Shown here piece by piece: positions 1-64,000 of a stretch of DNA of 64,000 nucleotides (the first letter of the stretch is position 1; the number at the start of each line of letters is the position of its first letter). The notes beneath the pieces are model-generated. The model was not told the DNA's origin and ran no database searches. It worked only from the letters and a program-made list of their open reading frames with translations. This stretch comes from an uncultured delta proteobacterium (GTDB taxonomy: Bacteria; Desulfobacterota; Syntrophia; Syntrophales; UBA4778), in contig CAWASK010000001.1 of NCBI GenBank assembly GCA_963784735.1, positions 426,020 through 490,019 on the forward strand, read 5' to 3'. A program made the translations under genes and the position numbers.

Positions 1-10
1 AGGAACTTTT

Positions 11-1021
11 ATGATTCGGGTAGGCATAAACGGCTTCGGCCGGATCGGGCGCCAGGTCCTCAAGGCCATCCTGGAAAGGCATCCGGACACGCTTGAGGTG
101 GCCGCGGTAAACGACCTGTTTGATACCCAGACCAATGCCCATCTCTTCAAATACGACACCAATTACGGAAGGTTCCCGGGGGAAGTCTCGGCGGGGGAAG
201 ACAGCATCGCCGTCAACGGCAAAAAGATAAAAAGCTACGCCCTGCGCGACCCCGCGGCCATACCGTGGGATGATGAGGGCGTTGAAATAGTAATTGAGGG
301 CACGGGGCTTTTCACCGAGGCCTCCAGGGCGGCGGCCCATCTCGAGGCCGGCGCCAAAAAAGTGATAATCACGGCCCCTGCCAAGGGTGAAGACCTCACG
401 GTGGTGCTGGGCGTCAACGAGTCGGCCTATGACCCGGCAAAGCACCGGATCGTCTCCAACGCCTCATGCACCACCAACTGCCTGGCCCCCCCGGCCAGTG
501 TGGTCCACAAGAAGTTCGGGATCGAAAGGGCGATGATGGTGACCGTGCACTCGTTCACCAACGACCAGAGGATCCTCGACCTTGCCCACCGCGACCTGCG
601 GCGCGCCCGGGCGGCCTCCCAGAACATCATCCCAACGTCGACCGGCGCGGCCCGCGCCATGGCGCTCGTCATCCCCGAACTGAAGGGGCGCTTCGAGGGC
701 TATTCCCTGCGCGTGCCGACCCCGACCGTCTCGGTCCTCGATTTCACCGCCGACCTGAAGACGCCGACGACCACGGAAGAGCTGCGCCAGGCGCTTATCG
801 ACGCCTCGAATGGAGAACTCAAGGGGATAATGGGCTGCGAGCCGGGAAAGCTCGTTTCGACGGATTTCAAAGGCGATGACCGCTCGTCAATAGTCGACCT
901 CGAGTTCACGGAAGTCCTGCAGGGCACCATGGCCAAGGTGGTTGCCTGGTACGACAACGAATGGGGCTACTCGTGCCGTGTCGCGGACCTGGCGGATTTC
1001 ATGGTCCGGAAGGGGCTGTGA
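11..1021 (+). CDS. gap: type I glyceraldehyde-3-phosphate dehydrogenase
   Basis: Intact 336-aa ORF with the N-terminal NAD-binding INGFGRIGR motif, the catalytic [12 protein letters not shown] motif and the C-terminal WYDNEWGYS motif. Confidence 0.95.
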
Positions 1022-1074
1022 CGGTAGTCGCATTGATAGACCATACGACCGAAGAACACATTTCCAAAAAAAAG

Positions 1075-1360
1075 ATACCATTGATCAAAGCACGTTTTGG
1101 CGGGAGTGTCAGGGAACTTCCCTCCGGCTCAAGGTCTTTTGCCTGCGGCAAAATCCCCGATTCGCTCTCCGGGAAATTCCCTGCCCCTCCCGCCTGCCCG
1201 ACACTTAGAAAATAAAAAGACAAAACTACAGATTCAGGAGCGGGCGGGATTTATTCCGGAGGGCAGATTGGCTGGTTCACATTTCGACCCCTTATGTCAT
1301 TATGCACGGCGGTGACGTGAAGCAGACACGGCCCGAGGAATGAAGCCCAACCGCTCCGCC
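1075..1360 (+). repeat. bipartite hairpin repeat, locus A: one M1 module (core 1099-1194) followed by one M2 module (core 1237-1357)
   Basis: Near-identical to sequences at 13775-14275, 19265-19915 (reverse complement) and 37470-37925 (reverse complement). M1 is bounded by GGCGGGAG/CTCCCGCC and M2 by GGAGCGGGCGGG/CCCAACCGCTCC. It lies between the convergent gap and uvrA stop codons. Confidence 0.9.
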
Positions 1361-1385
1361 CTATGAAGCTCCTGATGCCAGAGCT

Positions 1386-4300
1386 TTAATCAGAAGATCG
1401 AATATATTTTTGCAGGAACCTGGCCGTGTGCGATTTTGCGGCCTGTTTGAGGAGTTCGTAGGGGTTGCCCTCGGCGACGACCCTGCCGCCGCCGGCGCCG
1501 CCCTCGGGGCCGAGGTCGATGATGTGGTCGGCGCTGCGGATGACGTCGAGGTTGTGTTCGATCACGATCACGGTGTGGCCGCGGTCGACAAGGCGCTGCA
1601 GGACCGCGAGCAGCCGCTCCGTGTCGGCCATGTGCAGGCCGGTGGTCGGCTCGTCGAGGATGTAGAGGGCGCGGCCGTTGCCCCAGCCCAGTTCCCTGGC
1701 CAGTTTGATCCGCTGCGCCTCGCCGCCCGAGAGGGTCGGGCTCGACTGCCCGAAGGTCAGGTAATCCAGCCCTATGTCGTTGAGGAGCTTGAGGGCGCCC
1801 TTGAGAGAGCTGATCGAGGAGAACAGTTCAAGGCCTTCCCGGAAGCTCATGCCCATCACGTCGCTGATGTTCTTCCCCTTGTAGAGGATGTCCAGGGTCT
1901 CCTCGTTGTACCTCTTCCCCCCGCAGTCGCTCGCATTCGATGTAAACGTCGGGGAGGAAATTCATTTCGACCTTGATCGTCCCCTGCCCCGCGCAGGTCT
2001 CGCAGCGGCCGCCTTTCACGTTGAAGGAAAACCGTCCGGGCCCGTACCCGCGCATCCTCGCTTCGGGGACCATCGAGAAGAGCTTCCTGATCTCGTCAAG
2101 GATGCCGACATACGTGGCGGGCGTGGAGCGCGGTGTCCGGCCGATGGGCGAATGGTCGATCTCCACGGCCCTCGTTATGCCTTCCCACCCGGAAATATTT
2201 GCCGGGGAAATGCCGGAGCCGTTTCCGGAAAGGGCCTTTTTCAGGGCCGGGAACAGCACTTCCTTGACCAGCGTGGATTTGCCGGAGCCGCTCACTCCAG
2301 TGACGCACGTCAGGGCGCCCACGGGGAAACGGCAGGAGACCCTTTTTAAATTGTGGAGGGCTGCCCCGCGCAGCTCCAGCCACTGTCCGTTGGAGCGTCA
2401 GCCGCGAGTCGATTTTCCTCTCGCGCCCGTTGAGGAAGGCCCCGGTCACCGAAGCCGGGTTGGCCCGGATTTCCTTCATGGTGCCCTGGGCAATTATCCT
2501 CCCGCCCTCGGGGCCGGCGCCGGGGCCGAGGTCGATGATGTGGTCGGCGCTGCGGATGGTCTCCTCGTCGTGCTCGACAACGAGGATGGAATTCCCCCTC
2601 TGCTGCAGTTTCCGCAGGGTGGAGATCAGCATCTTGTTGTCCCTGGGGTGGAGGCCTATCGTGGGCTCGTCCAGGATGTAGCAGATCCCGCGCAGGTTGG
2701 AGCCGAGCTGCGCGGCTAGCCTGATCCGCTGCGCTTCGCCCCCCGAGAGGGTGTCTCCCCGGCGGTCGAGCCCCAGGTAGCCGAGCCCCACCTCGTTGAG
2801 GAATTCGAGGCGCGGCAGGAGCTCTTTCATTATGCCGTCGGCGATCCGGGCCTCCCTTCCCCGGAACCGGTAAGCATCGATCATCTTCAAGGCGTCGGCC
2901 GCCGGAAGGCTTGTGAGTTCGCCGATGCCGACCCCCTTGAGCAGGACGGCCCGCGCTTCCTCGCGCAGCCGGCTCCCGCCGCATCGCGGGCAGGGGGAGT
3001 CGCCCATGAACGGCTCCATCGCTTCGAGTTCGTCCGTGTCGGCGAATTCGCGGTATTCCCTCAGGAGCGGGACAAGTCCCCTGAATCCGCTGTCGTTGCC
3101 TTCACCGTTTGCGCCCCACAGCAGAAGGCCTCGGTCTGAATCCTCCATTTTCTTAAGGGGGAGCTGCAGGGGGAGGCGCGTCTTTTCGCGGATTTCCTGG
3201 AGGAGCCGGCGCGAGATTTTCCTGAGCGCCCCGGCCTGCATTTCCTCGAGAGTCTGCGAAACAGATTTTTCGGCATCAGGGAAAAGCAGCCCGGGAACGA
3301 TGTCCTCGAGGCTCCCGATCCCCTCGCATTCCGGGCACTGCCCCTGGCGGCTGTTGAAGGAAAAAAGCCTGGGGTCGAGCGGCTCGAACCCGCGGCTGCA
3401 GCGGCTGCAGTAAAGCCTGTCGCTGTAAGTCTTCGTCCCGGACCCTTCCTCGAAGGCCCTGATAGTGCCCTTGCCGAAATCGAGTGCCGTCCGGAGCATT
3501 TCGGGCAGGGTGCCGTTTTTGACCGCACCGGCGATGTCGCCGACAACGATATCTATGTCATGCTCCTTGAAGCGGCCGAGGGCGGGTAGGGGGGCCAGGT
3601 CCCTGCAGGCTCGCCGTCAATGAGGGCCCGGGAATAGCCGAGCTTCACCATTTTCTTGAGGAGCTCCGAGTGGATCCCCTTTTTCCCGGTGACCAGGGGC
3701 GCCATGAGGAGCGATCCCGTCGACTTGAAACTCGAGCGGAGCACCCCGGCAAGCCCCTCGGCGGAATGGGCGCTGATCTCGTCCCCGCAGCCCGGGCAGT
3801 GCTGCCTGCCCAGCTTGCAGTAGAGCAGGCGCAGGTAATGGTATATCTCCGTGAGGGTGGCGACCGTCGAGCGCCTGCCGGACCGGCTCATCCTCTGCTC
3901 CAGGGCCACGGTCGGGCGGGATGCCCTCGAGGCTGTCGATTTCCGGCCGGTCCATTATCTTCATGTACTGGCGGATGTAAGTGGGCAGGGACTCGATATA
4001 GCGGCGCTGGCCCTCCGCGAACAGCAGGTCGAAGGCCAGTGTCGATTTTCCCGAGCCGCTCACCCCTGTGATCGCCACCATTTTTTCCCGGGGCACGCTG
4101 ACATCGATGTTCTTGAGGTTGTGCTCGCGCGCGCCCTTGACGAGAATGAAATCGCTTGCCGGTGCGCTGGCCGGCCCGGTCCGCTTTGCCGCGCGTCCCG
4201 GCCGGGGCCTGATTGGTGCCTTGAGAGCGGGCGCAGGTATTGTCCCGTAGGGGAGCCAAGCTCCGCAATTTCTTCGGGAGTGCCTTCTCCCACGATACAG

Positions 4301-7013
4301 CCCCCGCCGTCGCCCCCTTCCGGGCCGAGGTCTATCACGTGGTCGGCGCATTTGATCAGTTCGGGGTTGTGCTCGATGACGAGAATCGAGTTGCCGTTTT
4401 CGATCAGGCTCGAGAAGGCCGAGATCAGGCGGGCGACATCGGCCGCGTGCAGGCCGACCGTGGGCTCGTCGAAGATGAACAGGGTGCCGGGGCCGCCTTT
4501 TTCCCCTGCCTGCGCCTTGCCCAGCTCCCGGGCGAGCTTCAGCCTCTGGGCCTCTCCCCCCGAGAGGGTGTTTATGGACTGGCCCAGCCTGAGATAACCG
4601 AGCCCGACCGCGATTACGGGCTGCAGCGGCCTGGTTATCCTCGGGTAAGCGGCAAAGAAGGATGCGGCTTCCTGCACGGTCAAGGAAAGGATGTCATGAA
4701 TGTTCTTCCCCTCGAACCTGACCTCGAGGACGTCGTCCCGGAAGCGCCTGCCGTCGCATGTCGGGCAGGGCAGGTAGATGTCGGACAGGAACTGCATCTC
4801 GACCTTTTCGAATCCCTCGCCGCCGCATTCCTCGCAGCGCCCCCCGGCCGCGTTGAAAGAGAAATGGGAGGGCTTGTAGCCGCGCACCTGGGCAAGCGGC
4901 TGGGAGGCGAGGATTGTCCGGATACCGTCGAGGCACTTGAGGTATGTTGCCGGCGTGGCGCGCGGGGTCCGGCCGATCGGCTCCTGGTCGACGAGGGAGA
5001 CGGAGCCCACCAGCTCGTGCCCCTTTATTTCCCCTATTTTTCCGGCGCCGGCGCGCTTCTCCGCCCTTGAGGTAGTGCAGGTTGCGATACAGCGTTTCCA
5101 CGGCAAGCGTGCTCTTGCCCGAACCGGAAACCCCGGTGAGCGCCGTCATCACGCCCAGGGGTATCCTGACGTCGATTCCCTTGAGGTTATGCTCCGAGGC
5201 GCCTCGCAATTCCAGGAACCCGGAAGGGCTCCTCCTCTTTTCCGGGACCGGGATCGCGAGCCGTCCCGCGAGGTAGCTGCCGGTGAGGGACCTTTTTTCC
5301 CCGCAGATCCTGCCGGCGGGGCCGCTGTAGATCAGCTGCCCTCCTTTTTCCCCGGCCCCGGGCCCCAGGTCGATTACGTTGTCGGCGGACCTGATGATCT
5401 CGGGGTCGTGTTCGACAACGACAATGGTGTTGCCCTGGTCCCGCAGTTTTTTCAGCAGCCCGATCAGGCGGGCCGAATCGCGCGGGTGCAGGCCCACCGT
5501 CGGCTCGTCAAGGATGTAGAGGGTGTTCACCAGGGACGAGCCGAGGGCCTTTGTCAGGCTCACCCTTTCCATCTCCCCTCCGGAAAGCGTGCGGGACTGC
5601 CTGTCCAGGGAAAGGTATCCGAGCCCGACGTCGAGCAGGTAACCCAGCCTGCGGTTTATTTCCCCGAGCAGCATCAGGGAGGCTTCATCGAGTCCCTGCG
5701 GACGAGAGCTCCCGGAAGAATTTATGAGAACCGGAAATGGGCATTGCGTAAACTTCCGGGATGCTCCTGCCCCCGATGCGCCAGTTCAGCGCTTCCGGCA
5801 CAAGCCGCGTGCCGCCGCAGGCGGGGCAGGCGTGGTAGCCGCGGTAACGGGCAAGGAACACCCGGACATGGAGCTTGTAGCGCTTCGTCTCGAGCCACTG
5901 GAAAAACCCCCGGACGCCATAGAAACGGGAATCCCCATCGAAAATGGCCTGCTTTATCCGCTTCCGCCAGTTGCGAGAAGGGGACATCGACCGGGATCTT
6001 CCTGCGGGCGCAGAAATTCAGCAGGTCCTGGAACTCTTCGCGGGCTATTCCGGTCCAGGGCTTGACGGCGCCCTCGCGGACCGTCTTCCTCGGGTCCGGC
6101 ACCACGAGATCGGGGTCGATGTCGATGATCCTGCCGAAGCCCCGGCACTCCGGGCAGGCCCCCGCGGGCGAGTTAAATGAAAACAGGTTGGGGGAGGGCT
6201 CCGTGAACTTCAGGGAGCAGTACGGGCATTCGAGGCGCGAACTGAAGCGGAGCGGCTCTGCACCATTAGAGCCGGGCAGGTGAACGTTCACATAGCCTTT
6301 TCCCGCGGTCAGGGCGGCCTCGACGGAATCTATGATCCTCTTTCGCTCGCCGTTTTTAAGGACCAGCCGGTCTACCAGGAGGTCGGGCAGGAGCCGGGCA
6401 GGAGGTCGGGCAATGGTTCCCCGCTGCCGGCATCGGCGGCCCGAAAGTCGTCTACGTCCATGACCCGGCCGTCTTTCCAGAGCCTGTCGAAGCCCGCGGC
6501 CCTGAGCGTGTCCGGGTTGTATTCATTTTGTATTTCCGGGGGCAGGGGGGCGGTTATCACCAGCGGGCCGCCTTCCCCGGCGCCGGATTCCCTGATTGCC
6601 TGGTAAACGGATTGCGGCGTGTGCTTCCTCACGGTCCTGCCGCACCCCGGGCAGTGGAGCTTCGCGGTGCGCGCGAAGAGCATTTTCATGAAATCGTTGA
6701 TTTCGGTGATCGTGCCGACTGTCGAGCGGGAAGTGCGGACGGGGTCTCCCTGCTCGATCGCCAGGGCCGGCGGGATGCCCTCGATCTTTTCCGCCCTGGG
6801 CCTGTCCATGCGCTCCATGAACTGGCGGGCGTACGGCGAAAACGTCTCGATGTAGCGCCTCTGCCCCTCGGCATAAAGGGTGTCGAAGGCGAGCGAGGAC
6901 TTGCCGGCCCCGCTCACGCCCGTTATGACCGTTATGCGGTTGAGCGGGATCTCCAGGTCAAAACCCTTGAGGTTGTTGTGGCTCGCGCCTTTGATTCTTA
7001 TGCAGTTATCCAT
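1386..7013 (-). CDS. uvrA: tandem-fused double UvrA-like excinuclease ABC subunit A (about 1875 codons); reading frame changes at least 9 times in this assembly
   Basis: ORF fragments 6372-7013, 5722-6291, 5685-5987, 4694-5674, 4060-5106, 3617-4351, 3553-3909, 2096-3499, 1828-2322 and 1386-1859 tile two complete UvrA units. There are four Walker A motifs (TGVSG[AS]GKS), four LSGGE signatures and Zn-finger CxxC pairs. The first unit ends ...TGQYLRP; after a Pro/Ala/Arg-rich linker the second unit starts [17 protein letters not shown] and ends ...[15 protein letters not shown]. Confidence 0.8.
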
Positions 7014-7124
7014 CTTGCTTTCAAACGGTTTGAGGGAGGGAGTATCTGCTTGAGAAGGGTGAAGAATCCTTGTGAAAAATTCCCTGTCCTGCCGGGCGGC
7101 ATTATATCATTCAAATCCCTGCTG

Positions 7125-7943
7125 TCAATCGCGGGGGTCGACCAGTTCCGGCCCGTCGATCGTGATTTCAATGTTTTTCGGCTGGTCCGGCGCCAGGGCC
7201 TGGGCGGCGCTGCCGCCGTTCACGGCCACTTCCAGGAGGCCTGAACTGCCGAACAGGGCCAGCAGGGTGCCTTCCGGGACCGAGCTGTATGTCCGGTGGA
7301 TATGGAACAATTCCAGGCCCCCGACCCTGATATGGGGCCGGCCGTGGCCGATGAACTTCAACACGGTTTCGCGCCGCAGGTTGGAGACGAGGTTGCCGAA
7401 AACATCGGCGCGGATGATCCGGCCATGCAGCCGCCCGCCCTCGACAAAAGGCTCTTCAGTCTCGAGCCTCACCGGGTCGGCAATGGCGGGGCCCATTGAG
7501 GATATATCGGCCCCTGCGGAGATCCATGCGGCGACCGGCCCGAATATGTCCCTGCCGTGGAAAGTGGGGCTTACCTGTTTCCTGAAGTACCGGGGGTTGG
7601 TAAGGTGAACGGTCCTGGCCTCAAGGTTGCCTATTACCGGCCATAATACCCCGTTGTCCGGGCCGACGAAAAAGTACCCGCCGCCCTCAGCGGCAATGGG
7701 GCGCCGCCTGCTGCCGACCCCCGGGTCCACCACGGCCAGGTGGACGGTCCCGGGCGGGAAGAACGCGTAGTTTTCCAGGATAGCCATCGCAGCGTCCGCA
7801 ATGGACCCCCTGGGGATATTGTGGTTTATGTCCACGAGGACGACGCGGGGGTTCACGCTCAGGATTGCCCCTTTCAGCGCCCCGGCATAAGAATCGCCTA
7901 GACCGAAATCAGTGGTGAGAGTTATTATCCCGGAGGGCCCCAT
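7125..7943 (-). CDS. SAM hydrolase / SAM-dependent halogenase family protein (DUF62, S-adenosyl-L-methionine hydroxide adenosyltransferase type)
   Basis: Intact 272-aa ORF. The N-terminal ITLTTDFGLGDSYAGALKG, VVDPGVG and FHGRDIF blocks are typical of the DUF62/SalL/FlA fold family. Confidence 0.8.
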   Translation of the reverse strand: MGPSGIITLTTDFGLGDSYAGALKGAILSVNPRVVLVDINHNIPRGSIADAAMAILENYAFFPPGTVHLAVVDPGVGSRRRPIAAEGGGYFFVGPDNGVLWPVIGNLEARTVHLTNPRYFRKQVSPTFHGRDIFGPVAAWISAGADISSMGPAIADPVRLETEEPFVEGGRLHGRIIRADVFGNLVSNLRRETVLKFIGHGRPHIRVGGLELFHIHRTYSSVPEGTLLALFGSSGLLEVAVNGGSAAQALAPDQPKNIEITIDGPELVDPRD

Positions 7944-8999
7944 TTATCCCTTGACCCTCCTGTATGCCCATAAATTCAGATAAAAGAACAGGGTCAGGGG
8001 ACCGCAGCCCCTGATTATCCTGAATGCCAGCGAACTGACTTCCTTTTGAGACGTGACTTTCGGGTCCGCAAGGTACACCGCGGGAAGGCCACGGCAGATC
8101 ATGCGGTGGAAATTGGCGTGGGGAAGCGCCCTTGCTCCCTCGTCTGCCTTGCGGAAGAAAAAGAGGATCCTCCGGACCGCCTCCCCGGGGCTCTCGTAAT
8201 AAGAGCAGAAGCTGAGGTCCCCCCCGGCGCGGTCCTCCTCCTGGTCGACAAGATAGTCCAGGAGGATGTGCAGCCCCTGGATCCAGGGGAAGTAGGCCTT
8301 TTTTATCAGGAGCGCCGCGGCGGGCGAAAGGGAGCCGCTCAGGGCCGAACTGACCAGGGCATAGATGCCGAGGGTGGAACCGGTGCTGGCCGCGAATTCC
8401 TGCCATTCCATACCGGGGAAATGTTCCCGGTTGGAGGCGAACCAGCTTTTCAGGCGCTCGAGCCTCTCGTCCCTCCTGACATGCTTGTGCACCTGGAGCT
8501 CGCCGTAGAACCTCGAGAGTTCCAGGGTCAACGGCATAATTGCATCGTATCCAGGCAGCGTCGAGAGCACCTGCTGGCAGGTACGGACAAGTTCGTGCAG
8601 GTAGCCGCCGTCGTCCTGCTCGGCGCGGAACCTGTAATAATTGGCCGGCTGTGCCCCCGGCGTCAGGGCGTGGAGCATGGACTGGTGCAGCGCCTCGAAG
8701 TCGGCGGGGTCAAGCGAAGTGCCCCTGTCGCAGAGGTTGTCGAGGTAGTCGCTGATTGACTGGTAGGCGACCATGAACCTTATCCCGTCGTCCATCCTCC
8801 GCCCGGCCAGCAGGCCGTAGAGCGAGCCGCCGTCGCAGTGAAACGCCTTCTTTTTGATGGCCATGAGCGCCTGGCGGCGCAGTTCGGGGTCAGGTATTTT
8901 CCCGGCCCTTTCTTCCCAGCCTTTCAGGTAATGGCTCGCCCTCGGGATCGACTCGAGCGCTCTGAGCATCATTGTCCAGGGTTTCTCCGGAACCAGCAA
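7944..8999 (-). CDS. tetraprenyl-beta-curcumene synthase family protein (DUF2600, YtpB-like)
   Basis: Intact 351-aa ORF. The blocks KKAFHCDGGSLYGLLAG and AYQSISDYLDNLCDRGTSLDP match my recollection of the YtpB/DUF2600 family. Its stop codon abuts the start of the DUF62 gene. Confidence 0.65.
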   Translation of the reverse strand: MLVPEKPWTMMLRALESIPRASHYLKGWEERAGKIPDPELRRQALMAIKKKAFHCDGGSLYGLLAGRRMDDGIRFMVAYQSISDYLDNLCDRGTSLDPADFEALHQSMLHALTPGAQPANYYRFRAEQDDGGYLHELVRTCQQVLSTLPGYDAIMPLTLELSRFYGELQVHKHVRRDERLERLKSWFASNREHFPGMEWQEFAASTGSTLGIYALVSSALSGSLSPAAALLIKKAYFPWIQGLHILLDYLVDQEEDRAGGDLSFCSYYESPGEAVRRILFFFRKADEGARALPHANFHRMICRGLPAVYLADPKVTSQKEVSSLAFRIIRGCGPLTLFFYLNLWAYRRVKG

Positions 9000-9145
9000 A
9001 CCAGCCTCTCAATCTCAGCAATAGGCTCAGGATAATAAAGAATTTTTATTTTAAGTCAATAACGGCGTAGGCAGGGGAAGCCGCTCAATTGAATTTTTGG
9101 GGACTTTCGGATAACCTGCAATAAAAAAGAAAGGGGTTGGGATCA

Positions 9146-9460
9146 ATGGAGCAGAAATCTCCCGAAGTTTTGGCTGCCCTGGTCGAATACCAGGCTAATT
9201 CAATCGTGAGCCGGGAAATTGTCAAGAAAGACACCGGCAACGTGACGCTCTTCGCGTTTGACGAGGGGCAGGGGCTCAGCGAGCACACGGCCCCCTTTGA
9301 CGCCCTTGTGGTTGTCCTGGACGGGGCCGCCCTGATTACCATTGCGGGAACGGAGCACAAGCTCGTCGCGGGGCAGTTTATCATCATGCCGGCCGGAAAG
9401 CCGCATGCCCTGAAGGCGCCTTCCCGGTTCAAGATGCTGCTCGTGATGATAAGGTCCTGA
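9146..9460 (+). CDS. cupin domain protein
   Basis: About 104-aa ORF with a cupin-like G-x5-H-x-A...G...P-x-G-x-P-H pattern (GQGLSEHTAPFD...IIMPAGKPHAL). An AAAGGGG ribosome-binding site precedes the ATG at 9146. Confidence 0.75.
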   Translation: MEQKSPEVLAALVEYQANSIVSREIVKKDTGNVTLFAFDEGQGLSEHTAPFDALVVVLDGAALITIAGTEHKLVAGQFIIMPAGKPHALKAPSRFKMLLVMIRS

Positions 9461-10734
9461 TGCCCCTTTTCCGGATCCAGGGCGTGCGGTTCGCCCTGCG
9501 CGCCCTCGAGTCGCGCAATTACAGGCTGTTTTTCGGCGGCCAGAGCCTGTCGCTGATCGGCACGTGGATGCAGCAGCTGGCGATGGGCTGGCTCGTTTAC
9601 AGGCTTACCAACTCTGCCTTCCTCCTGGGCATAATCGGCTTTTCCTCCCAGGTCCCGACCCTGCTGATCGGGCCCCTTGCCGGGGTCTATTCCGACAGGT
9701 GGGACCGGTACCGAATCCTGATCACGACCCAGTCGCTCGCCATGCTGCAGGCCCTTGCCCTTGCCGCGCTGACTTTTTCGGGATGGGTCACCTTCGACTG
9801 GCTTGTGGCCCTTGCCGTGTTCCTGGGTTTTGTGAACGCCTTTGACATCCCGGCCCGGCAGTCGTTTATTATCCAGATCGTGGAAAAGAAGGAAGACCTG
9901 GGCAACGCCATAGCCCTCAACTCCCTGATGTTCAACGGGGCGAGGCTGATCGGCCCATCCGTGGCGGGCATAATCATCAGTTTCACGGGGGAGGGTGCCT
10001 GTTTCCTTTTAAACGGCCTGAGCTTTGCGGGTATCCTTTTGGCGCTGCGCGCCATCCGGGTGCTGCCCCGGGAAAAGCAGCCCGAGACCCGCGTGTGGCA
10101 GGGGTTGCGCGAAGGCTTCAGTTACGCGTTCGGATTTGCCCCCATCCGCTATATCCTGCTGCAGCTCGCCGCGATCAGCTTTATGGGCATGCCCTATACC
10201 GTCCTCATGCCGGTTTTCGCCAGGGACATCCTCTCCGGGGGCCCGGGGACGCTCGGGCTGCTGATGGCATGTTCGGGGACAGGCGCGCTGGTGGGGGCGG
10301 CGTTTCTCGCGGCCCGCAAGTCCATCCTGGGCCTGGGCAAATGGATAGTATACGGCTCGGTCCTTTTCGGCGGGGCGATCATTGTTTTTTCCCTGTCGAC
10401 AGCCTTGTGGCTTTCGTCCTTAATGATGCTCTTTTCGGGCTTTGGGATGATTATCCAGATGGCCTCGAGCAACACGATCCTTCAGACCATAGTCGAGGAG
10501 GACAAGAGGGGGCGGGTCATGAGCTTTTTCGCGTTCGCCATTATAGGCACGACCCCGCTCGGGAGCTTTTTCGCCGGTCTGCTCGGGGAAAAAATAGGCG
10601 TGGTGCCCACCCTGGCAATAAGCGGGATCACCTGCATTGCGGGCGCCCTGCTCTTTGCCGGCAGGCTCCCGCAAATCAGGTTGATGATCCGCCCCATCTA
10701 CCAGAGAATGGGGATAGGTCGGGCCGAAAGCTGA
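9460..10734 (+). CDS. MFS transporter (EntS/DUF894-like)
   Basis: Intact 424-aa ORF with about 12 hydrophobic segments. The start overlaps the cupin stop (TGATG). Confidence 0.85.
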   Translation: MPLFRIQGVRFALRALESRNYRLFFGGQSLSLIGTWMQQLAMGWLVYRLTNSAFLLGIIGFSSQVPTLLIGPLAGVYSDRWDRYRILITTQSLAMLQALALAALTFSGWVTFDWLVALAVFLGFVNAFDIPARQSFIIQIVEKKEDLGNAIALNSLMFNGARLIGPSVAGIIISFTGEGACFLLNGLSFAGILLALRAIRVLPREKQPETRVWQGLREGFSYAFGFAPIRYILLQLAAISFMGMPYTVLMPVFARDILSGGPGTLGLLMACSGTGALVGAAFLAARKSILGLGKWIVYGSVLFGGAIIVFSLSTALWLSSLMMLFSGFGMIIQMASSNTILQTIVEEDKRGRVMSFFAFAIIGTTPLGSFFAGLLGEKIGVVPTLAISGITCIAGALLFAGRLPQIRLMIRPIYQRMGIGRAES

Positions 10735-10735
10735 T

Positions 10736-11002
10736 TTATTTCTTGCTGTAAAAGTTCAGCAGGAAATCAGCGTCTTTAGGGGACAGGTCGAACTTGAAAA
10801 CGGCCTGCTCAATTAGTTTGCTCTTCGATTGGTCGGGTTTTTCATCCAGGTTAGCTGAAATCCATTTTATCGCGCGTTGAACTTCCTCGCCTTCCGGCAC
10901 TATCGTTGCCATATAAGAGATCTCCTTTTCGATTGTGGGCCGATTATAGGGAAATTGTGGATTAGGTTCAAGGGTATTTTGCCGATCTCCTTGCATTTTC
11001 AA
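10736..11002 (-). CDS. small hypothetical protein (58-88 aa; start uncertain, alternative ATG at 10912)
   Basis: ORF with ordinary, non-GC-skewed amino-acid composition in a locally AT-richer stretch. No family recognised. Confidence 0.4.
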   Translation of the reverse strand: MKMQGDRQNTLEPNPQFPYNRPTIEKEISYMATIVPEGEEVQRAIKWISANLDEKPDQSKSKLIEQAVFKFDLSPKDADFLLNFYSKK

Positions 11003-11046
11003 CCCATCTGCCTTACAAGTAAAAATACCAATAAAAACATAGCGGT

Positions 11047-12701
11047 ATGGTTATGGATAATTTTCACGCAGCCCTGCTGTTTTCCGCTTATATAGCGCTG
11101 TTCCTGTTCGGGATGGCCAAACTGAGCTCCACCGTACAATGGCTGATGACCGCCCGGGTACGGGATTACATCCGCTACGCCGTGAGAAAACCGTTCAACG
11201 GGATCCTGACCGGGATTTTCGCGACGGTCCTGCTGCAGAGCAGCACCGCAACATCGGTGATCACCATCGGCATGGTGGGCGCCGGGCTGATCACTTTTTT
11301 CCACTCGCTCGGGATAATCCTCGGCGCGGACATCGGCACCAGCCTGACCGTGCAGCTCGTTGTCTGGAAAGTAAATAAGCTCTCATCCGTATTCATAATA
11401 GCCGGCGCCCTGGCCTGGATAGGTGCAAAGGGCAAATGGAAAAGAATCGGGGAGGCCACGTTCTATTTCGGCTTGATGTTCCTGGGACTTACGCTCACCG
11501 CGGAAACAGCCGCACCTTTCAGGGACAGCGAACTTTGGGCCCGCTATTACAGCGAATTCAAAAACCCCCTGATCGGTTTTGTCGCGGGCGTCGTTTTCAC
11601 AGGCGCGGTGCACTCATCCCTGATCCCCATCAGCATCCTGGCAATCCTTGCCCAGCAGGGGCTTGTGGACCTCCAGGCCTCCATTCCGGTCGTGCTCGGG
11701 GCCAACCTCGGCACCACAGTTACGGCCGTCATGGCCAGCTTCGTTTCCAGCATGAGCGCCAGGAGGAGCGCCGCCGCCCATTTCATTTTCAAGATGGCTG
11801 GCGCCGGTACGGCCCTGGTTTTTCTCCCCGCCTTCTTGTGGCTCCTCGAGAATATGTCTTCCGACGTGGCCCAGCAGATCGCCCTCGGACACGTCCTGCT
11901 CAATATCGGGATAGTGGCCTTCTTTACCCCGCTGCTGAAACCATTTGCGAAAATGGTCGAGAAGGCTTTGCCCGGGAATGAGGAAGACCTGCCGCTCTGG
12001 CCGGAATTCCTGGATGAAAACTGCATCGCGAAGGACCCGGAGGCGGCCCTCGAGTGCGTGCGGAAAGAGTTGACCAGGCAGGCCGTCCTGGCCGGGAGGA
12101 TGGCCGAGGGACGCAATGTCGCTCCTGACGGAATACAACCCAGGCAAGAAGAAGAACGTCTTTTACCTCGAGCTCGTCCTGGACAACCTGCGGACATCCA
12201 TAATCGGGTACCTATGCCGGGTCTCCAACGACAGCCTCTCCGAAAATCTTTCAAGGAAGCTCTTCGCCTATACCGCGATGACCGACGACATTGAAAGGAT
12301 AGGGGACCATTGCGTCAATCTTTCGGACCTTGCTCAGCAGAAAAAAGACGGTAAAATAGAATTCTCGGAACCGGCGTACCGGAACTCGGCCGAAATAAGG
12401 AAACTAAACCTTCAGAGCATCGCCGACGTGGTAAACCATCCTGGAAAAGGGCGGCAAGGGCGAGATGCTTGCGATCAATGAGCGGGAGGAAAAAATCGAC
12501 ATAGCGGTGTGGATCGCCAGGGAGAAGCACCTGGAGAGGTTTCACAAGAAATTATGCCAGACCGAAGCGGGACCGGTCTTTGTGGAGATGCTGGTAAACC
12601 TGGAGAGGATATCGGACCATTGCCAGAATATCGCAGAACACGTTGCCGCCAGTGATGCGGCGTGGCAGCCCGTTTCCAAAACGCCGGTCATATCGCTTTA
12701 A
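11047..12701 (+). CDS. Na/Pi cotransporter family protein with C-terminal PhoU-like repeats (2 apparent frameshifts)
   Basis: The fragments 11047-12294, 12116-12481 and 12465-12701 join into one protein. It has the N-terminal Na/Pi-cotransporter type II-related repeats (LQSSTATSVITIGMV, GANLGTTVTA) and two C-terminal PhoU-like ERIGDHC / ERISDHC motifs. Confidence 0.8.
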
Positions 12702-12715
12702 AAGGGGGGGTAGAC

Positions 12716-13725
12716 ATGCTCAAAGAAGCAGCCCTATACGAAAGGCGGGAAGAGGACAAGGTGGCCTGTTTCCTCTGCAGCCACCGCTGCAATATTTCTC
12801 CCGGCAAATTCGGCATCTGCAATGTCCGGGAAAACGTTGACGGCAGGCTCTTCACCCACTCTTACGGGATGCTGATCGCCCGCCACATCGACCCGGTGGA
12901 AAAAAAGCCCCTCTACCATTTCCGGCCGGGGTCCCTTTCCTATTCAATCGCCGCGGCGGGCTGCAACTTCCAGTGCGAGTTCTGCCAGAACTGGGAAATC
13001 TCCCAGATCAGGGAGGTCCGCAGGCTGGGCTCAAGGCCTTCAAAGCCGAGCCGAAGCAGGTGGTCGACGCGGCCCTGAGGAGCGGTTGCCTCAGCATCTC
13101 GTACACCTATACCGAGCCCACGATTTATTTCGAGCTCGCCCGCGACATCGGCATGCTCGCGAAGGAGGCGGCGCTCGCTAACATTTTCGTGACGAACGGT
13201 TTCATGACCGATGAGTGCCTGCGCGAGGCGCGGCCCTTCCTGGATGCGGCCAACGTGGACCTCAAATCGTTCCGGGACGATTATTACCGCAAGACATGCA
13301 AGGGGAGGCTCGAGCCCGTCCTCAAGAGCATTGCCAAAATGCGGGAGCACCAGGTCTGGGTCGAGGTCACCACCCTCATTGTGCCGGGCCTCAATGACAC
13401 CGATGATGAGCTCAAGGGCATAGCGTCATACCTGGCGAAACTGGACGCCGACATCCCCTGGCACATCAGCCGCTTCCACCCCCAGTACAAGATGGGCCGC
13501 GTCCAGAGCACCCCGATGGAGACCCTCGACCGGGCCTACCGGATCGGCCGCGAGGCCGGCCTGCGCTATGTCTACCAGGGCAACGTCATGGGCAACAGGA
13601 ACCACACCTACTGCTACAACTGCAACAGGCTCCTCGTGGAGCGCGTCGGCTTCAATATTTCCCGCAACGAGATGGACGATGGCAAGTGCCCGGAGTGCGG
13701 GACGTCCATAGCGGGGATGAAGTAA
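12716..13725 (+). CDS. AmmeMemoRadiSam system radical SAM enzyme (1 apparent frameshift near 13010)
   Basis: N-terminal VACFLCSHRCNISPGKFGICNVREN Cys cluster plus the radical-SAM CNFQCEFCQNWEIS motif. The C-terminal half (12973-13725 frame) is PFL-activase-like. The ribosome-binding site GGGGGG precedes the ATG. Confidence 0.85.
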
Positions 13726-13774
13726 GGGGTTTCTGCACGGGCGATTACATGCTCGCTCCGGGGTGCTTGTAACG

Positions 13775-14275
13775 CTTAAAAAAATTCCACGAATCAAGGC
13801 ACGTTTTGGCGGGAGTGTCAGGGAACTTCCCTCCGGCTCAAGGTCTTTTGCCTGCGGCAAAAGCCCCGATTCGCTCTCCGGGAAATTCCCTGCCCCTCCC
13901 GCCTGCCAAACTTTTAAGAAGATCAAGAGGGAAAAACTACAGCTCCGGCGCTCTGTAAAGCTTAAGAAAATTCCATAACCCAAAGCTCGTTTTGCGGGAT
14001 GGGTGAGGGAACTTCCCTTCGGCTCAAGGTCTTTTGCCTTCGGCAAAATCCCCGATTCGCCTGCGGGAAATTCCCTCCCCCCTCCCGCGTCCCCAACTCT
14101 GCAAAAAATAAAGAAAACAATGCGGCGTGAGGAGCGGGCGGGATTTATTCCGGAGGGCAGATTGGCTGGTTCACAATTCGACCACTTATATCATTATGCA
14201 CGGCGGTGACGTGAAGCAGACACGGCCCGAGGAATGAAGCCCGACCTGCTCCGGGGGCTCGGTAAAATGTAAAAA
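13775..14275 (+). repeat. bipartite hairpin repeat, locus B: M1 (13808-13903), M2-less spacer, M1 (13993-14089), M2 (14131-14252)
   Basis: Direct sequence identity with loci A, C and D. It lies between the convergent radical-SAM gene and the DUF4387 gene. Confidence 0.9.
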
Positions 14276-14318
14276 CAGAAATGCAAAGCTGGTTTTAAGT
14301 AAAGAAAAAAGGTGGAAG

Positions 14319-14639
14319 CTATTCTTCCGGCCAGTCGATTTCCATTTCGAGCAGGGCGGAGGAGAAGGCCTTGCCGTGGGCGTCCAGTTCCAGGGCGGCG
14401 GAGACACCGCCATTGCGGGTCCCGTGGAGGACGAAGTTGAAACCCTTTAAGAAAGGCAGGTCGTAGCGGATGACTTCGCCTGTGACAAGGCCGGCAAAAT
14501 GGCCCCTCACCGCTTCAGGCGTCAGGACCTCCTTGAGCCTGGGGTAATCCTCTTCCCTGTACGGAAAGAGGGCGACGTTCGTGATCTCGCCCTTGTCGCC
14601 CGCCCGGGCATGGGCTATCCGGTGCAGTTTGATCTTCAT
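14319..14639 (-). CDS. DUF4387-type small protein (partner of AtuA-like DUF1446 proteins)
   Basis: Intact 106-aa ORF starting MKIKLHRIAHARAGDKGE. It overlaps the upstream DUF1446 gene by 4 nt. Confidence 0.7.
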   Translation of the reverse strand: MKIKLHRIAHARAGDKGEITNVALFPYREEDYPRLKEVLTPEAVRGHFAGLVTGEVIRYDLPFLKGFNFVLHGTRNGGVSAALELDAHGKAFSSALLEMEIDWPEE

Positions 14640-15976
14640 TTCAATTCCGCCGTCTCGACCCTGATTTCAATTTTCTCCCTCTCGATCGTCGACGAATACA
14701 CGGCAATCACGGGCCGGACAAATTTCCTGGCGCCGGCCGCGCCCGCCGGGCCGTTTAAATACAGCGCCTCCACCTCTTCGCCGACTGCTTCGGCCGTGCG
14801 CCTGCTTTCAGCCTTCACGGCGAACCTTAGCCGGATATCAAGCGGAGGCGGCGAAGCGCGGCGCGCTATCGGGCCGAGGATGGAGTCGAACCCGATGAAT
14901 TCTATCCTCATGTCCGATGCCGCAACCGACCTGTACCCGAGCCGGTCTTTCACTATTTCCGCGGCAAGCCGCGCCCTTGCGAGGGCGCCCTCACCGGCAA
15001 AAGAGATCTCGCCTTCCCCGATGTAGCCTTCATGGATGCCCAGCGAAACCTTGAGCAATTCAGGCCGGGGCCTTCCCGAAGCCCCCCTGACAAGCACCCT
15101 GTCCGGCCCCGCGTCCAGCAGTTCGACCCTGGAAAAATCGGCTGTGACGTCGGGGGTCAGGTAAGCTGCCGGGTCGTGGATCTCGTACATGAGCTGTTCC
15201 TTGCAGGTCATGACGGAAACGCTGCCCCCGGTCCCGGGCGCTTTGGTGATAACTGCCGTACCGTCGGCGCCCACTTCAGCGAGCGGGAACCCCAGGCGGG
15301 AAAGGCCGGGTACATTTTTGAACGGGGGATCGGAGAAGAAGCCCCCGGAAACCTGGCCCGCGCACTCGAGGAGATGTCCCACCGCCGTTCCTGCGCCGAG
15401 CAGATGCCAGTCATCGGGCGCCCAGCCGAACTCATGGACCAGGGGGGCAAGGAACAGGGCGGGGTCCGCCACTCTCCCGGTCAGGATTATATTGCAGCCG
15501 CTCCGGAGCGCGGGCACAACGGCATCCACTCCCAGGTAGGCATTCGCGGAGATTATCCTGTCGCGGTATTCTCTCACGGGCTTTCCGGATTCCCAGACCG
15601 GCGAGAGCGATTCCGCAATTTTCTCGAGCACGTCGTCGCCGGTCACCGCTGCGATTTTAAGAGGCCCGGGCTGCTTTTCACCGGCGGCTTCCATTGCGGC
15701 ATCCAGGGCCGCACAGGGGTTTGCGGCGCCCATGTTCGAGACCATCACGAGGCCCCTGGCGCAATAGGGCGCTAGCGCCCCGACGCGCTCCCGCAGGAAC
15801 TGGCCGTAGCCCGCCCGGGGGTTATTTTGTCTTTCAAGCTGCGCGATAGCTATTGTGCGCTCCGCAAGGCAGTCGAAACAGATGTATTGAATATCTCCCT
15901 TTTCGGCCAGCTCGACCGCCGGGTCGATCCTGTCCCCCGCATATCCGGCGCCGGCGCCTATCCTGATCTTTTTCAT
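14636..15976 (-). CDS. acyclic terpene utilization AtuA family protein (DUF1446)
   Basis: Intact 446-aa ORF. The N-terminal IRIGAGAGYAGDRIDPAVELAEKG...CLAERTIA pattern is characteristic of DUF1446. Confidence 0.8.
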   Translation of the reverse strand: MKKIRIGAGAGYAGDRIDPAVELAEKGDIQYICFDCLAERTIAIAQLERQNNPRAGYGQFLRERVGALAPYCARGLVMVSNMGAANPCAALDAAMEAAGEKQPGPLKIAAVTGDDVLEKIAESLSPVWESGKPVREYRDRIISANAYLGVDAVVPALRSGCNIILTGRVADPALFLAPLVHEFGWAPDDWHLLGAGTAVGHLLECAGQVSGGFFSDPPFKNVPGLSRLGFPLAEVGADGTAVITKAPGTGGSVSVMTCKEQLMYEIHDPAAYLTPDVTADFSRVELLDAGPDRVLVRGASGRPRPELLKVSLGIHEGYIGEGEISFAGEGALARARLAAEIVKDRLGYRSVAASDMRIEFIGFDSILGPIARRASPPPLDIRLRFAVKAESRRTAEAVGEEVEALYLNGPAGAAGARKFVRPVIAVYSSTIEREKIEIRVETAELK

Positions 15977-16124
15977 GCTGTCTCCATAAGGCCGATATTC
16001 TTATCAGAGATGACGCGAACTCTCCATCCTGAAAGAATGCGGCGAGGCTGCCGGGAAATCAAATTTTATTGCCTTTATTCCCTTTGTGCCTTACCATCCG
16101 GGGAAAAACCGGACGGGTATATAT

Positions 16125-16724
16125 ATGGAAAATCTCATAGAGTATGCCGAGAAGCACAGGACCTTTCTCTCGCGGGTTTTCGCGGTCCTTCTATTGCCCG
16201 TTATAATTTTCAACGGAGCGGATTCCCTGCCTTCGTATAACTTCGCCTTCGAAATGATCGGGATATTCCTGGTGGGGGTGTGCTCGTTCGGGAGATTATG
16301 GTCATCCATGTATATATGCGGAAATAAAATAGACACCCTTGTCGACATGGGACCTTACTCGATGGTCCGCCACCCGCTTTACTTTTTCAGCTTCCTGGGG
16401 ATCATCGGGATCGGTTTCATTTCCAAGAGCGTCATAGTATTTTTCTCTGTCATTTTATTTTTTGCGATCTATTACCCGCTTGTCATGCTGTCCGAGGAAA
16501 AAATCCTGATGCAGAAGCATGGCGCGGCATATCTGGATTACGTAAAAAGGGTTCCCCGCTTTTTCCCCGACATTGCCCTCCTGAAGGAGCCGGCGGTTTA
16601 CAACGTGCACACGGTGATTTACCGCAAGGCCATGCTGGAGGCGATCTGGTTCATCTGGGGGATCATACCCCTGAAAATCCTTGAAACCCTTCATATGCAA
16701 GGGGTCCTGCCCCATTACTTCTGA
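16125..16724 (+). CDS. isoprenylcysteine carboxyl methyltransferase (ICMT)/phospholipid methyltransferase family membrane protein
   Basis: Multi-pass membrane ORF with the GPYSMVRHPLYFFSFLG motif. The ATG at 16125 is preferred over the GTG at 16086. Confidence 0.7.
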   Translation: MENLIEYAEKHRTFLSRVFAVLLLPVIIFNGADSLPSYNFAFEMIGIFLVGVCSFGRLWSSMYICGNKIDTLVDMGPYSMVRHPLYFFSFLGIIGIGFISKSVIVFFSVILFFAIYYPLVMLSEEKILMQKHGAAYLDYVKRVPRFFPDIALLKEPAVYNVHTVIYRKAMLEAIWFIWGIIPLKILETLHMQGVLPHYF

Positions 16725-16853
16725 TAGCGGCGGCAAATAAGCTTGACACCTCCATTCATTCCAGCCAAGCTGGAATTGGGAAAAAAATTCTGGCAAAGAA
16801 TGCCTGCTTAACCGGGGGGCACTAAGGTTTTATTTGAGGGCCCGGGCTGAACA

Positions 16854-17354
16854 ATGAAGTGTCTGAAGATCATAATGTGTGTGATCGTCCTGACGGGTCT
16901 TCTGTCTTGCGGCCCGGTGATTTCCACGCAGACGATGAGTTATGTCGACCCGCAGATCACGTTCCAGGAACTCATAAAGGACCCGGACAGATACAAGGGC
17001 AAGACGGTGGTGCTGGGCGGACGGATCATCGGCACGTCAGTGAAGCCCAATGAGACCGTGATCGAAATCCTCCAGCAGCCGCTCGAATACCGGCAAAGGC
17101 CCCAGAATGCCGACGTTTCATTCGGGCGCTTCCTGGTCAGGTTCCCCGATTACAGGGACCCCGCCGTCTATGCGCCGGGCAGGTCCATAACCGTCGCCGG
17201 GCAGGTCGCCGGCAGGGAGGTCCGTAAACTCGGCCAGATCGACTACGGCTACCCTGTGCTAATCAGCAGGGAGGCCTACCTCTGGAAAGTGGAAGATGCT
17301 TATGCGCCCGAGCCGCAGTTCCATTTCGGGGTCGGGGTCGGCATTTTCCGCTGA
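16854..17354 (+). CDS. Slp family outer-membrane lipoprotein
   Basis: Signal peptide with the lipobox LLSC. The block YKGKTVVLGGRIIG...FGRFLVRFPDYRDPAVYAPGRSITVAG is typical of Slp/YeaY. Confidence 0.75.
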   Translation: MKCLKIIMCVIVLTGLLSCGPVISTQTMSYVDPQITFQELIKDPDRYKGKTVVLGGRIIGTSVKPNETVIEILQQPLEYRQRPQNADVSFGRFLVRFPDYRDPAVYAPGRSITVAGQVAGREVRKLGQIDYGYPVLISREAYLWKVEDAYAPEPQFHFGVGVGIFR

Positions 17355-17365
17355 AAGGCGATAAA

Positions 17366-17899
17366 ATGAAAAAGTCCCTTCTGCTGGTCTTCTGCACCCT
17401 TTTCATGGCCGCATCATGCGCCCCTTTCCCGAAAAGTGCCCTCGAGCAGGTTGACGTGACAGCCCCGTTTCAGGAGGTCCAGAAAGGTCCCGGCAGGTTC
17501 CTCAATAAAAACGTGATGTGGGGAGGGGTGATCATTGACACGTTGGTTAAGAAGGACGGGACCGACATCAAGGTCCTGGAGAAAGGCCTTGATATCGAGA
17601 AAAGGCCCGTGGAAGGCGATTTGAGTTTCGGAAGGTTTATCGTGCGCTACCCGGGCTTTATCGACCCGGCCATCTACAAACCCGGCCGCGAATTGACCGT
17701 GATCGGGACCATCACGGGTTCCGAGGTCGAGCCCATCGGGCAGATGCAATATTCCTACCCGGTTATCGAGGCAAAGCATACAAAGTTATGGGAGACCCGG
17801 GCCAAGTACCGCCGGCCGGTCTACTGGGACTACCCCTTCATGCACTTCCCTTACGGCGGTTATCCCTACCTCTACAACCACCCGCCTTTCTGGGACTGA
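17366..17899 (+). CDS. Slp family outer-membrane lipoprotein (paralog)
   Basis: Signal peptide with the lipobox AASC. Same block architecture as the preceding gene (NVMWGGVIID...FGRFIVRYPGFIDPAIYKPGRELTVIG). Confidence 0.75.
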   Translation: MKKSLLLVFCTLFMAASCAPFPKSALEQVDVTAPFQEVQKGPGRFLNKNVMWGGVIIDTLVKKDGTDIKVLEKGLDIEKRPVEGDLSFGRFIVRYPGFIDPAIYKPGRELTVIGTITGSEVEPIGQMQYSYPVIEAKHTKLWETRAKYRRPVYWDYPFMHFPYGGYPYLYNHPPFWD

Positions 17900-17959
17900 A
17901 AAATTTATCGGACATAATCCCGAAATTCACAAGCCCGTTCGGCGGCAGAATGAGAATTA

Positions 17960-18247
17960 TCAGCTTTTCTTGAAAAGGTCCTCCAGCCTGCTCCTGGAGT
18001 CGGATTTGGCTGGCCCTTTTTCCCCCGGCCTTGCCTGCTTATCAGCTGAAAAGAAGTCGCAGAAGTTCCTTTTTTCCTTGTCCATGACCCGCTCGGCCTG
18101 GGGCTCCCGGCAGGAGTTGTACTTCCCCGGGTCATAATGTCCGCAGTTGATGCAGGAGCGCAGGTCCGCCCCGCACGAACTGCAGACTTCATTGCGGCCT
18201 ACAATGCCGTCGAACGTGTTTTCCCTGCCGCATTTTCCGCAGTGCAT
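17960..18247 (-). CDS. zinc-ribbon hypothetical protein
   Basis: 95-aa ORF with CGKCG...CSSCG...CINCGH...C Cys pairs. Confidence 0.55.
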   Translation of the reverse strand: MHCGKCGRENTFDGIVGRNEVCSSCGADLRSCINCGHYDPGKYNSCREPQAERVMDKEKRNFCDFFSADKQARPGEKGPAKSDSRSRLEDLFKKS

Positions 18248-18485
18248 TTTTTTCGACCCCCGTTTTTTTATGAATTCTATTGGATCATTTGTGAAAAATC
18301 CATTAGCACTTTAAATCTGCCAAGTCCTGATTCTGCAAGGAGTTTAAAGCAGACGCCCGGTTCAGGCCAGTGTCCTTCTGATGCTGCCATCGCAAAGAAG
18401 AATAATTCGCGCCCGCTCTTCAGACATATTTTCTGGAAACATGGAGGGGACTGCTGTACCTTTTTTCGGGAAAGGAGGATGTGCC

Positions 18486-19229
18486 ATGAATATGGAGATA
18501 AAGGACAGATTTGTTTCGCTCTGGTCGAAGTATTTCGGCGGGGCTGAACTCCCGATGGTTTTTTATTACACAGATGATGAGAGCTGCGCCGAAAAGGCGC
18601 CCGTCCCTGTCGGCCACAGGTGCATTATTGGTGCGCTCTCCAAAGTGCGCAGAGGCAAGCCGCTGTGCTTCGATGCTGAAACTGCAGGGTGTGGGGGGGC
18701 CAGGAGGTATTGCGGATTTTCCGGCGTGATCGAGAAGAACTTCACCTTCTTCCTGTCTTACGGCATCCCGGGCAAGGTCGAGGGCGAGCGCTACAAGAGA
18801 ACGCCCGAACTCGTCCAGAAATTCCTTGACCAGTCAACCGTTTTCAAAGCGCCGGGCCGGTTCATCGTCTTCAAGCGCTGGGACGCGATAAACGAAAACG
18901 ACGAGCCGGAAGGAGTGATATTTTATGCGCCGCCCGACGTGATTTCCGGGCTCTTCACCCTTGCCAATTTCGACAGGGAAGATGCGAACGGGGTCATTGC
19001 CCCCTTTGCAGCAGGCTGCGGTACCATCGTCCAGTTCCCTTACCTGGAAAAAAACGCGGAGAGGCCCCGGGCGGTCCTGGGCACCTTCGATGTTTCTGCA
19101 CGGCCTTTCGTTGGGAAGAACGAGCTGAGCATGGCGTTCCCGATAAAACGCTTCCTCCAGATCGTGGAACTCATGGAGGAGAGTTTCCTTATTACGCCGT
19201 CGTGGGACAGGGTGAAGAAAAGGATCTGA
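18486..19229 (+). CDS. DUF169 domain protein
   Basis: AAGGAGG ribosome-binding site before the ATG at 18486. The blocks HRCIIGAL...CGGARRYCGF and APFAAGCGTIV match my recollection of DUF169. Confidence 0.75.
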   Translation: MNMEIKDRFVSLWSKYFGGAELPMVFYYTDDESCAEKAPVPVGHRCIIGALSKVRRGKPLCFDAETAGCGGARRYCGFSGVIEKNFTFFLSYGIPGKVEGERYKRTPELVQKFLDQSTVFKAPGRFIVFKRWDAINENDEPEGVIFYAPPDVISGLFTLANFDREDANGVIAPFAAGCGTIVQFPYLEKNAERPRAVLGTFDVSARPFVGKNELSMAFPIKRFLQIVELMEESFLITPSWDRVKKRI

Positions 19230-19264
19230 CCGCAACCTTTCCGGTTTGCCGACAACTCACGGGG

Positions 19265-19915
19265 CAATACGTGCTTTGGTTTATGCGGATTATTTTAATC
19301 TTTACCGAGCCCCCGGAGCGGTCGGGCTTCATTCCTGCGGTCTGTGTCTGCTTCACGTCACCGCCGTGCATAATGATATAAGTGGTCGAATTGTGAAGCG
19401 GCCAATCTGCCCTCCGGAATAAATCCCGCCCGCTCCTCACGCTGTAGTTTATTTTCTTTTTATTTTTAAGTTTAGGCAGGCGGGAGGGGCAGGGAATTTC
19501 CCGGAGAGCGAATCGGGGATTTTGCCGAAGGCAAAAGACCTTGAGCCGAAGGGAAGTTCCCTCACTCTCCCGCCAAAACGTGCTTTGAGTTATGGAATTA
19601 TTTTAATCTTTACCGAGCCCCCGGAGCGGTCGGGCTTCATTCCTGCGGTCTGTGTCCGCTTCACGTCACCGCGGTGCATAATGACATAAATGGTCGAATT
19701 GTGAAGTCGGCCAAATCAGCCCTCCGGAATAAATCCCGCCCGCTCCTCACGCTGTAGTTTATTTTTTTTATTATTTTTAAGCTTTAGGTCAGGCGGGAGG
19801 GGCAGGGAATTTCCCGGAGAGCGAATCGGGGATTTTGCCGCAGGCAAAAGACCTTGAGCCGAAGGGAAGTTCCCTGACCCTCCCGCCAAAACGCGCTTTG
19901 ATTCATGGGATCCGG
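19265..19915 (-). repeat. bipartite hairpin repeat, locus C: two complete M1+M2 units in tandem (period 308-313 bp) plus a truncated third. M2 at 19315-19436 and 19623-19746; M1 at 19479-19574 and 19792-19887.
   Basis: Reverse complement of loci A and B. It starts about 35 nt after the DUF169 stop and is antisense to both flanking + strand genes. Confidence 0.9.
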
Positions 19916-20024
19916 CATTGGCGTTACCCGGGACAATCTTTTTTGCCCGCCGTATTTTCGAGTTGTCTTTCAGGGGCATGATCGTCTAATATCATCAGAC
20001 AATTAAGTGTTTAAAGGAGACAGC

Positions 20025-20207
20025 ATGAAGCGGGGCGGGGTTGTTGCCTTGATCGGGCTTTTAATATGGCTCCTGTTTACCTGGGCTTGTGTTTCTAACG
20101 GTTCGGTGGATGAAACGGCCCGGGAGGTCCTGACTGTGCGCCTTATCGGGTTTATCGTTGTAATTGCAATTGCATATTTTTTCTTTTTCAGGAACTTCAG
20201 GAAGTAG
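20025..20207 (+). CDS. small membrane protein (60 aa, two hydrophobic segments)
   Basis: AAAGGAGA ribosome-binding site 4 nt before the ATG at 20025. The stop is immediately followed by the HAD gene start. Confidence 0.45.
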   Translation: MKRGGVVALIGLLIWLLFTWACVSNGSVDETAREVLTVRLIGFIVVIAIAYFFFFRNFRK

Positions 20208-20804
20208 ATGATTAAAGCCGTGATTTTCGACCTCGGGGGGGTGCTGATTGATTTTCCCGTCCCGAAGATGATTGAATTCTGCGCCGCACACCTGGGCATA
20301 AGCAAAGGCCTGCTGGTCAGGGAGGCGAGGCGCTGGCGGGTGCCTTTCCAGGAAGGCTCCATGTCCGAAGAGGAACTGTGGCAAAGGGTCTGCGAAGGGA
20401 CGGGCGCGGCGAAGCCCCGGTCCCGCTCCCTGTGGGAGGACGCATTCAGGGCGTCCTACCGGGAGAAAGGGGAGGTCTTTTCCATCGTCGACAGTCTCAA
20501 GGCTCTCCGTTACAGGATAGGCCTGTTGTCCAACACCGAGCTGCCTTCCATCAGGTGCCTTGATTCGGGCAGGTACGATTTCGACGCGCTTGTGTATTCC
20601 TGCGTGGAGGGTGTGAGCAAACCCCGGCCGGAGATCTACCTGCTGGCGCTGGAGAGGCTCTCCGTGGCGCCCGGAGAAGCCGTATTTGTGGATGACCAGC
20701 TGGACAATATCGAGGCGGCCGGGAAACTAGGCATCCACACGGTCCTCTTCACCGGTGCAGACCAGCTCAGGGAGGCCCTCGTCCTTATCGGGGTGAATGC
20801 CTGA
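20208..20804 (+). CDS. HAD family hydrolase
   Basis: The N-terminal VIFDLGGVL motif (DxG variant of HAD motif I), SNT motif II and FVDD motif IV. Confidence 0.85.
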   Translation: MIKAVIFDLGGVLIDFPVPKMIEFCAAHLGISKGLLVREARRWRVPFQEGSMSEEELWQRVCEGTGAAKPRSRSLWEDAFRASYREKGEVFSIVDSLKALRYRIGLLSNTELPSIRCLDSGRYDFDALVYSCVEGVSKPRPEIYLLALERLSVAPGEAVFVDDQLDNIEAAGKLGIHTVLFTGADQLREALVLIGVNA

Positions 20805-21340
20805 TGAGAGCGGGCCGGTATTTTGTCGTCTTTGCCCTGCTTTGCGCCTGGCCGGCCCTGATCTTTGGCTGTTCCAGGCCTGCGCCAGAGCCCGATCCCC
20901 GCGCGGTCCTCACGGCCTACCTCGAGGCCGTTATCGAGGGGCGCACGGAAGATGCCGCTCAACATCTTGCCGCAGGCGCAAAGGGCCCCCCCGGCGGCAA
21001 ACAGGCAACGGGGTCTTTTGAGGAAAAAATGGTACGCCGGGCGCTGGCTTCGCACGTGTCGTTCGAGATCCTGAAAGTCGACACGGTGAGCGGGCAGGCG
21101 CGGGTGAAAATAACCTCCCCGGATTTCAGCAGGATAGCCGCCGACATATCAGGGCAGCTCAAGGGCGCTGATTTTCCGCGGGACGGGCTCGAGGCGCTGG
21201 AATATACGGCCCGGCTCGTGAACAGGACCGTCAACACTTACAAGAGCCGGGGAATCCCGATGAGTGCCTCTGTCAGGGACTTCCAGCTCACCAGGGAGGG
21301 CGGGACGTGGAAAATTGCAGGCGGTGAGACAAATGGCTAA
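20804..21340 (+). CDS. hypothetical lipoprotein
   Basis: Signal peptide with the lipobox LIFGCS in a 178-aa ORF. No family recognised. Confidence 0.6.
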   Translation: MRAGRYFVVFALLCAWPALIFGCSRPAPEPDPRAVLTAYLEAVIEGRTEDAAQHLAAGAKGPPGGKQATGSFEEKMVRRALASHVSFEILKVDTVSGQARVKITSPDFSRIAADISGQLKGADFPRDGLEALEYTARLVNRTVNTYKSRGIPMSASVRDFQLTREGGTWKIAGGETNG

Positions 21341-21467
21341 AGGGAAAACGACCAACCGCCAGAAGGACATATCAAGGCTGTTGAGAGACACGAACCGGCT
21401 CCGCAGGGAAAAGGCTGGCGGCGCCGGACCTAAAGATAAGCGTAAAGGAGGAAAAGGAAATGGCTAA
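21333..21467 (+). CDS. possible small highly basic protein (44 aa)
   Basis: ATG-initiated Lys/Arg-rich ORF that bridges the upstream stop and the downstream start. Support is weak: ORF and composition only. Confidence 0.25.
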   Translation: MAKGKTTNRQKDISRLLRDTNRLRREKAGGAGPKDKRKGGKGNG

Positions 21468-21987
21468 GGATGAAAGGATTGATTCACTGGAGCTGGCTTT
21501 GAAAAATGAGGCGACTGAACGCAAGTTTTATCTCGACCACGCGCAAAGGACAGACAACGCCCTGGGGAAGGCGATGTTCCTCGAGATAGCTGACGACGAG
21601 CTCGAACATTTTCAGCGCTTGAAGGAGCTTCACGCAGTCTGGGCCGAAAAAGGCAAATGGCCCGAGACGGTCCCCCTGAAGGTGAAAAAGACGAAGGTCC
21701 GCGGCATTATCGGGCAGCATGCCGGGAAACCCGCGCCCGCCGCCTCGCCTTCCAACGCCGACGACCTGAAGGCGGTCCAGATAGCCATAGAATTTGAGGC
21801 AAACGGGGCATCTTTCTATGCTTCCCTGCGCGACAGGTCGACCGACCCGAAGGAGAGGGATTTTTTCAACCTGCTCGCCGATATCGAACATGAACATTAT
21901 ATTTCGCTGCGCGACGTGGAAGAGTACCTCAAGGACCCGGAAGGCTGGTTCAGGCGCACCGAGCGCCATTCACTGGACGGAGCGTAA
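21460..21987 (+). CDS. ferritin-like / rubrerythrin family protein (no rubredoxin domain)
   Basis: Two E...ExxH diiron half-sites (ADDELEHF and ADIEHEHY). AGGAGG ribosome-binding site. Confidence 0.8.
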   Translation: MAKDERIDSLELALKNEATERKFYLDHAQRTDNALGKAMFLEIADDELEHFQRLKELHAVWAEKGKWPETVPLKVKKTKVRGIIGQHAGKPAPAASPSNADDLKAVQIAIEFEANGASFYASLRDRSTDPKERDFFNLLADIEHEHYISLRDVEEYLKDPEGWFRRTERHSLDGA

Positions 21988-21998
21988 GAGGGGAAGCC

Positions 21999-22838
21999 AT
22001 GAGCGATGTCTGGAGCTATCTCTGGCTCGTGATCATCCTGTTTTCGCTGATGCCTTTTCTCCAGCAGAGGGTCCTGCATGCGAAAAGGCTAGCGGTGATG
22101 AAGCGGCTCGAAACGAGCCGCAAATCGCGGGTCATCACCCTCATCCACCGGCAGGAGACCATGAAGCTGCTGGGGTTCCCCCTGATGAGGTACATAGATA
22201 TAAACGACTCGGAGCTGATCCTCAGGGTCATCAGGATGACCCCGGACGATATGCCAATCGACCTGGTTGTCCATACTCCCGGGGGGCTGGTGCTCTCGAC
22301 CGAGCAGATCGCGCTCGCCCTCAAGAGGCACAAGGCCAAGGTCACGATCTTTGTCCCCCATTACGCAATGTCGGGCGGGACCCTCATATGCCTGGCGGCC
22401 GACGAGGTCATCATGGACGAAAACGCGGTGCTCGGCCCCGTGGACCCGCAGCTGGGCGAGTACCCCGCGGCATCCATAATGAGGACCATCCAGAGGAAGG
22501 AAGCCAAGGACGTGGAGGACAAGACCTTCATCCTGGCCGACATAGCCGAGAAGGCGCTGGCGCAGATGAAGGCTTTCGTCAAGGAGATCGTCATCGAAAA
22601 CATGGACGAGGAAACGGCGGAGCGAGTCGCGACGGTCCTCACCGAGGGCCGCTGGACGCACGACTACCCGATCACCTTCGAGGAGGCCCGCAGCCTCGGC
22701 CTCAAGGTCTCCCTGGGGCTCCCCGAAGAGATCTACGAGCTGATGGACCTGTTCCCCCAGGCCCAGCCGCAGCGCCCGTCGGTGCAGTACATCCCGATCC
22801 CTTACAAATCATCTGACCAGAAAGAGAAAAACAAGTAG
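21999..22838 (+). CDS. SDH family Clp-fold serine protease (SppA/ClpP-like, N-terminal TM anchor)
   Basis: 279-aa ORF with the blocks HTPGGLV and YAMSGGTLICLAADEVIM, typical of the membrane-anchored Clp-fold 'SDH' family. Confidence 0.75.
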   Translation: MSDVWSYLWLVIILFSLMPFLQQRVLHAKRLAVMKRLETSRKSRVITLIHRQETMKLLGFPLMRYIDINDSELILRVIRMTPDDMPIDLVVHTPGGLVLSTEQIALALKRHKAKVTIFVPHYAMSGGTLICLAADEVIMDENAVLGPVDPQLGEYPAASIMRTIQRKEAKDVEDKTFILADIAEKALAQMKAFVKEIVIENMDEETAERVATVLTEGRWTHDYPITFEEARSLGLKVSLGLPEEIYELMDLFPQAQPQRPSVQYIPIPYKSSDQKEKNK

Positions 22839-22875
22839 CCCAAAAAATAAGGTAAATTATCTGTGATATTTTTAC

Positions 22876-22899
22876 GTAGGGGCGACCGGCCGGTCGCCC
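22876..22899 (+). repeat. GTAG-headed REP-like hairpin (GTAGGGGCGACCGG/CCGGTCGCCC); may also act as a terminator for the protease gene
   Basis: Perfect 10-bp GC-rich palindrome preceded by GTAG, 38 nt after the stop codon. There is no real U-tract. Confidence 0.5.
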
Positions 22900-23018
22900 T
22901 TCCTGTATCCAATTCAACCGGCACTCCCGCCGCCCCGGCCTCTGTGCGGCCCAAGTTTTCCTCGACTTGATTTTTGAAATAATATACTCTTTGGACAAAT
23001 TTCAGAGAAGATAAAGGC

Positions 23019-24410
23019 ATGATTTTTCAGGAAAGTGGCAGGAAAGAGCGCAGGGTCGGCAAACCCGCCCCGGTGCTCAATTATAACCTGTTCCGGTATA
23101 GAAGGGCTGTTTTGTCGCTGCACGGCAAGGTCTCCGCTTTTGCGGTCAGCGACAGGTTCTTCCAGGAATACGAGCTGGCGCTGTGCGAGTATTTCGAATG
23201 GCGGGACATAATAATCGGCGACGATGATTTTTCCGATGACCTCTTCCAGGGCGAGGGGGAGATATCCCGATTCCTGGCCTGGTACTCGCTTTACTTCATT
23301 ACCGATGAGCACAAAAAGACCTTCCCGGAGCTGTTTGCCGCGCTGAGGCGCAGGAAGCTCTCCCAGCTCGAAAGGGAGATCCTGGACAGCTATGCCCATA
23401 ACCCTCTCGGATTCTATGAAGTCAAGAAGGTGGTCCCGGGCAGGGGGATGTACCTCAGGGAGCTTTTCGGGGGCGAGACCCGTTTCGTGCACGACCCGGC
23501 GGCTTCGCAAGCGGTTTTCACGTGGGACATCCTGTTCACCGGCATCGTCGGGGCCAGGGGGTTGTTCTTCCTCAGCGATTTCGGGATGATCGTGATCCCG
23601 CCGCGCCTCAAGGCGATCGTGGAGGGGGGTATCTGCTCGATTTACCGGACCCAGAGGAAGAACAGCAAGGAGATACGGCAGCTGCTCCGCTACAAGTCGG
23701 CCGAGGTGTTTGCCTTTGTCCAGAACGTGATCGAGGACTACGAGAGCTTCCACGTGAAGAACTCGGAGGGCGACCCGCTGCTCTTTTCGACCCTGCACTG
23801 CAAAATCGAAGACCCCGGCGCCTTCCTGGAGACCATCAAAAAGACCTCCATTTTCATCCAGGACCACATTGAGTACTCGGCCACGGGGGATTTGACCAGG
23901 GCGGACTACATCTGGGTGAAGAAGGACAGGAAAAAAAACCGCTCCTGGGAGAGCGCGACCCAGGGGATCATTTTGGTGGAAGGGGACCGCTTGAGGGCAA
24001 AGTGCAACTCGCGCTTCCGGGCCGAGAAGCTCAAGGCGATCCTCGCAGGCGTCTTCGGGAAATCCCTGAGCTATGAATGCACTGTATTCGAGGACCAGCA
24101 ATTCGCCCCGGCGGAGCCGCAGGCGCCGATCTTCGACGAGGAGCTCCTGGAGTGCGGCGAATTGCGGGACGTCCTGAAAGAGATCCTGGCCAGGCATTAT
24201 GACAAGTGGACTGACGAAAGGCTCCCCGCCATAGGGAACATTTCCCCCCGGGAGGCGGTCAAATCGCCCCTGGGGAGGCTGCGCGTGAACGACCTCCTCA
24301 AGGAGCTCGAGAACCGCAACGAGCGGGCAGTGCGCAGGGGCTCGAAAACCGCCGGCCTGATGGCCTTTCCTGTCCAGCGGATCAGGGAAAAACTCAATTT
24401 GAGGGATTAG
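23019..24410 (+). CDS. hypothetical protein (463 aa) with a C-terminal DUF2384/Xre-MbcA-ParS-like helical motif
   Basis: Intact ORF with normal composition; the 508-aa antisense ORF is Arg/Pro/Gly-rich shadow. The C-terminal W-x5-LPAIGNISPREAV-x-SPLGR-x5-LLKELE resembles the W...PALGG.TP...G...V..LL motif. The middle region resembles uncharacterised SEC-C-associated proteins (from memory). Confidence 0.7.
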   Translation: MIFQESGRKERRVGKPAPVLNYNLFRYRRAVLSLHGKVSAFAVSDRFFQEYELALCEYFEWRDIIIGDDDFSDDLFQGEGEISRFLAWYSLYFITDEHKKTFPELFAALRRRKLSQLEREILDSYAHNPLGFYEVKKVVPGRGMYLRELFGGETRFVHDPAASQAVFTWDILFTGIVGARGLFFLSDFGMIVIPPRLKAIVEGGICSIYRTQRKNSKEIRQLLRYKSAEVFAFVQNVIEDYESFHVKNSEGDPLLFSTLHCKIEDPGAFLETIKKTSIFIQDHIEYSATGDLTRADYIWVKKDRKKNRSWESATQGIILVEGDRLRAKCNSRFRAEKLKAILAGVFGKSLSYECTVFEDQQFAPAEPQAPIFDEELLECGELRDVLKEILARHYDKWTDERLPAIGNISPREAVKSPLGRLRVNDLLKELENRNERAVRRGSKTAGLMAFPVQRIREKLNLRD

Positions 24411-24415
24411 GGGCC

Positions 24416-24997
24416 TTGAAGAGCAAACAGATCGAGACATATTACGACAGCGGAGCCGTCAAGGAAAAAAAGATATACGTCAATGGCAAGCTGGAAGGCG
24501 AATACGTGTCCTTTTTCGAAAACGGGTCGCCCATGGTCAGGGTCAATTATGTCAACAGCATGAAAGAGGGAGAGGCGTTTTCGTATTACCGCAGCGGTAA
24601 CGTGCGCGAACACGCCTTTTTCGCGAAGGACAGGCTCACCGGCGAGTACCAATCCTTTTACGACAACGGGCAGCTCAAGGAAGAAGAGAGCTACAAAGAC
24701 GGCAAGCTCCACGGGAAATACACCCTTTACCTCAAGAACGGCCAGGTGAAAGAGGAGGAGAATTTCAGCGAAGGCAAATTCCACGGCGACTACACTTCCT
24801 ACTTCAAGACGGGCGAAGTGCGGGAAAAAGGCACGTTCGTCAATGACAGGCGCGAGGGCGATTTCGTGCTCTTCTACAAGACAGGCACGGTCCGGGCGAG
24901 GTGCAGCTACACCGGCGGGAAGCTCGAGGGCGAATATGTCTGCTATGACCGGCAGGGCAAAAAGATTAAGGGAAGACTGCGACACGGAAGCGCTTGA
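24416..24997 (+). CDS. MORN-repeat-variant protein (YwqK family)
   Basis: About 8 tandem repeats of about 23 aa of the form Y..NG.l.eE..Y.dGKLeGey. TTG start 5 nt after the upstream stop. Confidence 0.8.
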   Translation: MKSKQIETYYDSGAVKEKKIYVNGKLEGEYVSFFENGSPMVRVNYVNSMKEGEAFSYYRSGNVREHAFFAKDRLTGEYQSFYDNGQLKEEESYKDGKLHGKYTLYLKNGQVKEEENFSEGKFHGDYTSYFKTGEVREKGTFVNDRREGDFVLFYKTGTVRARCSYTGGKLEGEYVCYDRQGKKIKGRLRHGSA

Positions 24998-25074
24998 AGA
25001 GGAAGCCGGGGACGACAGCGTGTTTGACGACCTGCTGAGCAAATTGAGCGTAAGCGAGGAAAAGAGGGCGGAAG

Positions 25075-25928
25075 ATGACTAGAGAGCTTAGTTGCAACAA
25101 CCTGCTTCTCCCCACCGACGGGTCGGACTACAGCAGGGCCGCGGCGGCTTACGGCATTTACGTGGCGAAAAAGATCAGCTGCAGGATTACGGCCCTGCAC
25201 GTCATGGACGTCAAGATCATCCAGGGGCCGCTGTTCAGCGACGTGGCGTTTTACAGCGGGCTGCCGGTCTATTATGAATTCCTGCCGAAAATAGAAGAGG
25301 CCCTGAACAAGAGGGCCGACTCAATCCTGGAGGAGGTGAGGAAGAGGGGGAAAAGTCCGGTGTCCTGGTCGAGGTCAGGAAGATCGAGGGCATAATAGAA
25401 GACACGATAATCCGCGAGGGAGAAAAATTTGATATGATCGTCCTCGCCAGGAGGGGCGAGCATTTTCATTTCAATGCGGGCGGGCTCCTCGGATCGACGG
25501 CCGAGTCGGTTGTGCGCCGGTCGAAAAGGCCCGTCCTGATCACCCCCGCCGATTTCAAGGAAATTGAAAGCATCGGCCTGGCCTATGACGGGAGCGGCCC
25601 GGCATCCAGCGCCCTGAAAATAGCCGCCGAGCTTTCGGAGACGGCGCGCTGGCCCATAACGACCATCATTGTCAGCGAGGACTCGGCCAATGCCGCCGAC
25701 CTTGCCAGGAGGGTCGATGAATTCCTGGAGGACTACGATGTTGACAACGAGACCCTCATCCTGAGGGGCCGGGAAGACAAGGAAATCCTCCGGTTTATAA
25801 AGGAGGGCGCCGTCGAGATGATGGTCATGGGCGCCTACGGTCGCGGCCGGCTCAAGGAGTTCTTCCTGGGCAGCACGACATCGAATGTCATCCGCAGCAG
25901 CGACATCCCGGTGCTGCTGATGCACTAA
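25075..25928 (+). CDS. tandem universal stress protein (UspA family; 1 apparent frameshift in AGGGGGAAAAG near 25350)
   Basis: Two Usp domains. The second ends with the typical GAYGRGRLKEFFLGSTTSNVIRSSDIPVLL block. Confidence 0.8.
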
Positions 25929-25957
25929 ATGTTATCCTCACCTTCGGAGGGAATTGC

Positions 25958-26419
25958 ATGGGAGAAATAGTCCATACTTCGCGTATCAAGATCGTGCGGG
26001 AGACGGGACCCACCCGTCGGGCTTTGATTGAAGGTTTCTCGGAGCCCGTTTACTACGGCGTTCATGGAGGCATTAGGAAATTTTACAAGGTCGATCCGGA
26101 GAAAGAGCATGCGGCAACGCTTGATCACATCGTCGCCGCGACGGCCGGGTGAATGATGGGTACACTGGCCACGTTGCTGGCCGGAAAAAAGATCCCGACG
26201 CCTGAGACCCTTTTCTGGGCAGATGTAGAAGGGGACATCGAGAACGTGAACGGCGTCCTCAAGATCACGACCATCCGGGTGAAAATGCACCTCAAGTGCC
26301 CGGAAGAGAAAGCGGCTGATGCGAAGGAAGCATTTGCCTCCTATATTTCCAAATGCCCGGCAGCACAAAGCGTCAAAGACTGCATCAAGCTGGAGGATGA
26401 ACTGGTCTTGGAGAAATAG
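25958..26419 (+). CDS. OsmC/YhfA-like peroxiredoxin-fold protein with an in-frame UGA (26150-26152): candidate selenoprotein
   Basis: ORFs 25958-26152 and 26153-26419 are in the same frame, separated only by TGA. The TGA sits in AATAG-[TGA]-MMGTLA, where the family has its first conserved Cys. The second conserved Cys (KCPAAQSV) is present. Confidence 0.65.
26165..26184 (+). promoter_or_regulatory. candidate bacterial SECIS hairpin
   Basis: CUGGCCA-CGUUGC-UGGCCGG forms a 7-bp stem (one G-U pair) with a 6-nt loop containing GU. The stem begins 12 nt after the UGA and the loop 19 nt after it. Confidence 0.4.
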
Positions 26420-26488
26420 GGGGGAAGATGTGATCGTCCCCGGCTGAGTATAAACGGCGGGTGATGCCCTGACCGAGCTGCGCCGGCG

Positions 26489-28357
26489 TCAATCCGCCCT
26501 GCTGCGTTCGGTTTTGTCTTTGATCAAGTGAACCGTGCCTGATACCTGGTTGCCGGAATCAAATATCGGCGCGCATGTTACCAGCAGATATTTGCCGAGG
26601 CGCGGCTCCCAGAATTCTCTCGAAACAGGCATTTTGTTTTCTATGGACTGTCTTTGCGGGCACATTTCGTGGGGCTCGGGAGACCCGTGAACCAGTTCAT
26701 GGCATTTCTTCCCGATAAATGCCTGCTCCCCCAGCTTTTCGGAGAATGCCCTGTTCGCCCTCACGACCCGAAACTCCCTGTCGTGGATGGATATCGGGTC
26801 ACTGATCGAGTTAAAGGTGTCCTCCCATTCCCGGGAAGTCTGCAATATCCTCTCTTCAGCCTGTCTGTACTCCGTTATATCCTGAATGGTCCCGAACCCT
26901 GATGCCGGCGCCCCGCTTGAGTTGAAATCGAATTCGGCCCGCTGCCGGACCCATCGGGTGTCCCCGCCGGCCAGGATACGGTGCTCTATGTCGTATGGAT
27001 TGCCTCTCAGGGCTGCAGTCCATTTTTGTTCCACGTATTCCGTGTCCTCGGGGTGGACGCAGGCCAGAAAGTGTTCATATGTCATCGGCCTTCCCTGGGG
27101 GATTCCGAAAATTCGATATGTTTCATCGGACCAGTGGAGCTCGTTGCGGTTAATATTCAAACGCCAACTGCCGGTCTTCGCTACAGCCTGGGCCCGGTTC
27201 AGGTCTTCGCGGCTTTCCTTCAGGGAGGCCGTCAGGGCATCGCGCTGGACCAGTGCCTGGGCCAGCCTGATATTGCCGTAGCTCAGCTTCGAAATCATCC
27301 CGGCAAACTTGATGAACAGGCTCATGGCGGTGTCCAGGGTCTGCCTGCTCAGCTGTGGAACCGCCTCCAGCGCTTTGATGTAAACTTCCTCGTCAAAGCC
27401 GTATTGCCGTGCCTGTGAGCGGAACAGCTCGTAATCGAGGGGCTCGTCTTCAAAGAAAAACTGGCCGGAAAAAATATTCCCGAATTGACGGTCTCCGATC
27501 ATAAGCGGGGTTGCTATGTCCCACATGTTGTTCCTGCATTTGTACAGGCGGCACTCACCGGGCCGGATCCCCGCCGAAAGGATTGTATCGCTTTCGACGC
27601 AGTGCCTGCCTGTTGCAGGGTTTACCCGGTGGAACTTTGTGCAGATCTCCTGCCACCCCACACCGACCAGGACGTTGCCTTTCAGGTCTATGATGCTCAT
27701 CGGGATGTGGGCCAGGCTATAAAAATCATCCATGAAAGACTGAATTGAAGGGACGTCGATTATATCGCCAAGATCAAGCTTTCCCACATCCCCCGCAGGG
27801 GAAAGAATGCTGTCGAGCTTCGCCCTGACCCGTTCTTCTCTTTGAGCAAGGGCATCCTGGGCCCTTTTGCGCTCTGCGATTTCCTCCTGCAGCCGCGCCG
27901 TGCGTTCCCGCACCCGGGATTCCAGCTGCTGAAGGAGCATATCCCTTTCCGTTTCCGCCTCGCTGCGCTTTTTCCGCTCCTCTTTCTCCTTCCATGCCCT
28001 TTCGACCGCAGGGACAAGGCGCGAGATACGGTTTTTCATCACATAGTCCGTTGCCCCCCCTGTAAGTATTTCGATAGCCCGTTCTTCCCCCATGGCCCCG
28101 GTGAACAGGATGAACGGCAAGTCTGGGCATATTTCCCTGGCAATCTTCTGGGCCATGGCCCCGTTAAACTGGGGCAAATCATAATCGGAAATGATGATAT
28201 CGGGTGAGAATTGTTTAAGGGCATCCCGGTATTCCTGCTCCGTTTCGACCACCTTGGAGCAGAAATCTATACCCGCCGACCTCAATGTATATTCCGCCAG
28301 TTCCGCGTCCGCCGGTACATCTTCAACGATCAATATTCTTTTTTCAGGTACAGTCAT
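26489..28357 (-). CDS. response-regulator receiver protein with coiled coil, PocR-like sensory domain and two PAS domains (no recognisable output domain)
   Basis: Intact 622-aa ORF. The N-terminal REC domain has ILIVEDVPADAE...DIIISDYDLP. There is a PocR-like Cys-containing region and PAS blocks (GSWRLNINRNELHWSDETYRIFG). Confidence 0.8.
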   Translation of the reverse strand: MTVPEKRILIVEDVPADAELAEYTLRSAGIDFCSKVVETEQEYRDALKQFSPDIIISDYDLPQFNGAMAQKIAREICPDLPFILFTGAMGEERAIEILTGGATDYVMKNRISRLVPAVERAWKEKEERKKRSEAETERDMLLQQLESRVRERTARLQEEIAERKRAQDALAQREERVRAKLDSILSPAGDVGKLDLGDIIDVPSIQSFMDDFYSLAHIPMSIIDLKGNVLVGVGWQEICTKFHRVNPATGRHCVESDTILSAGIRPGECRLYKCRNNMWDIATPLMIGDRQFGNIFSGQFFFEDEPLDYELFRSQARQYGFDEEVYIKALEAVPQLSRQTLDTAMSLFIKFAGMISKLSYGNIRLAQALVQRDALTASLKESREDLNRAQAVAKTGSWRLNINRNELHWSDETYRIFGIPQGRPMTYEHFLACVHPEDTEYVEQKWTAALRGNPYDIEHRILAGGDTRWVRQRAEFDFNSSGAPASGFGTIQDITEYRQAEERILQTSREWEDTFNSISDPISIHDREFRVVRANRAFSEKLGEQAFIGKKCHELVHGSPEPHEMCPQRQSIENKMPVSREFWEPRLGKYLLVTCAPIFDSGNQVSGTVHLIKDKTERSRAD

Positions 28358-28631
28358 TTTTTACCTGTTTCGTTGATGAATTTAAGAAACTCTGCTTATT
28401 TTTATAAACTGGAATTCACACTTCCCGCAATCAGGAAATTCCTGAAAAAGCGAAGAAAAATAACTAAAGGTAACTGACTGTGCAGGATGGCTGAAGGCAG
28501 GGGGATTTTGAAAAACCTGGCCCCGGGATAAAACGGACAATGCAGGCTGCAGGAGGCCCTCATTTTGAGCTCCAGATTCCGGTCAGGGATTCCGGCGCGT
28601 CACATAAATGGGAGCAGAAAAAGTTCAGAGA

Positions 28632-29421
28632 TCAGCGGGTTTTTTTGTTCCCGTGCAGGAATTTGACAAGGTTCCTGTCCAGTTCGGACAGGACGTCATG
28701 GCGGGTGAGGTCGTAATATATCGGGGTGACGGAAATCATGCCTTTTTTGAGGGCCGTGCAGTCCGACTCGCCCTCTTCGGTTTCGCAGAACTGCCGTCTC
28801 CCCGCCCATCCAGTAATAGACGTTTTCCCGCGGGTCAAGCCTCCTCTCGAAGGACTCGACCAGCTTGCCCCGGCTCTGCTTGACCACCATGACCCCGCGT
28901 ATTTCATCTTCCGGCAGGGCAGGGACGTTGATGTTCAGGGGGATGACTCCCGGCATGTTTTTGCCGGCGATGAACCGGGCCATTCTTGCCGCGAACCGGG
29001 CCGCGACACTGAAATCCGCATCCTTGTCATGGCTGTCCAGGGAAATGGCCATCGAAGGTATGCCCATGATCGCCCCTTCCGTCGCGGCCGAAACAGTCCC
29101 CGAGTAAATGACATTTGTCCCGACATTCGCCCCCCGGTTGATGCCGGACACCACAAGGTCTATGTCCTCGCCGACAGCTCGATCATGCCTATTTTGACGC
29201 AGTCGGCCGGTGTTCCGGAGACCGCATAGCCGAAAACTACCCCCGTTTCTCCTGGCTTGCGCGACCATGAGGGGCCGGGAAATGCTGATGGCGTGCCCGA
29301 TAGCGCTCTGCTCGGTCTCCGGGCGCGACGACAATGCAATCGGCTATCTTGGACAGTTCCTCGTAAAGGGCAAAAAGCCTTTGGCGTAGATGCCGTCATC
29401 ATTGGTAAGGAGAAATCTCAT
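28632..29421 (-). CDS. surE: 5'/3'-nucleotidase SurE (at least 3 apparent frameshifts)
   Basis: N-terminal MRFLLTNDDGIYA, then SGINRGANVGTNVIYSGTVSAATEG, and the C-terminal GMISVTPI block. These are spread over three frames. Confidence 0.8.
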
Positions 29422-29540
29422 TTGGTTTTTTGTTCCTTATTGTCCCCCCAGCGAGGGAAGTCATAAAAATTATGTTATTTCTAAGCAGTTTAAAAAAAAA
29501 ATACGCGTAGTTTAATCAATACCTGCCAAGCAATACTGCA

Positions 29541-29569
29541 AATGAAAAGGGGGCGCGAAAAGCGCCCCC
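29541..29569 (-). terminator. rho-independent terminator downstream of dnaK
   Basis: On the - strand, the GGGGGCGC-UUUUC-GCGCCCCC hairpin is followed by UUUUCAUU, about 30 nt after the dnaK stop. Confidence 0.6.
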
Positions 29570-29598
29570 TCCCTGTATATTTAAGTTGACGCTATCCG

Positions 29599-31549
<1,951 letters not shown>

Positions 31550-31566
31550 TTAAATTATTATTGTTT

Positions 31567-32143
31567 TTATGTGTTCTTGGCGACGGAAACCTTGGCCGGC
31601 CTTAAAAGCCTGCCGTTGAGAAGGTAGCCCTTTTCAAATTCCTCGACGATCTTGTTATCATTCTCTGCGTTTCCCTCGACGCGCATGACGGCCTCGTGCA
31701 TAGTTGGGGTCAAATTCCCGGTCCTTTGTTTCAAAGGTTCCACGCCGTACTTGGTCAGGAGTTCTTTAATTGTCCCTGGATCATATCCAGGCCTTCGAGG
31801 AAAGAGTCGAAGTCCCTGGAGTTTCCCGCGTGCTCGCGGGCCCTTTCCATGTTGTCGAGGACGCGAAAGAAGGTCCTTCAGGATATTCTCATTCGCGTAT
31901 TTTATATAATCCGGCCCGTTCCTTGGCCGCGCGTTTCTTATAATTTTCCAGGTCGGCGACCGCCCTCAAATACTTGTCGTAGTTTGCCGCAGCTTCCTTT
32001 TGTTTTTCCTCCAGCTGTTCCTGTAGATCGTACTGTCTCCGGCTTGCTTCTCCTCGGCATTGGCCTGGCCTGCGGCGCTTTCTTTATTTTCGGGTGATGT
32101 TTTTCACCCTGGTGGTCTTTCTTCATTTTCCAAAACACTCCGA

Positions 32144-32147
<4 letters not shown>
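31567..32147 (-). CDS. grpE: nucleotide exchange factor GrpE (several apparent frameshifts)
   Basis: Frame-corrected translation gives ...[15 protein letters not shown]... and the C-terminal ...[20 protein letters not shown]. It lies directly upstream of dnaK. The ATG overlaps the stop of the preceding gene (ATGA). Confidence 0.7.
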
Positions 32148-32748
<601 letters not shown>

Positions 32749-32791
32749 TTAAAAGGATTGTCCCGCGCAGGATTTTCCGCGATTTCTATCT

Positions 32792-32819
32792 AATATAAGA
32801 ACGGCCCCCCCACTGTCAA
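32792..32819 (-). promoter_or_regulatory. sigma70-like promoter for the SIS-grpE-dnaK operon
   Basis: On the - strand: TTGACA (32819-32814), a 16-nt spacer, then TATATT (32797-32792), about 55 nt upstream of the ATG at 32735. Motif-only prediction. Confidence 0.35.
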
Positions 32820-32907
32820 GGAAGCGGGGCTAAAAAAGGGTTCTTTTTATAAGAGCCTAGCATAAAAACCAGTATTTTTTAGTGAAATTGAGGCACTTGG
32901 GAGGGAT

Positions 32908-34907
32908 TCAGGAATATGCTTTTTCCGTGTCGGCCAAGTTCGGCCGATTTACCCGGATTGAGGCTGGAGCTGCGGGCGAAATATCCGGTGACCTTGCTGA
33001 TGATTTCGATTTCCCCTGCCGAGGACCGGGGGCACTAGGTGAAATGCCCGGCAAGGTCTTCAGACATGCAAACAGCCCGTGAAAACAGGGGCGAATGTCA
33101 GCTGCCAGATTGCCCGTTTCAAAGAAGAGTCTTAGCGTCCGGCATGTTTGCGAGCTCTCCGCGACTCCTTGACCGGAAGCCCGGAACAGGCCCCTTCGAA
33201 AAGCTTGTGGAAGATGCCTTCTATGCGGACCTCTTTCCGGGGTCCAGGCCAAGCGCCGAGGGCAGGCATGCGGAATCGGAATAATACACCGCCTCCCCTG
33301 GCCAGTTGCCCCTGATAAATCTCGCGGATTCCGGAGAGAACTTTTTCAGGTCGAGCCTGGCGAATTTGTACGAAGCGCTCTCGGCGGGCGTCTGCCCCAG
33401 GAGGACCTTAAGCCGTGCTTTTTCGCGAGCGCGTCAGTCTTTTTTCTGATAAAATGAGATCACTCCAGGCAGAAATCGATCGGCTTCGCGTCTTTTTCAA
33501 ACCAAACGCCTTTATGGATTTGGCAAAGCTCGGCCAGACCGGCGATTGACCGATTAGTAGCCGCTTTTTCATCTTCAGGTACGGTTCGCCGTCCTTCTTT
33601 ATAGTCAGGAATGACAGGGGGCCCTGCTCTTCGCCCAGGAGCCTGCATGAAGTCCGCCTTTTCGGCATGGGCCCGGACGGCGGTTTCCAGCATATTTTCG
33701 ATAGCCGCAAAAAGCTTCGCATCGCTTTCGCCGCCAGGAATCCGGCCCTCGCCAGGTTGATGGTCACATTCTGGATCAGGGCGAGGCGCATTCTCCACGG
33801 TTCGGCCCCCGAGGCGACTTTGCCGCCGGGCAGTGACGAGTGCTTTTCCCGGTCAAAAATGAAATGCGGATTGCCGGTCTTTGCCGCGGCTTCGCAGCCC
33901 TGGAGCAAAAATCCCCTGTTTTCGGGCAAAAAAGTCTGTTTCGTCAGATGGATAAGGGGGATGGGGAAAAAAAACGGACGGCCCCTGGCGTCGCCTTCCT
34001 TGAACACTTCCAGCACGGCCGGGCGAACCTCCGTGCATCCGGCAGGTAGTGGGAATATTTTCTGCCCGTCTCCACGCCGCCGGGGCCGATGGCCCGGCCG
34101 TCCGCAAATGGGCCGGTACGTCCCAGTAAATGTCCATGGAGGACACATGAGCTGCCCGCCCCGCGCCGTGGCGAGCTGGGAGAATTCGAAGACCAGCATC
34201 TGGGCGAGCTGTTTTATGGCGTTGTCGCTCATGCCCGCCAGGTATGGGGCAAAAAGGATGTTGACGGCGTCCCACCGCACCCAGCTCGAGAAGTTCCCCT
34301 GGAGGGCCGCGCTGAACCTGACCATGTGGGCCAGGAGGACCTCGGCATGCTTTGCGGGGTCGGCCACCGAAAACCAGTCCGGCAGGTCGAGCCCGAACTT
34401 CTTCACGTATTCAAGGGACTGGAAGACGCTGCGGGGACGGTCGATATAGCCCAGGTCGTGGATGTGGATGTCCCCGGAGATATGGGCCTCGGCAACTTCC
34501 GGCGAGAAGACATTCGTGAGGGCATATTCGCGCTTGATGCCTTCGGCCAGGGCGAGGTTGGTGCCCTCCGGCCAGTGGGGCACGTTGGCATTTTCCTTGT
34601 TGCGGTGAATGATCAGGTCCTGGACGTCATAGAGCGGGAAACCCAGGCGGGCATGCATGCGCCGGGCCTTCTCGAGGCCCCTCTCCACGAGCCTGGCGTT
34701 GACGAGCTCGCGGACGAGCGAAGCGGTGAGGGTGGCTATGCCCGAAGAGAATATCTGCTTTTCGACCTCGCGGCTGATCTCCTCGGCGGTTTCCAGGGGT
34801 ATCGCGGCCTCGCGGATCAGGGCGTCAATGATCCTCTGGCGGTTCCACTGGACGATTTCCTCCCCCGAAGTCCTGACGAAAAGGGTGATATCGGTTATTT
34901 CGCGCAT
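32908..34907 (-). CDS. nrdD: anaerobic (class III) ribonucleoside-triphosphate reductase NrdD (many apparent frameshifts; alternative start 34961)
   Basis: N-terminal ATP-cone-like VRTSGEEIVQWNRQRIIDALIRE, then HIHDLGY, then LLGQTPAESASYKFARLDLKKF. The C-terminal FAPVFTGC...CPRC-like Zn site and the glycyl-radical motif SKVTGYFA (about 32975-32998) are followed by NPGKSAEL. Confidence 0.75.
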
Positions 34908-35036
34908 GATCACAGGCCCCTTTGGCTTCGGAATGGCGGAAAAAACATTCCGTAAAGGCATGCTCTCTATGCCAAGGCGGGAATAATGTCAATAAGCAAC
35001 AATGCGGCCCGGGGCATGCTGCGGATCGAAATCTGT

Positions 35037-36023
35037 CTAAGACAATGGAGTAAGCCCGGGACGGTCAGGGCTAGGACCCGGGAGCCCTTTGCGGCCCGTA
35101 TAGGCTTTCCAGAAAGTCATTATCCTCACTGCCGCAATGGCGATAAAAATCCGGGGGAGCCATAGCCACAGGGGCGACAGGCCCAGGGACAGGAAGAGCG
35201 AGGGGTCTTCAACCATCGAATGGTTGATCCCGATGGACAGCTGGAGGGTTTCAAGTTCATCGCTGCTGAGGTGCCCGGCCCGGGCCTCTTCAACGATGAC
35301 GGCCCCCCCGTAGGCCAGCCCGAAGACGACAGCCGTGATCCAGAGGAGGCCCACTTTTTCGCTCAGGCCCATTACCCGCAGCAGGGGCGTAAAAAATCTG
35401 ACAATCGGCATTTATCCAGCCAAACGCCTTGATGATTTCCAGCGCCGTGAGGATTGTCATTATTATGAGGAAATATCTTCAGGGCCAGCGCGGCGGTCTC
35501 TAGTTGCCCATTTTCCGGCCATGGTGAAAAACGGCACTGATTGAGCCGCAGCCGGGACCGCGGAAGCGGTTCCCGCAGTGCCGGTGTCGAGAAGCTGGGC
35601 GAGGATGATGACAGTTATGCAGGCTGTCACGATCCTGATGGTCGTAGCCTTGAACGCGGGCAGGCCGGACTTGCCCTGGATTATCCCCTCCTGGATCAGG
35701 TTATGGGCGATCAGCAGGAAGTTGGCCATGAGGATCATCTGGCCGTAGGTGAAAGGCAGGACGGCCATCGCGGCAATGCCGCCGTATATTCCCGCCAGCA
35801 TCCCTATCAGGAGCGGGAGGGCGGCCATCCCGGGGAGGCTCAACAGCCCCATCGCGGGCTGGACGATAAAGTCCAGCAGGGTGAGGACCCCGCTCCAGTC
35901 AAGCAGCGATATCAAAAAGGAAACGGGCACGACGATCTTCATTATCCAGATGAAGCCGTTCCAGCCTTTCCGCAAGCCCGCAATTGCGGATTCCCTCAGG
36001 AGATTGGTCCCGTTTTCAGCCAT
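35037..36023 (-). CDS. nucleoside-recognition-domain membrane protein (SpmA/SpmB/FeoB-gate-like; 1-2 apparent frameshifts)
   Basis: ORFs 35463-36023 and 35037-35411 are both polytopic and together resemble a single protein of about 320 aa containing the nucleoside recognition (Gate) domain. Confidence 0.65.
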
Positions 36024-36029
36024 CGAGTG

Positions 36030-36473
36030 TCAGAGTATCGAATCAAGGGCGCGCTCCAGCTCCCTTATGTCCATGACGCCCACCAGAGTTTTCACCACGC
36101 TGCCGTGCCTGAACAGGATGAGGGTGGGGGTCCCCCGCACGCCATACCGGGCCGCAGTCGCCGGGTTTGCGTCCACGTTGATTTTCCCGACCCTGACGCG
36201 TCCCGCGTACTCGGCGGCAATCTCATCGATTACCGGTGCCAGCATCCTGCAGTACCCGCACCGGGGGGAATCGAATTCCACGAGGATCGGCCCGGGAAAA
36301 GAGAGCGCTTCCCGGTTAAAATTGGAGTCTGTTAACTCAATGGGGCTGGCCATGTCAAGGGGAAGCAGGGTATGGCATTTCCCGCAGCGCGCGGCCTCGT
36401 GCCGCCTGCTTTCGGGCACCCTGTTTTTTGTCCCGCAATGGGGGCAGGTTATGATGATGAAGCCCCGGCTCAT
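36030..36473 (-). CDS. thioredoxin with N-terminal zinc-ribbon (Trx2-like), active site CGYC
   Basis: MSRGFIIITCPHCGTKNR...CGKCH Zn-ribbon followed by a thioredoxin fold (ILVEFDSPRCGYCRMLAP...GVRGTPTLILF). The ATG overlaps the frame-corrected TGA of the upstream gene. Confidence 0.8.
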   Translation of the reverse strand: MSRGFIIITCPHCGTKNRVPESRRHEAARCGKCHTLLPLDMASPIELTDSNFNREALSFPGPILVEFDSPRCGYCRMLAPVIDEIAAEYAGRVRVGKINVDANPATAARYGVRGTPTLILFRHGSVVKTLVGVMDIRELERALDSIL

Positions 36474-37419
36474 GCGTGGTTCCTCAACTGCAGCTCGATC
36501 GGGTGCGGGTTGAGGTAGACCTGGCTCCTGGAGGTACGGCTTGTCGTATTTCCTGACAAAATGGGCTATCAGGGTCACGGGGACGATCAGGGGGAGGGAC
36601 CCCTTGCGGTACATGGCGATGACTTCGAGGATCTCCTGCTTCTCGTCATGGGTCAGGTCGCGTTTGAAATAGCCCAGCATGTGCTCGAGGACATTTGAGT
36701 TTTTCCGGGGGGTCGCCTTGAGCCGCAGGGCCTCCATGAGCGCGGCCTGGTATTCTTCCCGGAGCAGCCCCGGGGGGATCTTCCCCGCCCGTGCCACGAG
36801 TTTTCCCATGGCGCGGTAATGGGTCTCGCTGTGCGACAGGATCAGGAGCTTGTGCCGCGTATGGAAGTCCACGACCCCGGCCGGGGCCTTGTCCGTCTCG
36901 GACCACCGCTTCCAGACAAAGATCCGCTCGATGAAGTTTTCGCGGATCTCCGGGTCATGGAGCCTGCCCTCGTCCTCCACGGGGATCAGGGGGAAACGCT
37001 CCATGAAGATGCGGGCGAAAATGCCGGAGCCGGTCTTGGAAAAAGCCCCCGGGCCTAGAATAGACCCTGACCCTTTCCATGCCGCTCGACGGGGAGCCGC
37101 TCTTGAAGACGAACCCGCACAGCCCCTCTCCTGCCAACTCCTCCATGCGCCGGTGCGCCCAATCCACCATGGTCCCGGTAAAGTCCGTCCCGGTCTTTAT
37201 CCCGACGAGGCGCGGCCTTGCCGGGTCGCCGGCAAGATGCATTGCCTCCCGGGGCACCCCCAGCCCGGCCTCCACTTCGGGGCAGACGGGCACGAATTCC
37301 ACGTACCTGCCCAGGATGTCCCTCAGAAAGGTGTCCAGCTTGTGGCCCCCGTCATAGCGGACTTTTGCCCCGAGCAGGCAGGAGCTGATGCCGAGCCTGA
37401 TTTTTTCCTGCTGTTCCAT
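36470..37419 (-). CDS. DUF523-DUF1722 fusion protein (YbgA-like; 2 apparent frameshifts)
   Basis: N-terminal LGISSCLLGAKVRYDGGHK (DUF523) and C-terminal DUF1722 blocks. Removing one base near 36520 restores the family-typical ...YLQEQVYLNPHPIELQLRNHA-stop ending. Confidence 0.7.
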
Positions 37420-37469
37420 CGTTTAATCCTATTTTAAAAAAGGCAAAAACGCAATTGGGGGCCGCACTT

Positions 37470-37925
37470 TAACTTTACCGAGCCCCCGGAGCGGTCGGGC
37501 TTCATTCCTGCGGTCTGTGTCTGCTTCACGTCACCGCCGTGCATAATGACATAAGTGGTCGAATTGTGAACCAGCCAATCAGCCCTCCGGAATAAATCCC
37601 GCCCGCTCCTCACGCTATAGTTTTTTTTATTTTTTCAGTGTTGGGCAGGCGGGCGGGGGAGGGAATTTCCCGCAGGCGAATCGGGGATTTTGCCGAAGGC
37701 AAAAGACCTTGAGCCGAAGGGAAGTTCCCTCACACTCCCGCCAAAACGTGCTTTGGTTTATGGAATTATTTTAAGCCTTACCGAGCCCCCGGAGCGGTCG
37801 GGCTTCATTCCTCGGGCCGTGTCTGCTTCACGTCACCGCCGTGCATGATGACATAAGTGGTTGAAATGTGAACCAGCCAATCAGCCCTCCGGAATAAATC
37901 CCGCCCGCTCCTCACGCCGTATTCC
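37470..37925 (-). repeat. bipartite hairpin repeat, locus D: M2 (37488-37609), M1 (37648-37742), M2 (37791-37911)
   Basis: Reverse complement of loci A and B. It lies between two co-directional - strand genes (the glycosyltransferase stop and the ybgA-like start). Confidence 0.9.
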
Positions 37926-37972
37926 CTTTGTGGTATCTGCTCTGGACCGGCTTGTTATTGCGCTGCCTTCGG

Positions 37973-39059
37973 TCAGGATCCGCAGGCCATTTCTTCCAGG
38001 AATCTTGCGGCAGTGCGGAGGCTCTGTTCCCAGGTGGGGAGGGACAGAGAGAAATGGCGCGCGGCGATGCCCATCTCCATGAGGAGTTTCCTGTCTGCGT
38101 GGAGCGCGCCAAGGTGTCGGGCGAGGGTGGCATCGTCGCCCGGCTTGACGAGGAAGCCGTTCAAGCCATGCTGGACGATTTCCGGGACGCCCCCCACGCG
38201 GCAGCCGATCGCCGGGAGGCCGAACCCCATGGCCTCGGCGTAAATGATCCCGTAGCCCTCGTAGGAGGAGGGCACCGCGAGGACATGGGCCTGGTCGAGG
38301 AGGACCTCCAGGATATCGTCCTCAACGTGCCCGAGCACTTCTATGCGGGTATCGAGCCCATTGTCCCGGATCCGCCGCTTTATTTCCCCCGCATATTGCG
38401 GGTCGAATTCCCAGCCTCCCGCAATGGACAGCCTCCAGTCCCCGTAGGGGACTTTCCTCAACCCGGAAATCAGGGTGTGGAGGCCTTTCCGGGGGATGAT
38501 GTTCCCCGCGAACAGGACCCTCAGGGGCCCGGGCTCAAGGGACTTTTTCTTCAGGCTTTCCTCGTCGAAGCGGTGTTCGAAGCGGTCGGCGCCGGGCGGG
38601 GCGATGATGAACGGCCTGTCCGAACCCGTCAGGTTCCTTATGGAGACGTAAGTCGCCTTGCTGTTGAGCACGAAACCGTCCACGCCGGCGAGGTACATGT
38701 CCTCGTGGAACATGGCCCGGCATGTGTCCGCGATCGCTCCTTCCTCGCTGCAGCGCAGGTGGTGGACGATCGAGGCTATCGGGACCCCCCATTGCCTGAG
38801 CCAGGGATTCAGCCTGCACAGCACGGGGTGGGCCAGTTCGTCCTGCAGGATGAGGTCATAGTCGTCCGGGTCCAGCTGCCGGACCCGGGCCCATACGGAA
38901 TCCAGCTGGGCTTCCGACGGGTAATAGTCGAGCCAGGGGAGCGAGCACGATATCGACCCGGTGGCCGGCAGCGCGGAGGTGTCCCACGAGTTTCCTGTCA
39001 TAGAGGAAACCGCCCGAATTCATCTCGAGGCTGCCGAAGAGGAAGAAAACGATCCGCAT
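37973..39059 (-). CDS. GT4-family (GT-B) glycosyltransferase (1 apparent frameshift near 38950)
   Basis: N-terminal MRIVFFLFGSLEMNSGG and the C-terminal E-x7-E region VPSSYEGYGIIYAEAMGFGLPAIG...PEIV. Confidence 0.8.
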
Positions 39060-39089
39060 GTCCGCCTTGCCTTTCGCGGCCCGCAGGGC

Positions 39090-39479
39090 TTAAGCCTTTT
39101 CAGGCTGCAGTTCGATCCGGTAAGACGCCCAGGCCTCGTCGCTCTCCCAGAGCCTGATTTCCATGAATCTGGCGTTTGCCGGGTTGATCTTTTCGCAGAG
39201 CCGTTCGCAGATGACCCGGGCCAGGTTCTCGATGCTGGGGTTAAGGCCCTTCAGGTCCGGCAGGTTGTTCAGGTACTGGTCCTGGTATTTCCCGAGCAGG
39301 CCGTCCAGGGTATGTCTGAGTTCCACGATATCGAATACATAGCCCCTTTCGTCGACGCGCTCGCCGCCGACCCGGGCCTCCACGCAGTAATCGTGCGAAT
39401 GCGGCTCCCGCTCCCCCGGGGGGCCCCCGGGGATATGGTGCCTGGCTATGAACCGCCTCTTCAGGCCAAGTTCGTACAT
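39090..39479 (-). CDS. 6-pyruvoyl-tetrahydropterin synthase / QueD family protein (variant lacking the usual Cys before the H-x-H motif)
   Basis: 129-aa ORF. FIARHH...PHSHDY provide the Zn-ligand histidines, with a downstream ...GYVFDIVEL... block typical of COG0720. Confidence 0.8.
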   Translation of the reverse strand: MYELGLKRRFIARHHIPGGPPGEREPHSHDYCVEARVGGERVDERGYVFDIVELRHTLDGLLGKYQDQYLNNLPDLKGLNPSIENLARVICERLCEKINPANARFMEIRLWESDEAWASYRIELQPEKA

Positions 39480-39489
39480 TGCGGCCTCC

Positions 39490-40473
39490 TCAATTGTTGT
39501 AGGTCAGGATGACTCCTATGGTGCTTTCCGTTTTATCCAGTTGCTCGTAAGCTGCTGCCGCCCTGGGGAAAGGGACGCGGTGGGTTATGAGCCTGTCGGT
39601 ATTGGTAATCTTCAACATCTTCCAGGCTTCCTTGATGCGGCGCTGCTTGGACCAGCGACCGGTCAGTGCGGGGGCGATGCTGCTCACCTGGCTGCTTATG
39701 AGGTTTATGCGCTTGCGGTGAAAGTCGCCCCCCAGCCCCGGGTCGCCGCCCCTTGTCCCGTACCAGGAACCGATGACGACCCTGGCCCCGAACCCGCAAA
39801 TCGACACCGCCTGCTTGAGCGTCTCGGGCCTGCCGGAGAGCTCGTAGACCAGGTCCGCCCCGTTGCGGCCGTATTCCGCGGGATGGCTGCTCAGGTGGGC
39901 GCCCATCCGCAGTGATTCGGCGCGGCGCCGCGGCGACGGCTCGATGGTGACGAGCCTGGAAAGTGGGAACCGGGAAAGGACGGCGGTGAGGAGCAGGCCC
40001 AGGAGCCCCTGCCCGAAGATGACCACCTCCTCGCCGATCAGCGGCCCCCCGTCGAGGGCCAGGTTGACGGCGGTCTCCATGAGGGGGAGCAGGCAGGCCT
40101 TTTCCAGGGGGATGCCCCTGGGAATGGTGACAAGCTCTTCGGGGCGGGCATAAAAGTGGGACTCGTGGGGGTTCAACCCGACGACTGCGAGGCCTTTCCA
40201 GTGCCTTAAGTCATCCGGCGCCTCCATCACTTTCCCGGCACAGGCGTACCCGTATTTGAACGGGTATTCGAAGCTGCCCTGCAGGGCGGACAGGGTGCCG
40301 TCGAGGGCCATGCCCTGCGGCGCTTCCCCCCTGTAGATGAGGTTTTCCGTCCCGGGGCTGATGGCGCTCATCTCGCTCTGGACGAGCACCTCGCCGGGCC
40401 CGGGCTCGCCCAGAGCCTCTTCGCGGACCTCCACTTTGCCGCCGGCGGTGAAGTACAGGGATCGTCTGTTCAT
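39490..40473 (-). CDS. zinc-type (MDR superfamily) alcohol dehydrogenase-like oxidoreductase
   Basis: Intact 327-aa ORF with a GroES-like N-terminal domain (ISPGTE), a Rossmann VVIFGQGLLGLL motif and the typical family length. Confidence 0.75.
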   Translation of the reverse strand: MNRRSLYFTAGGKVEVREEALGEPGPGEVLVQSEMSAISPGTENLIYRGEAPQGMALDGTLSALQGSFEYPFKYGYACAGKVMEAPDDLRHWKGLAVVGLNPHESHFYARPEELVTIPRGIPLEKACLLPLMETAVNLALDGGPLIGEEVVIFGQGLLGLLLTAVLSRFPLSRLVTIEPSPRRRAESLRMGAHLSSHPAEYGRNGADLVYELSGRPETLKQAVSICGFGARVVIGSWYGTRGGDPGLGGDFHRKRINLISSQVSSIAPALTGRWSKQRRIKEAWKMLKITNTDRLITHRVPFPRAAAAYEQLDKTESTIGVILTYNN

Positions 40474-40474
40474 C

Positions 40475-41165
40475 TCAGCTCCAGGTTGGCTTCCCGATAA
40501 TTACGATATCCTCCCCCAGGATCTGCTGGCTCAGGTTGCCGAGCTTCGGCAGCTTGACGGGATTGATCCGCCGCCCCGTTTCAAAGGCCCTCACGCCCCC
40601 GATAAGGACAGGTGCTATCGTGATGATGAACTGGTCGATGAGCCGCGAGGCAAGGAAACTTGTTATGACCTGCGCGCCCCCCTCCACCAGGACGGAAAGG
40701 ATTCCCCATTTCCCTGAGCTTCCTGAGAACGGCCATGAGGTCCAGATTGCCGTCGGGGACGGACGAAGCCGTGAAAATCTCGGCCCCGGCGCTCCTCAGA
40801 GTGCTCATCCGCGCCGGGTCCGCCCTGCCGTTGGTGAATATCCAGGGCCGCCTGGCGGGGTTCTCCAGCATGGGGGAAAAAAGGGGGAACCGCAGGCGGC
40901 TGTCCAGGATGACGGGCTGCGGGTTCTCGCCGGCGGCATACCTGACTGTCAGGGCGGGGTTGTCGGCCAGCACGGTCCCGATGCCGACGAGAATTGCGCC
41001 GTGCGCGGCCCTGATCGCGTGGGTCAGGGACAGGGAAAGCTCCCCGCTCAGGCTCAGCGGATGGTCCGGGAACTCCGCGATGCTGCCGTCGATGCTCTGG
41101 GCATAGCTGACGGTGACGAAGGGGCGGTCCTCGAGACCCCCTGATGCCTGCCTGGAGGCGTTCAC
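40475..41165 (-). CDS. RibD C-terminal-domain reductase (diaminohydroxyphosphoribosylaminopyrimidine reductase / DHFR-like fold; 1 apparent frameshift near 40690)
   Basis: PFVTVSYAQSIDGSIA, GTVLADNPALTVR and SVLVEGGAQVITSFL blocks. The stop lies 1 nt before the dehydrogenase start. Confidence 0.75.
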
Positions 41166-41222
41166 CGAGATTTTCGATTATGGATGGGATTTCACCGCTT
41201 GGCACATTGACACCCTTTCGTG

Positions 41223-42050
41223 TTATCTTTTGCCGGCGTGTTCCATCTGGAGCAGGCGGGTAACTGCCTCTTCCGGCACGGGGTTGCGGAATATCACCCT
41301 CTCAGCTTCGCGCACCTTCCGCGCGTCGTCCCTGTATATGACCCCGATGGGTATCCTCTCACCCCAGGTCTCGGCCGTCCTCATCGCCTCATAACGGTCG
41401 CTGACCGGCTCCACCTTGTATACCCGGTTGCGGTAAAATGAATAGGTGTTGACCTTGTTGAAGCTGACACACGGCTGGAATATGTCCACCACGGATGTCC
41501 CCTTGAAGAGGATGGCTTCTCTGAGCACTTCCTTGAGGTGGGGCATGTCGGCCGAAAAGGCCCGTGCCACGAAGGGCGCCCCCATTGCTATCGCCAGGGA
41601 TACGGGGTTCAGGGGGGCGTTGGGGTTCCCGCCCGGGTCCAGGTTGTTGCGGACCCCGGTGTCCGTCGTCGGGGCGCTCTGCCCCTTGGTCAGCGCGTAG
41701 ACTTTGTTGTCGCTGGTGAGGATGGTGATGTCGAGGTTGCGGCGGATCGTGTGGATGAAATGGTTTCCGCCCTCGCCGTAATTGCAGCCGTCTCCCGAAT
41801 ACGCTATGACCGTCAGGTCCGGGCGGGCGATCTTGATTCCCACCGCAGGCGGCAGGGCCCTGCCGTGCAGGCCGTTGAAGTAGCTCACGCCCTTCAGGTA
41901 ATGGGGCATTTTGGCGGCCTGCCCGATCCCCGAAGTGAACACGATCTTTTCGCGGGGGACCGGCAGCTCCCCCAGAAGTTCGTTGAGTGTGTTGGCGATC
42001 TCGAAATTGCCGCACCCCGGGCACCAGGCCGCTTCTCTCGGTGTTATCAT
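41223..42050 (-). CDS. 2-oxoacid:ferredoxin oxidoreductase, beta (TPP-binding) subunit
   Basis: WCPGCGNF and GDGCNYGEGGNHFIHTIRRN motifs in an intact 275-aa ORF. Confidence 0.9.
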   Translation of the reverse strand: MITPREAAWCPGCGNFEIANTLNELLGELPVPREKIVFTSGIGQAAKMPHYLKGVSYFNGLHGRALPPAVGIKIARPDLTVIAYSGDGCNYGEGGNHFIHTIRRNLDITILTSDNKVYALTKGQSAPTTDTGVRNNLDPGGNPNAPLNPVSLAIAMGAPFVARAFSADMPHLKEVLREAILFKGTSVVDIFQPCVSFNKVNTYSFYRNRVYKVEPVSDRYEAMRTAETWGERIPIGVIYRDDARKVREAERVIFRNPVPEEAVTRLLQMEHAGKR

Positions 42051-43687
42051 CCCCGGCCCTCCATTATTTTTTCCGCCTCCCTGCAGACCTCGTCCACGGT
42101 GAAGCAGGTTCCGTCGTACTTGAGGATCCTCTCCGGGACCTCGAGGCCCAGCTCCCTTCTCAGCAACTGGGAAAACTGCCCCGTCGCATTGTTCTCGACG
42201 CCGATCAGCCTTTTCCCCTCCAGGCCGCAGCCGGATATCATCTCCATGGAGAGGGGGTAGACCTGACTGAAATGCAGCGCGGCAACGCTCTTTCCGCTCG
42301 CGGCCAGCCGTTCGCAGGCCTCCTTGACGATCAGCTTGTTGGACCCCCAGCAGATGAGGAAAGTGCCGGCGTCGGCGGGGCCGAACAGCGTGGGCTTGAG
42401 GGCGTCCCGTTTCAGGTAAGCGAGCTTCTTCATCCTCTTTTCGACCATGGCAATGCGGAGGGCGGGATCCTCCGTGATGTGCCCCTCCTCGTCGTGCTCG
42501 TCGGAATCCACGTGCACCTCGGCCTTGCCCAGTCCCGGGTAGGTGAGGGGCGATATGCCGCTCTCGGTGAGCTCATACCTGCGGTAACCGGGCCCCTCGC
42601 TCTTGTATGCGCGGCTGCTCACTGCGACCGGGATGTTCTCCTCGGCGATCTGGATTGAGTCGGCAAAATACTGGTCGGTGAGGATGAATACCGGGACCTG
42701 GTAATTGTCCGCAAGCTCGAAGCTCGCCCGGGATATGGCAATGGCCTCATCGATGGAGCCGGGCGCAAATACGGCCCGGGGAAACTCGCCGTGGCCGGCG
42801 TGGATGACAAAAAAGAGTTCGCCCTGCTCGGTGCGGGTCGGCAGCCCCGTGGAGGGCCCCGGCCTCTGGCTGACTATCATGACGACTGGCGTTTCCGTCA
42901 TCCCGGCGAGCGACACGCCCTCCTGCATCAGGGCGAACCCGCCCCCGGAAGTGGCGACCATGGACCGCAGGCCGGCAAACGAGGCGCCCAGAGCCATATT
43001 GACCGCGGCTATTTCATCCTCGGCCTGCTCGAAATGGATGGGCAGGTCCTGCGCGGCCCTGGTGAAGTAAATCATTATCGATGTGGCGGGCGTCATCGGG
43101 TACGACGACATGAACTGGCAGCCGCCGAGGATGGCCCCGAAGGCCAGGGCCTGGTTTCCGTCGAACTTGTAATGGACGGGATTGGCCCGCGGCTCAACGG
43201 CGTAGCGCCCCCGGATTCCCCATTGCTCGGCAAATTTCAAGCCTGCGGTGATCCTCTCCATCAGGGGGGCGTCCGCAACCGCATTCTCGAGCTGTTCCCT
43301 GCCGCACCCGATCACGGACAGCGCGATCCCGGCGATAACGGGATTGCTCTCGACGGCGCTCCCGAACCGCTCCTGGGCGGCGGCCTCGATCTCGTCCACC
43401 TGCTGCCTGGAAATGAATATCCCTCCCGGGGCCAGGTCATTTCCGTGTCTTTTGCCGGTCTCGTCGTCCAGGGCGATTATGAGCTCCCATGTATTGTCCC
43501 GCAGGGCATTGACTCCGTGGTCCGCTATGCGGAACATGTGGAAGTTATGCCCGCCCCTGATCCTCGACATGTAGTTCTTGGTGGCGAAGAAATGGAAATT
43601 CAGGCGTGAGAGGATGTCGACCAGGATGTTTTCAATTGTGGCGAGGCCCATTCCGGCTTCCCCGCCGATCAGCAGGTTGCATTCCAT
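42047..43687 (-). CDS. 2-oxoacid:ferredoxin oxidoreductase, fused gamma-alpha subunit
   Basis: Intact 546-aa ORF. N-terminal gamma-like LIGGEAGMGL followed by an alpha-subunit pyrimidine-binding domain. Overlaps the beta subunit gene by 4 nt. Confidence 0.9.
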   Translation of the reverse strand: MECNLLIGGEAGMGLATIENILVDILSRLNFHFFATKNYMSRIRGGHNFHMFRIADHGVNALRDNTWELIIALDDETGKRHGNDLAPGGIFISRQQVDEIEAAAQERFGSAVESNPVIAGIALSVIGCGREQLENAVADAPLMERITAGLKFAEQWGIRGRYAVEPRANPVHYKFDGNQALAFGAILGGCQFMSSYPMTPATSIMIYFTRAAQDLPIHFEQAEDEIAAVNMALGASFAGLRSMVATSGGGFALMQEGVSLAGMTETPVVMIVSQRPGPSTGLPTRTEQGELFFVIHAGHGEFPRAVFAPGSIDEAIAISRASFELADNYQVPVFILTDQYFADSIQIAEENIPVAVSSRAYKSEGPGYRRYELTESGISPLTYPGLGKAEVHVDSDEHDEEGHITEDPALRIAMVEKRMKKLAYLKRDALKPTLFGPADAGTFLICWGSNKLIVKEACERLAASGKSVAALHFSQVYPLSMEMISGCGLEGKRLIGVENNATGQFSQLLRRELGLEVPERILKYDGTCFTVDEVCREAEKIMEGRG

Positions 43688-43756
43688 CTATAGACCCTTT
43701 CCTTTTCGTCAGGTGAGGGGTTACGGCATGCGGTGACGCATTAAATTGCAGCAATC

Positions 43757-43779
43757 GGGCGTATGCCATACGCCCCTAC
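43757..43779 (-). repeat. GTAG-headed REP-like hairpin
   Basis: On the - strand, GTAGGGGCGTAT-GGC-ATACGCCC forms an 8-bp stem with the same GTAGGGGCG head as the element at 22876. Confidence 0.45.
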
Positions 43780-43976
43780 GGAATTAATTATCTGCCGATG
43801 CCCTGCGACATCGCCTTTGCCGGGCCCGCCGGGCCCGTGCTTCGGGGCGGTCAGCATCCGTAAAGGACAAGGGCCGCCAGGACTGCGAGGACAATGATCC
43901 TCAAAGCTCTTTTCGCCATGGTTGATCTCTCCGGAAAAACTGAGAAGTTAATTTATGATAGCACAAGATGGGCGAG

Positions 43977-44621
43977 TCAGAAAATTTTTTTCTGGACGAC
44001 AAGGAAAAGCTTGCGGGGCAGCTCCCCCTCCTCGAACTCCTCGATTTCTATTGTGTTGAAACCGCTGTCCAGGCCTTTTATCTCGTCGCGGCCGAGGAAG
44101 TGGACTATATAGCCGCCCGTCTCGAACCTGCCGTCCCCGTAGCTTGTCCCCTTTTCGAAATGGGGGTCGCCCGTGTGGCGCGTCGTGAATACATTGATGC
44201 CGCCCGGCTTCAGGACACGGCGGATCTCCGCGGAGAGCGCCCTCAGCTGGGCCGTGGTGAAGTCCATGCAGTAAAGCATGTGGGAATAGCACGCGTCCAT
44301 GGAGGAGGCGGCAAAAGGCAGGGGGCGGCGCAGGTCATGGCGCACGGTGACGACCCTGCCCTCGAGGCCTTCCTTGCGGGCCCTGCCGCGGATCGCCCGG
44401 AGCCCCTCTTCCGAGTAGTCGACGCATGTGACGGTGAGCCCATGCATGGCAAAAAAAAGGGAATCCCTGCCCTGGCCCGCCCCGAGCTCCAGCAGGTCTC
44501 CAACCCTGCCCTTTTCAAAAAAGGTGAGGGCCCTCTGGGCCGCATAACTGGGGCCCTCCCCGAACATGTCGGGGTCCCGCGCGAAAGATTTGTCCCAATT
44601 CCGGCGCTGTCCATTTCCCAT
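43977..44621 (-). CDS. class I SAM-dependent methyltransferase
   Basis: Intact 214-aa ORF with motif I LLELGAGQGRD. Confidence 0.8.
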   Translation of the reverse strand: MGNGQRRNWDKSFARDPDMFGEGPSYAAQRALTFFEKGRVGDLLELGAGQGRDSLFFAMHGLTVTCVDYSEEGLRAIRGRARKEGLEGRVVTVRHDLRRPLPFAASSMDACYSHMLYCMDFTTAQLRALSAEIRRVLKPGGINVFTTRHTGDPHFEKGTSYGDGRFETGGYIVHFLGRDEIKGLDSGFNTIEIEEFEEGELPRKLFLVVQKKIF

Positions 44622-44670
44622 GAGAGTATGTTATCATAACTGCGTCCAAAATGAACCGGGGGATAGTGAA

Positions 44671-45279
44671 ATGGCCGACCCGCAAGTAACCCTGCGCGAA
44701 GGTGACGTGCTCATTGTAACGGATATGCAGAACGACTTCCTGCCCGGGGGGGCGCTCGCCGTCCCGCAGGGGGACAGCATCATAGGGGCGCTGAATAACG
44801 CCGTCGACGCGTTTGTCTCCGCGGGGCTGCCGGTCATAATGACCCGCGACTGGCACCCGCCCGACCATTGCTCGTTCAAGTCCCGGGGCGGCCCCTGGCC
44901 CGCGCACTGCGTCCGGGGGACGGCCGGCGCCGATTTTTCTCCACTGATGCACAAGCCGCCCGATGCCATCATAATCTCCAAGGCAGCCGACCCCAACGAA
45001 GAGCAGTATTCCGCCTTTAACGGGCGGGACGCCGCGGGGCGGACGCTTGGCGAAAACCTCCGCATCCTGAAAGCAGCGCGGGCCTTCATAGGCGGTGTTG
45101 CCACGGAGTACTGCGTTTTTAACACCGGCAAGGACATACTCGACAAGAAATACAAACTGTTCGTCTTCACCGACGGAGTGAAGGCCATCGACGTGCAGCA
45201 GGGAGACGGGGAGAAGGCGCTGCAGGAATTGGAAAAGGACGGCGCCGTTCTGATCAGGACGGAAGATATCCGGAAATGA
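44671..45279 (+). CDS. pncA: nicotinamidase/pyrazinamidase (isochorismatase family)
   Basis: VTDMQNDFLPGGAL and GVATEYCV motifs. Overlaps the downstream NAPRTase gene. Confidence 0.85.
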   Translation: MADPQVTLREGDVLIVTDMQNDFLPGGALAVPQGDSIIGALNNAVDAFVSAGLPVIMTRDWHPPDHCSFKSRGGPWPAHCVRGTAGADFSPLMHKPPDAIIISKAADPNEEQYSAFNGRDAAGRTLGENLRILKAARAFIGGVATEYCVFNTGKDILDKKYKLFVFTDGVKAIDVQQGDGEKALQELEKDGAVLIRTEDIRK

Positions 45280-46634
45280 AAATCGACATTGCCGCGAGCC
45301 CTCTGCTTACGGACCTCTATCAGCTCACGATGCTCCAGGCATACCTCGATAACGGCATGGAGGACACGGCGGTCTTCGAGTTTTACGTCCGGAGGCTCCC
45401 GGCTCAGCGCAATTTCCTGGTGGCGGCGGGCCTGGAAAGCGCCCTCGAGTTCCTCTCCTCCATGAAATTTTCACGTGAGGACATGGAGTACGTCGCCTCG
45501 ACGGGGCGCTTTAAAAAAAACGTTCTCGATTATCTCCAGAATTTCCGCTTTTCCGGCCAGGTGCACGCCCTGCCCGAGGGCACGGTCTTCTTCCCCGGCG
45601 AGCCCGTCATGCGAGTGACCGCACCGCTGCCGGCCGCCCAGCTCGTGGAGAGCCGCATCATCAACATCCTGCAGCTTCACATTATGATCGCTTCCAAGGC
45701 GGCGCGCTGCCGCCTGGCCGCGGGAGAAGCGGCCCTGCTTGTGGACTTCGGGCTGAGAAGGGCGCACGGGTCCGAGGCCGGCATGGCCGCAGCGCGCTCG
45801 TCGTACATCTGCGGATTTGCCGGGTCGTCCACGGTTGCCGCGGAGCAGCTGTACGGCATCCCGGCCTACGGCACCATGGCCCATTCCTTTGTCGAGGCCC
45901 ATTTGGGCGAAGAGGATGCGTTCATGGATTTCGCCCGCTCCAACCCGGGGAACGTCACCCTGCTCATCGACACCTACGATTCCCTGGCCGGCGCCCGCAA
46001 GACGGTCAGCGTGGCCGGGAAGCTGGCCGCCGAGGGGATCAGGGTCAGGGCCGTGCGGCTCGACAGCGGCGACCTGCTCGAACTCTCCGGGCAGGTGAGG
46101 CAGATCCTCGATGACGGCGGTTTCCCGGGGATCGGAATTTTCGTCAGCGGCGACATGGACGAGTATTCGATCCGGGACCTCCTGTCCGCCGGCGCCCCGA
46201 TAAACGGCTTCGGGGTAGGCACGAAAATGGACACGTCCGCCGACGCACCCTATCTCGAATGCGCCTACAAACTCATGGAATACGCGGGCACGCCCCGTTT
46301 CAAGAAGTCTAAAGGCAAGGCGACCGTGCCCGGCCGCAAACAGGTCTTCCGCAGCTTTGAAGGCGGGCTGTTCAGAGGCGACGTGATCGGCCTGGACCAC
46401 GAAGAGCTTGCCGGGGAGCGGCTGCTGAAAGAATACATGCGGGACGGGAAAATTATTGCCCAGCCCCCCTCTCTGAAAGACATCGCCAAAAGGGCCGCTG
46501 AGCAGATGCGGTCCCTTCCCGAGAGCCTCAAATCACTTGAAGCCGCTGCAGCCTACCCGGTCAGCCTCTCTGCCGCTTTAGTCGAATTGCAGCGCCGGGC
46601 CGAGTTGCTGCTCGATCAGAAATCCGCGCGCTGA
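45276..46634 (+). CDS. pncB: nicotinate phosphoribosyltransferase
   Basis: Intact 452-aa ORF with LLTDLYQLTM and FGLRRAHG...GTMAHSF motifs. Confidence 0.9.
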   Translation: MKIDIAASPLLTDLYQLTMLQAYLDNGMEDTAVFEFYVRRLPAQRNFLVAAGLESALEFLSSMKFSREDMEYVASTGRFKKNVLDYLQNFRFSGQVHALPEGTVFFPGEPVMRVTAPLPAAQLVESRIINILQLHIMIASKAARCRLAAGEAALLVDFGLRRAHGSEAGMAAARSSYICGFAGSSTVAAEQLYGIPAYGTMAHSFVEAHLGEEDAFMDFARSNPGNVTLLIDTYDSLAGARKTVSVAGKLAAEGIRVRAVRLDSGDLLELSGQVRQILDDGGFPGIGIFVSGDMDEYSIRDLLSAGAPINGFGVGTKMDTSADAPYLECAYKLMEYAGTPRFKKSKGKATVPGRKQVFRSFEGGLFRGDVIGLDHEELAGERLLKEYMRDGKIIAQPPSLKDIAKRAAEQMRSLPESLKSLEAAAAYPVSLSAALVELQRRAELLLDQKSAR

Positions 46635-46855
46635 GCGCCGCAGTCAAATCCAGGTCAAAAAAAACCGCATCGGCTTCGCTTGAAATTTCAGGCGCCAAAG
46701 CGAGACCCGAAAAGCAAACAGGCAGCAACACACCAGGGAAAATATGGACATTATCAATTGGAAATCACACTAAACCATGATAATAGAAATTCGCATTTGC
46801 AATTTTACTGTCCGGGTCGATGAATAGCGTGCGACTACCACAAGGGAGGTATCAA

Positions 46856-47299
46856 ATGAATAAGATTTTTTCCCTGGTGCTTGTTTTCATTCTTCTCGTG
46901 CCGAGCTTGGTCAGCGCTGCAGATGATTTCTGCGGAAGCCTCAGGAACAAGAAGGGGGACGTCGCAATAGAGCGCGGCGGGAAAACCGTTACGGCCTCGG
47001 ACGGCACCCGCGTGTTTGCGAACGACTCAGTCAGGACAGGCCCGGACGGTTCTGTCGGGATTATCTTCCGGGACAACTCGAGAATAAGCCTGGGACCGAG
47101 TTCCCGTCTCGACTTAAAGAAGTTCGTCTTTAAACCTAACGAGGGGAAATTCTCCATGGTTAACAAGCTTACCAGGGGGACCGCATCTTTCGTTTCGGGA
47201 AAGATGACGAAGCTCTCGCCGGAATCCGTTATCCTCGAGACCCCGAGATCGACGATCGGCGTCCGCGGCACTACTTACAATATCAAAGTCGACGATTGA
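46856..47299 (+). CDS. secreted FecR-domain protein
   Basis: Signal peptide (…VSAADD) and a FecR-like beta-rich domain (...VRTGPDGSVGIIFRDNSRISLGPSSRL...). GGGAGG ribosome-binding site. Confidence 0.7.
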   Translation: MNKIFSLVLVFILLVPSLVSAADDFCGSLRNKKGDVAIERGGKTVTASDGTRVFANDSVRTGPDGSVGIIFRDNSRISLGPSSRLDLKKFVFKPNEGKFSMVNKLTRGTASFVSGKMTKLSPESVILETPRSTIGVRGTTYNIKVDD

Positions 47300-47955
47300 T
47301 TTCCGCACGGGCCCCTGCCATGGACAAGAGCAGCCTGATGCGGAATATTCCCGTTTTACTCCTCGTGCTGGCCGTTTCGGGATGTGCGACAACACCGGAA
47401 CCCGTCCCGGTGACCGCCAAGGAAACGGTTGTCCTGGTCCAGGATGATGACGGCAAGGTCGGACAGATAACAGTCACGACCAGGGGCGGGGCGAAGCTGC
47501 TCAGTGCCCCCAATACCATGGTGGAGGTAAGCGGGGCCGGGGAAAGCCCCTCCGATCCGAAAAAAATGGACCAGCGGCAAATCGATGCAATGTTCGCCGG
47601 TTCCCTCAAATCCCTTCCCCTGCCGCCGGTCAGCTTTCAGTTATACTTCATGCAGAACTCGGCGAAACTGACGTCCGAGTCGAAAACCGTCCTTCCCGTA
47701 ATCCTGACGATGGCCAAGACAAGGGGATTTTATGAAATAAGTGTTATCGGCCATACCGATAAAACCGGCAGGGACGATTACAATATGAAGCTGTCGTCCG
47801 CCCGGGCCAGGGCGGTTTCCAACGCCCTCGTCAGTTACGGCTTTCCCGCCGACCAGATCGAGATCAGGTACCACGGGAGCCGCGACCCCCTCATTCCAAC
47901 CGGGGACAATGTGAAGGAACCGCGCAACCGCAGAGTTGAAGTCATCATCAAGTAG
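47296..47955 (+). CDS. OmpA-family lipoprotein (start uncertain: 47296, 47320 or 47338)
   Basis: Lipobox LAVSGC. C-terminal OmpA-like domain GHTDKTGRDDYNMKLSSARARAV...NRRVEVII. Confidence 0.8.
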   Translation: MISARAPAMDKSSLMRNIPVLLLVLAVSGCATTPEPVPVTAKETVVLVQDDDGKVGQITVTTRGGAKLLSAPNTMVEVSGAGESPSDPKKMDQRQIDAMFAGSLKSLPLPPVSFQLYFMQNSAKLTSESKTVLPVILTMAKTRGFYEISVIGHTDKTGRDDYNMKLSSARARAVSNALVSYGFPADQIEIRYHGSRDPLIPTGDNVKEPRNRRVEVIIK

Positions 47956-47963
47956 CCCTCAAG

Positions 47964-49997
47964 ATGCCTATTTTACGACGCCCATTTCTCCCTGCCCGGT
48001 GGACCCGGAAGAGCAGGGAACATTCTGTCATTATCCTCTGCGGGATTGCGCTGACAAGTGTTATAGGGTTCCTGTACCTGTTTCAGCCGCTGCTGCTTTC
48101 GACTCTCGATCTCGAAATATATGACACCCTGCTTAAATTCCGTCCCGGGCGCCCGGTATCCGGCAACATCATTATCGTCGATATAGACATCAGGAGCCTT
48201 GCCCGCTATGGGCAATGGCCCTGGCCGCGCTACCGGATGGCACGGCTGCTGGACAGGCTGCGCGAGATGGGGGCCCTGGGTATCGGCATCGACATCCTGT
48301 TTGCCGAACCCGACAGGAGCTCGCTCAGCAATATACAGAAGAATCTTTCCGCGGACTTCAACTACGGCCTCAGCCTGGCGGGGGTCCCCGGCCGGTATCT
48401 CGATAATGATGCGGTGCTGTCCGAAGCTCTCCGGAGGGGCCCCTTTGCCATTGCCTTCCAGTTTTCATTTGCGGAAAAAACAAATAGGGACTGCTCGCTT
48501 CACCCCGTCAGCCTGCTGCTGAGGAAAGAACAGGATGTACCCGAGTCTTTCAACGGCCTTTTTCAGCCGTCCTCGGCCGACTGCCCATACCGGCCGCTTG
48601 CCGAAGCGGCCCCGGCTTCCGGTTTCATTAACATAAAAACGGACCACGACGGGATTATCCGCAGGGTCCCCCTCCTGATGGAATACGAAGGCCGCTTTTA
48701 TCCCCACCTCTCACTGGCCGTGCTCCTTTCGGCAGCCCGGCCGGACCAGATGGTCTTGAATATAGGCCCGGGCGGAACGGAAAGCCTGTCTCTCGAGGAC
48801 CTTGAGATCCCGCTCGAGCCAAAAGGGTCCTACCTCATTCCCTTTCCTGGGCCCGGAAGGGACATACCGCCACGTCTCGGCTGCCGACATCCTGGACGGC
48901 ACAGTCGAGGGCCGGGAACTTGAGGGCCGCATCGTGCTCATCGGGGCAACGGCGCCCGGTCTTGCTGGATATCCGCTCCACACCCGCGGACCCGGTAATG
49001 GCCGGGGTGGAGGTGCACGCGAACATAATCGACTCGATCCTGAAACGCGATTTTATCGTGCGGCCGAGACACGCGGCCGCTTATGAATTTTTTGCCGTCG
49101 TGTTTTTCGGACTGCTTTCAACGGTCCTTTTTGTCCGCTGCCAGGCGATGGGAAACTTGATATTTTTATCTGTATTTGTTACAGCCGCCGTCGCCGCGAC
49201 GGTTTTCCTCTTCAGAAACGGGACATATATTTCTCCGCTTTACCCGGTGCTCGCGTGCGCTTCCAATTTCTCGCTATTGTCTTTTCTCGATTTCTGGATT
49301 GAGGAGGCGAAGGTGAAGGAAAAAATCAGGCTGCAGCTGCTTACCCAGGACGCCATGCTGGAGACCATTGCCAATATCACGGAAACAAGGGACCCGGAGA
49401 CGGGCGGCCACATCAGGCGGACCCGGGCCTATGTGAAAAGCCTGGCCGAGCACATCAAGGGGAGACCCGCATTTTCGAACATTGTGAATGACGATTTTAT
49501 CGAGAGCCTGTTACCAGTCTGCCCCCCTCCATGACCTGGGCAAAGTCGGCGTAAGGGATAGTATCCTGCTCAAGGCCGGGCCCCTGGAATTCGAGGAATT
49601 CGAAGAGATGAAGAGGCACACGCAATACGGCAAAAAGGTCATCGACGCCGCCCAGGCAAAACTCGCCGATGCGTCCTTTTTAAAGTTCGCGGGGGAAATG
49701 GCGGAATCTCACCATGAACACTGGGACGGGAAGGGGTACCCGAACGGCCTCAAGGGCGAGGAAATCCCCCTGTCGGGAAGAATAATGGCGATAGCGGACG
49801 TGTACGACGCCCTCATATCGAGCCGCCCGTACAAGAAAGGGCTGTCCCACGAAGAAGCCGTGGAAATGATCCTGGCAGGCAGCGGCTCAAAATTTGACCC
49901 CCGGCTCGTCGAGGCCTTCGCGGAGATGCATGCCGCGTTCGAGGCTATTACAGAACAATTTGCCGACACGATAAACGACAGGGAACCCCATCCTTGA
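47964..49997 (+). CDS. CHASE2 sensor - transmembrane - HD-GYP phosphodiesterase (3 apparent frameshifts)
   Basis: N-terminal CHASE2 blocks (IVDIDIRSLARYGQWPWPR, FAEPD), about 3 TM helices, then the HD-GYP domain (HDLGKVGV, HHEHWDGKGYP). Tiled over the ORFs 47964-48923, 48802-49086, 48920-49534 and 49488-49997. Confidence 0.8.
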
Positions 49998-50102
49998 CGA
50001 CCGCTACACCAGCCGCTGGTGACAGGATCGGAAGCCGACGCACCGGGCGCCCCCAGCCCCGCTATCTTGTCCAGACGGGAGGGGGAGAATTTCCCTTCCC
50101 GG

Positions 50103-51323
50103 CTACATCATGTCCTTGTTGCTCTGCTCGACCGCGCGGTCGATCTCGGCCTTGAGCTGGGGCGGCAGCCCCGGTATGTCGACGCTCATGAAGCCGCGGA
50201 CGATCGTGGATGTCGCCTCGTCCTCCGAAAGACCCCTCGACATGAGGTAGAGGATCTCTTCCTGGGCGATCTTGCCGACAGCCGCTTCATGGGACATTTC
50301 GACCCCCTCCACCCGTCCCTGCAGCTCGGGGATGGCGTGGATGATCCCGCCCTTGAGGATCAGCCCCCGGCATTCCAGGTGGGCCCGCACTCCCGCGACA
50401 TTGCCGATGAGGTCGCCCCTGTTGATTATATTGCCTCCGTTGGTAATGGCCCTGGCAATTATCTCCGCCCGGGTGTCCTCCGCATCCAGGGAGATCCGGC
50501 CTCCCACGTCGAGCTCCGTGCCGGGATTGCCCACGAGCAGGCTGTAGAACCTGGAAACCGCGCCCTTGCCGATGAGGCGGGTCGTGGGGAACATCTGCAG
50601 GGACTTGACCGGCTTCATGCAGATGTAATTGTTGAGGAAAAGCCCGCCCTCCTCGACAACGCCCACCGAACGGGGCCGGACCATCATCTCTTCGGCCCAG
50701 TTGTGGATCATTGTAAAGCTCAGCTTGGCGTTCTTTTTCACAAAGAATTCCGAAATCCCCACGTGGAGGCCGCGTTTCAAATGCGGCGAAGTGGCGCATC
50801 CTGTGATGATGTGGAGCTCGGAGTCCTCTTCGGCGATGATCAGGTTGTGGACGTACTGGCTGATGTTCTCCTTGTCCAGGTAGAGACAGGCCTGGACGGG
50901 CATGACCACCTTTGCCCCGGGGAGCGCCCTTATGACGTAACCGTCATGCAATTGGAGCTGGGCATTGGCCGTGAACTTGTCCGCATCAACCGAAGCAAGT
51001 TTCCAGTAATAGTCCTGGACCCATTCGTATTCCTTGAGGGCCTTTTTGATGGGGATCACTTCCAGCCCTTCCTGCAGCGAGTGGGCATGGAGGACGGCCG
51101 TGTCTTTCTGGATGTAGGTGCCCGAGCGCCCCGTCTCGCTCGTGTCGACTCCCGACTGCAGCAGCCTCTTCCTGTCGGGTTCCTCTATACTGTTGAGGTC
51201 CTGCAGGTATGGGTGTTCGACCGGCTCCGCCGTGAAGGTGGTAAGGTCGATATCGGGCCCGAGGGCGGCCTTCTTCTCTTTCGCCTTTAAAGCCTTCTCG
51301 TCTATATCGCGCATTTCAGACAT
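50103..51323 (-). CDS. sufB: Fe-S cluster assembly scaffold SufB/SufD family protein
   Basis: Intact 406-aa ORF with the C-terminal beta-helix region, including ...SHEAAVGKIAQEEILYLMSRGLSEDEA. Confidence 0.85.
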   Translation of the reverse strand: MSEMRDIDEKALKAKEKKAALGPDIDLTTFTAEPVEHPYLQDLNSIEEPDRKRLLQSGVDTSETGRSGTYIQKDTAVLHAHSLQEGLEVIPIKKALKEYEWVQDYYWKLASVDADKFTANAQLQLHDGYVIRALPGAKVVMPVQACLYLDKENISQYVHNLIIAEEDSELHIITGCATSPHLKRGLHVGISEFFVKKNAKLSFTMIHNWAEEMMVRPRSVGVVEEGGLFLNNYICMKPVKSLQMFPTTRLIGKGAVSRFYSLLVGNPGTELDVGGRISLDAEDTRAEIIARAITNGGNIINRGDLIGNVAGVRAHLECRGLILKGGIIHAIPELQGRVEGVEMSHEAAVGKIAQEEILYLMSRGLSEDEATSTIVRGFMSVDIPGLPPQLKAEIDRAVEQSNKDMM

Positions 51324-52060
51324 TCTCCGTAGCCCATGTGTTTTATGCAGTGGAAGATTTCCTGGGGATTGCTCCGGCAGGAGAGGACCCCTTCGTAAAG
51401 GACCTGGCCTTTATCCGCCGTCACGTAGTCGAGGATGAAACCGGTGTGGGTGATGATGAGGCCCATCTTGGTCCGCTCCTCCCTCATTTTCTTCTGGCTT
51501 TTTTCTGTGCTGGGGTGCAGGTCCCGCTGCAGCAGCTCGCTGATGGTATTGCCGATGAGGGAGATGTTCTCCAGGTCGACGCCGGACTCCGGTTCGTCGA
51601 AAAGCATGAGGTCCGCGTTCTGCGCCATGAGCTGCAGCAGTTCCGAGCGCTTGATTTCCCCTCCCGAGAAGCCCGCGTTTATGTCCCTCTCCAGGAATTC
51701 GGTGAAATTCATTTTGTCGGCGAGCTTGTCGGGGTCGATGTTGCCGTTGTTCCCGCAGATCTTGACCATCTGCCTTGTCTTGAGGCCGTGAATGGTGGGG
51801 GGCCGCTGGTAAGACATGCCGATGCCCAGGCGGGCCCGTTCGTTGATCGGCATATCGGTTATGTCCTGCCCCTTGAAAAAGATCTTTCCCGAAATGATCT
51901 TGTACTGGGGATAACCCATGATGGTCATCAGCAGGGTCGTCTTCCCCGAGCCGTTGGGGCCGAACAGGATGTGTGTTTCGCCCGGGTTGATTTCCAGGTT
52001 TATGTTTTTCAGGATCTCCCTGTCGCCGAGTTTGACTCTGAGCTCTTCTATTCTCAGCAT
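51302..52060 (-). CDS. sufC: Fe-S cluster assembly ATPase SufC
   Basis: Start at MLRIEEL with an AAAAGGAGA ribosome-binding site. Walker A GPNGSGKTT, signature FSGGE and Walker B LMLFDEPESG. The longer ORF to 52330 runs through REP-like repeats. Confidence 0.9.
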   Translation of the reverse strand: MLRIEELRVKLGDREILKNINLEINPGETHILFGPNGSGKTTLLMTIMGYPQYKIISGKIFFKGQDITDMPINERARLGIGMSYQRPPTIHGLKTRQMVKICGNNGNIDPDKLADKMNFTEFLERDINAGFSGGEIKRSELLQLMAQNADLMLFDEPESGVDLENISLIGNTISELLQRDLHPSTEKSQKKMREERTKMGLIITHTGFILDYVTADKGQVLYEGVLSCRSNPQEIFHCIKHMGYGECLKCAI

Positions 52061-52170
52061 TTTGGTCTCCTTTTGCGGCAGAATACTTGCTTGAAGATAA
52101 TCACCGGGGACGCTGAAAGCAAGGCCGATTGTACCTGCGCCATTTATAACAGCGTTCCCGATTATCCGAG

Positions 52171-52392
52171 GGTGCGTTAGCGAAGCGTAACGCACCATTG
52201 GGGCTGCAATTAATCGGTGCGTTACGGACTTGCGGCCTAAGACCCTACGACTTACTCTCAAGGCTAAAGGACAAGATTGCATCATAATTCCGTAGGGATC
52301 GATATAAAATCGGCCCGCGCGCGTAAGCAAACAACTACTTAAAAGCCTTTAGAAGCCGAACACGTGACGGCGGGTCTGAGACCCGCCCCTAC
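52171..52392. repeat. cluster of REP-like palindromes upstream of sufC
   Basis: GGTGCGTTA-N8-TAACGCACC (52171-52196); a half-copy CGGTGCGTTACGG (52215-52227) followed by CCCTACG (52243-52249); and GGCGGGTCT-G-AGACCCGCC followed by CCTAC (52369-52392), which is a GTAG-headed hairpin on the - strand. Confidence 0.5.
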
Positions 52393-52450
52393 GCCGTTAC
52401 TTACCGATATTTAATAAAAATCACGTACTTTGTCGAGCAAAAGCGCAAGC

Positions 52451-54698
52451 CTAAATCCCGAGCAGGCGGGCTGCCTGGTAGGCGAGGACGCCCAGGAGAT
52501 AGGACACCGCAAGCATGCTCGCAAAGGAACCCAGGAACCATTTCCAGCTGCCCATCTCCTTCTTCATGGCGGCCATCGTGGCCGCGCAGGGGATGAAAAG
52601 CATCAGTACGACAAGGAAGGACAGTGCCGAAGCGCCGGTTATCATCTGCGGCAGCACTGCGCTGAGCCCCTCATTGCCGACGCCGTACAGGACCCCGAGC
52701 ACCGCGATCGAATTCTCCTTGGCCACAAGGCTGGAGAACAGGGCGATGATCATCCGCCAGTCAAGGCCCAGGGGCGTCCCGAGAGGCTCGATGAACCGGC
52801 CGATCCGGCCGAGGAGGCTGTTCTCCACCCCGACGCCCCAGGGCACATTGGAGAGCACCCACATGGCCACGGATACACCCAGGATAACTGTCCCGGCAAG
52901 TTTCAGGAAGGCGTAGCTCCTGTACCAGACCACTCTCGCGATCACTTTTATGTTGGGCCGGTGATAGAGCGGGAGCTCCATTATGAACGGGAGAGGCTCC
53001 TCTTTGAGGAAGAAATTATGGACAATTCTCCCCGATATCCCCAGCACGAGGATATTGAGCGCGATCAGGGCCGTAGAAGCGATCGATGCCCAGGCGCCGA
53101 ACATGGCTGCCGATACGAAGGTGAGGACGGCCAGCCGGGCGGGGCAGGGCACGAACGGCGTGAGGAAGATGGTCAGCAGCCGGGCCTTGCGGGATTCGAT
53201 GATGGCCGTGTTGAGGATGGCCGGGACGTTGCAGCCGAACCCCAGGCAAAGCGGGATAAAGCTCTTGCCGTGCAGGCCGACCAGGTGCATGAAACGGTCC
53301 ATGACGAACGCGGCCCGCGACATGTAGCCGACGTCCTCCAGAAAAGCCATCAGGAGGAAGAAAACCAGGAGGATCGGCAGGAACGTGACAATGTACCCCG
53401 TCCCGCCGATGGCGCCCTCGATTATCAGCCCGCTGACCCAGGCGGGCGCGAATGACAGGGCGGGCCGCAGGTGATCGGCCAGGGAGGCGACAAGCCCTTC
53501 GAGCATTTTCTGCAGGGGGAACCCCACCTCATAGGTCAGGAGAAATGTGAGGCCCAGGATCCCGCAAAGTATGGGTATGCCGTACAGGGGCCTGGTGAGC
53601 ACATGGTCTATCCGGTCGGTTATGAGGATTTGGCCTTTCTTGAACCTCTGCACCGCCGAACGGGCCAGCCCCTCAATCCACTCGTAACGGCCGTCCACGA
53701 TCGCGTGCAGCGAGTCCTCGTGCTCCAGCAGGATGCGGAGGCTCCGGTCCCAGACGTCGCGGGGCAGGATGGTTTCCAGCATCTTCGTGACTTCGGGGTC
53801 GCCTTCCATGAGCTTGGTCACAGCCCAGCGGCGGGGTATAGGGGGAGCGGATATGCGGCCCGATGATATTCAGCAGCTCGTCGAACTCGGCCCGGTGGTT
53901 GGGCGAGACCTCGGGAATTACCGGCCTGTAAGGGAGGGCCCCTTCGGCCAGCTCTATGATTTTCGTGATCAGCTGCCTCAAGCCTATGTTTCGGGTGGCG
54001 ACCATCGAGACGACCGGTACCCCCAGGGATTTCTCCAGGGCCCCCGTATCGAGGTGGATCCCCTGCTCCTCGGCGACATCCGTCATGTTGACGGCGACCA
54101 GCAGCGGTGTGTCCAGCAGCAGCAGTTCGGAAACGAGGTAAAGGTTGCGCTCGAGGGAAGCCGCATTGACCAGCGCGACGATGATGTCGGGTTGTTCCGA
54201 TATGATGAAGTCCCTGGCAACCCTTTCCTCTTCGGAAGACGAGGTGAGGCTGTAGGTGCCGGGCAGGTCGACAATCGTGATCTCGTAATCTTCGGTGGTA
54301 TGGGTCCCCTGCTTGCGCTCGACGGTTTTGCCCGGCCAGTTGCCGACGTGCTGGGAGAGGCCGGTCATGACGTTGAAGACGGTGGATTTGCCGACATTGG
54401 GCTGGCCCGCGAGGGCGACCAGCAGGGGCTTGCGCTCGTGCTGCCGCCTGGCGAAGGCCTCGGCCGGCCCGGCAGGGGTGACCGGGATATTCTCCGCCTC
54501 GCCCCTGCCCAGGGCAACCCTTGTGTCGGAGGCCATGACAATCATCCGCCCGCCCCGGTTGCGCAGCACCTTGACCCGTATGCCCGGGACAATGCCCATT
54601 CCCGCCAGCCTCATATTGAAGGCCTTGCCTCCGGAAATGGCGTGGATTATCCCTTCTTCATTCTCCTTCAGAAGGGTTATGAGGATTGTCTGGGCCAT
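52451..54698 (-). CDS. feoB: ferrous iron transporter FeoB with fused N-terminal FeoA domain (1 apparent frameshift near 53830)
   Basis: FeoA-like N-terminus (RLAGMGIVPGIRVKVL), G-domain GQPNVGKST / DLPGTYSL / NMTD, then a polytopic membrane domain with two Gate motifs. Confidence 0.9.
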
Positions 54699-54832
54699 AA
54701 TCAGGGTAGATACAATGACGGGGCATGGAAATGCAATACCAAACTCCCGAATTTAATATGGATTCATCGCAGGATTTGTTCCGGTGATTTTCAGGGCACG
54801 GCTCCCGGGGAGGCCCGTCCCGGCCGCCCGGG

Positions 54833-56005
54833 TCAGGACCCGTCCACGGCGATGCCGGTCTTCAGCAGTTCTCGTATCTCGTCTTCGCCATAACCGAGTT
54901 CCCGGAGGATCGGGACAGTGTCCTCGCCAGGCACCGGCGCGCCCCATGAGACTGAGGGGTCCGCTGCCGAAAACCTGAGAGGCGGGCCTATGCCTTTGGC
55001 CTTGCCGTAAGCGGGGTGCGACTGCTCCACGATCATCCCCCTTTCCCTTATGTGCGGGTCGTTCTCCAGTTCCGCCAATTCGAGGACGGGGCTCAGGCAG
55101 ATGTCCTCGCCGGCCGTCTTTGCCATCCACTCGTCGCGGGTCCTCGTCCTGAAGACGGCCTGAAGCTCCTTCCTGACGGCTTCCCCCTCTTTCCCCGCGG
55201 CGAATTGAAGGGGTATGAATTCAGGGGATTCGATCACCTCGCAGAACCTTTTCCAGTGTTTGGCCTCAAGGGCCCCGAGGGCGACATATTTCCTGTCGGA
55301 GCATTCGAACAGGCCGTAACAGGGCGTACCCCCCGGCAGAGGGCCCGGCTGCTGCCCCCCGGCGAAAAACGCCGCGAGGGGCTGTGTCATGAAGGGGAGG
55401 GCGGAATCAAGTATGGAGACATCGACCTTCTGGCCTTTTCCGGTATTGTGCCGGTCCCAGAGGGCGGCGAGGCAGGCAATGACCGCCATGTAGGATCCCG
55501 CCACGCCCGCGGCCTGTCCGCCCGGTATCACGGGCCCGCCCATGTTCCGGGTCAGGTCGATGAGGCCGGTGTACCCGAGGAAATTCACATCCTGGCCGGC
55601 CTGTGCGCTGTACGGGCCGGACTGCCCGTAGCCCGTCAGGGACACGAAAATGATGTCGGGCTTGACCCGGCAAAGCTCCGAATACCCCAGTCCCATCCGG
55701 TCCAGGTACCCGGGGCGGAACTGCTCGATAACCGCATCCGCCCCTTTGACCAGGTCTAAAATTATGGCGCGCCCCGCCTTTTCCGTCCACCTGACGGCGA
55801 TGCTCCGCTTCGACCTGTTCACCGCCAGGTAACAGGCGGATTCCGGGCCGACAGTGGGCGGGTACGTCCTCAGGGGGTCGGGAGAATCCGGGTCCTCCAA
55901 CTTGATGACTTCAGCCCCCATCTCGGCCAGCAGCATGGCCGCCAGCGGGCCCGGGAAAAGCCTGGTCAGGTCAAGGATGCGGACCCCCCGGAGGGGACCC
56001 GTCCC
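54833..56005 (-). CDS. CoA-transferase family III (CaiB/BaiF) protein; true start codon not identifiable
   Basis: The conserved N-terminal GVRILDLTRLFPGPLAAMLLAEMGAEVIKLE extends upstream of the first ATG (55936). There is no ATG, GTG or TTG in frame back to the preceding TGA. Confidence 0.75.
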   Translation of the reverse strand, partial: GTGPLRGVRILDLTRLFPGPLAAMLLAEMGAEVIKLEDPDSPDPLRTYPPTVGPESACYLAVNRSKRSIAVRWTEKAGRAIILDLVKGADAVIEQFRPGYLDRMGLGYSELCRVKPDIIFVSLTGYGQSGPYSAQAGQDVNFLGYTGLIDLTRNMGGPVIPGGQAAGVAGSYMAVIACLAALWDRHNTGKGQKVDVSILDSALPFMTQPLAAFFAGGQQPGPLPGGTPCYGLFECSDRKYVALGALEAKHWKRFCEVIESPEFIPLQFAAGKEGEAVRKELQAVFRTRTRDEWMAKTAGEDICLSPVLELAELENDPHIRERGMIVEQSHPAYGKAKGIGPPLRFSAADPSVSWGAPVPGEDTVPILRELGYGEDEIRELLKTGIAVDGS

Positions 56006-56050
56006 TGGTTTCCTGCCTGCCGACCCGGGAGGCCTGTCCCCGGGGCCCGT

Positions 56051-56387
56051 TCAGCCCTGGACCTTTTCGAAGAGCTTCACGAAACGCATCATCTCGCCCA
56101 CGTTGCTGACCTTGATCTTGCCGGTCATGAAGGCCATTTCGGCGCTCGTCCGGCCGTATTCTATATCGGCATACGTGGCCGCCGCGCGCCTGGAAAACAC
56201 ACTTGGCCTGACCCAGCAGGCCCGGTTCGACGCGGCAGGAGCCCTTGTCAATGGTGACCGTGAACTGGCCCCCGCCGTCCCCGGCGAGATCGAAGTGAAA
56301 AACGGCCGAGTAATCGCCGGCCTTCTCCGGGCGGAACCTTGTGCTCAGGCTTTGAACAATTTCGGCCCCCGTTGTTGGTGAACTCAT
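56051..56387 (-). CDS. SCP2 sterol-binding-domain protein (1 apparent frameshift near 56190)
   Basis: AAGGAGG ribosome-binding site before the ATG at 56387. ...AVFHFDLAGDGGGQFTVTIDKGSC... and the C-terminal MTGKIKVSNVGEMMRFVKLF are typical of SCP2. Confidence 0.7.
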
Positions 56388-56552
56388 TTTTGCCTCCTTT
56401 TTCGTTTCTTCCTTTTGTGGTTTGATTTCCGCAGGCGCCGCCGATGGTACCGCGGCCGGCGCCGCTTCTGCCCTTGGCGGCTCGGGCTTTTCCGCAGGCG
56501 TGCTGTCGCGGGCCTGCCGATGCCTCAGCGCCCTGGTAAGACATGCCGTCAA

Positions 56553-57688
56553 TCACGAAACGCGCAATGATCTCCCGCATGATTTCCGAAGTGCCGCCCA
56601 CTATCGTCCCCACCCTCGCGTCGCAGAAGGCCCGCGAGATCGGGTATTCCTCCATGTAGCCGTAGCCCCCGAACACCTGCAGGCAGGCGTCGGCCGCCTC
56701 TTTCGCCAGCTCGGTGGCCAGGAGCTTGGCCATGGCGCAGTACTGCATCGCCTGCTCCCCGTTGGCGTACATCCAGGCGCAGTAGTACGTGAGCTGCCTG
56801 ACCGCCTCGAGGCGGGACTTGATGTCCGCAATGGTGTGCCTGATGACCTGGAAACGGGAGAGGGGCTTGCCGAAGGCCTCGCGCTCGGAAGCGTACTTCA
56901 GGGTCATGCCGAGGTAATGGTCGATCCCCCCCACTGACACGGCGGCGCCCACGAGCCTCTCGAGCTGGAAACAGTCCATTATGTAGTAAAACCCCCGGTT
57001 CTCCTCGCCGAGCAGGCTGGAAGCGGGGACCCGCACGTTTTCAAACGTCAGTTCGGCGGTGTCCGAGCAGTGCCAGCCGATTTTTTTGAGCTTGCGCGAA
57101 GAGAAGCCGAGCGCCCCCCTTTCCACGACAAGCAGGCTTATCCCGGCCGCCCCCGCGTCGGGGTCGGTCTTCGCGGCCACGACGATGAAATCGCTGTAAT
57201 GGCCGTTCGTGATGAAGGTCTTCGAGCCGTTGAGGATATACTGGTCGCCGTCCCGGACGGCCCTGGTTTTGATTGCGGCCACGTCCGATCCCGTATTGGG
57301 CTCGGTTATCGCCAGGGCCCCGATTTTTTCCCCGGCTATGGCCGGCTTCAGGAGCCTGTACTTGAGTTCCTTGCCGCCGTATTTCCGCAGGTACTCCATC
57401 GCCATGAACTGGTGCACGGTGACCGCGGCCGCGAAGCCCCCCGAGTTCGAGCGCGGCAGCTCTTCCATGAACGCCACGGAGTAGAAGAAGTCGGCGCCGG
57501 TCCCGCCCAGCTCCTCGGCGCAGTTTATCCCGAGGAAACCCAGCTCGCCGAGCCTCTTCCACATCGAGCGGGGGATCTGCTCGTCTTTCTCCCACTCGCC
57601 GGCATGCGGCAGCACCTCCTTGGCGATAAACTGTCGTGACCGTAGTGCGGAACACCTCATGGTCCGCGGTGAAATAAGGCGATTTCAT
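56553..57688 (-). CDS. acyl-CoA dehydrogenase (1-2 apparent frameshifts; 3' end approximate)
   Basis: MKSPYFTADHEVF..., AITEPNTGSD, and the C-terminal GGTSEIMREIIAR. The current frame runs on without a stop to 56248, but both other frames have TGA at 56553-56556, exactly where the family normally ends. Confidence 0.8.
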
Positions 57689-57709
57689 AGATGTCCTTTC
57701 CTCCTTTCA

Positions 57710-57805
57710 GGCATTAGGCATCAGGCGTTAGGCGATTAGGGAAATAAATCTCGTATGCACTTAGTCATTCTTTTCCTAACGCCTCATGCCTATTGCGCTA
57801 ATGCC
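57710..57805. repeat. inverted arrays of GGCRTTA-like heptamers flanking a 42-nt AT-rich core
   Basis: The left arm GGCATTAGGCATCAGGCGTTAGG (57710-57732) is complementary to the right arm CCTAACGCCTCATGCC...CTAATGCC (57775-57805). It lies between the acyl-CoA synthetase stop and the ACAD start. Confidence 0.6.
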
Positions 57806-57810
57806 TGTCT

Positions 57811-59604
57811 TTAATACATTCTGTCCAGAAGGTCCTTATACTTTCTTCGATAACCCTCTTCTTCACTTCATCGTGGGGGTAAGTTCCCCCGATTCCACCG
57901 AGAACGGCGGGCACTACGCGGAAATACTTAACCTGCATGAACCGGGGCATTCTTTCATTGGCCCGGTCTATTTCCTCTGCACCCGGAGAGCACAGCGGGT
58001 CCTGACAGCTCCTGCCAGGGCATGTCCTCCATCCCGAAGGTGCGCGCGGTCTGCCTCGTCTCGGACCTCATTGAGGACAACGAGCGCGGTGAGGTAGTTG
58101 CGCCGGTCGCCGTGGATATAGGCCATCTCGATGTGCGGGCACAGCAGGAGCTCTCTGCTCCACTGCCGCGGGGGCGATGTTCTTGCCTGCCGAGGTGATG
58201 ATGAGCTGCTTTTTCCGGTCTGTGATGTAAATCCAGCCCTCTTCGTCAATCCTGCCGATGTCGCCGGTCCGGAAAAAGCCGTCCGGGGTGAAGGCCTCCC
58301 GGGTCTCTTCGTCATTGCGCCAGTAACCCTTGAAAATATTGGGCCCCTTCACCTCCAGTTCGCCGTCTGCGGCAATGCGCACGCTCACGCGCGGGAGCGC
58401 CTTCCCGACGGATCCGAAGCGGAACTGCCCGGGGGTGTTGAGCGAATACGGCGTCGTCCCCTCGGTTGCCCCCCATCCCTCGATAATCAGTACCCCGAGG
58501 GCGTGGAAGAATTCGGCCAGCTCCCGGCTGAGCGGGGCGCCCCCCGAAACGAAAAACTCTATCCTGCCCCCGAACAGGCCCCGGACCTTGGCCGAGGACA
58601 AGCCTGTCCGCCGCCCCGAGCTTCCATTTCATGACGCGGGTCAGCTTCCCTCCCCTGCGGCTCGACGGCCGCGCATTCACGGGCCGTGTTCATCGACCAG
58701 TCGAAAAGTTTCCTTTTCCATGCCGGGGAGGAGCGCACCCCGGCCATTATCCGGCCGTGGATCTTTTCGAAGACCCGGGGGACGCAGACCGCGAAACGGG
58801 GCCGGACCTCCTGGAAATTCCGGGCTACCTGGTCAAGGCTCTCCGCGTACGCGATGGTCCTGCCCAGGTACAGCACCAGGTAATACCCTGCGAACCTCTC
58901 GAAGGCGTGGGCAAGGGGGAGGAAGCTCAGGTTCAGGGTGAGCCTGTCCGTGTCCCCGACGGCCGCAACGATCAGCTCCGACGTCTTCAGGTAATTGTTG
59001 TGGGTCAGGACCGCGCCTTTGGGTTTGCCGGTCGTGCCGCTCGTGTACACGATGCACATCGGGTCCTCGCCCGTTCGCCAGCCTGGCCGCCGCGATAATC
59101 CTGTCAAGGGTTTCCGGGGAAGGATCTTCCGCGAGCAGGCTGGCGAACGGCTCGACCCAGCCGTCGGCGCCAAGGGACGGGGGCGGGTCAAAGACAAAAA
59201 CCCTGCGTACGCAGGGGATTGCCCCCCGGACTTTCATTATCTTTTCGAGCTGGGCCCCGTCTTCGACAAAAAGGTACGAGGCCTCCAGGTCATTGATGAT
59301 AAATTCCGCCTCGTCGGCCAGGCTGGTGCTGTAGATGGCGGATGAGACCGCGCCGGCGAGGAGCGAGCCCAGGTCGGCATAGGCCCATTCAGGGCGGTTA
59401 TTCGAAAGGACCGCGACGCGCTCGCCCGGATGGAGCCCGCTGCGGACGAGGCCGGCGGCGACTCTCATGCAGATGTCCCCCAGGCTCGCCGTAGGTCAGG
59501 GTGCGCCAGGCGCCAGCCGACTTGAACATCAGGGCGGGGGAACCGGAGAGCCCGGAAAAGTTTCTCAACAGCACGTCGTTGAAGTTCCGGAAATTCGCTT
59601 CCAA
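57811..59604 (-). CDS. long-chain-fatty-acid--CoA ligase (AMP-binding; at least 5 apparent frameshifts)
   Basis: IVYTSGTTGKPKGAVLTH, GWGATE, FRTGDIGRIDEEGWIYITDRKK and C-terminal GELTPTMKLKRR blocks, tiled over the ORFs 59398-59604, 58833-59468, 58559-59197, 58068-58601 and 57968-58315. Confidence 0.85.
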
Positions 59605-59660
59605 CAGCCCAGCTCCCGAAATTTAATCAAGCGGCTTCCGCCGACTGTCGCCCAGCCCGC

Positions 59661-61835
59661 TCAGTCCTGATGGAACTTCTGCCCGGCAGAGGCTTTAGCC
59701 CGGAGCAGGTCCGCGGCAATGAAACGCGGGCCGTTTTTCTCCCGCAGCTCTTCGAGCCTGCGGCAGACTGCATCGGCCCCGAGCGAGTCGATGTAACGGA
59801 ACGGGCCCCCCAGGTAGGGCGGAAAACCGAGACCCAGCACCGCCCCCAGGTCGCCGTCGCGGGGTGAGGCGAGGATGCCGTCCTGCAGGCAGTGGACGGC
59901 CTCGTTGACCATTACGAGGGTGAGCCGGTCCTGAATTTCCCGGGCCTCGAAAGACTTCCGGTGCGGCCCCCCGAAAAAGTCGTAGATTTGTTTGTTGACC
60001 TTTTTCCCCGGTTTCCCGAGCAGCCGGCCCAGCCTGTTCTTCCCGCCGTCGTAAGAGTAAAACCCCTTCCTGTTCTTCCGGCCTTTGTAGCCGGCGTGGA
60101 GGATGTTTTCCATGGCCGCGCTCGTCCTGAGCCCCCTCCAGGTGAACAGCGGCGCGAGGACATTGTAGACATGCGCCCCCACATCGATCCCCACCTCGTC
60201 GAGCAGGGTGATCGGGCCCACGGCAAAACCGAGCTGCCGCATGGCGGCGTCTATCTCCCTCACGTCCCCGCCTTCCTCGAGCATAACCATCGCCTCGTTG
60301 AGCAGGGGGGCGAGTATCCTCGTGGTGTAAAAGCCCGGGCCGTCCCTGACCACGATCACGTGCTTGCCCTGGCGGATGCCCGCCTCGACGCAGGTCGCCC
60401 TTACCCAGTCCGCCGTCTTGTCAGTAACCACGATCTCCAGCAGGGGCATCTTCGGGACCGGCGAGAAGTAGTGCATGCCGATCACCAGCTCCGGGCGCTT
60501 TGCCTGGCTGGCTATGTCTGCGATCGGGATCGAAGACGTGTTGCTGGCGAAAATGGTGTCCTGCCGGGCGGAATCCTCGATCTCGGCAAGGGCGCGGCGC
60601 TTCAGGTCGAGGTCTTCAAAGACCGCCTCGATGACCAGGTCGGCCCTGGCGAACCCGGAGTTATCGAGGGTCCCCGTTATCCTGCTGAATATGCGGTCCC
60701 GCTCGAAAGGCAGGAGCGCCCCGCGCCTTACCTTCCTGTCCAGGTCCTTCCAGACATCCCTCTCGCCGTGGCCCAGCGCGGCATGGGTCATGTCTTTCAA
60801 CAGCACTTCCATCCCGTTGACGGCGCTGATGTTGGCGATCCCGGACCCCATCAGCCCGGCGCCGAGTATCCCCAGGTTTTTCACGGGGCGCACAAGTTCG
60901 GCCGGGGGGCTTTTCCGCAGTGCATTCATCCCGAAAAAGAGCCCCATGAGCTGTTTTGCCTGGGGGCCCAAGACCAGTTCGTCGAAGAGCCGCTCCTCGG
61001 TCCTGTAGCCCTCCCCGGGGCCTTTTTCCGTCCCGGCCTCCACGCAGTCTATTATTTTAAGGGGCGCAGGGTAGTTGCCCTTCGTCTTCCTCAGGGTGCC
61101 CTTGCGGGCCCTGTCGTACATGAAACGGCGCCCGGCCGGGTTGGATTCGAGGATGGCCGCCGCAATCCCCCCCTTTTTCTTCTTCCGCCTCCCGGCGCAA
61201 AGTCTGAGCGGGGAATCCTCGACCCCATTCACCAGCTCGCCGGCGGCCTTGATCGCGGCTTCGTGGAGGCCGTAGGGGTGGATGAGCACGTCGACAAGCC
61301 CCATCCTGAGGGCCTGGCGCGCGTAAATGTTCCTGCCGGTGAGCATCATCTCCAGGGCCCTGCGGATGCCGATGAGCCTAGGGAGCCTCTGGGTCCCCCC
61401 GCCGGCCGGCAGCAGGCCCAGCTTCATTTCGGGAAGGGCGAAAACGGTCCGCCGGTCGTCGCTGGCCATCCGGTAATGGCAGGCGAGGGCGACCTCGAGC
61501 CCGCCGCCGAGGGCGGCCCCGTGGATGGCGGCGATTACCGGCCGGGAGAAGTTTTCCAGCCGGTCGAGGACGGCATGCCCGGCCCGGCTCAGGTCGTAGG
61601 CCTCGCAGGGCGAATTCATTTTCAGGACCTTCTCGATGTCAGCGCCCGCGATGAAATCTTCCTTCCGGCTGGCCAGGACGACGGCCTTCACGCCGGGGTC
61701 TTTTTCAATGCCGTCGAGGATCGGAGAAAATTCTTCGACGAGGTCCCGGGAGATCTTGTTGACCTTTTCCCCCGGCTCATCGAGCCAGACCACGGCTACG
61801 CTGTCGCGTCTTTCCACTTGTGCAACCGGCATCAA
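59661..61835 (-). CDS. multifunctional enoyl-CoA hydratase / 3-hydroxyacyl-CoA dehydrogenase (FadB/FadJ-like)
   Basis: Intact 724-aa ORF with an N-terminal crotonase fold (AAIHGAALGGGLEVALAC) followed by an NAD-binding domain, GILGAGLMGSGIA. Confidence 0.9.
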   Translation of the reverse strand: MMPVAQVERRDSVAVVWLDEPGEKVNKISRDLVEEFSPILDGIEKDPGVKAVVLASRKEDFIAGADIEKVLKMNSPCEAYDLSRAGHAVLDRLENFSRPVIAAIHGAALGGGLEVALACHYRMASDDRRTVFALPEMKLGLLPAGGGTQRLPRLIGIRRALEMMLTGRNIYARQALRMGLVDVLIHPYGLHEAAIKAAGELVNGVEDSPLRLCAGRRKKKKGGIAAAILESNPAGRRFMYDRARKGTLRKTKGNYPAPLKIIDCVEAGTEKGPGEGYRTEERLFDELVLGPQAKQLMGLFFGMNALRKSPPAELVRPVKNLGILGAGLMGSGIANISAVNGMEVLLKDMTHAALGHGERDVWKDLDRKVRRGALLPFERDRIFSRITGTLDNSGFARADLVIEAVFEDLDLKRRALAEIEDSARQDTIFASNTSSIPIADIASQAKRPELVIGMHYFSPVPKMPLLEIVVTDKTADWVRATCVEAGIRQGKHVIVVRDGPGFYTTRILAPLLNEAMVMLEEGGDVREIDAAMRQLGFAVGPITLLDEVGIDVGAHVYNVLAPLFTWRGLRTSAAMENILHAGYKGRKNRKGFYSYDGGKNRLGRLLGKPGKKVNKQIYDFFGGPHRKSFEAREIQDRLTLVMVNEAVHCLQDGILASPRDGDLGAVLGLGFPPYLGGPFRYIDSLGADAVCRRLEELREKNGPRFIAADLLRAKASAGQKFHQD

Positions 61836-61867
61836 CTGTCCTCAATTGGCAATGGTTTTACCTGTAT

Positions 61868-63150
61868 CTCTCCAGGAGAATGGCGTTGCCGAGGCCGCCG
61901 GCGGCGCACCCCGTCACTATCGCGAACCGGCCGTCCTCCCGGATCAGCCGGTTCGCGGCGGTCGTCACGAGCCTGGCGCCCGTCGCCCCGAAGGGGTGCC
62001 CGAGGGAGAGCGACCCGCCCAGGGTGTTGAGTTTTTCCAGCGGGCACCTCGCCGACCTTTTTCGTCCGGCCCAGCTTCTCGACGGCGAATTTGTCCGAGG
62101 CCAGGCATTTCATGTTTGCCAGGACCTGCCCCGCGAAGGCCTCGTGGGATTCGAACACGTCGATGTCGGAAAGCTCCAGGCCGGTGCGGGCGAGGAGCTG
62201 AGACACCGAGTACGCCGGCCCCAGCAGCAGCTCCTCTTCGGGGTCCTGCCCGGAATAGGCGTAATCCCTTATGAACGCCTTGGGACGTACCCTTCCGCGA
62301 GGGCCGCCTCCTCCGAGGCGATCAGCACGGCGGCGGCGCCGTCGGTGAGGAAAGAGGAATTGCCGGCAGTTACCGTGCCGTAGGGGCGCTGGAAGGCCGG
62401 TTTCAGTCCGGCGAGCTGTTCATAGGAAGTGTCCGCGCGAAAGCCGTTGTCCCTGACGACGGGCGTGAACTCCGGGGGGACCCTTACAGGCTCTATCTCC
62501 GGGGCAAGGAGGCCGTCCGCGGTCGCCTTGGCCGCGAGCTGGTTGGAGCGCAGGGCAAAGAAATCCTGGTCCTCGCGGCTGACGCCGAGGCGCGCCGCAA
62601 GCCGGTCGCAGTCCATGCCCATAATCCTGCCCGTTGAAAATTCGGCTATGGAGGGCATCTCCGGGAGCAGGTCGGCTGGCCTCAAGCCCTTCAAGATTTT
62701 CAGGTAGTCGAGGATGCCCTTGGCCCTTGACAGGGCGATGAGCTTCGAACGGAACGGTTTCCTGTAAAGGATCGGGATATCGGTGAGGCTCTCGGTCCCT
62801 CCGGCAAGCACGAACCGGGCTTGCCCCGCCGCGATTGCCTCGACGCCGGAAGTTATGGCCCGGTTTGCGGAGATGCAGGCCGTGCTCACGGTGTATGCCG
62901 ACGCGGAGCGCGGGACCCCGACGGCAAGCGCCGCTTCCCGGGCGACATTGGAGGTCTGGAGCCTGGCGACCACGGTCCCCATTATGACGGAACCCACCTT
63001 TGCCGGGTCCATGCCGGTCTTTCCGAGGAGGGCCTTGAGGGCGAGCCGCCCGAGATCATACGAGGAAAGGGCCTTGTATCCCGTCCCCGAGCGCTGGAAG
63101 GGTATGCGGCAGCCCTCGACAAGGACGATTTTTCTGCAGTTTTCAGGCAT
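61868..63150 (-). CDS. acetyl-CoA C-acyltransferase (thiolase; 2 apparent frameshifts near 62280 and 62040)
   Basis: Active-site VSTACISANRAI, then NSSFLTDGAAAVL, and after frame correction GHPFGATGARL and CAAGGLGNAILLERYR-stop. Confidence 0.85.
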
Positions 63151-63398
63151 TCGGGCTAACTGGCCTCAATCCGGTTGTCGTCAAGTTATCCTGCGCTATT
63201 ATGGATCAAAGGGCCCGCGAGCCCTTCCACCTGGCTGCCGCTCGAGTTGCGAGCGAATCATAGGTAATCAGGCGACCTGCTGTCAAGGATAAACCACTCG
63301 AAAAATGCCCGGTACCAAAGGAGAAAGGGAGACTGCACAGGCGGCCATTCGAGACCGTCCCCGGACCCCGTGCCCGCGGTCTTGATTTCCGGGGTTGA

Positions 63399-64000
63399 TC
63401 ATTTCCCGTCATTTTCTTTCACGTTGCCCACGATAACGAGGACGTAATCCTTCGGGTCCAGGTACTTGCGGGCGACCCTCTGGACATCATCCTTCGTTAT
63501 TGCGTTTATTATGGCAGGGTACCTGTCCGGGTAATCGAGGCCGAGACGGTAATATTCGACCTGGGTCAGGAAGCGCGCGAGCTTGGACTGCGTGTCGAGC
63601 CTCATCGGGAAGCTGCCCACCAGGTACGATTTGGCCTTCTGCAGCTCGGCATCGCTCACGGGGGCCTCCCTGATCCTTTCTATCTCCTTCAACGTGAGGC
63701 CGACGGATTCCATGGCCGTGGAATTCTTGGTCTGCAGGAACACCTGGAATGAGCCCTCCTTCTTGGCGGGGATGAAGGCACTGTCCACGGAATAGGCGTA
63801 GCCCCGCTTGACCCTGATCTCGTCGAAGAGCCTCGAACCGAAGCCGCTGCCCCCCAGGATGTAATTCATCACGACCAGGGCGTAGTAGTCCGGGTTCTCG
63901 CGGCTCACGCCGCCGTTGCCCATGACGATGCTTGCCTGCGCGGTGTTCCTTGCAATGATCACATTTTTCTTCCCGGAAAAACCGCCGAGGAACTTTTCGT
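63399..64000 (-). CDS. M16 (pitrilysin/insulinase) family peptidase, C-terminal part; the gene continues beyond the window edge
   Basis: Inactive-domain blocks ...YYALVVMNYILGGSGFGSRLFDEIRVKRGYAYSV.... The reading frame is open to position 64000. Confidence 0.8.
   Translation of the reverse strand, partial: EKFLGGFSGKKNVIIARNTAQASIVMGNGGVSRENPDYYALVVMNYILGGSGFGSRLFDEIRVKRGYAYSVDSAFIPAKKEGSFQVFLQTKNSTAMESVGLTLKEIERIREAPVSDAELQKAKSYLVGSFPMRLDTQSKLARFLTQVEYYRLGLDYPDRYPAIINAITKDDVQRVARKYLDPKDYVLVIVGNVKENDGK

Follow-up and report, generated by a model that had tools for sequence, protein, structure and literature searches.

Organization of the repeats in the window

The window analysed comprised 64,000 nucleotides from the genome of an uncultured delta proteobacterium, and the region under study (19265-19915) lay in the intergenic spacer between a DUF169 gene and an operon with a small ORF and a HAD gene. 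This spacer was occupied by a tandem array of two hairpin modules, M1 (~96 nt) and M2 (~122 nt), which appeared six times each in the window, spread over four intergenic loci and covering ~3% of the 64 kb. An earlier note, made from the sequence alone, had described these modules; the sequence was found to read as claimed, the profile searches agreed with it, and the gene map confirmed that all copies were intergenic. On the display strand, defined as the strand where M2 precedes M1, all loci followed the same order of M2, a T-rich spacer of ~42 nt, M1 and a spacer of ~46 nt, in agreement with the fixed order and relative orientation previously proposed. Using profiles built from the window, M1 was located at 19480-19574, 19793-19887 and 37649-37742 on the plus strand and at 1193-1098, 13902-13807 and 14088-13995 on the minus strand (E values from 1e-26 to 1e-30), while M2 was located at 19314-19439, 19622-19749, 37487-37612 and 37790-37914 on the plus strand and at 1358-1235 and 14253-14128 on the minus strand (E values from 1e-40 to 1e-44). 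The mean column identity among copies was 87-89%, and no extra M1 was found in the window by the covariance model with the filters off.

The array at 19265-19915, all of it on the plus strand, started at its left edge with a partial M1-to-M2 spacer (acgtgctttggtttatgcggattattttaatctttaccgagccc, 19268-19313), which aligned with the full spacer at 19577-19621. It was followed by the first M2 (ccGGAGCGGTCGGGCTTCATTCC...GGAATAAATCCCGCCCGCTCC, 19314-19439, nhmmer E value of 2.5e-43), the T-rich M2-to-M1 linker called spacer A (tcacgctgtagtttattttctttttatttttaagtttaggca, 19440-19479), which was kept in most family-A copies, and the first M1, a rod-shaped hairpin (GGCGGGAGGGG...CTCTCCCGCC, 19480-19576, nhmmer E value of 1.3e-30, covariance model score of 116.5 bits). 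The M1-to-M2 linker, or spacer B, was read from the sequence as aaaacgtgctttgagttatggaattattttaatctttaccgagccc (19577-19621) and led to the second M2 (19622-19749, nhmmer E value of 3.2e-40) and the second M1 (19793-19888, 120 bits), after which a 24-nt tail (aaaacgcgctttgattcatgggat) closed the array at ~19912, a flank boundary common to the window and the metagenome contig L082. The start-to-start distances between units were 308, 313 and 302 bp by repeat search, while the two-copy array was not among the repeats listed by Tandem Repeats Finder. The unit of 308-313 bp proposed in the earlier note stands, with two full units in this array, but its truncated third copy at 19265 consists of only ~45 nt of spacer. 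Outside the repeat, a promoter-like sequence TTGTCT-N17-TAATAT was present at 19968-19997 (+), a putative promoter of the downstream small-ORF/HAD operon; it was kept in the empty-site relatives L133, L139, L144 and L147 and delimits the insertion zone on the right side.

The other three loci presented variations of the same arrangement. Locus 1 (1075-1360, minus strand) was of the form M2-M1, with M2 (1235-1358, nhmmer E value of 1.1e-41) lying directly 3' of a UvrA-like ABC gene on the same strand and missing in the orthologous contig L095, and with M1 (1193-1098) extended by the tail aaaacgtgctttgatcaatgg (1075-1193, 119.1 bits). Locus 2 (13757-14275, minus strand) began with an M2 (14128-14253, nhmmer E value of 2e-41) downstream of a same-strand atuA operon, which had Pfam matches to AtuA and AtuA_ferredoxin, and continued with an M1 of degenerate outer stem (CGCGGGAGG...CATCCCGCA, 13995-14089, 102.7 bits). 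Next to it, spacer B was followed by an M2-less junction (gagcgccggagc|tgtagttt, 13930-13994), where, compared with the full units, M2 was deleted between GC microhomologies (ccggagc|tgtag, near 13948). The locus ended with a further M1 (13902-13807) and a spacer B that stopped at ccccggagcg, the first bases of M2 (13757-13905, 117.9 bits), its overall form being M2-M1-[M2 deleted]-M1. Finally, locus 4 (37470-37925, plus strand) was of the form M2-M1-M2, with one M2 at 37487-37612 (nhmmer E value of 6.2e-44), an M1 at 37648-37746 with GCAGGCG in place of GGAGAGCG (113.6 bits) and a second M2 at 37790-37914 (nhmmer E value of 6.9e-42), ~10 nt after which the array stopped.

Structure and variation of the modules

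Both modules folded much better than shuffled sequence, with the stems described in the earlier note, the first M1 reaching -53.8 kcal/mol (z -6.1) on the display strand vs. -39.6 kcal/mol on the opposite strand, and M2 (copy 1) reaching -49.7 kcal/mol (z -4.6). The same rod architecture was found in the 28 full-length M1 copies (28/28), consisting, from the base upward, of a basal stem of 21-24 bp, a 3x3 internal loop, a short helix and a GAAU bulge, followed in the upper part by a CGGGG/CCUUG helix with two G-U pairs and the tip UUUUGCC-NNN-GGCAAAA. Moreover, the display strand was the more stable one in all 28 copies (mean of -64.9 vs. -51.1 kcal/mol), which means that the mismatches are systematically G-U (G-T) on one strand. 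In the alignment fitted to the model, 97.4% of the cells were paired and double changes affected 5 pairs (20 cells); none of 500 shuffles reached the observed values, and sliding the pairing partner gave 44-65% of paired cells. The M1 rod has been kept on one strand through compensating changes, and this one-sided G-U pattern together with the compensating stems indicates that the hairpin forms and matters in the single-stranded state on one strand. Such a state would be explained by a single-stranded DNA intermediate of transposition or, in view of the co-orientation bias, by the RNA of the upstream gene's 3' UTR, and the two are not mutually exclusive.

Four subfamilies of M1 were distinguished, amounting to few independent events, in which the tip and the internal loops were common while the basal stems were quite different yet fully compensating. 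Subfamily A, the window type, was present at at least 16 loci, subfamily B in contigs L086/L105 and L098, subfamily C in L081 and L101, and subfamily D in L091, so that three of the four were found at two or more different loci (B and C at two unrelated loci each). Subfamilies B to D showed 70-77% identity to family A (with a range of 71-82% when all pairs of subfamilies are considered) and presented M1 without M2 and without the family-A flanks. The conserved tip region was GCGAAUC-GGGG-A-UUUUGCC-NNN-GGCAAAA-GA-CCUU-GAGCCGAAGGG. Part of the apparent invariance of the tip follows from the use of a 22-base tip pattern to collect the metagenome copies; the conservation reached 10-14 nt beyond this pattern on each side, in contigs of 49-63% G+C.

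M2 showed a strand preference opposite to that of M1, the other strand being more stable in 14 of 15 copies (-56.3 vs. -49.8 kcal/mol). Its terminal stem does span the 21 positions first described, but the strand quoted has one G-T in addition to the 2 mismatches, with 18/21 pairs on one strand. Furthermore, the left arm of the M2 reverse strand matched the left arm of M1 at 23 of 29 positions, the global alignment being weak (z ~2), and weak matches of the M1 covariance model appeared on the reverse strand of M2, which were not recovered with the filters off. These similarities hint, as a lead only, that M2 might be related to M1 in inverted form, with an expanded tip, in the manner of BIME arrays. 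Among other readings, a dif/Xer site in the M2 tip was discarded for having no XerD arm, and a tRNA-like cloverleaf and CRISPR or toxin-antitoxin repeats were also rejected. A coding mini-gene was discarded as well, since indels of 1 and 2 nt inside M1 and M2 break the frames between copies; no frame was shared, as expected from the earlier observation that the ORFs crossing the copies are not conserved.

Distribution, host and assembly

Neither M1 nor M2 matched any Rfam 15 family at gathering thresholds over the whole window, and only chance-level miRNA and lncRNA matches were obtained for 19200-19980 with E values up to 10. A 24-base exact pattern of the M1 core had 0 matches in 185,579 species genomes (the host species not being among them), one unit had no blastn match in plasmid and phage records, and the M2 pattern had 0 matches in viral contigs. 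A 17-base M1 core was present in 17 viral contigs by chance, none of which fitted the covariance model. The literature, when searched by sequence strings, returned one chance primer match only, and nothing relevant was found on repeats in Syntrophaceae, Smithella and Syntrophus. The M1/M2 family is real and, with respect to Rfam, phage and plasmid records and the literature, so far uncatalogued. This agrees with its initial description as a mosaic repeat recalling BIME or BOX elements that could not be placed in any family, and its behaviour fits that of interspersed palindromic repeats, with copies scattered over unrelated gene ends, empty orthologous sites in relatives, loss of modules by deletion at microhomologies and copy numbers that differ from strain to strain. 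By means of a 22-base M1 pattern, M1 was detected in 29 JGI metagenome contigs, in other gene contexts, and many of these contigs ended inside the repeat. Ten of their flanking genes were confirmed by Pfam, all of them unrelated and housekeeping. In total, near-identical copies (~90-99%) appeared at at least 16 unlinked loci, for which some form of dispersal is needed.

A total of ~60 ORFs of the window were scanned, in which every Pfam match corresponded to a housekeeping family and seven ORFs had no match; as stated before, no transposase, reverse transcriptase or Cas gene was among them. The closest GAPDH among the 185,579 species genomes was 73% identical and belonged to a Syntrophales MAG, and the closest named relatives of the HAD and FprA proteins came from Syntrophaceae or Syntrophales MAGs, so the host belongs to an unrepresented Syntrophales-like lineage. 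The GC skew of the window was too weak to relate the orientation of the repeats to replication. Moreover, several genes were split (dnaK, uvrA, thiolase and acyl-CoA ligase), and the window thus probably derives from a long-read assembly with indel errors. These many split genes, typical of an error-prone long-read assembly, and the single unit, instead of two, in the orthologous short-read contig L082 might suggest that the tandem arrangement is an assembly artefact, which is highly improbable given that the M2-M1 and M1-M2-M1 adjacencies recurred in independent short-read contigs (L082, L092, L099, L100 and L109). In addition, the two units at 19265-19915 differed at many positions and are therefore not a duplicated read. 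The arrangement of the modules is thus not an artefact, the two-unit tandem itself being taken from this assembly alone.

Orthologous sites in strains and relatives

Four metagenome contigs were orthologous to the window (92-97% DNA identity), some of which differed in module content. One M2-M1 unit was present in L082 vs. two in the window, where a short-read collapse is possible, and both M2 and the spacer were gone from locus 1 in L095, leaving the junction ccccGGAGCGG|GAGGGAGGGG. Other M2-less junctions, each of them distinct, were found in the window (13948) and in L097, L102, L106 and L090/L108. At least six of these junctions were independent and all were located at short G-rich microhomologies, so they are deletions and not precise excisions. 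Moreover, paralogues inside the window were up to 99% identical, while orthologous copies between strains were 95-96% identical, which suggests ongoing homogenisation, replacement or turnover. The differences seen between strains consisted solely of deletions or changes in copy number at already occupied sites, with no transposition event caught among them.

More distant relatives were represented by contigs fetched via the proteins flanking the main locus. The spacer from DUF169 to the HAD operon measured ~790 nt in the window but was much shorter in relatives of 72-73% protein identity, namely L133 (173 nt) and L139/L140 (184 nt), and the spacer of L139/L140 carried a small REP-like hairpin (GCAGGGGCGTGTTGCAATACGCCCCTGC). 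In L144, the same spacer was ~135 nt long as read from the sequence and held a plain bidirectional terminator. A relative of 79% identity (L128-L132) presented a diverged M2-like hairpin at the DUF169-HAD site, in or near which all five contigs stopped, so that its fold, cut by the contig ends, is uninformative. On the other hand, the M1 variant located 8 nt behind fprA in L086/L105 was absent in L134-L136 (FprA 85% identical), whose spacers of 34-69 nt had an ordinary hairpin. The covariance model found no M1 in 82 kb from the empty-site relatives. The absence of the repeats at the orthologous sites of relatives indicates a lineage-restricted, dispersed insertion, and the modules are lineage-restricted additions at places where terminator or REP-like hairpins usually sit.

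Position, ends and expression signals

Three of the loci in the window lay directly after the stop codon of a same-strand gene (the UvrA-like gene, the atuA operon and DUF169), while locus 4 was antisense to both of its neighbours, a 2-thiouracil desulfurase gene (36955-37419, minus strand) and a glycosyltransferase gene (37973-39001, minus strand). Overall, of the non-redundant family-A loci in which an upstream gene could be seen, 12 of 15 had the display strand on the coding strand of that gene, at a distance of 27-130 nt from its stop codon (two-sided binomial P-value of ~0.035). The opposite orientation relative to the neighbouring genes was found at locus 4 and in L083, L098 and L106. 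Because of their position, the modules would be transcribed as part of the 3' UTR of the gene that precedes them.

No U-tract directly followed either stem at 19265-19915, the sequence after M1 being AAAACG and a T-rich run appearing only 11 nt past M2; the variant in L105 had T-runs on both sides. M1 and M2 are therefore not canonical intrinsic terminators, and the earlier remark that these structures are not simple terminators was borne out by the scan, which found no terminator-like site inside the locus. Similarly, no promoter-like site was found by scanning in front of M1, the sole sigma-70-like match (TTCACA-N16-CATTAT) being located inside M2 on the other strand. Target-site duplications were absent, as the solo copies in L081, L086, L091, L098 and L101 had no flanking direct repeats of at least 3 nt. 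The array ends were ragged and clustered after ...ATGGRATTTTT or after ...CCCCGGAGCG. Moreover, the flanks of M1 were ...GGGCA|GGCGGG and CCGCC|AAAACG, without GTAG or CGTC at the foot of the stem, and the GTAG found 7 nt after M2 varied among copies (GTAG, GCAG, ATAG or GCAT).

Comparison with known repeat families

The ERIC/IRU, Correia (NEMIS), RUP and BOX-type elements are MITE-like repeats with long hairpins, transcribed together with the adjacent genes, and the BOX elements are modular (boxA, boxB and boxC). The modules described here resemble these imperfect palindromes of ~100-150 bp from transcribed intergenic regions, which form long RNA hairpins and whose effects vary with orientation, and their modular build recalls that of BOX. 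Unlike those families, in which terminal inverted repeats are conserved and a target duplication, of TA or similar, is usual, the modules had neither feature, and no sequence similarity to them as far as compared. In contrast to MITEs derived from DDE transposons, the stem ends also differed between subfamilies and no target-site duplication was present at solo copies.

REP, BIME and REPIN sequences with their RAYT (TnpA-REP) transposase have been described in E. coli and Pseudomonas (PMC3116915, PMC3337134, PMC8266576), and REP sequences have a conserved GTAG or CGTC tetranucleotide at one stem foot (PMC3733652). The likeness to REP/BIME lies in the many-copy extragenic palindromes at gene ends, the strand-specific hairpins and the lack of target duplication. 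In particular, as in BIMEs, two module types alternate with two fixed linkers in tandem and the number of units varies between strains, and the geometry of M1 fits that of REPINs, a hairpin of ~100 nt with two inverted, short-palindrome arms (GGGAA-T-TTCCC and GGGAA-G-TTCCC in M1). The opposite orientation in which the two repeat types of BIMEs alternate is only hinted at by the strand preference and left arm of M2. However, the modules are 96 and 122 nt long, not 20-40 nt, so that only the 11-nt arm palindromes GGGAA-N-TTCCC are REP-sized, and the stem foot of M1 lacks the GTAG or CGTC tag. The variation also runs contrary to REP/RAYT co-evolution, as the tip of M1 was conserved and its arms varied between subfamilies; whereas the enzyme-binding arms or ends are conserved in REPINs and MITEs, in M1 the centre is conserved and the base varies.

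Palindrome-associated transposable elements (PATEs) derive from IS200/IS605 (PMC6006769). Two different sub-terminal hairpins, a single-strand, strand-specific logic and the lack of target duplication are shared with them, while precise excision footprints at fixed tetranucleotides were missing, M1 was alone in other subfamilies and no matching TnpA or TnpB was found. As for the enzyme, no mobilising protein was present among the ~60 ORFs of the window or the ten flanking ORFs of the metagenome contigs, and scanning for motifs of the RAYT/IS200 catalytic region gave a negative result; unlike in REP/RAYT systems, no RAYT gene was thus detected in the 64-kb window, the contig flanks or the motif scan. 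Given the differences in size, the missing GTAG/CGTC tag, the lack of terminal repeats and target duplication and the lack of precise excision, the family cannot be filed under REP/RAYT, MITE or IS200-derived elements, although by analogy we lean towards grouping M1/M2 functionally with REPIN/BIME, ERIC and Correia-type elements.

Interpretation and alternatives

The best explanation, with a probability of roughly 0.55, is that M1/M2 are non-autonomous palindromic repeats of the REPIN/BIME or ERIC kind, which would spread in a strand-specific, single-stranded form, lodge at gene ends, change locally by slippage and deletion and probably be co-transcribed in 3' UTRs. Dispersal to many unrelated gene ends, absence at the sites of relatives and strain-variable module content were all observed, and a repeat family is also favoured by the lineage-specific subfamilies, the lack of own promoter and terminator signals and the tolerance of either orientation. 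The copies would spread via a single-stranded intermediate, in which the M1 hairpin, especially its conserved tip and internal loops, would be recognised by an enzyme acting in trans and encoded in another part of the genome, the obvious candidate being an HUH/Y1-type transposase. Insertion would take place just after the stop codon, at the usual position of terminator or REP-like hairpins, and in most cases on the upstream gene's coding strand. The arrays would then expand, contract and drop modules when slipped-strand or unequal recombination takes place between the G-rich ends of the modules, and the M1 rod would serve as a stable stem-loop within the 3' UTR of the upstream gene. Weighing against this reading are the negative search for a mobilising enzyme, the lack of an insertion footprint, the ragged array ends, a pattern of conservation opposite to that of REPINs and MITEs, the part played by the search pattern in the invariance of the tip, the possible short-read collapse in L082 and strain differences limited to deletions and changes in copy number.

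The earlier note had considered a structured multi-copy ncRNA equally possible. In that case, M1 (with or without M2) would be a free-standing ncRNA gene, for example of a protein-sequestering or regulatory small RNA, with the tip as its functional site. The strand-specific folding in 28/28 copies, the compensatory changes between subfamilies, the conservation of the tip and internal loops past the search pattern over contigs of different G+C content, the orientation bias of family A towards the upstream gene and the sigma-70-like site in the other strand of M2 would all suit such genes. However, real sRNA genes are kept at orthologous positions in relatives, which these copies are not; no Rfam family, no promoter-like site before M1 and no U-tract after either hairpin was found, the array ends are ragged, the copies stand in either orientation relative to their neighbours (locus 4, L083, L098 and L106), module loss and truncation are tolerated, and the conservation comes from few independent lineages (four subfamilies). 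Free-standing ncRNA genes are thus less likely than initially supposed, and we regard them as unlikely. Another reading, also doubtful, would make the M1 rod a new kind of mobile structured element with the conserved tip and internal loops as its functional site. This would account for the maintenance of the tip above a basal stem that varies freely as long as it remains paired. Such an element may be a new RNA motif moved between gene ends as a 3'-UTR module, or a recognition hairpin for a single-strand DNA or RNA mobilisation system other than RAYT and IS200.

The two distinct sub-terminal hairpins in fixed order, the lack of target duplication and the strand-specific M1 hairpin would also be compatible with M2 and M1 being the joined left-end and right-end hairpins of a deleted, palindrome-associated IS200/IS605-type element, or of another known MITE. 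Moreover, M2 had a TTAC 10 nt ahead of it and was immediately followed by TCAC, two sequences that presumably recall the cleavage sites of IS608. This origin is nevertheless improbable, as 13-20 nt of the putative left end remain at the M2-less sites, with a different junction each time, as in deletions and not in precise excisions at TTAC|...TCAC|, M1 is alone in three other subfamilies, and TnpA and TnpB genes were absent from the window ORFs, the contig flanks and the motif scan. A dedicated mobility would not be required if the modules were ordinary host 3'-end elements, that is, terminator or mRNA-stabiliser hairpins multiplied by local duplication and recombination alone. They do occupy the exact place of the terminator or REP-like hairpin of relatives and show a co-orientation bias, and local deletion and duplication account for all the changes observed from strain to strain. 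However, local processes would hardly leave ~90-99% identical copies at at least 16 unlinked loci, the stems lack a U-tract, and a plain stabilising hairpin would not require a tip sequence common to the subfamilies, so this explanation is quite unlikely as well.

Interspersed palindromic repeats like those of the preferred REPIN/BIME- or ERIC-like reading have been well studied in enterobacteria and pseudomonads, but hardly in the uncultured anaerobes that dominate sediments. The conserved tip, the covarying base and the consistent strand asymmetry of M1 offer a concrete starting point in the search for the protein or process behind the recognition of the hairpin, and a partner other than a RAYT or IS200-type enzyme would represent a new mobilisation or RNA-binding system. 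Since the repeats sit at the usual terminator positions, they have consequences for the reconstruction of genomes and for the 3' termini of many transcripts; in particular, as observed in many of the 29 metagenome contigs and in the Logan contigs L128-L132, which stop inside a related hairpin, the family repeatedly breaks short-read assemblies.

Other elements at the repeat sites

Besides the two hairpin-forming modules M1 and M2, other palindromic sequences and inserts were found, some of them at or near sites that carry the modules. At the DUF169 hot spot, an extra insert of ~150 nt (L130, positions 1380-1527, compared with 2920-2960 in L128) was detected directly after DUF169, with CAGGGC repeated at its borders. 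It appeared in one sample of the 79% relative, the other four being without it, and is a second polymorphic element at this location. Another insert, 131 nt long, lay between M2 and M1 in a single metagenome contig (L100, 2176-2306) and folded back as a hairpin (GTCATTCTGAGGAGC...GAAGAATCTCT...AGAGATCCTTC...GCTCAGGTGAC), which looks like another, distinct interspersed palindromic repeat within the M2-M1 spacer. Small hairpins resembling REP elements, with the pattern G(T/C)AGGGGCG...CGCCCCT(A/G)C, were present in contigs of relatives and in one M1-bearing contig (L139 at 8714, L140 at 3250, L141 at 1030, L136 at 9638, L137 at 3639, L138 at 3543, L134 at 7015 and L106 at 698), often at the same gene ends that carry M1 or M2 in other lineages.

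Two promoter-like sequences were also identified. The motif TTGTCT-N17-TAAAAT/TAATAT (window 19968-19997) was kept in all the relatives with an empty site (L133, L139, L144 and L147), upstream of an ORF of 56-66 aa that precedes the HAD-rubrerythrin-protease gene row. A sigma-70-like match, TTCACA-N16-CATTAT, was located in the M2 tip on the minus strand (window 19370-19397 and 19678-19705), reading away from M1; this one may be accidental, as L128 has a diverged M2-like hairpin that lacks it.

Other repeats, split genes and gene order

The repeat search also listed two families of direct repeats, D2 and D6 (window 1498-1669, 2514-2685, 4313-4484, 5352-5523 and 1685-5590), which are the ABC ATPase domains duplicated within the UvrA-like gene and are unrelated to M1 or M2. 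Three other regions in which no ORF is convincing are unusually long (window 32647-33407, 31744-32193 and 59198-59660); they gave no Rfam family at gathering thresholds and no match in the M1 or M2 profile search.

Four conserved genes of the window were split, namely the uvrA-like gene (1386-6291), dnaK (29890-31412), an AMP-binding gene (58068-59197) and a thiolase gene (61832-63150), each into at least two neighbouring ORFs matching successive segments of a single Pfam profile. These look like frameshift errors of long-read assembly, or else pseudogenes.

Finally, gene order across the repeat varied among the metagenome contigs: in L094 the repeat links the Se/S-carrier gene to gyrB, whereas in L090 and L108 it links the same gene to trpA, and in L087 the repeat adjoins gyrB. 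Either the strains differ by a rearrangement mediated by the repeat, or the assembly of short reads produced chimeras across it.

Follow-up and report, generated by a model that had tools for sequence, protein, structure and literature searches.

In OsmC and Ohr proteins, the first of the two redox-active cysteines is peroxidatic and the second is resolving, and reduction of the enzyme is lipoyl-dependent.

An "OsmC-like protein" has been listed as a prokaryotic selenoprotein family since the 2005 Sargasso Sea survey of Zhang, Fomenko, and Gladyshev (PMC1088965), the extracts of which give three selenocysteine (Sec) sequences and 10–17 Cys homologues, assigned to COG1765 (YhfA) with the motif UxxT. 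The extracts of the 2008 GOS survey set five OsmC-like Sec sequences against 161 Cys homologues (PMC2398784). The family also figures in the excerpted parts of the 2007 Olavius symbiont survey (PMC1976440) and of two reviews from 2022 (PMC9312934) and 2026 (PMC13188914). A preliminary description of the locus studied here had named OsmC-like proteins as one of the families reported to have Sec-containing bacterial members, which agrees with the extracts of PMC1088965, PMC2398784, PMC9312934, and PMC13188914. Our literature search returned no paper that joins selenoprotein, Syntrophus, and OsmC.

The locus lies in a window, i.e. the whole stretch of DNA that was analyzed (64,000 nucleotides), from an uncultured delta proteobacterium. 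Its positions 25958–26419 very probably constitute one gene for a predicted thiol-type peroxidase of the OsmC/Ohr fold, in which Sec (U65) takes the place of the first catalytic Cys and decoding of the UGA codon would be directed by a hairpin. We infer Sec insertion in this organism, as well as the peroxidase activity, the substrate, and the reductant of the enzyme.

Gene frame and product

Positions 25958–26419 of the plus strand form a single frame of 153 codons that runs from ATG 25958 to TAG 26417–26419, the sole break being the TGA at 26150–26152. The ORF listing presents the two halves as separate ORFs, 25958..26152 (64 amino acids) and 26153..26419 (88 amino acids). The features of the locus are the following.

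25946–25950, plus strand: Shine–Dalgarno-like GGAGG, read from the sequence, with a 7-nt spacer to ATG 25958
25958–26419, plus strand: predicted OsmC-family selenoprotein gene of 153 codons, with Sec at codon 65 and the stop codon TAG at 26417–26419
26150–26152, plus strand: conserved TGA (UGA), predicted to encode Sec as residue 65, in the column of the first (peroxidatic) Cys of OsmC
26165–26184, plus strand: candidate SECIS-type hairpin within the coding sequence, stem 26165–26171 paired with 26178–26184, loop 26172–26177
26354–26356, plus strand: Cys133 (TGC) in a CP motif, the presumed resolving cysteine, aligned to the CPVS cysteine of solved OsmC

The joined 153-residue product matches the Pfam OsmC family (PF02566) over residues 56–146, with an E-value of 9.9e-11 and 42.4 bits (cut-off 27.5). 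Frame and domain match both agree with the earlier reading of two same-frame ORFs that are split only by TGA and together encode an OsmC/YhfA-type protein of 153 residues. The scores for two curated NCBIfam peroxiredoxin subfamilies are below cut-off, with 19.7 bits for OsmC (TIGR03562, cut-off 85.8) and 15.3 bits for SACOL1771 (TIGR03563, cut-off 166.15); the product is inside the OsmC/Ohr superfamily and outside both of these subfamilies. Around Sec, the protein reads LDHIVAATAG-U-MMGTLATLLAG, and Cys133 is found downstream in SKCPAAQSV.

Conservation of the in-frame TGA

We searched 61 related genomes and found the gene in 12 of them, most matches carrying exactly one in-frame TGA. A scan of species-representative genomes followed, from which the best 80 of 126 relatives were taken. 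The active-site column was located by motif in 87 of 89 loci, the motif having missed L114 and L030. The codon at this column is TGA in 86 of the 87 located orthologues and TGC in one (L029); some genomes are counted twice among the 87, and the 87 downstream 66-mers comprise 83 distinct sequences. Among the best 80 of the 126 relatives, the carriers are labelled in their records as Syntrophales, Desulfobaccales, Desulfomonilia, Nitrospirota, Dehalococcoidales, and Ca. Abyssobacteria MAGs.

Of 401 genomes sampled evenly across the phylum, 46 gave a match at E ≤ 1e-20, so that approximately one in nine of them carries the gene. This sample yielded 50 matches, 49 with one TGA and one with none, and the loci fetched from it have TGA at the active-site column in 44 of 44 cases. 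When metagenomes were scanned with a Cys-form protein as the query, which is expected to favor Cys forms, TGA still predominated among the 80 loci (TGA in 75, TGC in 5). The 64 codons on the 5' side of the TGA are 75–100% identical to the window protein at the amino acid level, without gaps, and are better conserved than the 3' part. Conservation across more than 100 distinct orthologues extends to the TGA column, its flanking reading frame, and the hairpin.

Contigs assembled from four public runs show no other letter at 26150–26152; they are Illumina-derived and stem from relatives with at least 85% likeness. The TGA is bridged by one DNA contig (25958–26281) and one RNA-library contig (26105–26199), both from relatives. 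At most 0.30 of the sampled words are found in any one public run, and the organism itself is thus not shown to be present in any of them. The RNA-library contigs stem from relatives; depth, gaps, and RNA presence are no firm sign of expression or transcription.

These data bear on the reading that a nonsense mutation, or a sequencing or assembly error, changed TGC or TGT to TGA and that the gene is a pseudogene or an ordinary Cys form. The assembly is indeed error-rich, with frameshifts in selA, selB, Usp, and DnaK. However, the same TGA recurs in 86/87, 49/50, and 75/80 independent orthologues, many of them from Illumina assemblies, both flanks are under purifying selection, and the contigs of the four public runs list no other letter at the codon. 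We regard an error or private mutation as extremely unlikely, in keeping with the earlier statement that the TGA is not an artifact of the assembly.

Catalytic column and fold

In the closest full-length database proteins (n = 18), the active-site column holds C in 10 and W in 8. We read the W as the probable product of gene callers that translated TGA under another table. More distant full-length homologues (n = 31) have C in 24 and W in one, the six others being A, A, D, G, G, and S; three of these six also lack the second Cys. The Cys forms are unbroken and retain C-M-M-G-T. At the DNA level, TGC is found at the column in L029 and in 5 of the 80 metagenome loci.

A search of solved structures with the single sequence returned chance-level matches only (E 0.75–0.99), and we therefore used the profile of an alignment of distant homologues (A3). 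This profile matches OsmC 1ukk at 1.6e-7 and also E. coli OsmC (1qwi/1nye). In the match, the Sec column aligns with the cysteine of AAHAGC/AAHAAC and Cys133 with the cysteine of CPVS. The two redox positions of OsmC/Ohr are thus both present, the first as the UGA codon and the second as Cys133 in KCPAAQS. Together with the Cys counts among the homologues, this alignment supports the original placement of the UGA at the first conserved Cys of the family and of the second conserved Cys in SKCPAAQSV.

The AlphaFold2 model of the product has a mean pLDDT of 97.3 and a pTM of 0.89. Its best PDB neighbors are all OsmC/Ohr proteins (Foldseek probability 1.00, TMq 0.63–0.79, identity 9–19%), and the modelled product has the OsmC/Ohr α/β fold. 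Residue 65 sits in the middle of a helix that spans residues 54–76 of the model.

The W at the active-site column in 8 of the 18 database entries could also be taken as a sign that this lineage reads UGA as a standard amino acid (e.g. Trp or Gly, genetic codes 4 or 25). Against this, 787 of the 1426 long open frames of the genome end in TGA, which is therefore a normal stop codon here, and most of the conserved genes that were searched have no internal TGA. All 63 sequences with Trp at position 87 of the protein use TGG there, and the distant homologues mostly carry Cys at the active-site column, not Trp (24 of 31). Finally, the carriers span several phyla, as labelled in the records, and these phyla presumably use the standard genetic code. 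The probability of a reassigned code is negligible.

Because the TGA is kept across orthologues, is flanked by coding sequence on both sides, and otherwise serves as a stop, error, private nonsense mutation, and reassignment are excluded for practical purposes. It is almost certain that the UGA specifies selenocysteine in the catalytic position.

The hairpin downstream of the UGA

The hairpin CUGGCCA-CGUUGC-UGGCCGG consists of a 7-bp stem and the 6-nt loop CGUUGC. It begins 12 nt after the TGA, its loop begins 19 nt after the TGA, and it is present in the MFE fold as well as in the centroid fold. The 66-nt stretch as a whole folds no better than its shuffles (z = −0.23; 73 of 200 shuffles at least as good).

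Pairing in the stem is retained among the orthologues. Across 74 distinct 48-nt sequences, 98.1% of the cells are standard pairs, with slid controls at ≤53.5%; across 105 distinct sequences, the figure is 97.6% of 735 pair cells, with slid controls at ≤52.2%. In the latter set, 85 sequences have CG as the closing pair and 10 have UA, and the remaining 10 leave this position unpaired; the third stem pair changes once from GC to AU. Wobble-compatible changes comprise UG>UA (20), GC>GU (9), and AU>GU (34). Double-sided covariation is modest (two of the seven pairs). At the second position of the loop (26173, alignment column 24), conservation of the G is 90% or higher.

The two arms of the stem encode Leu-Ala twice, so that constraint on the protein adds to the conservation of the stem. 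We determined synonymous codon diversity in 83 distinct Sec-form coding sequences, comparing the diversity among sequences that share the majority amino acid with the gene-wide codon usage. The ratio of observed to expected diversity is 0.22 at codons 70–76 and 0.39 at codons 66–77, whereas five blocks outside codons 66–77 reach 0.90–0.95 of expectation. Sliding a frame of seven codons along the gene gives 132 values; the ten lowest come from within codons 65–80, and the lowest one that does not touch codons 66–77 is at 0.75. The case for an RNA element thus rests mainly on pair retention and suppressed synonymous change. With both observed, the SECIS-like 7-bp hairpin proposed in the preliminary description, at the same distances from the UGA, is upheld as a conserved element.

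Two further groups of sequences bear on the hairpin. A distant subgroup (L158–L160, 45–48% identity) keeps the TGA and forms another stem-loop, located further 3' and containing GGA in its loop, which argues for selection on structure and not on this particular sequence; the subgroup comprises two distinct sequences only. Of the six Cys-form DNAs (L029 and the five metagenome loci), five have the same G>T change, by which the central pair of the stem is lost, and one keeps all seven pairs. Because the Cys-form DNAs are close kin, the change probably reflects one or two events and carries no weight as a test of the hairpin.

Public annotation of the gene

Public records hold more than 100 clusters of an 87–88-residue "OsmC family protein" as well as separate N-terminal fragments. 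The gene calls behind them cut the gene at the UGA or, as in the 8 of 18 full-length entries with W, read the UGA as Trp. Most records consequently lack the catalytic residue and one half of the protein, and public annotation systematically truncates the gene of this clade.

Taken at face value, these records would describe two small genes of 64 and 88 amino acids, coupled by a stop-start TGA-ATG and encoding a split OsmC domain. Gene callers do call the 87–88-residue half in the clusters mentioned above and both halves separately, and ATG ATG follows directly after the TGA. However, a split would interrupt helix 54–76 midway, at the catalytic residue. The continuous Cys forms keep C-M-M-G-T, which identifies Met-Met as a family motif and not as a start. 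Inspection of the sequence upstream of the internal ATG 26153 revealed no Shine–Dalgarno sequence comparable to GGAGG at proper spacing. Two separate genes would also leave the suppressed synonymous change in the paired stem, 12–34 nt downstream, unexplained. We consider split genes very unlikely and retain the reading of one continuous selenoprotein gene.

Selenocysteine machinery in the genome

The selD gene scores over cut-off (386 bits) and has an in-frame TGA of its own at ...RSAG*ACKIGPG.... The selA gene is also over cut-off, as two overlapping frames with 306 and 279 bits. Pieces resembling selB lie at C10:82332–84226 in several frames, none of which is above the whole-protein cut-off. 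An in-frame TGA is also found in several genes for formate dehydrogenase alpha. Frames are broken not only in selA and selB; the Usp and DnaK genes in the window are split as well, and we take these breaks to be probable indel errors of the assembly.

An Rfam search of the genome for tRNA-Sec gave nothing over cut-off, the best matches being ordinary tRNAs. ARAGORN found 38 tRNAs in the genome, none of them SeC; these 38 do not cover all amino acids. Relaxed ARAGORN settings on C3:145001–151500 gave no intact tRNA-Sec. A tRNA-Sec is clear in five relatives (74–77 bits), and tRNA-Sec sequence occurs in a genome of the same genus and five other relatives. With the tRNA-Sec of the five relatives as queries, blastn aligned only the last 30–31 nt, 100% identical, at C3:146458–146488, and this fragment directly follows an unrelated ORF inside contig C3. 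A second, degenerate copy of the 3' end (93%) lies 3.2 kb away at C3:149727–149754. In two relatives, G001 (same genus) and G007, a contig end cuts tRNA-Sec off after its 5' part, and a 27–28-nt copy of the 3' part is found on another contig. The selC locus thus appears to be a spot where assemblies break and short 3' repeats occur, a pattern that would fit island integration. The flanks upstream of the relatives' tRNA-Sec are unlike each other and gave no sign of whether the genome's own 5' part was lost.

Of the four decoding genes named in the preliminary description, selD and selA were thus found together with pieces of selB, and an intact tRNA-Sec was not found in this assembly, which is 70% complete. 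At this level of completeness, a missing selC does not indicate that the gene was lost.

The remnant of tRNA-Sec nevertheless raises the question of whether the organism still decodes UGA. The family could be a true selenoprotein family and the present gene a fresh pseudogene, the tRNA-Sec having been destroyed and a 30-nt 3' remnant left beside an inserted segment. Such a loss would agree with the fragment of 30–31 nt inside C3, right after an unrelated ORF, and with the broken frames of selA and selB in the assembly. Nonetheless, the assembly is 70% complete and its 38 tRNAs miss some amino acids. G001 and G007 have internal 3' copies alongside a real selC whose 5' part lies at a contig end; such copies thus coexist with real selC, and assemblies tend to break there. 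In addition, the OsmC-like gene, its hairpin, the Sec form of selD, and several TGA-containing fdhA genes display no decay beyond the assembly-wide indels. A loss of decoding is therefore unlikely, and we continue with a functional selenoprotein gene as the preferred reading.

Genomic neighborhood

The upstream neighbor of the gene, on the same strand, is a frameshifted tandem Usp gene. The next gene on the 3' side, on the opposite strand, encodes a response regulator with PocR and PAS domains, and genes for rubrerythrin, SurE, and DnaK are nearby. We looked in 80 genome loci for seven neighbors (the two Usp halves, the PocR/PAS response regulator, a MORN protein, an SDH protease, rubrerythrin, and SurE) and found none near the gene, save for one weak PocR match. 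Likewise, when 935 ORFs flanking the gene in 79 loci were clustered, no cluster extended to more than nine loci. With no conserved neighbors, the gene appears to stand alone, with no operon partner.

Proposed mechanism and distribution of the Sec form

In the proposed mechanism, the UGA at 26150–26152 would be read by Sec-tRNA(Sec), which SelB would deliver after binding the hairpin at 26165–26184, just downstream in the mRNA. By analogy to the mechanism of OsmC/Ohr, the selenolate of U65 would attack the hydroperoxide, and the resulting selenenic acid would be resolved by Cys133 to form a selenenylsulfide. A dithiol donor, e.g. a lipoylated protein, may then reduce the selenenylsulfide.

Judged by the labels in the records, the clade occurs widely in anaerobic MAGs of the Thermodesulfobacteriota and Nitrospirota types. 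Sec is nearly fixed in the clade in the samples taken; this near-fixation, the wide distribution, and the systematic truncation in public annotation are modestly unusual. It is possible, although on balance doubtful, that this clade of 153-residue proteins forms a separate OsmC subfamily of anaerobes, with Sec close to fixed and with a few Cys forms that look like one recent offshoot. Such a subfamily would contrast with the marine OsmC-like selenoproteins, because in the extracts of the marine surveys Cys homologues far outnumber Sec forms. If it exists, the selenol would be functionally required, owing to a substrate or redox partner for which a thiol is a poor match, and the embedded SECIS RNA, rather than the needs of the protein, would keep the T-L-A-x-x-L-A-G part of the conserved helix in place.

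Because it is compact and very confidently modelled, the protein is a convenient candidate for first biochemistry on a selenol-based OsmC/Ohr peroxidase; we know of no characterized enzyme of this kind. Neither the selenoprotein family nor the decoding mechanism nor the fold is new, and the locus adds no further principle to them.

Comparison with known systems

With the solved OsmC/Ohr structures (among others T. thermophilus OsmC 1ukk, E. coli OsmC 1qwi/1nye, Ta0195 2onf, and Ohr 6ebg/1zb9), the product shares the same fold, and both redox columns align with those of OsmC. The difference at the active site is that Sec stands in place of the first Cys. In addition, the N-terminal 55 residues are strongly conserved here and have no counterpart in the OsmC profile match, which starts at position 43–58.

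Like bacterial SECIS elements of the fdhF type, the candidate hairpin lies in the coding sequence just 3' of the UGA, places its loop at 19 nt, and has a conserved G in the loop. In contrast to these elements, its stem is short (7 bp), and it has neither the bulged U nor the GGUC-type loop of E. coli fdhF.

As far as the extracts of the published accounts go, the published OsmC-like selenoproteins share with the present gene the PF02566 domain, Sec at the N-terminal redox Cys, the existence of Cys homologues, and a SECIS-like stem-loop directly after the UGA with a G in the small apical loop. Compared by its printed form, the published motif UxxT differs from the U-M-M-G-T of the gene and all of its close orthologues, in which Gly is at position +3 and Thr at +4. 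The published entries come, in these extracts, from marine metagenomes in which Cys forms outnumber Sec forms, whereas the clade described here is almost always of the Sec form in the samples taken. The gene is a real selenoprotein gene and a further case of the catalogued kind of OsmC-like selenoprotein.

Probable further selenoprotein genes and the state of the assembly

The OsmC-like gene is probably not the only selenoprotein gene of its genome. The selD gene has an in-frame TGA (...RSAG*ACKIGPG...), and several genes for the formate dehydrogenase alpha subunit contain one or two each. These additional likely selenoprotein genes lie on four contigs of the same genome:

C13:27617-28546
C11:15255-16043
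C1:212288-212881
C6:60852-62101

Frame-breaking indels are numerous in this assembly. In the window, two genes are each split into two frames, and selA and selB, which lie outside the window, are split likewise.

25075-25395 and 25434-25928 (+), tandem universal stress protein gene
29890-30513 and 30510-31412 (-), dnaK (Hsp70)

The window also contains two long open frames that overlap antisense, neither of which matched a Pfam family at E <= 0.001:

22914-24440 (-), 508 aa
23019-24410 (+), 463 aa

Remnants and copies of tRNA-Sec

Two 3' copies of tRNA-Sec lie on contig C3 of the window's own genome (locus L122), 3.2 kb apart:

C3:146458-146488 (L122 3459-3489), last 30-31 nt of tRNA-Sec, 100% identity to relatives
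C3:149727-149754 (L122 6728-6755), second, downstream 3' copy, 93% identity

The first copy lacks the 5' two-thirds of the tRNA and is immediately preceded by an unrelated 196-aa ORF. The interval between the copies holds AT-rich ORFs with no obvious integrase among them. In two relatives (G001, of the same genus, and G007), contig ends interrupt tRNA-Sec, and a separate contig carries a 3' copy. The arrangement resembles att-type repeats at a hot spot for integration.

In another relative (G013), tRNA-Sec (C30:6575-6668) and the OsmC-like selenoprotein gene (C30:18828-19283) share a contig, ∼12 kb apart.

Variation at the Sec column

Nine public gene calls (P0003, P0004, P0006, P0012, P0013, P0014, P0016, P0018, and P0130) show Trp at the Sec column, presumably because the TGA was read with a different genetic code table. 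More than 100 further clusters of public calls comprise only 87-88 aa and start at the ATG immediately 3' of the TGA.

Rare Cys (TGC) forms occur at six loci (L175-L178, L186, and L029). They share 92-94% identity within their own clade and are nested among TGA forms at 79-87% identity. A G>T substitution that replaces Ala by Ser is common to five of the six and disrupts the middle pair of the SECIS-type stem; the remaining one retains the complete stem.

A distant OsmC-like subgroup (45-48% identity) is represented by three loci in two genomes:

L158, G412:C30
L159, G365:C6
L160, G365:C20

This subgroup also has the TGA, in the context ...GG-U-LTGTL..., followed by a hairpin of other sequence that features a GGA loop and is located ∼7 nt further 3' than that of the window gene.
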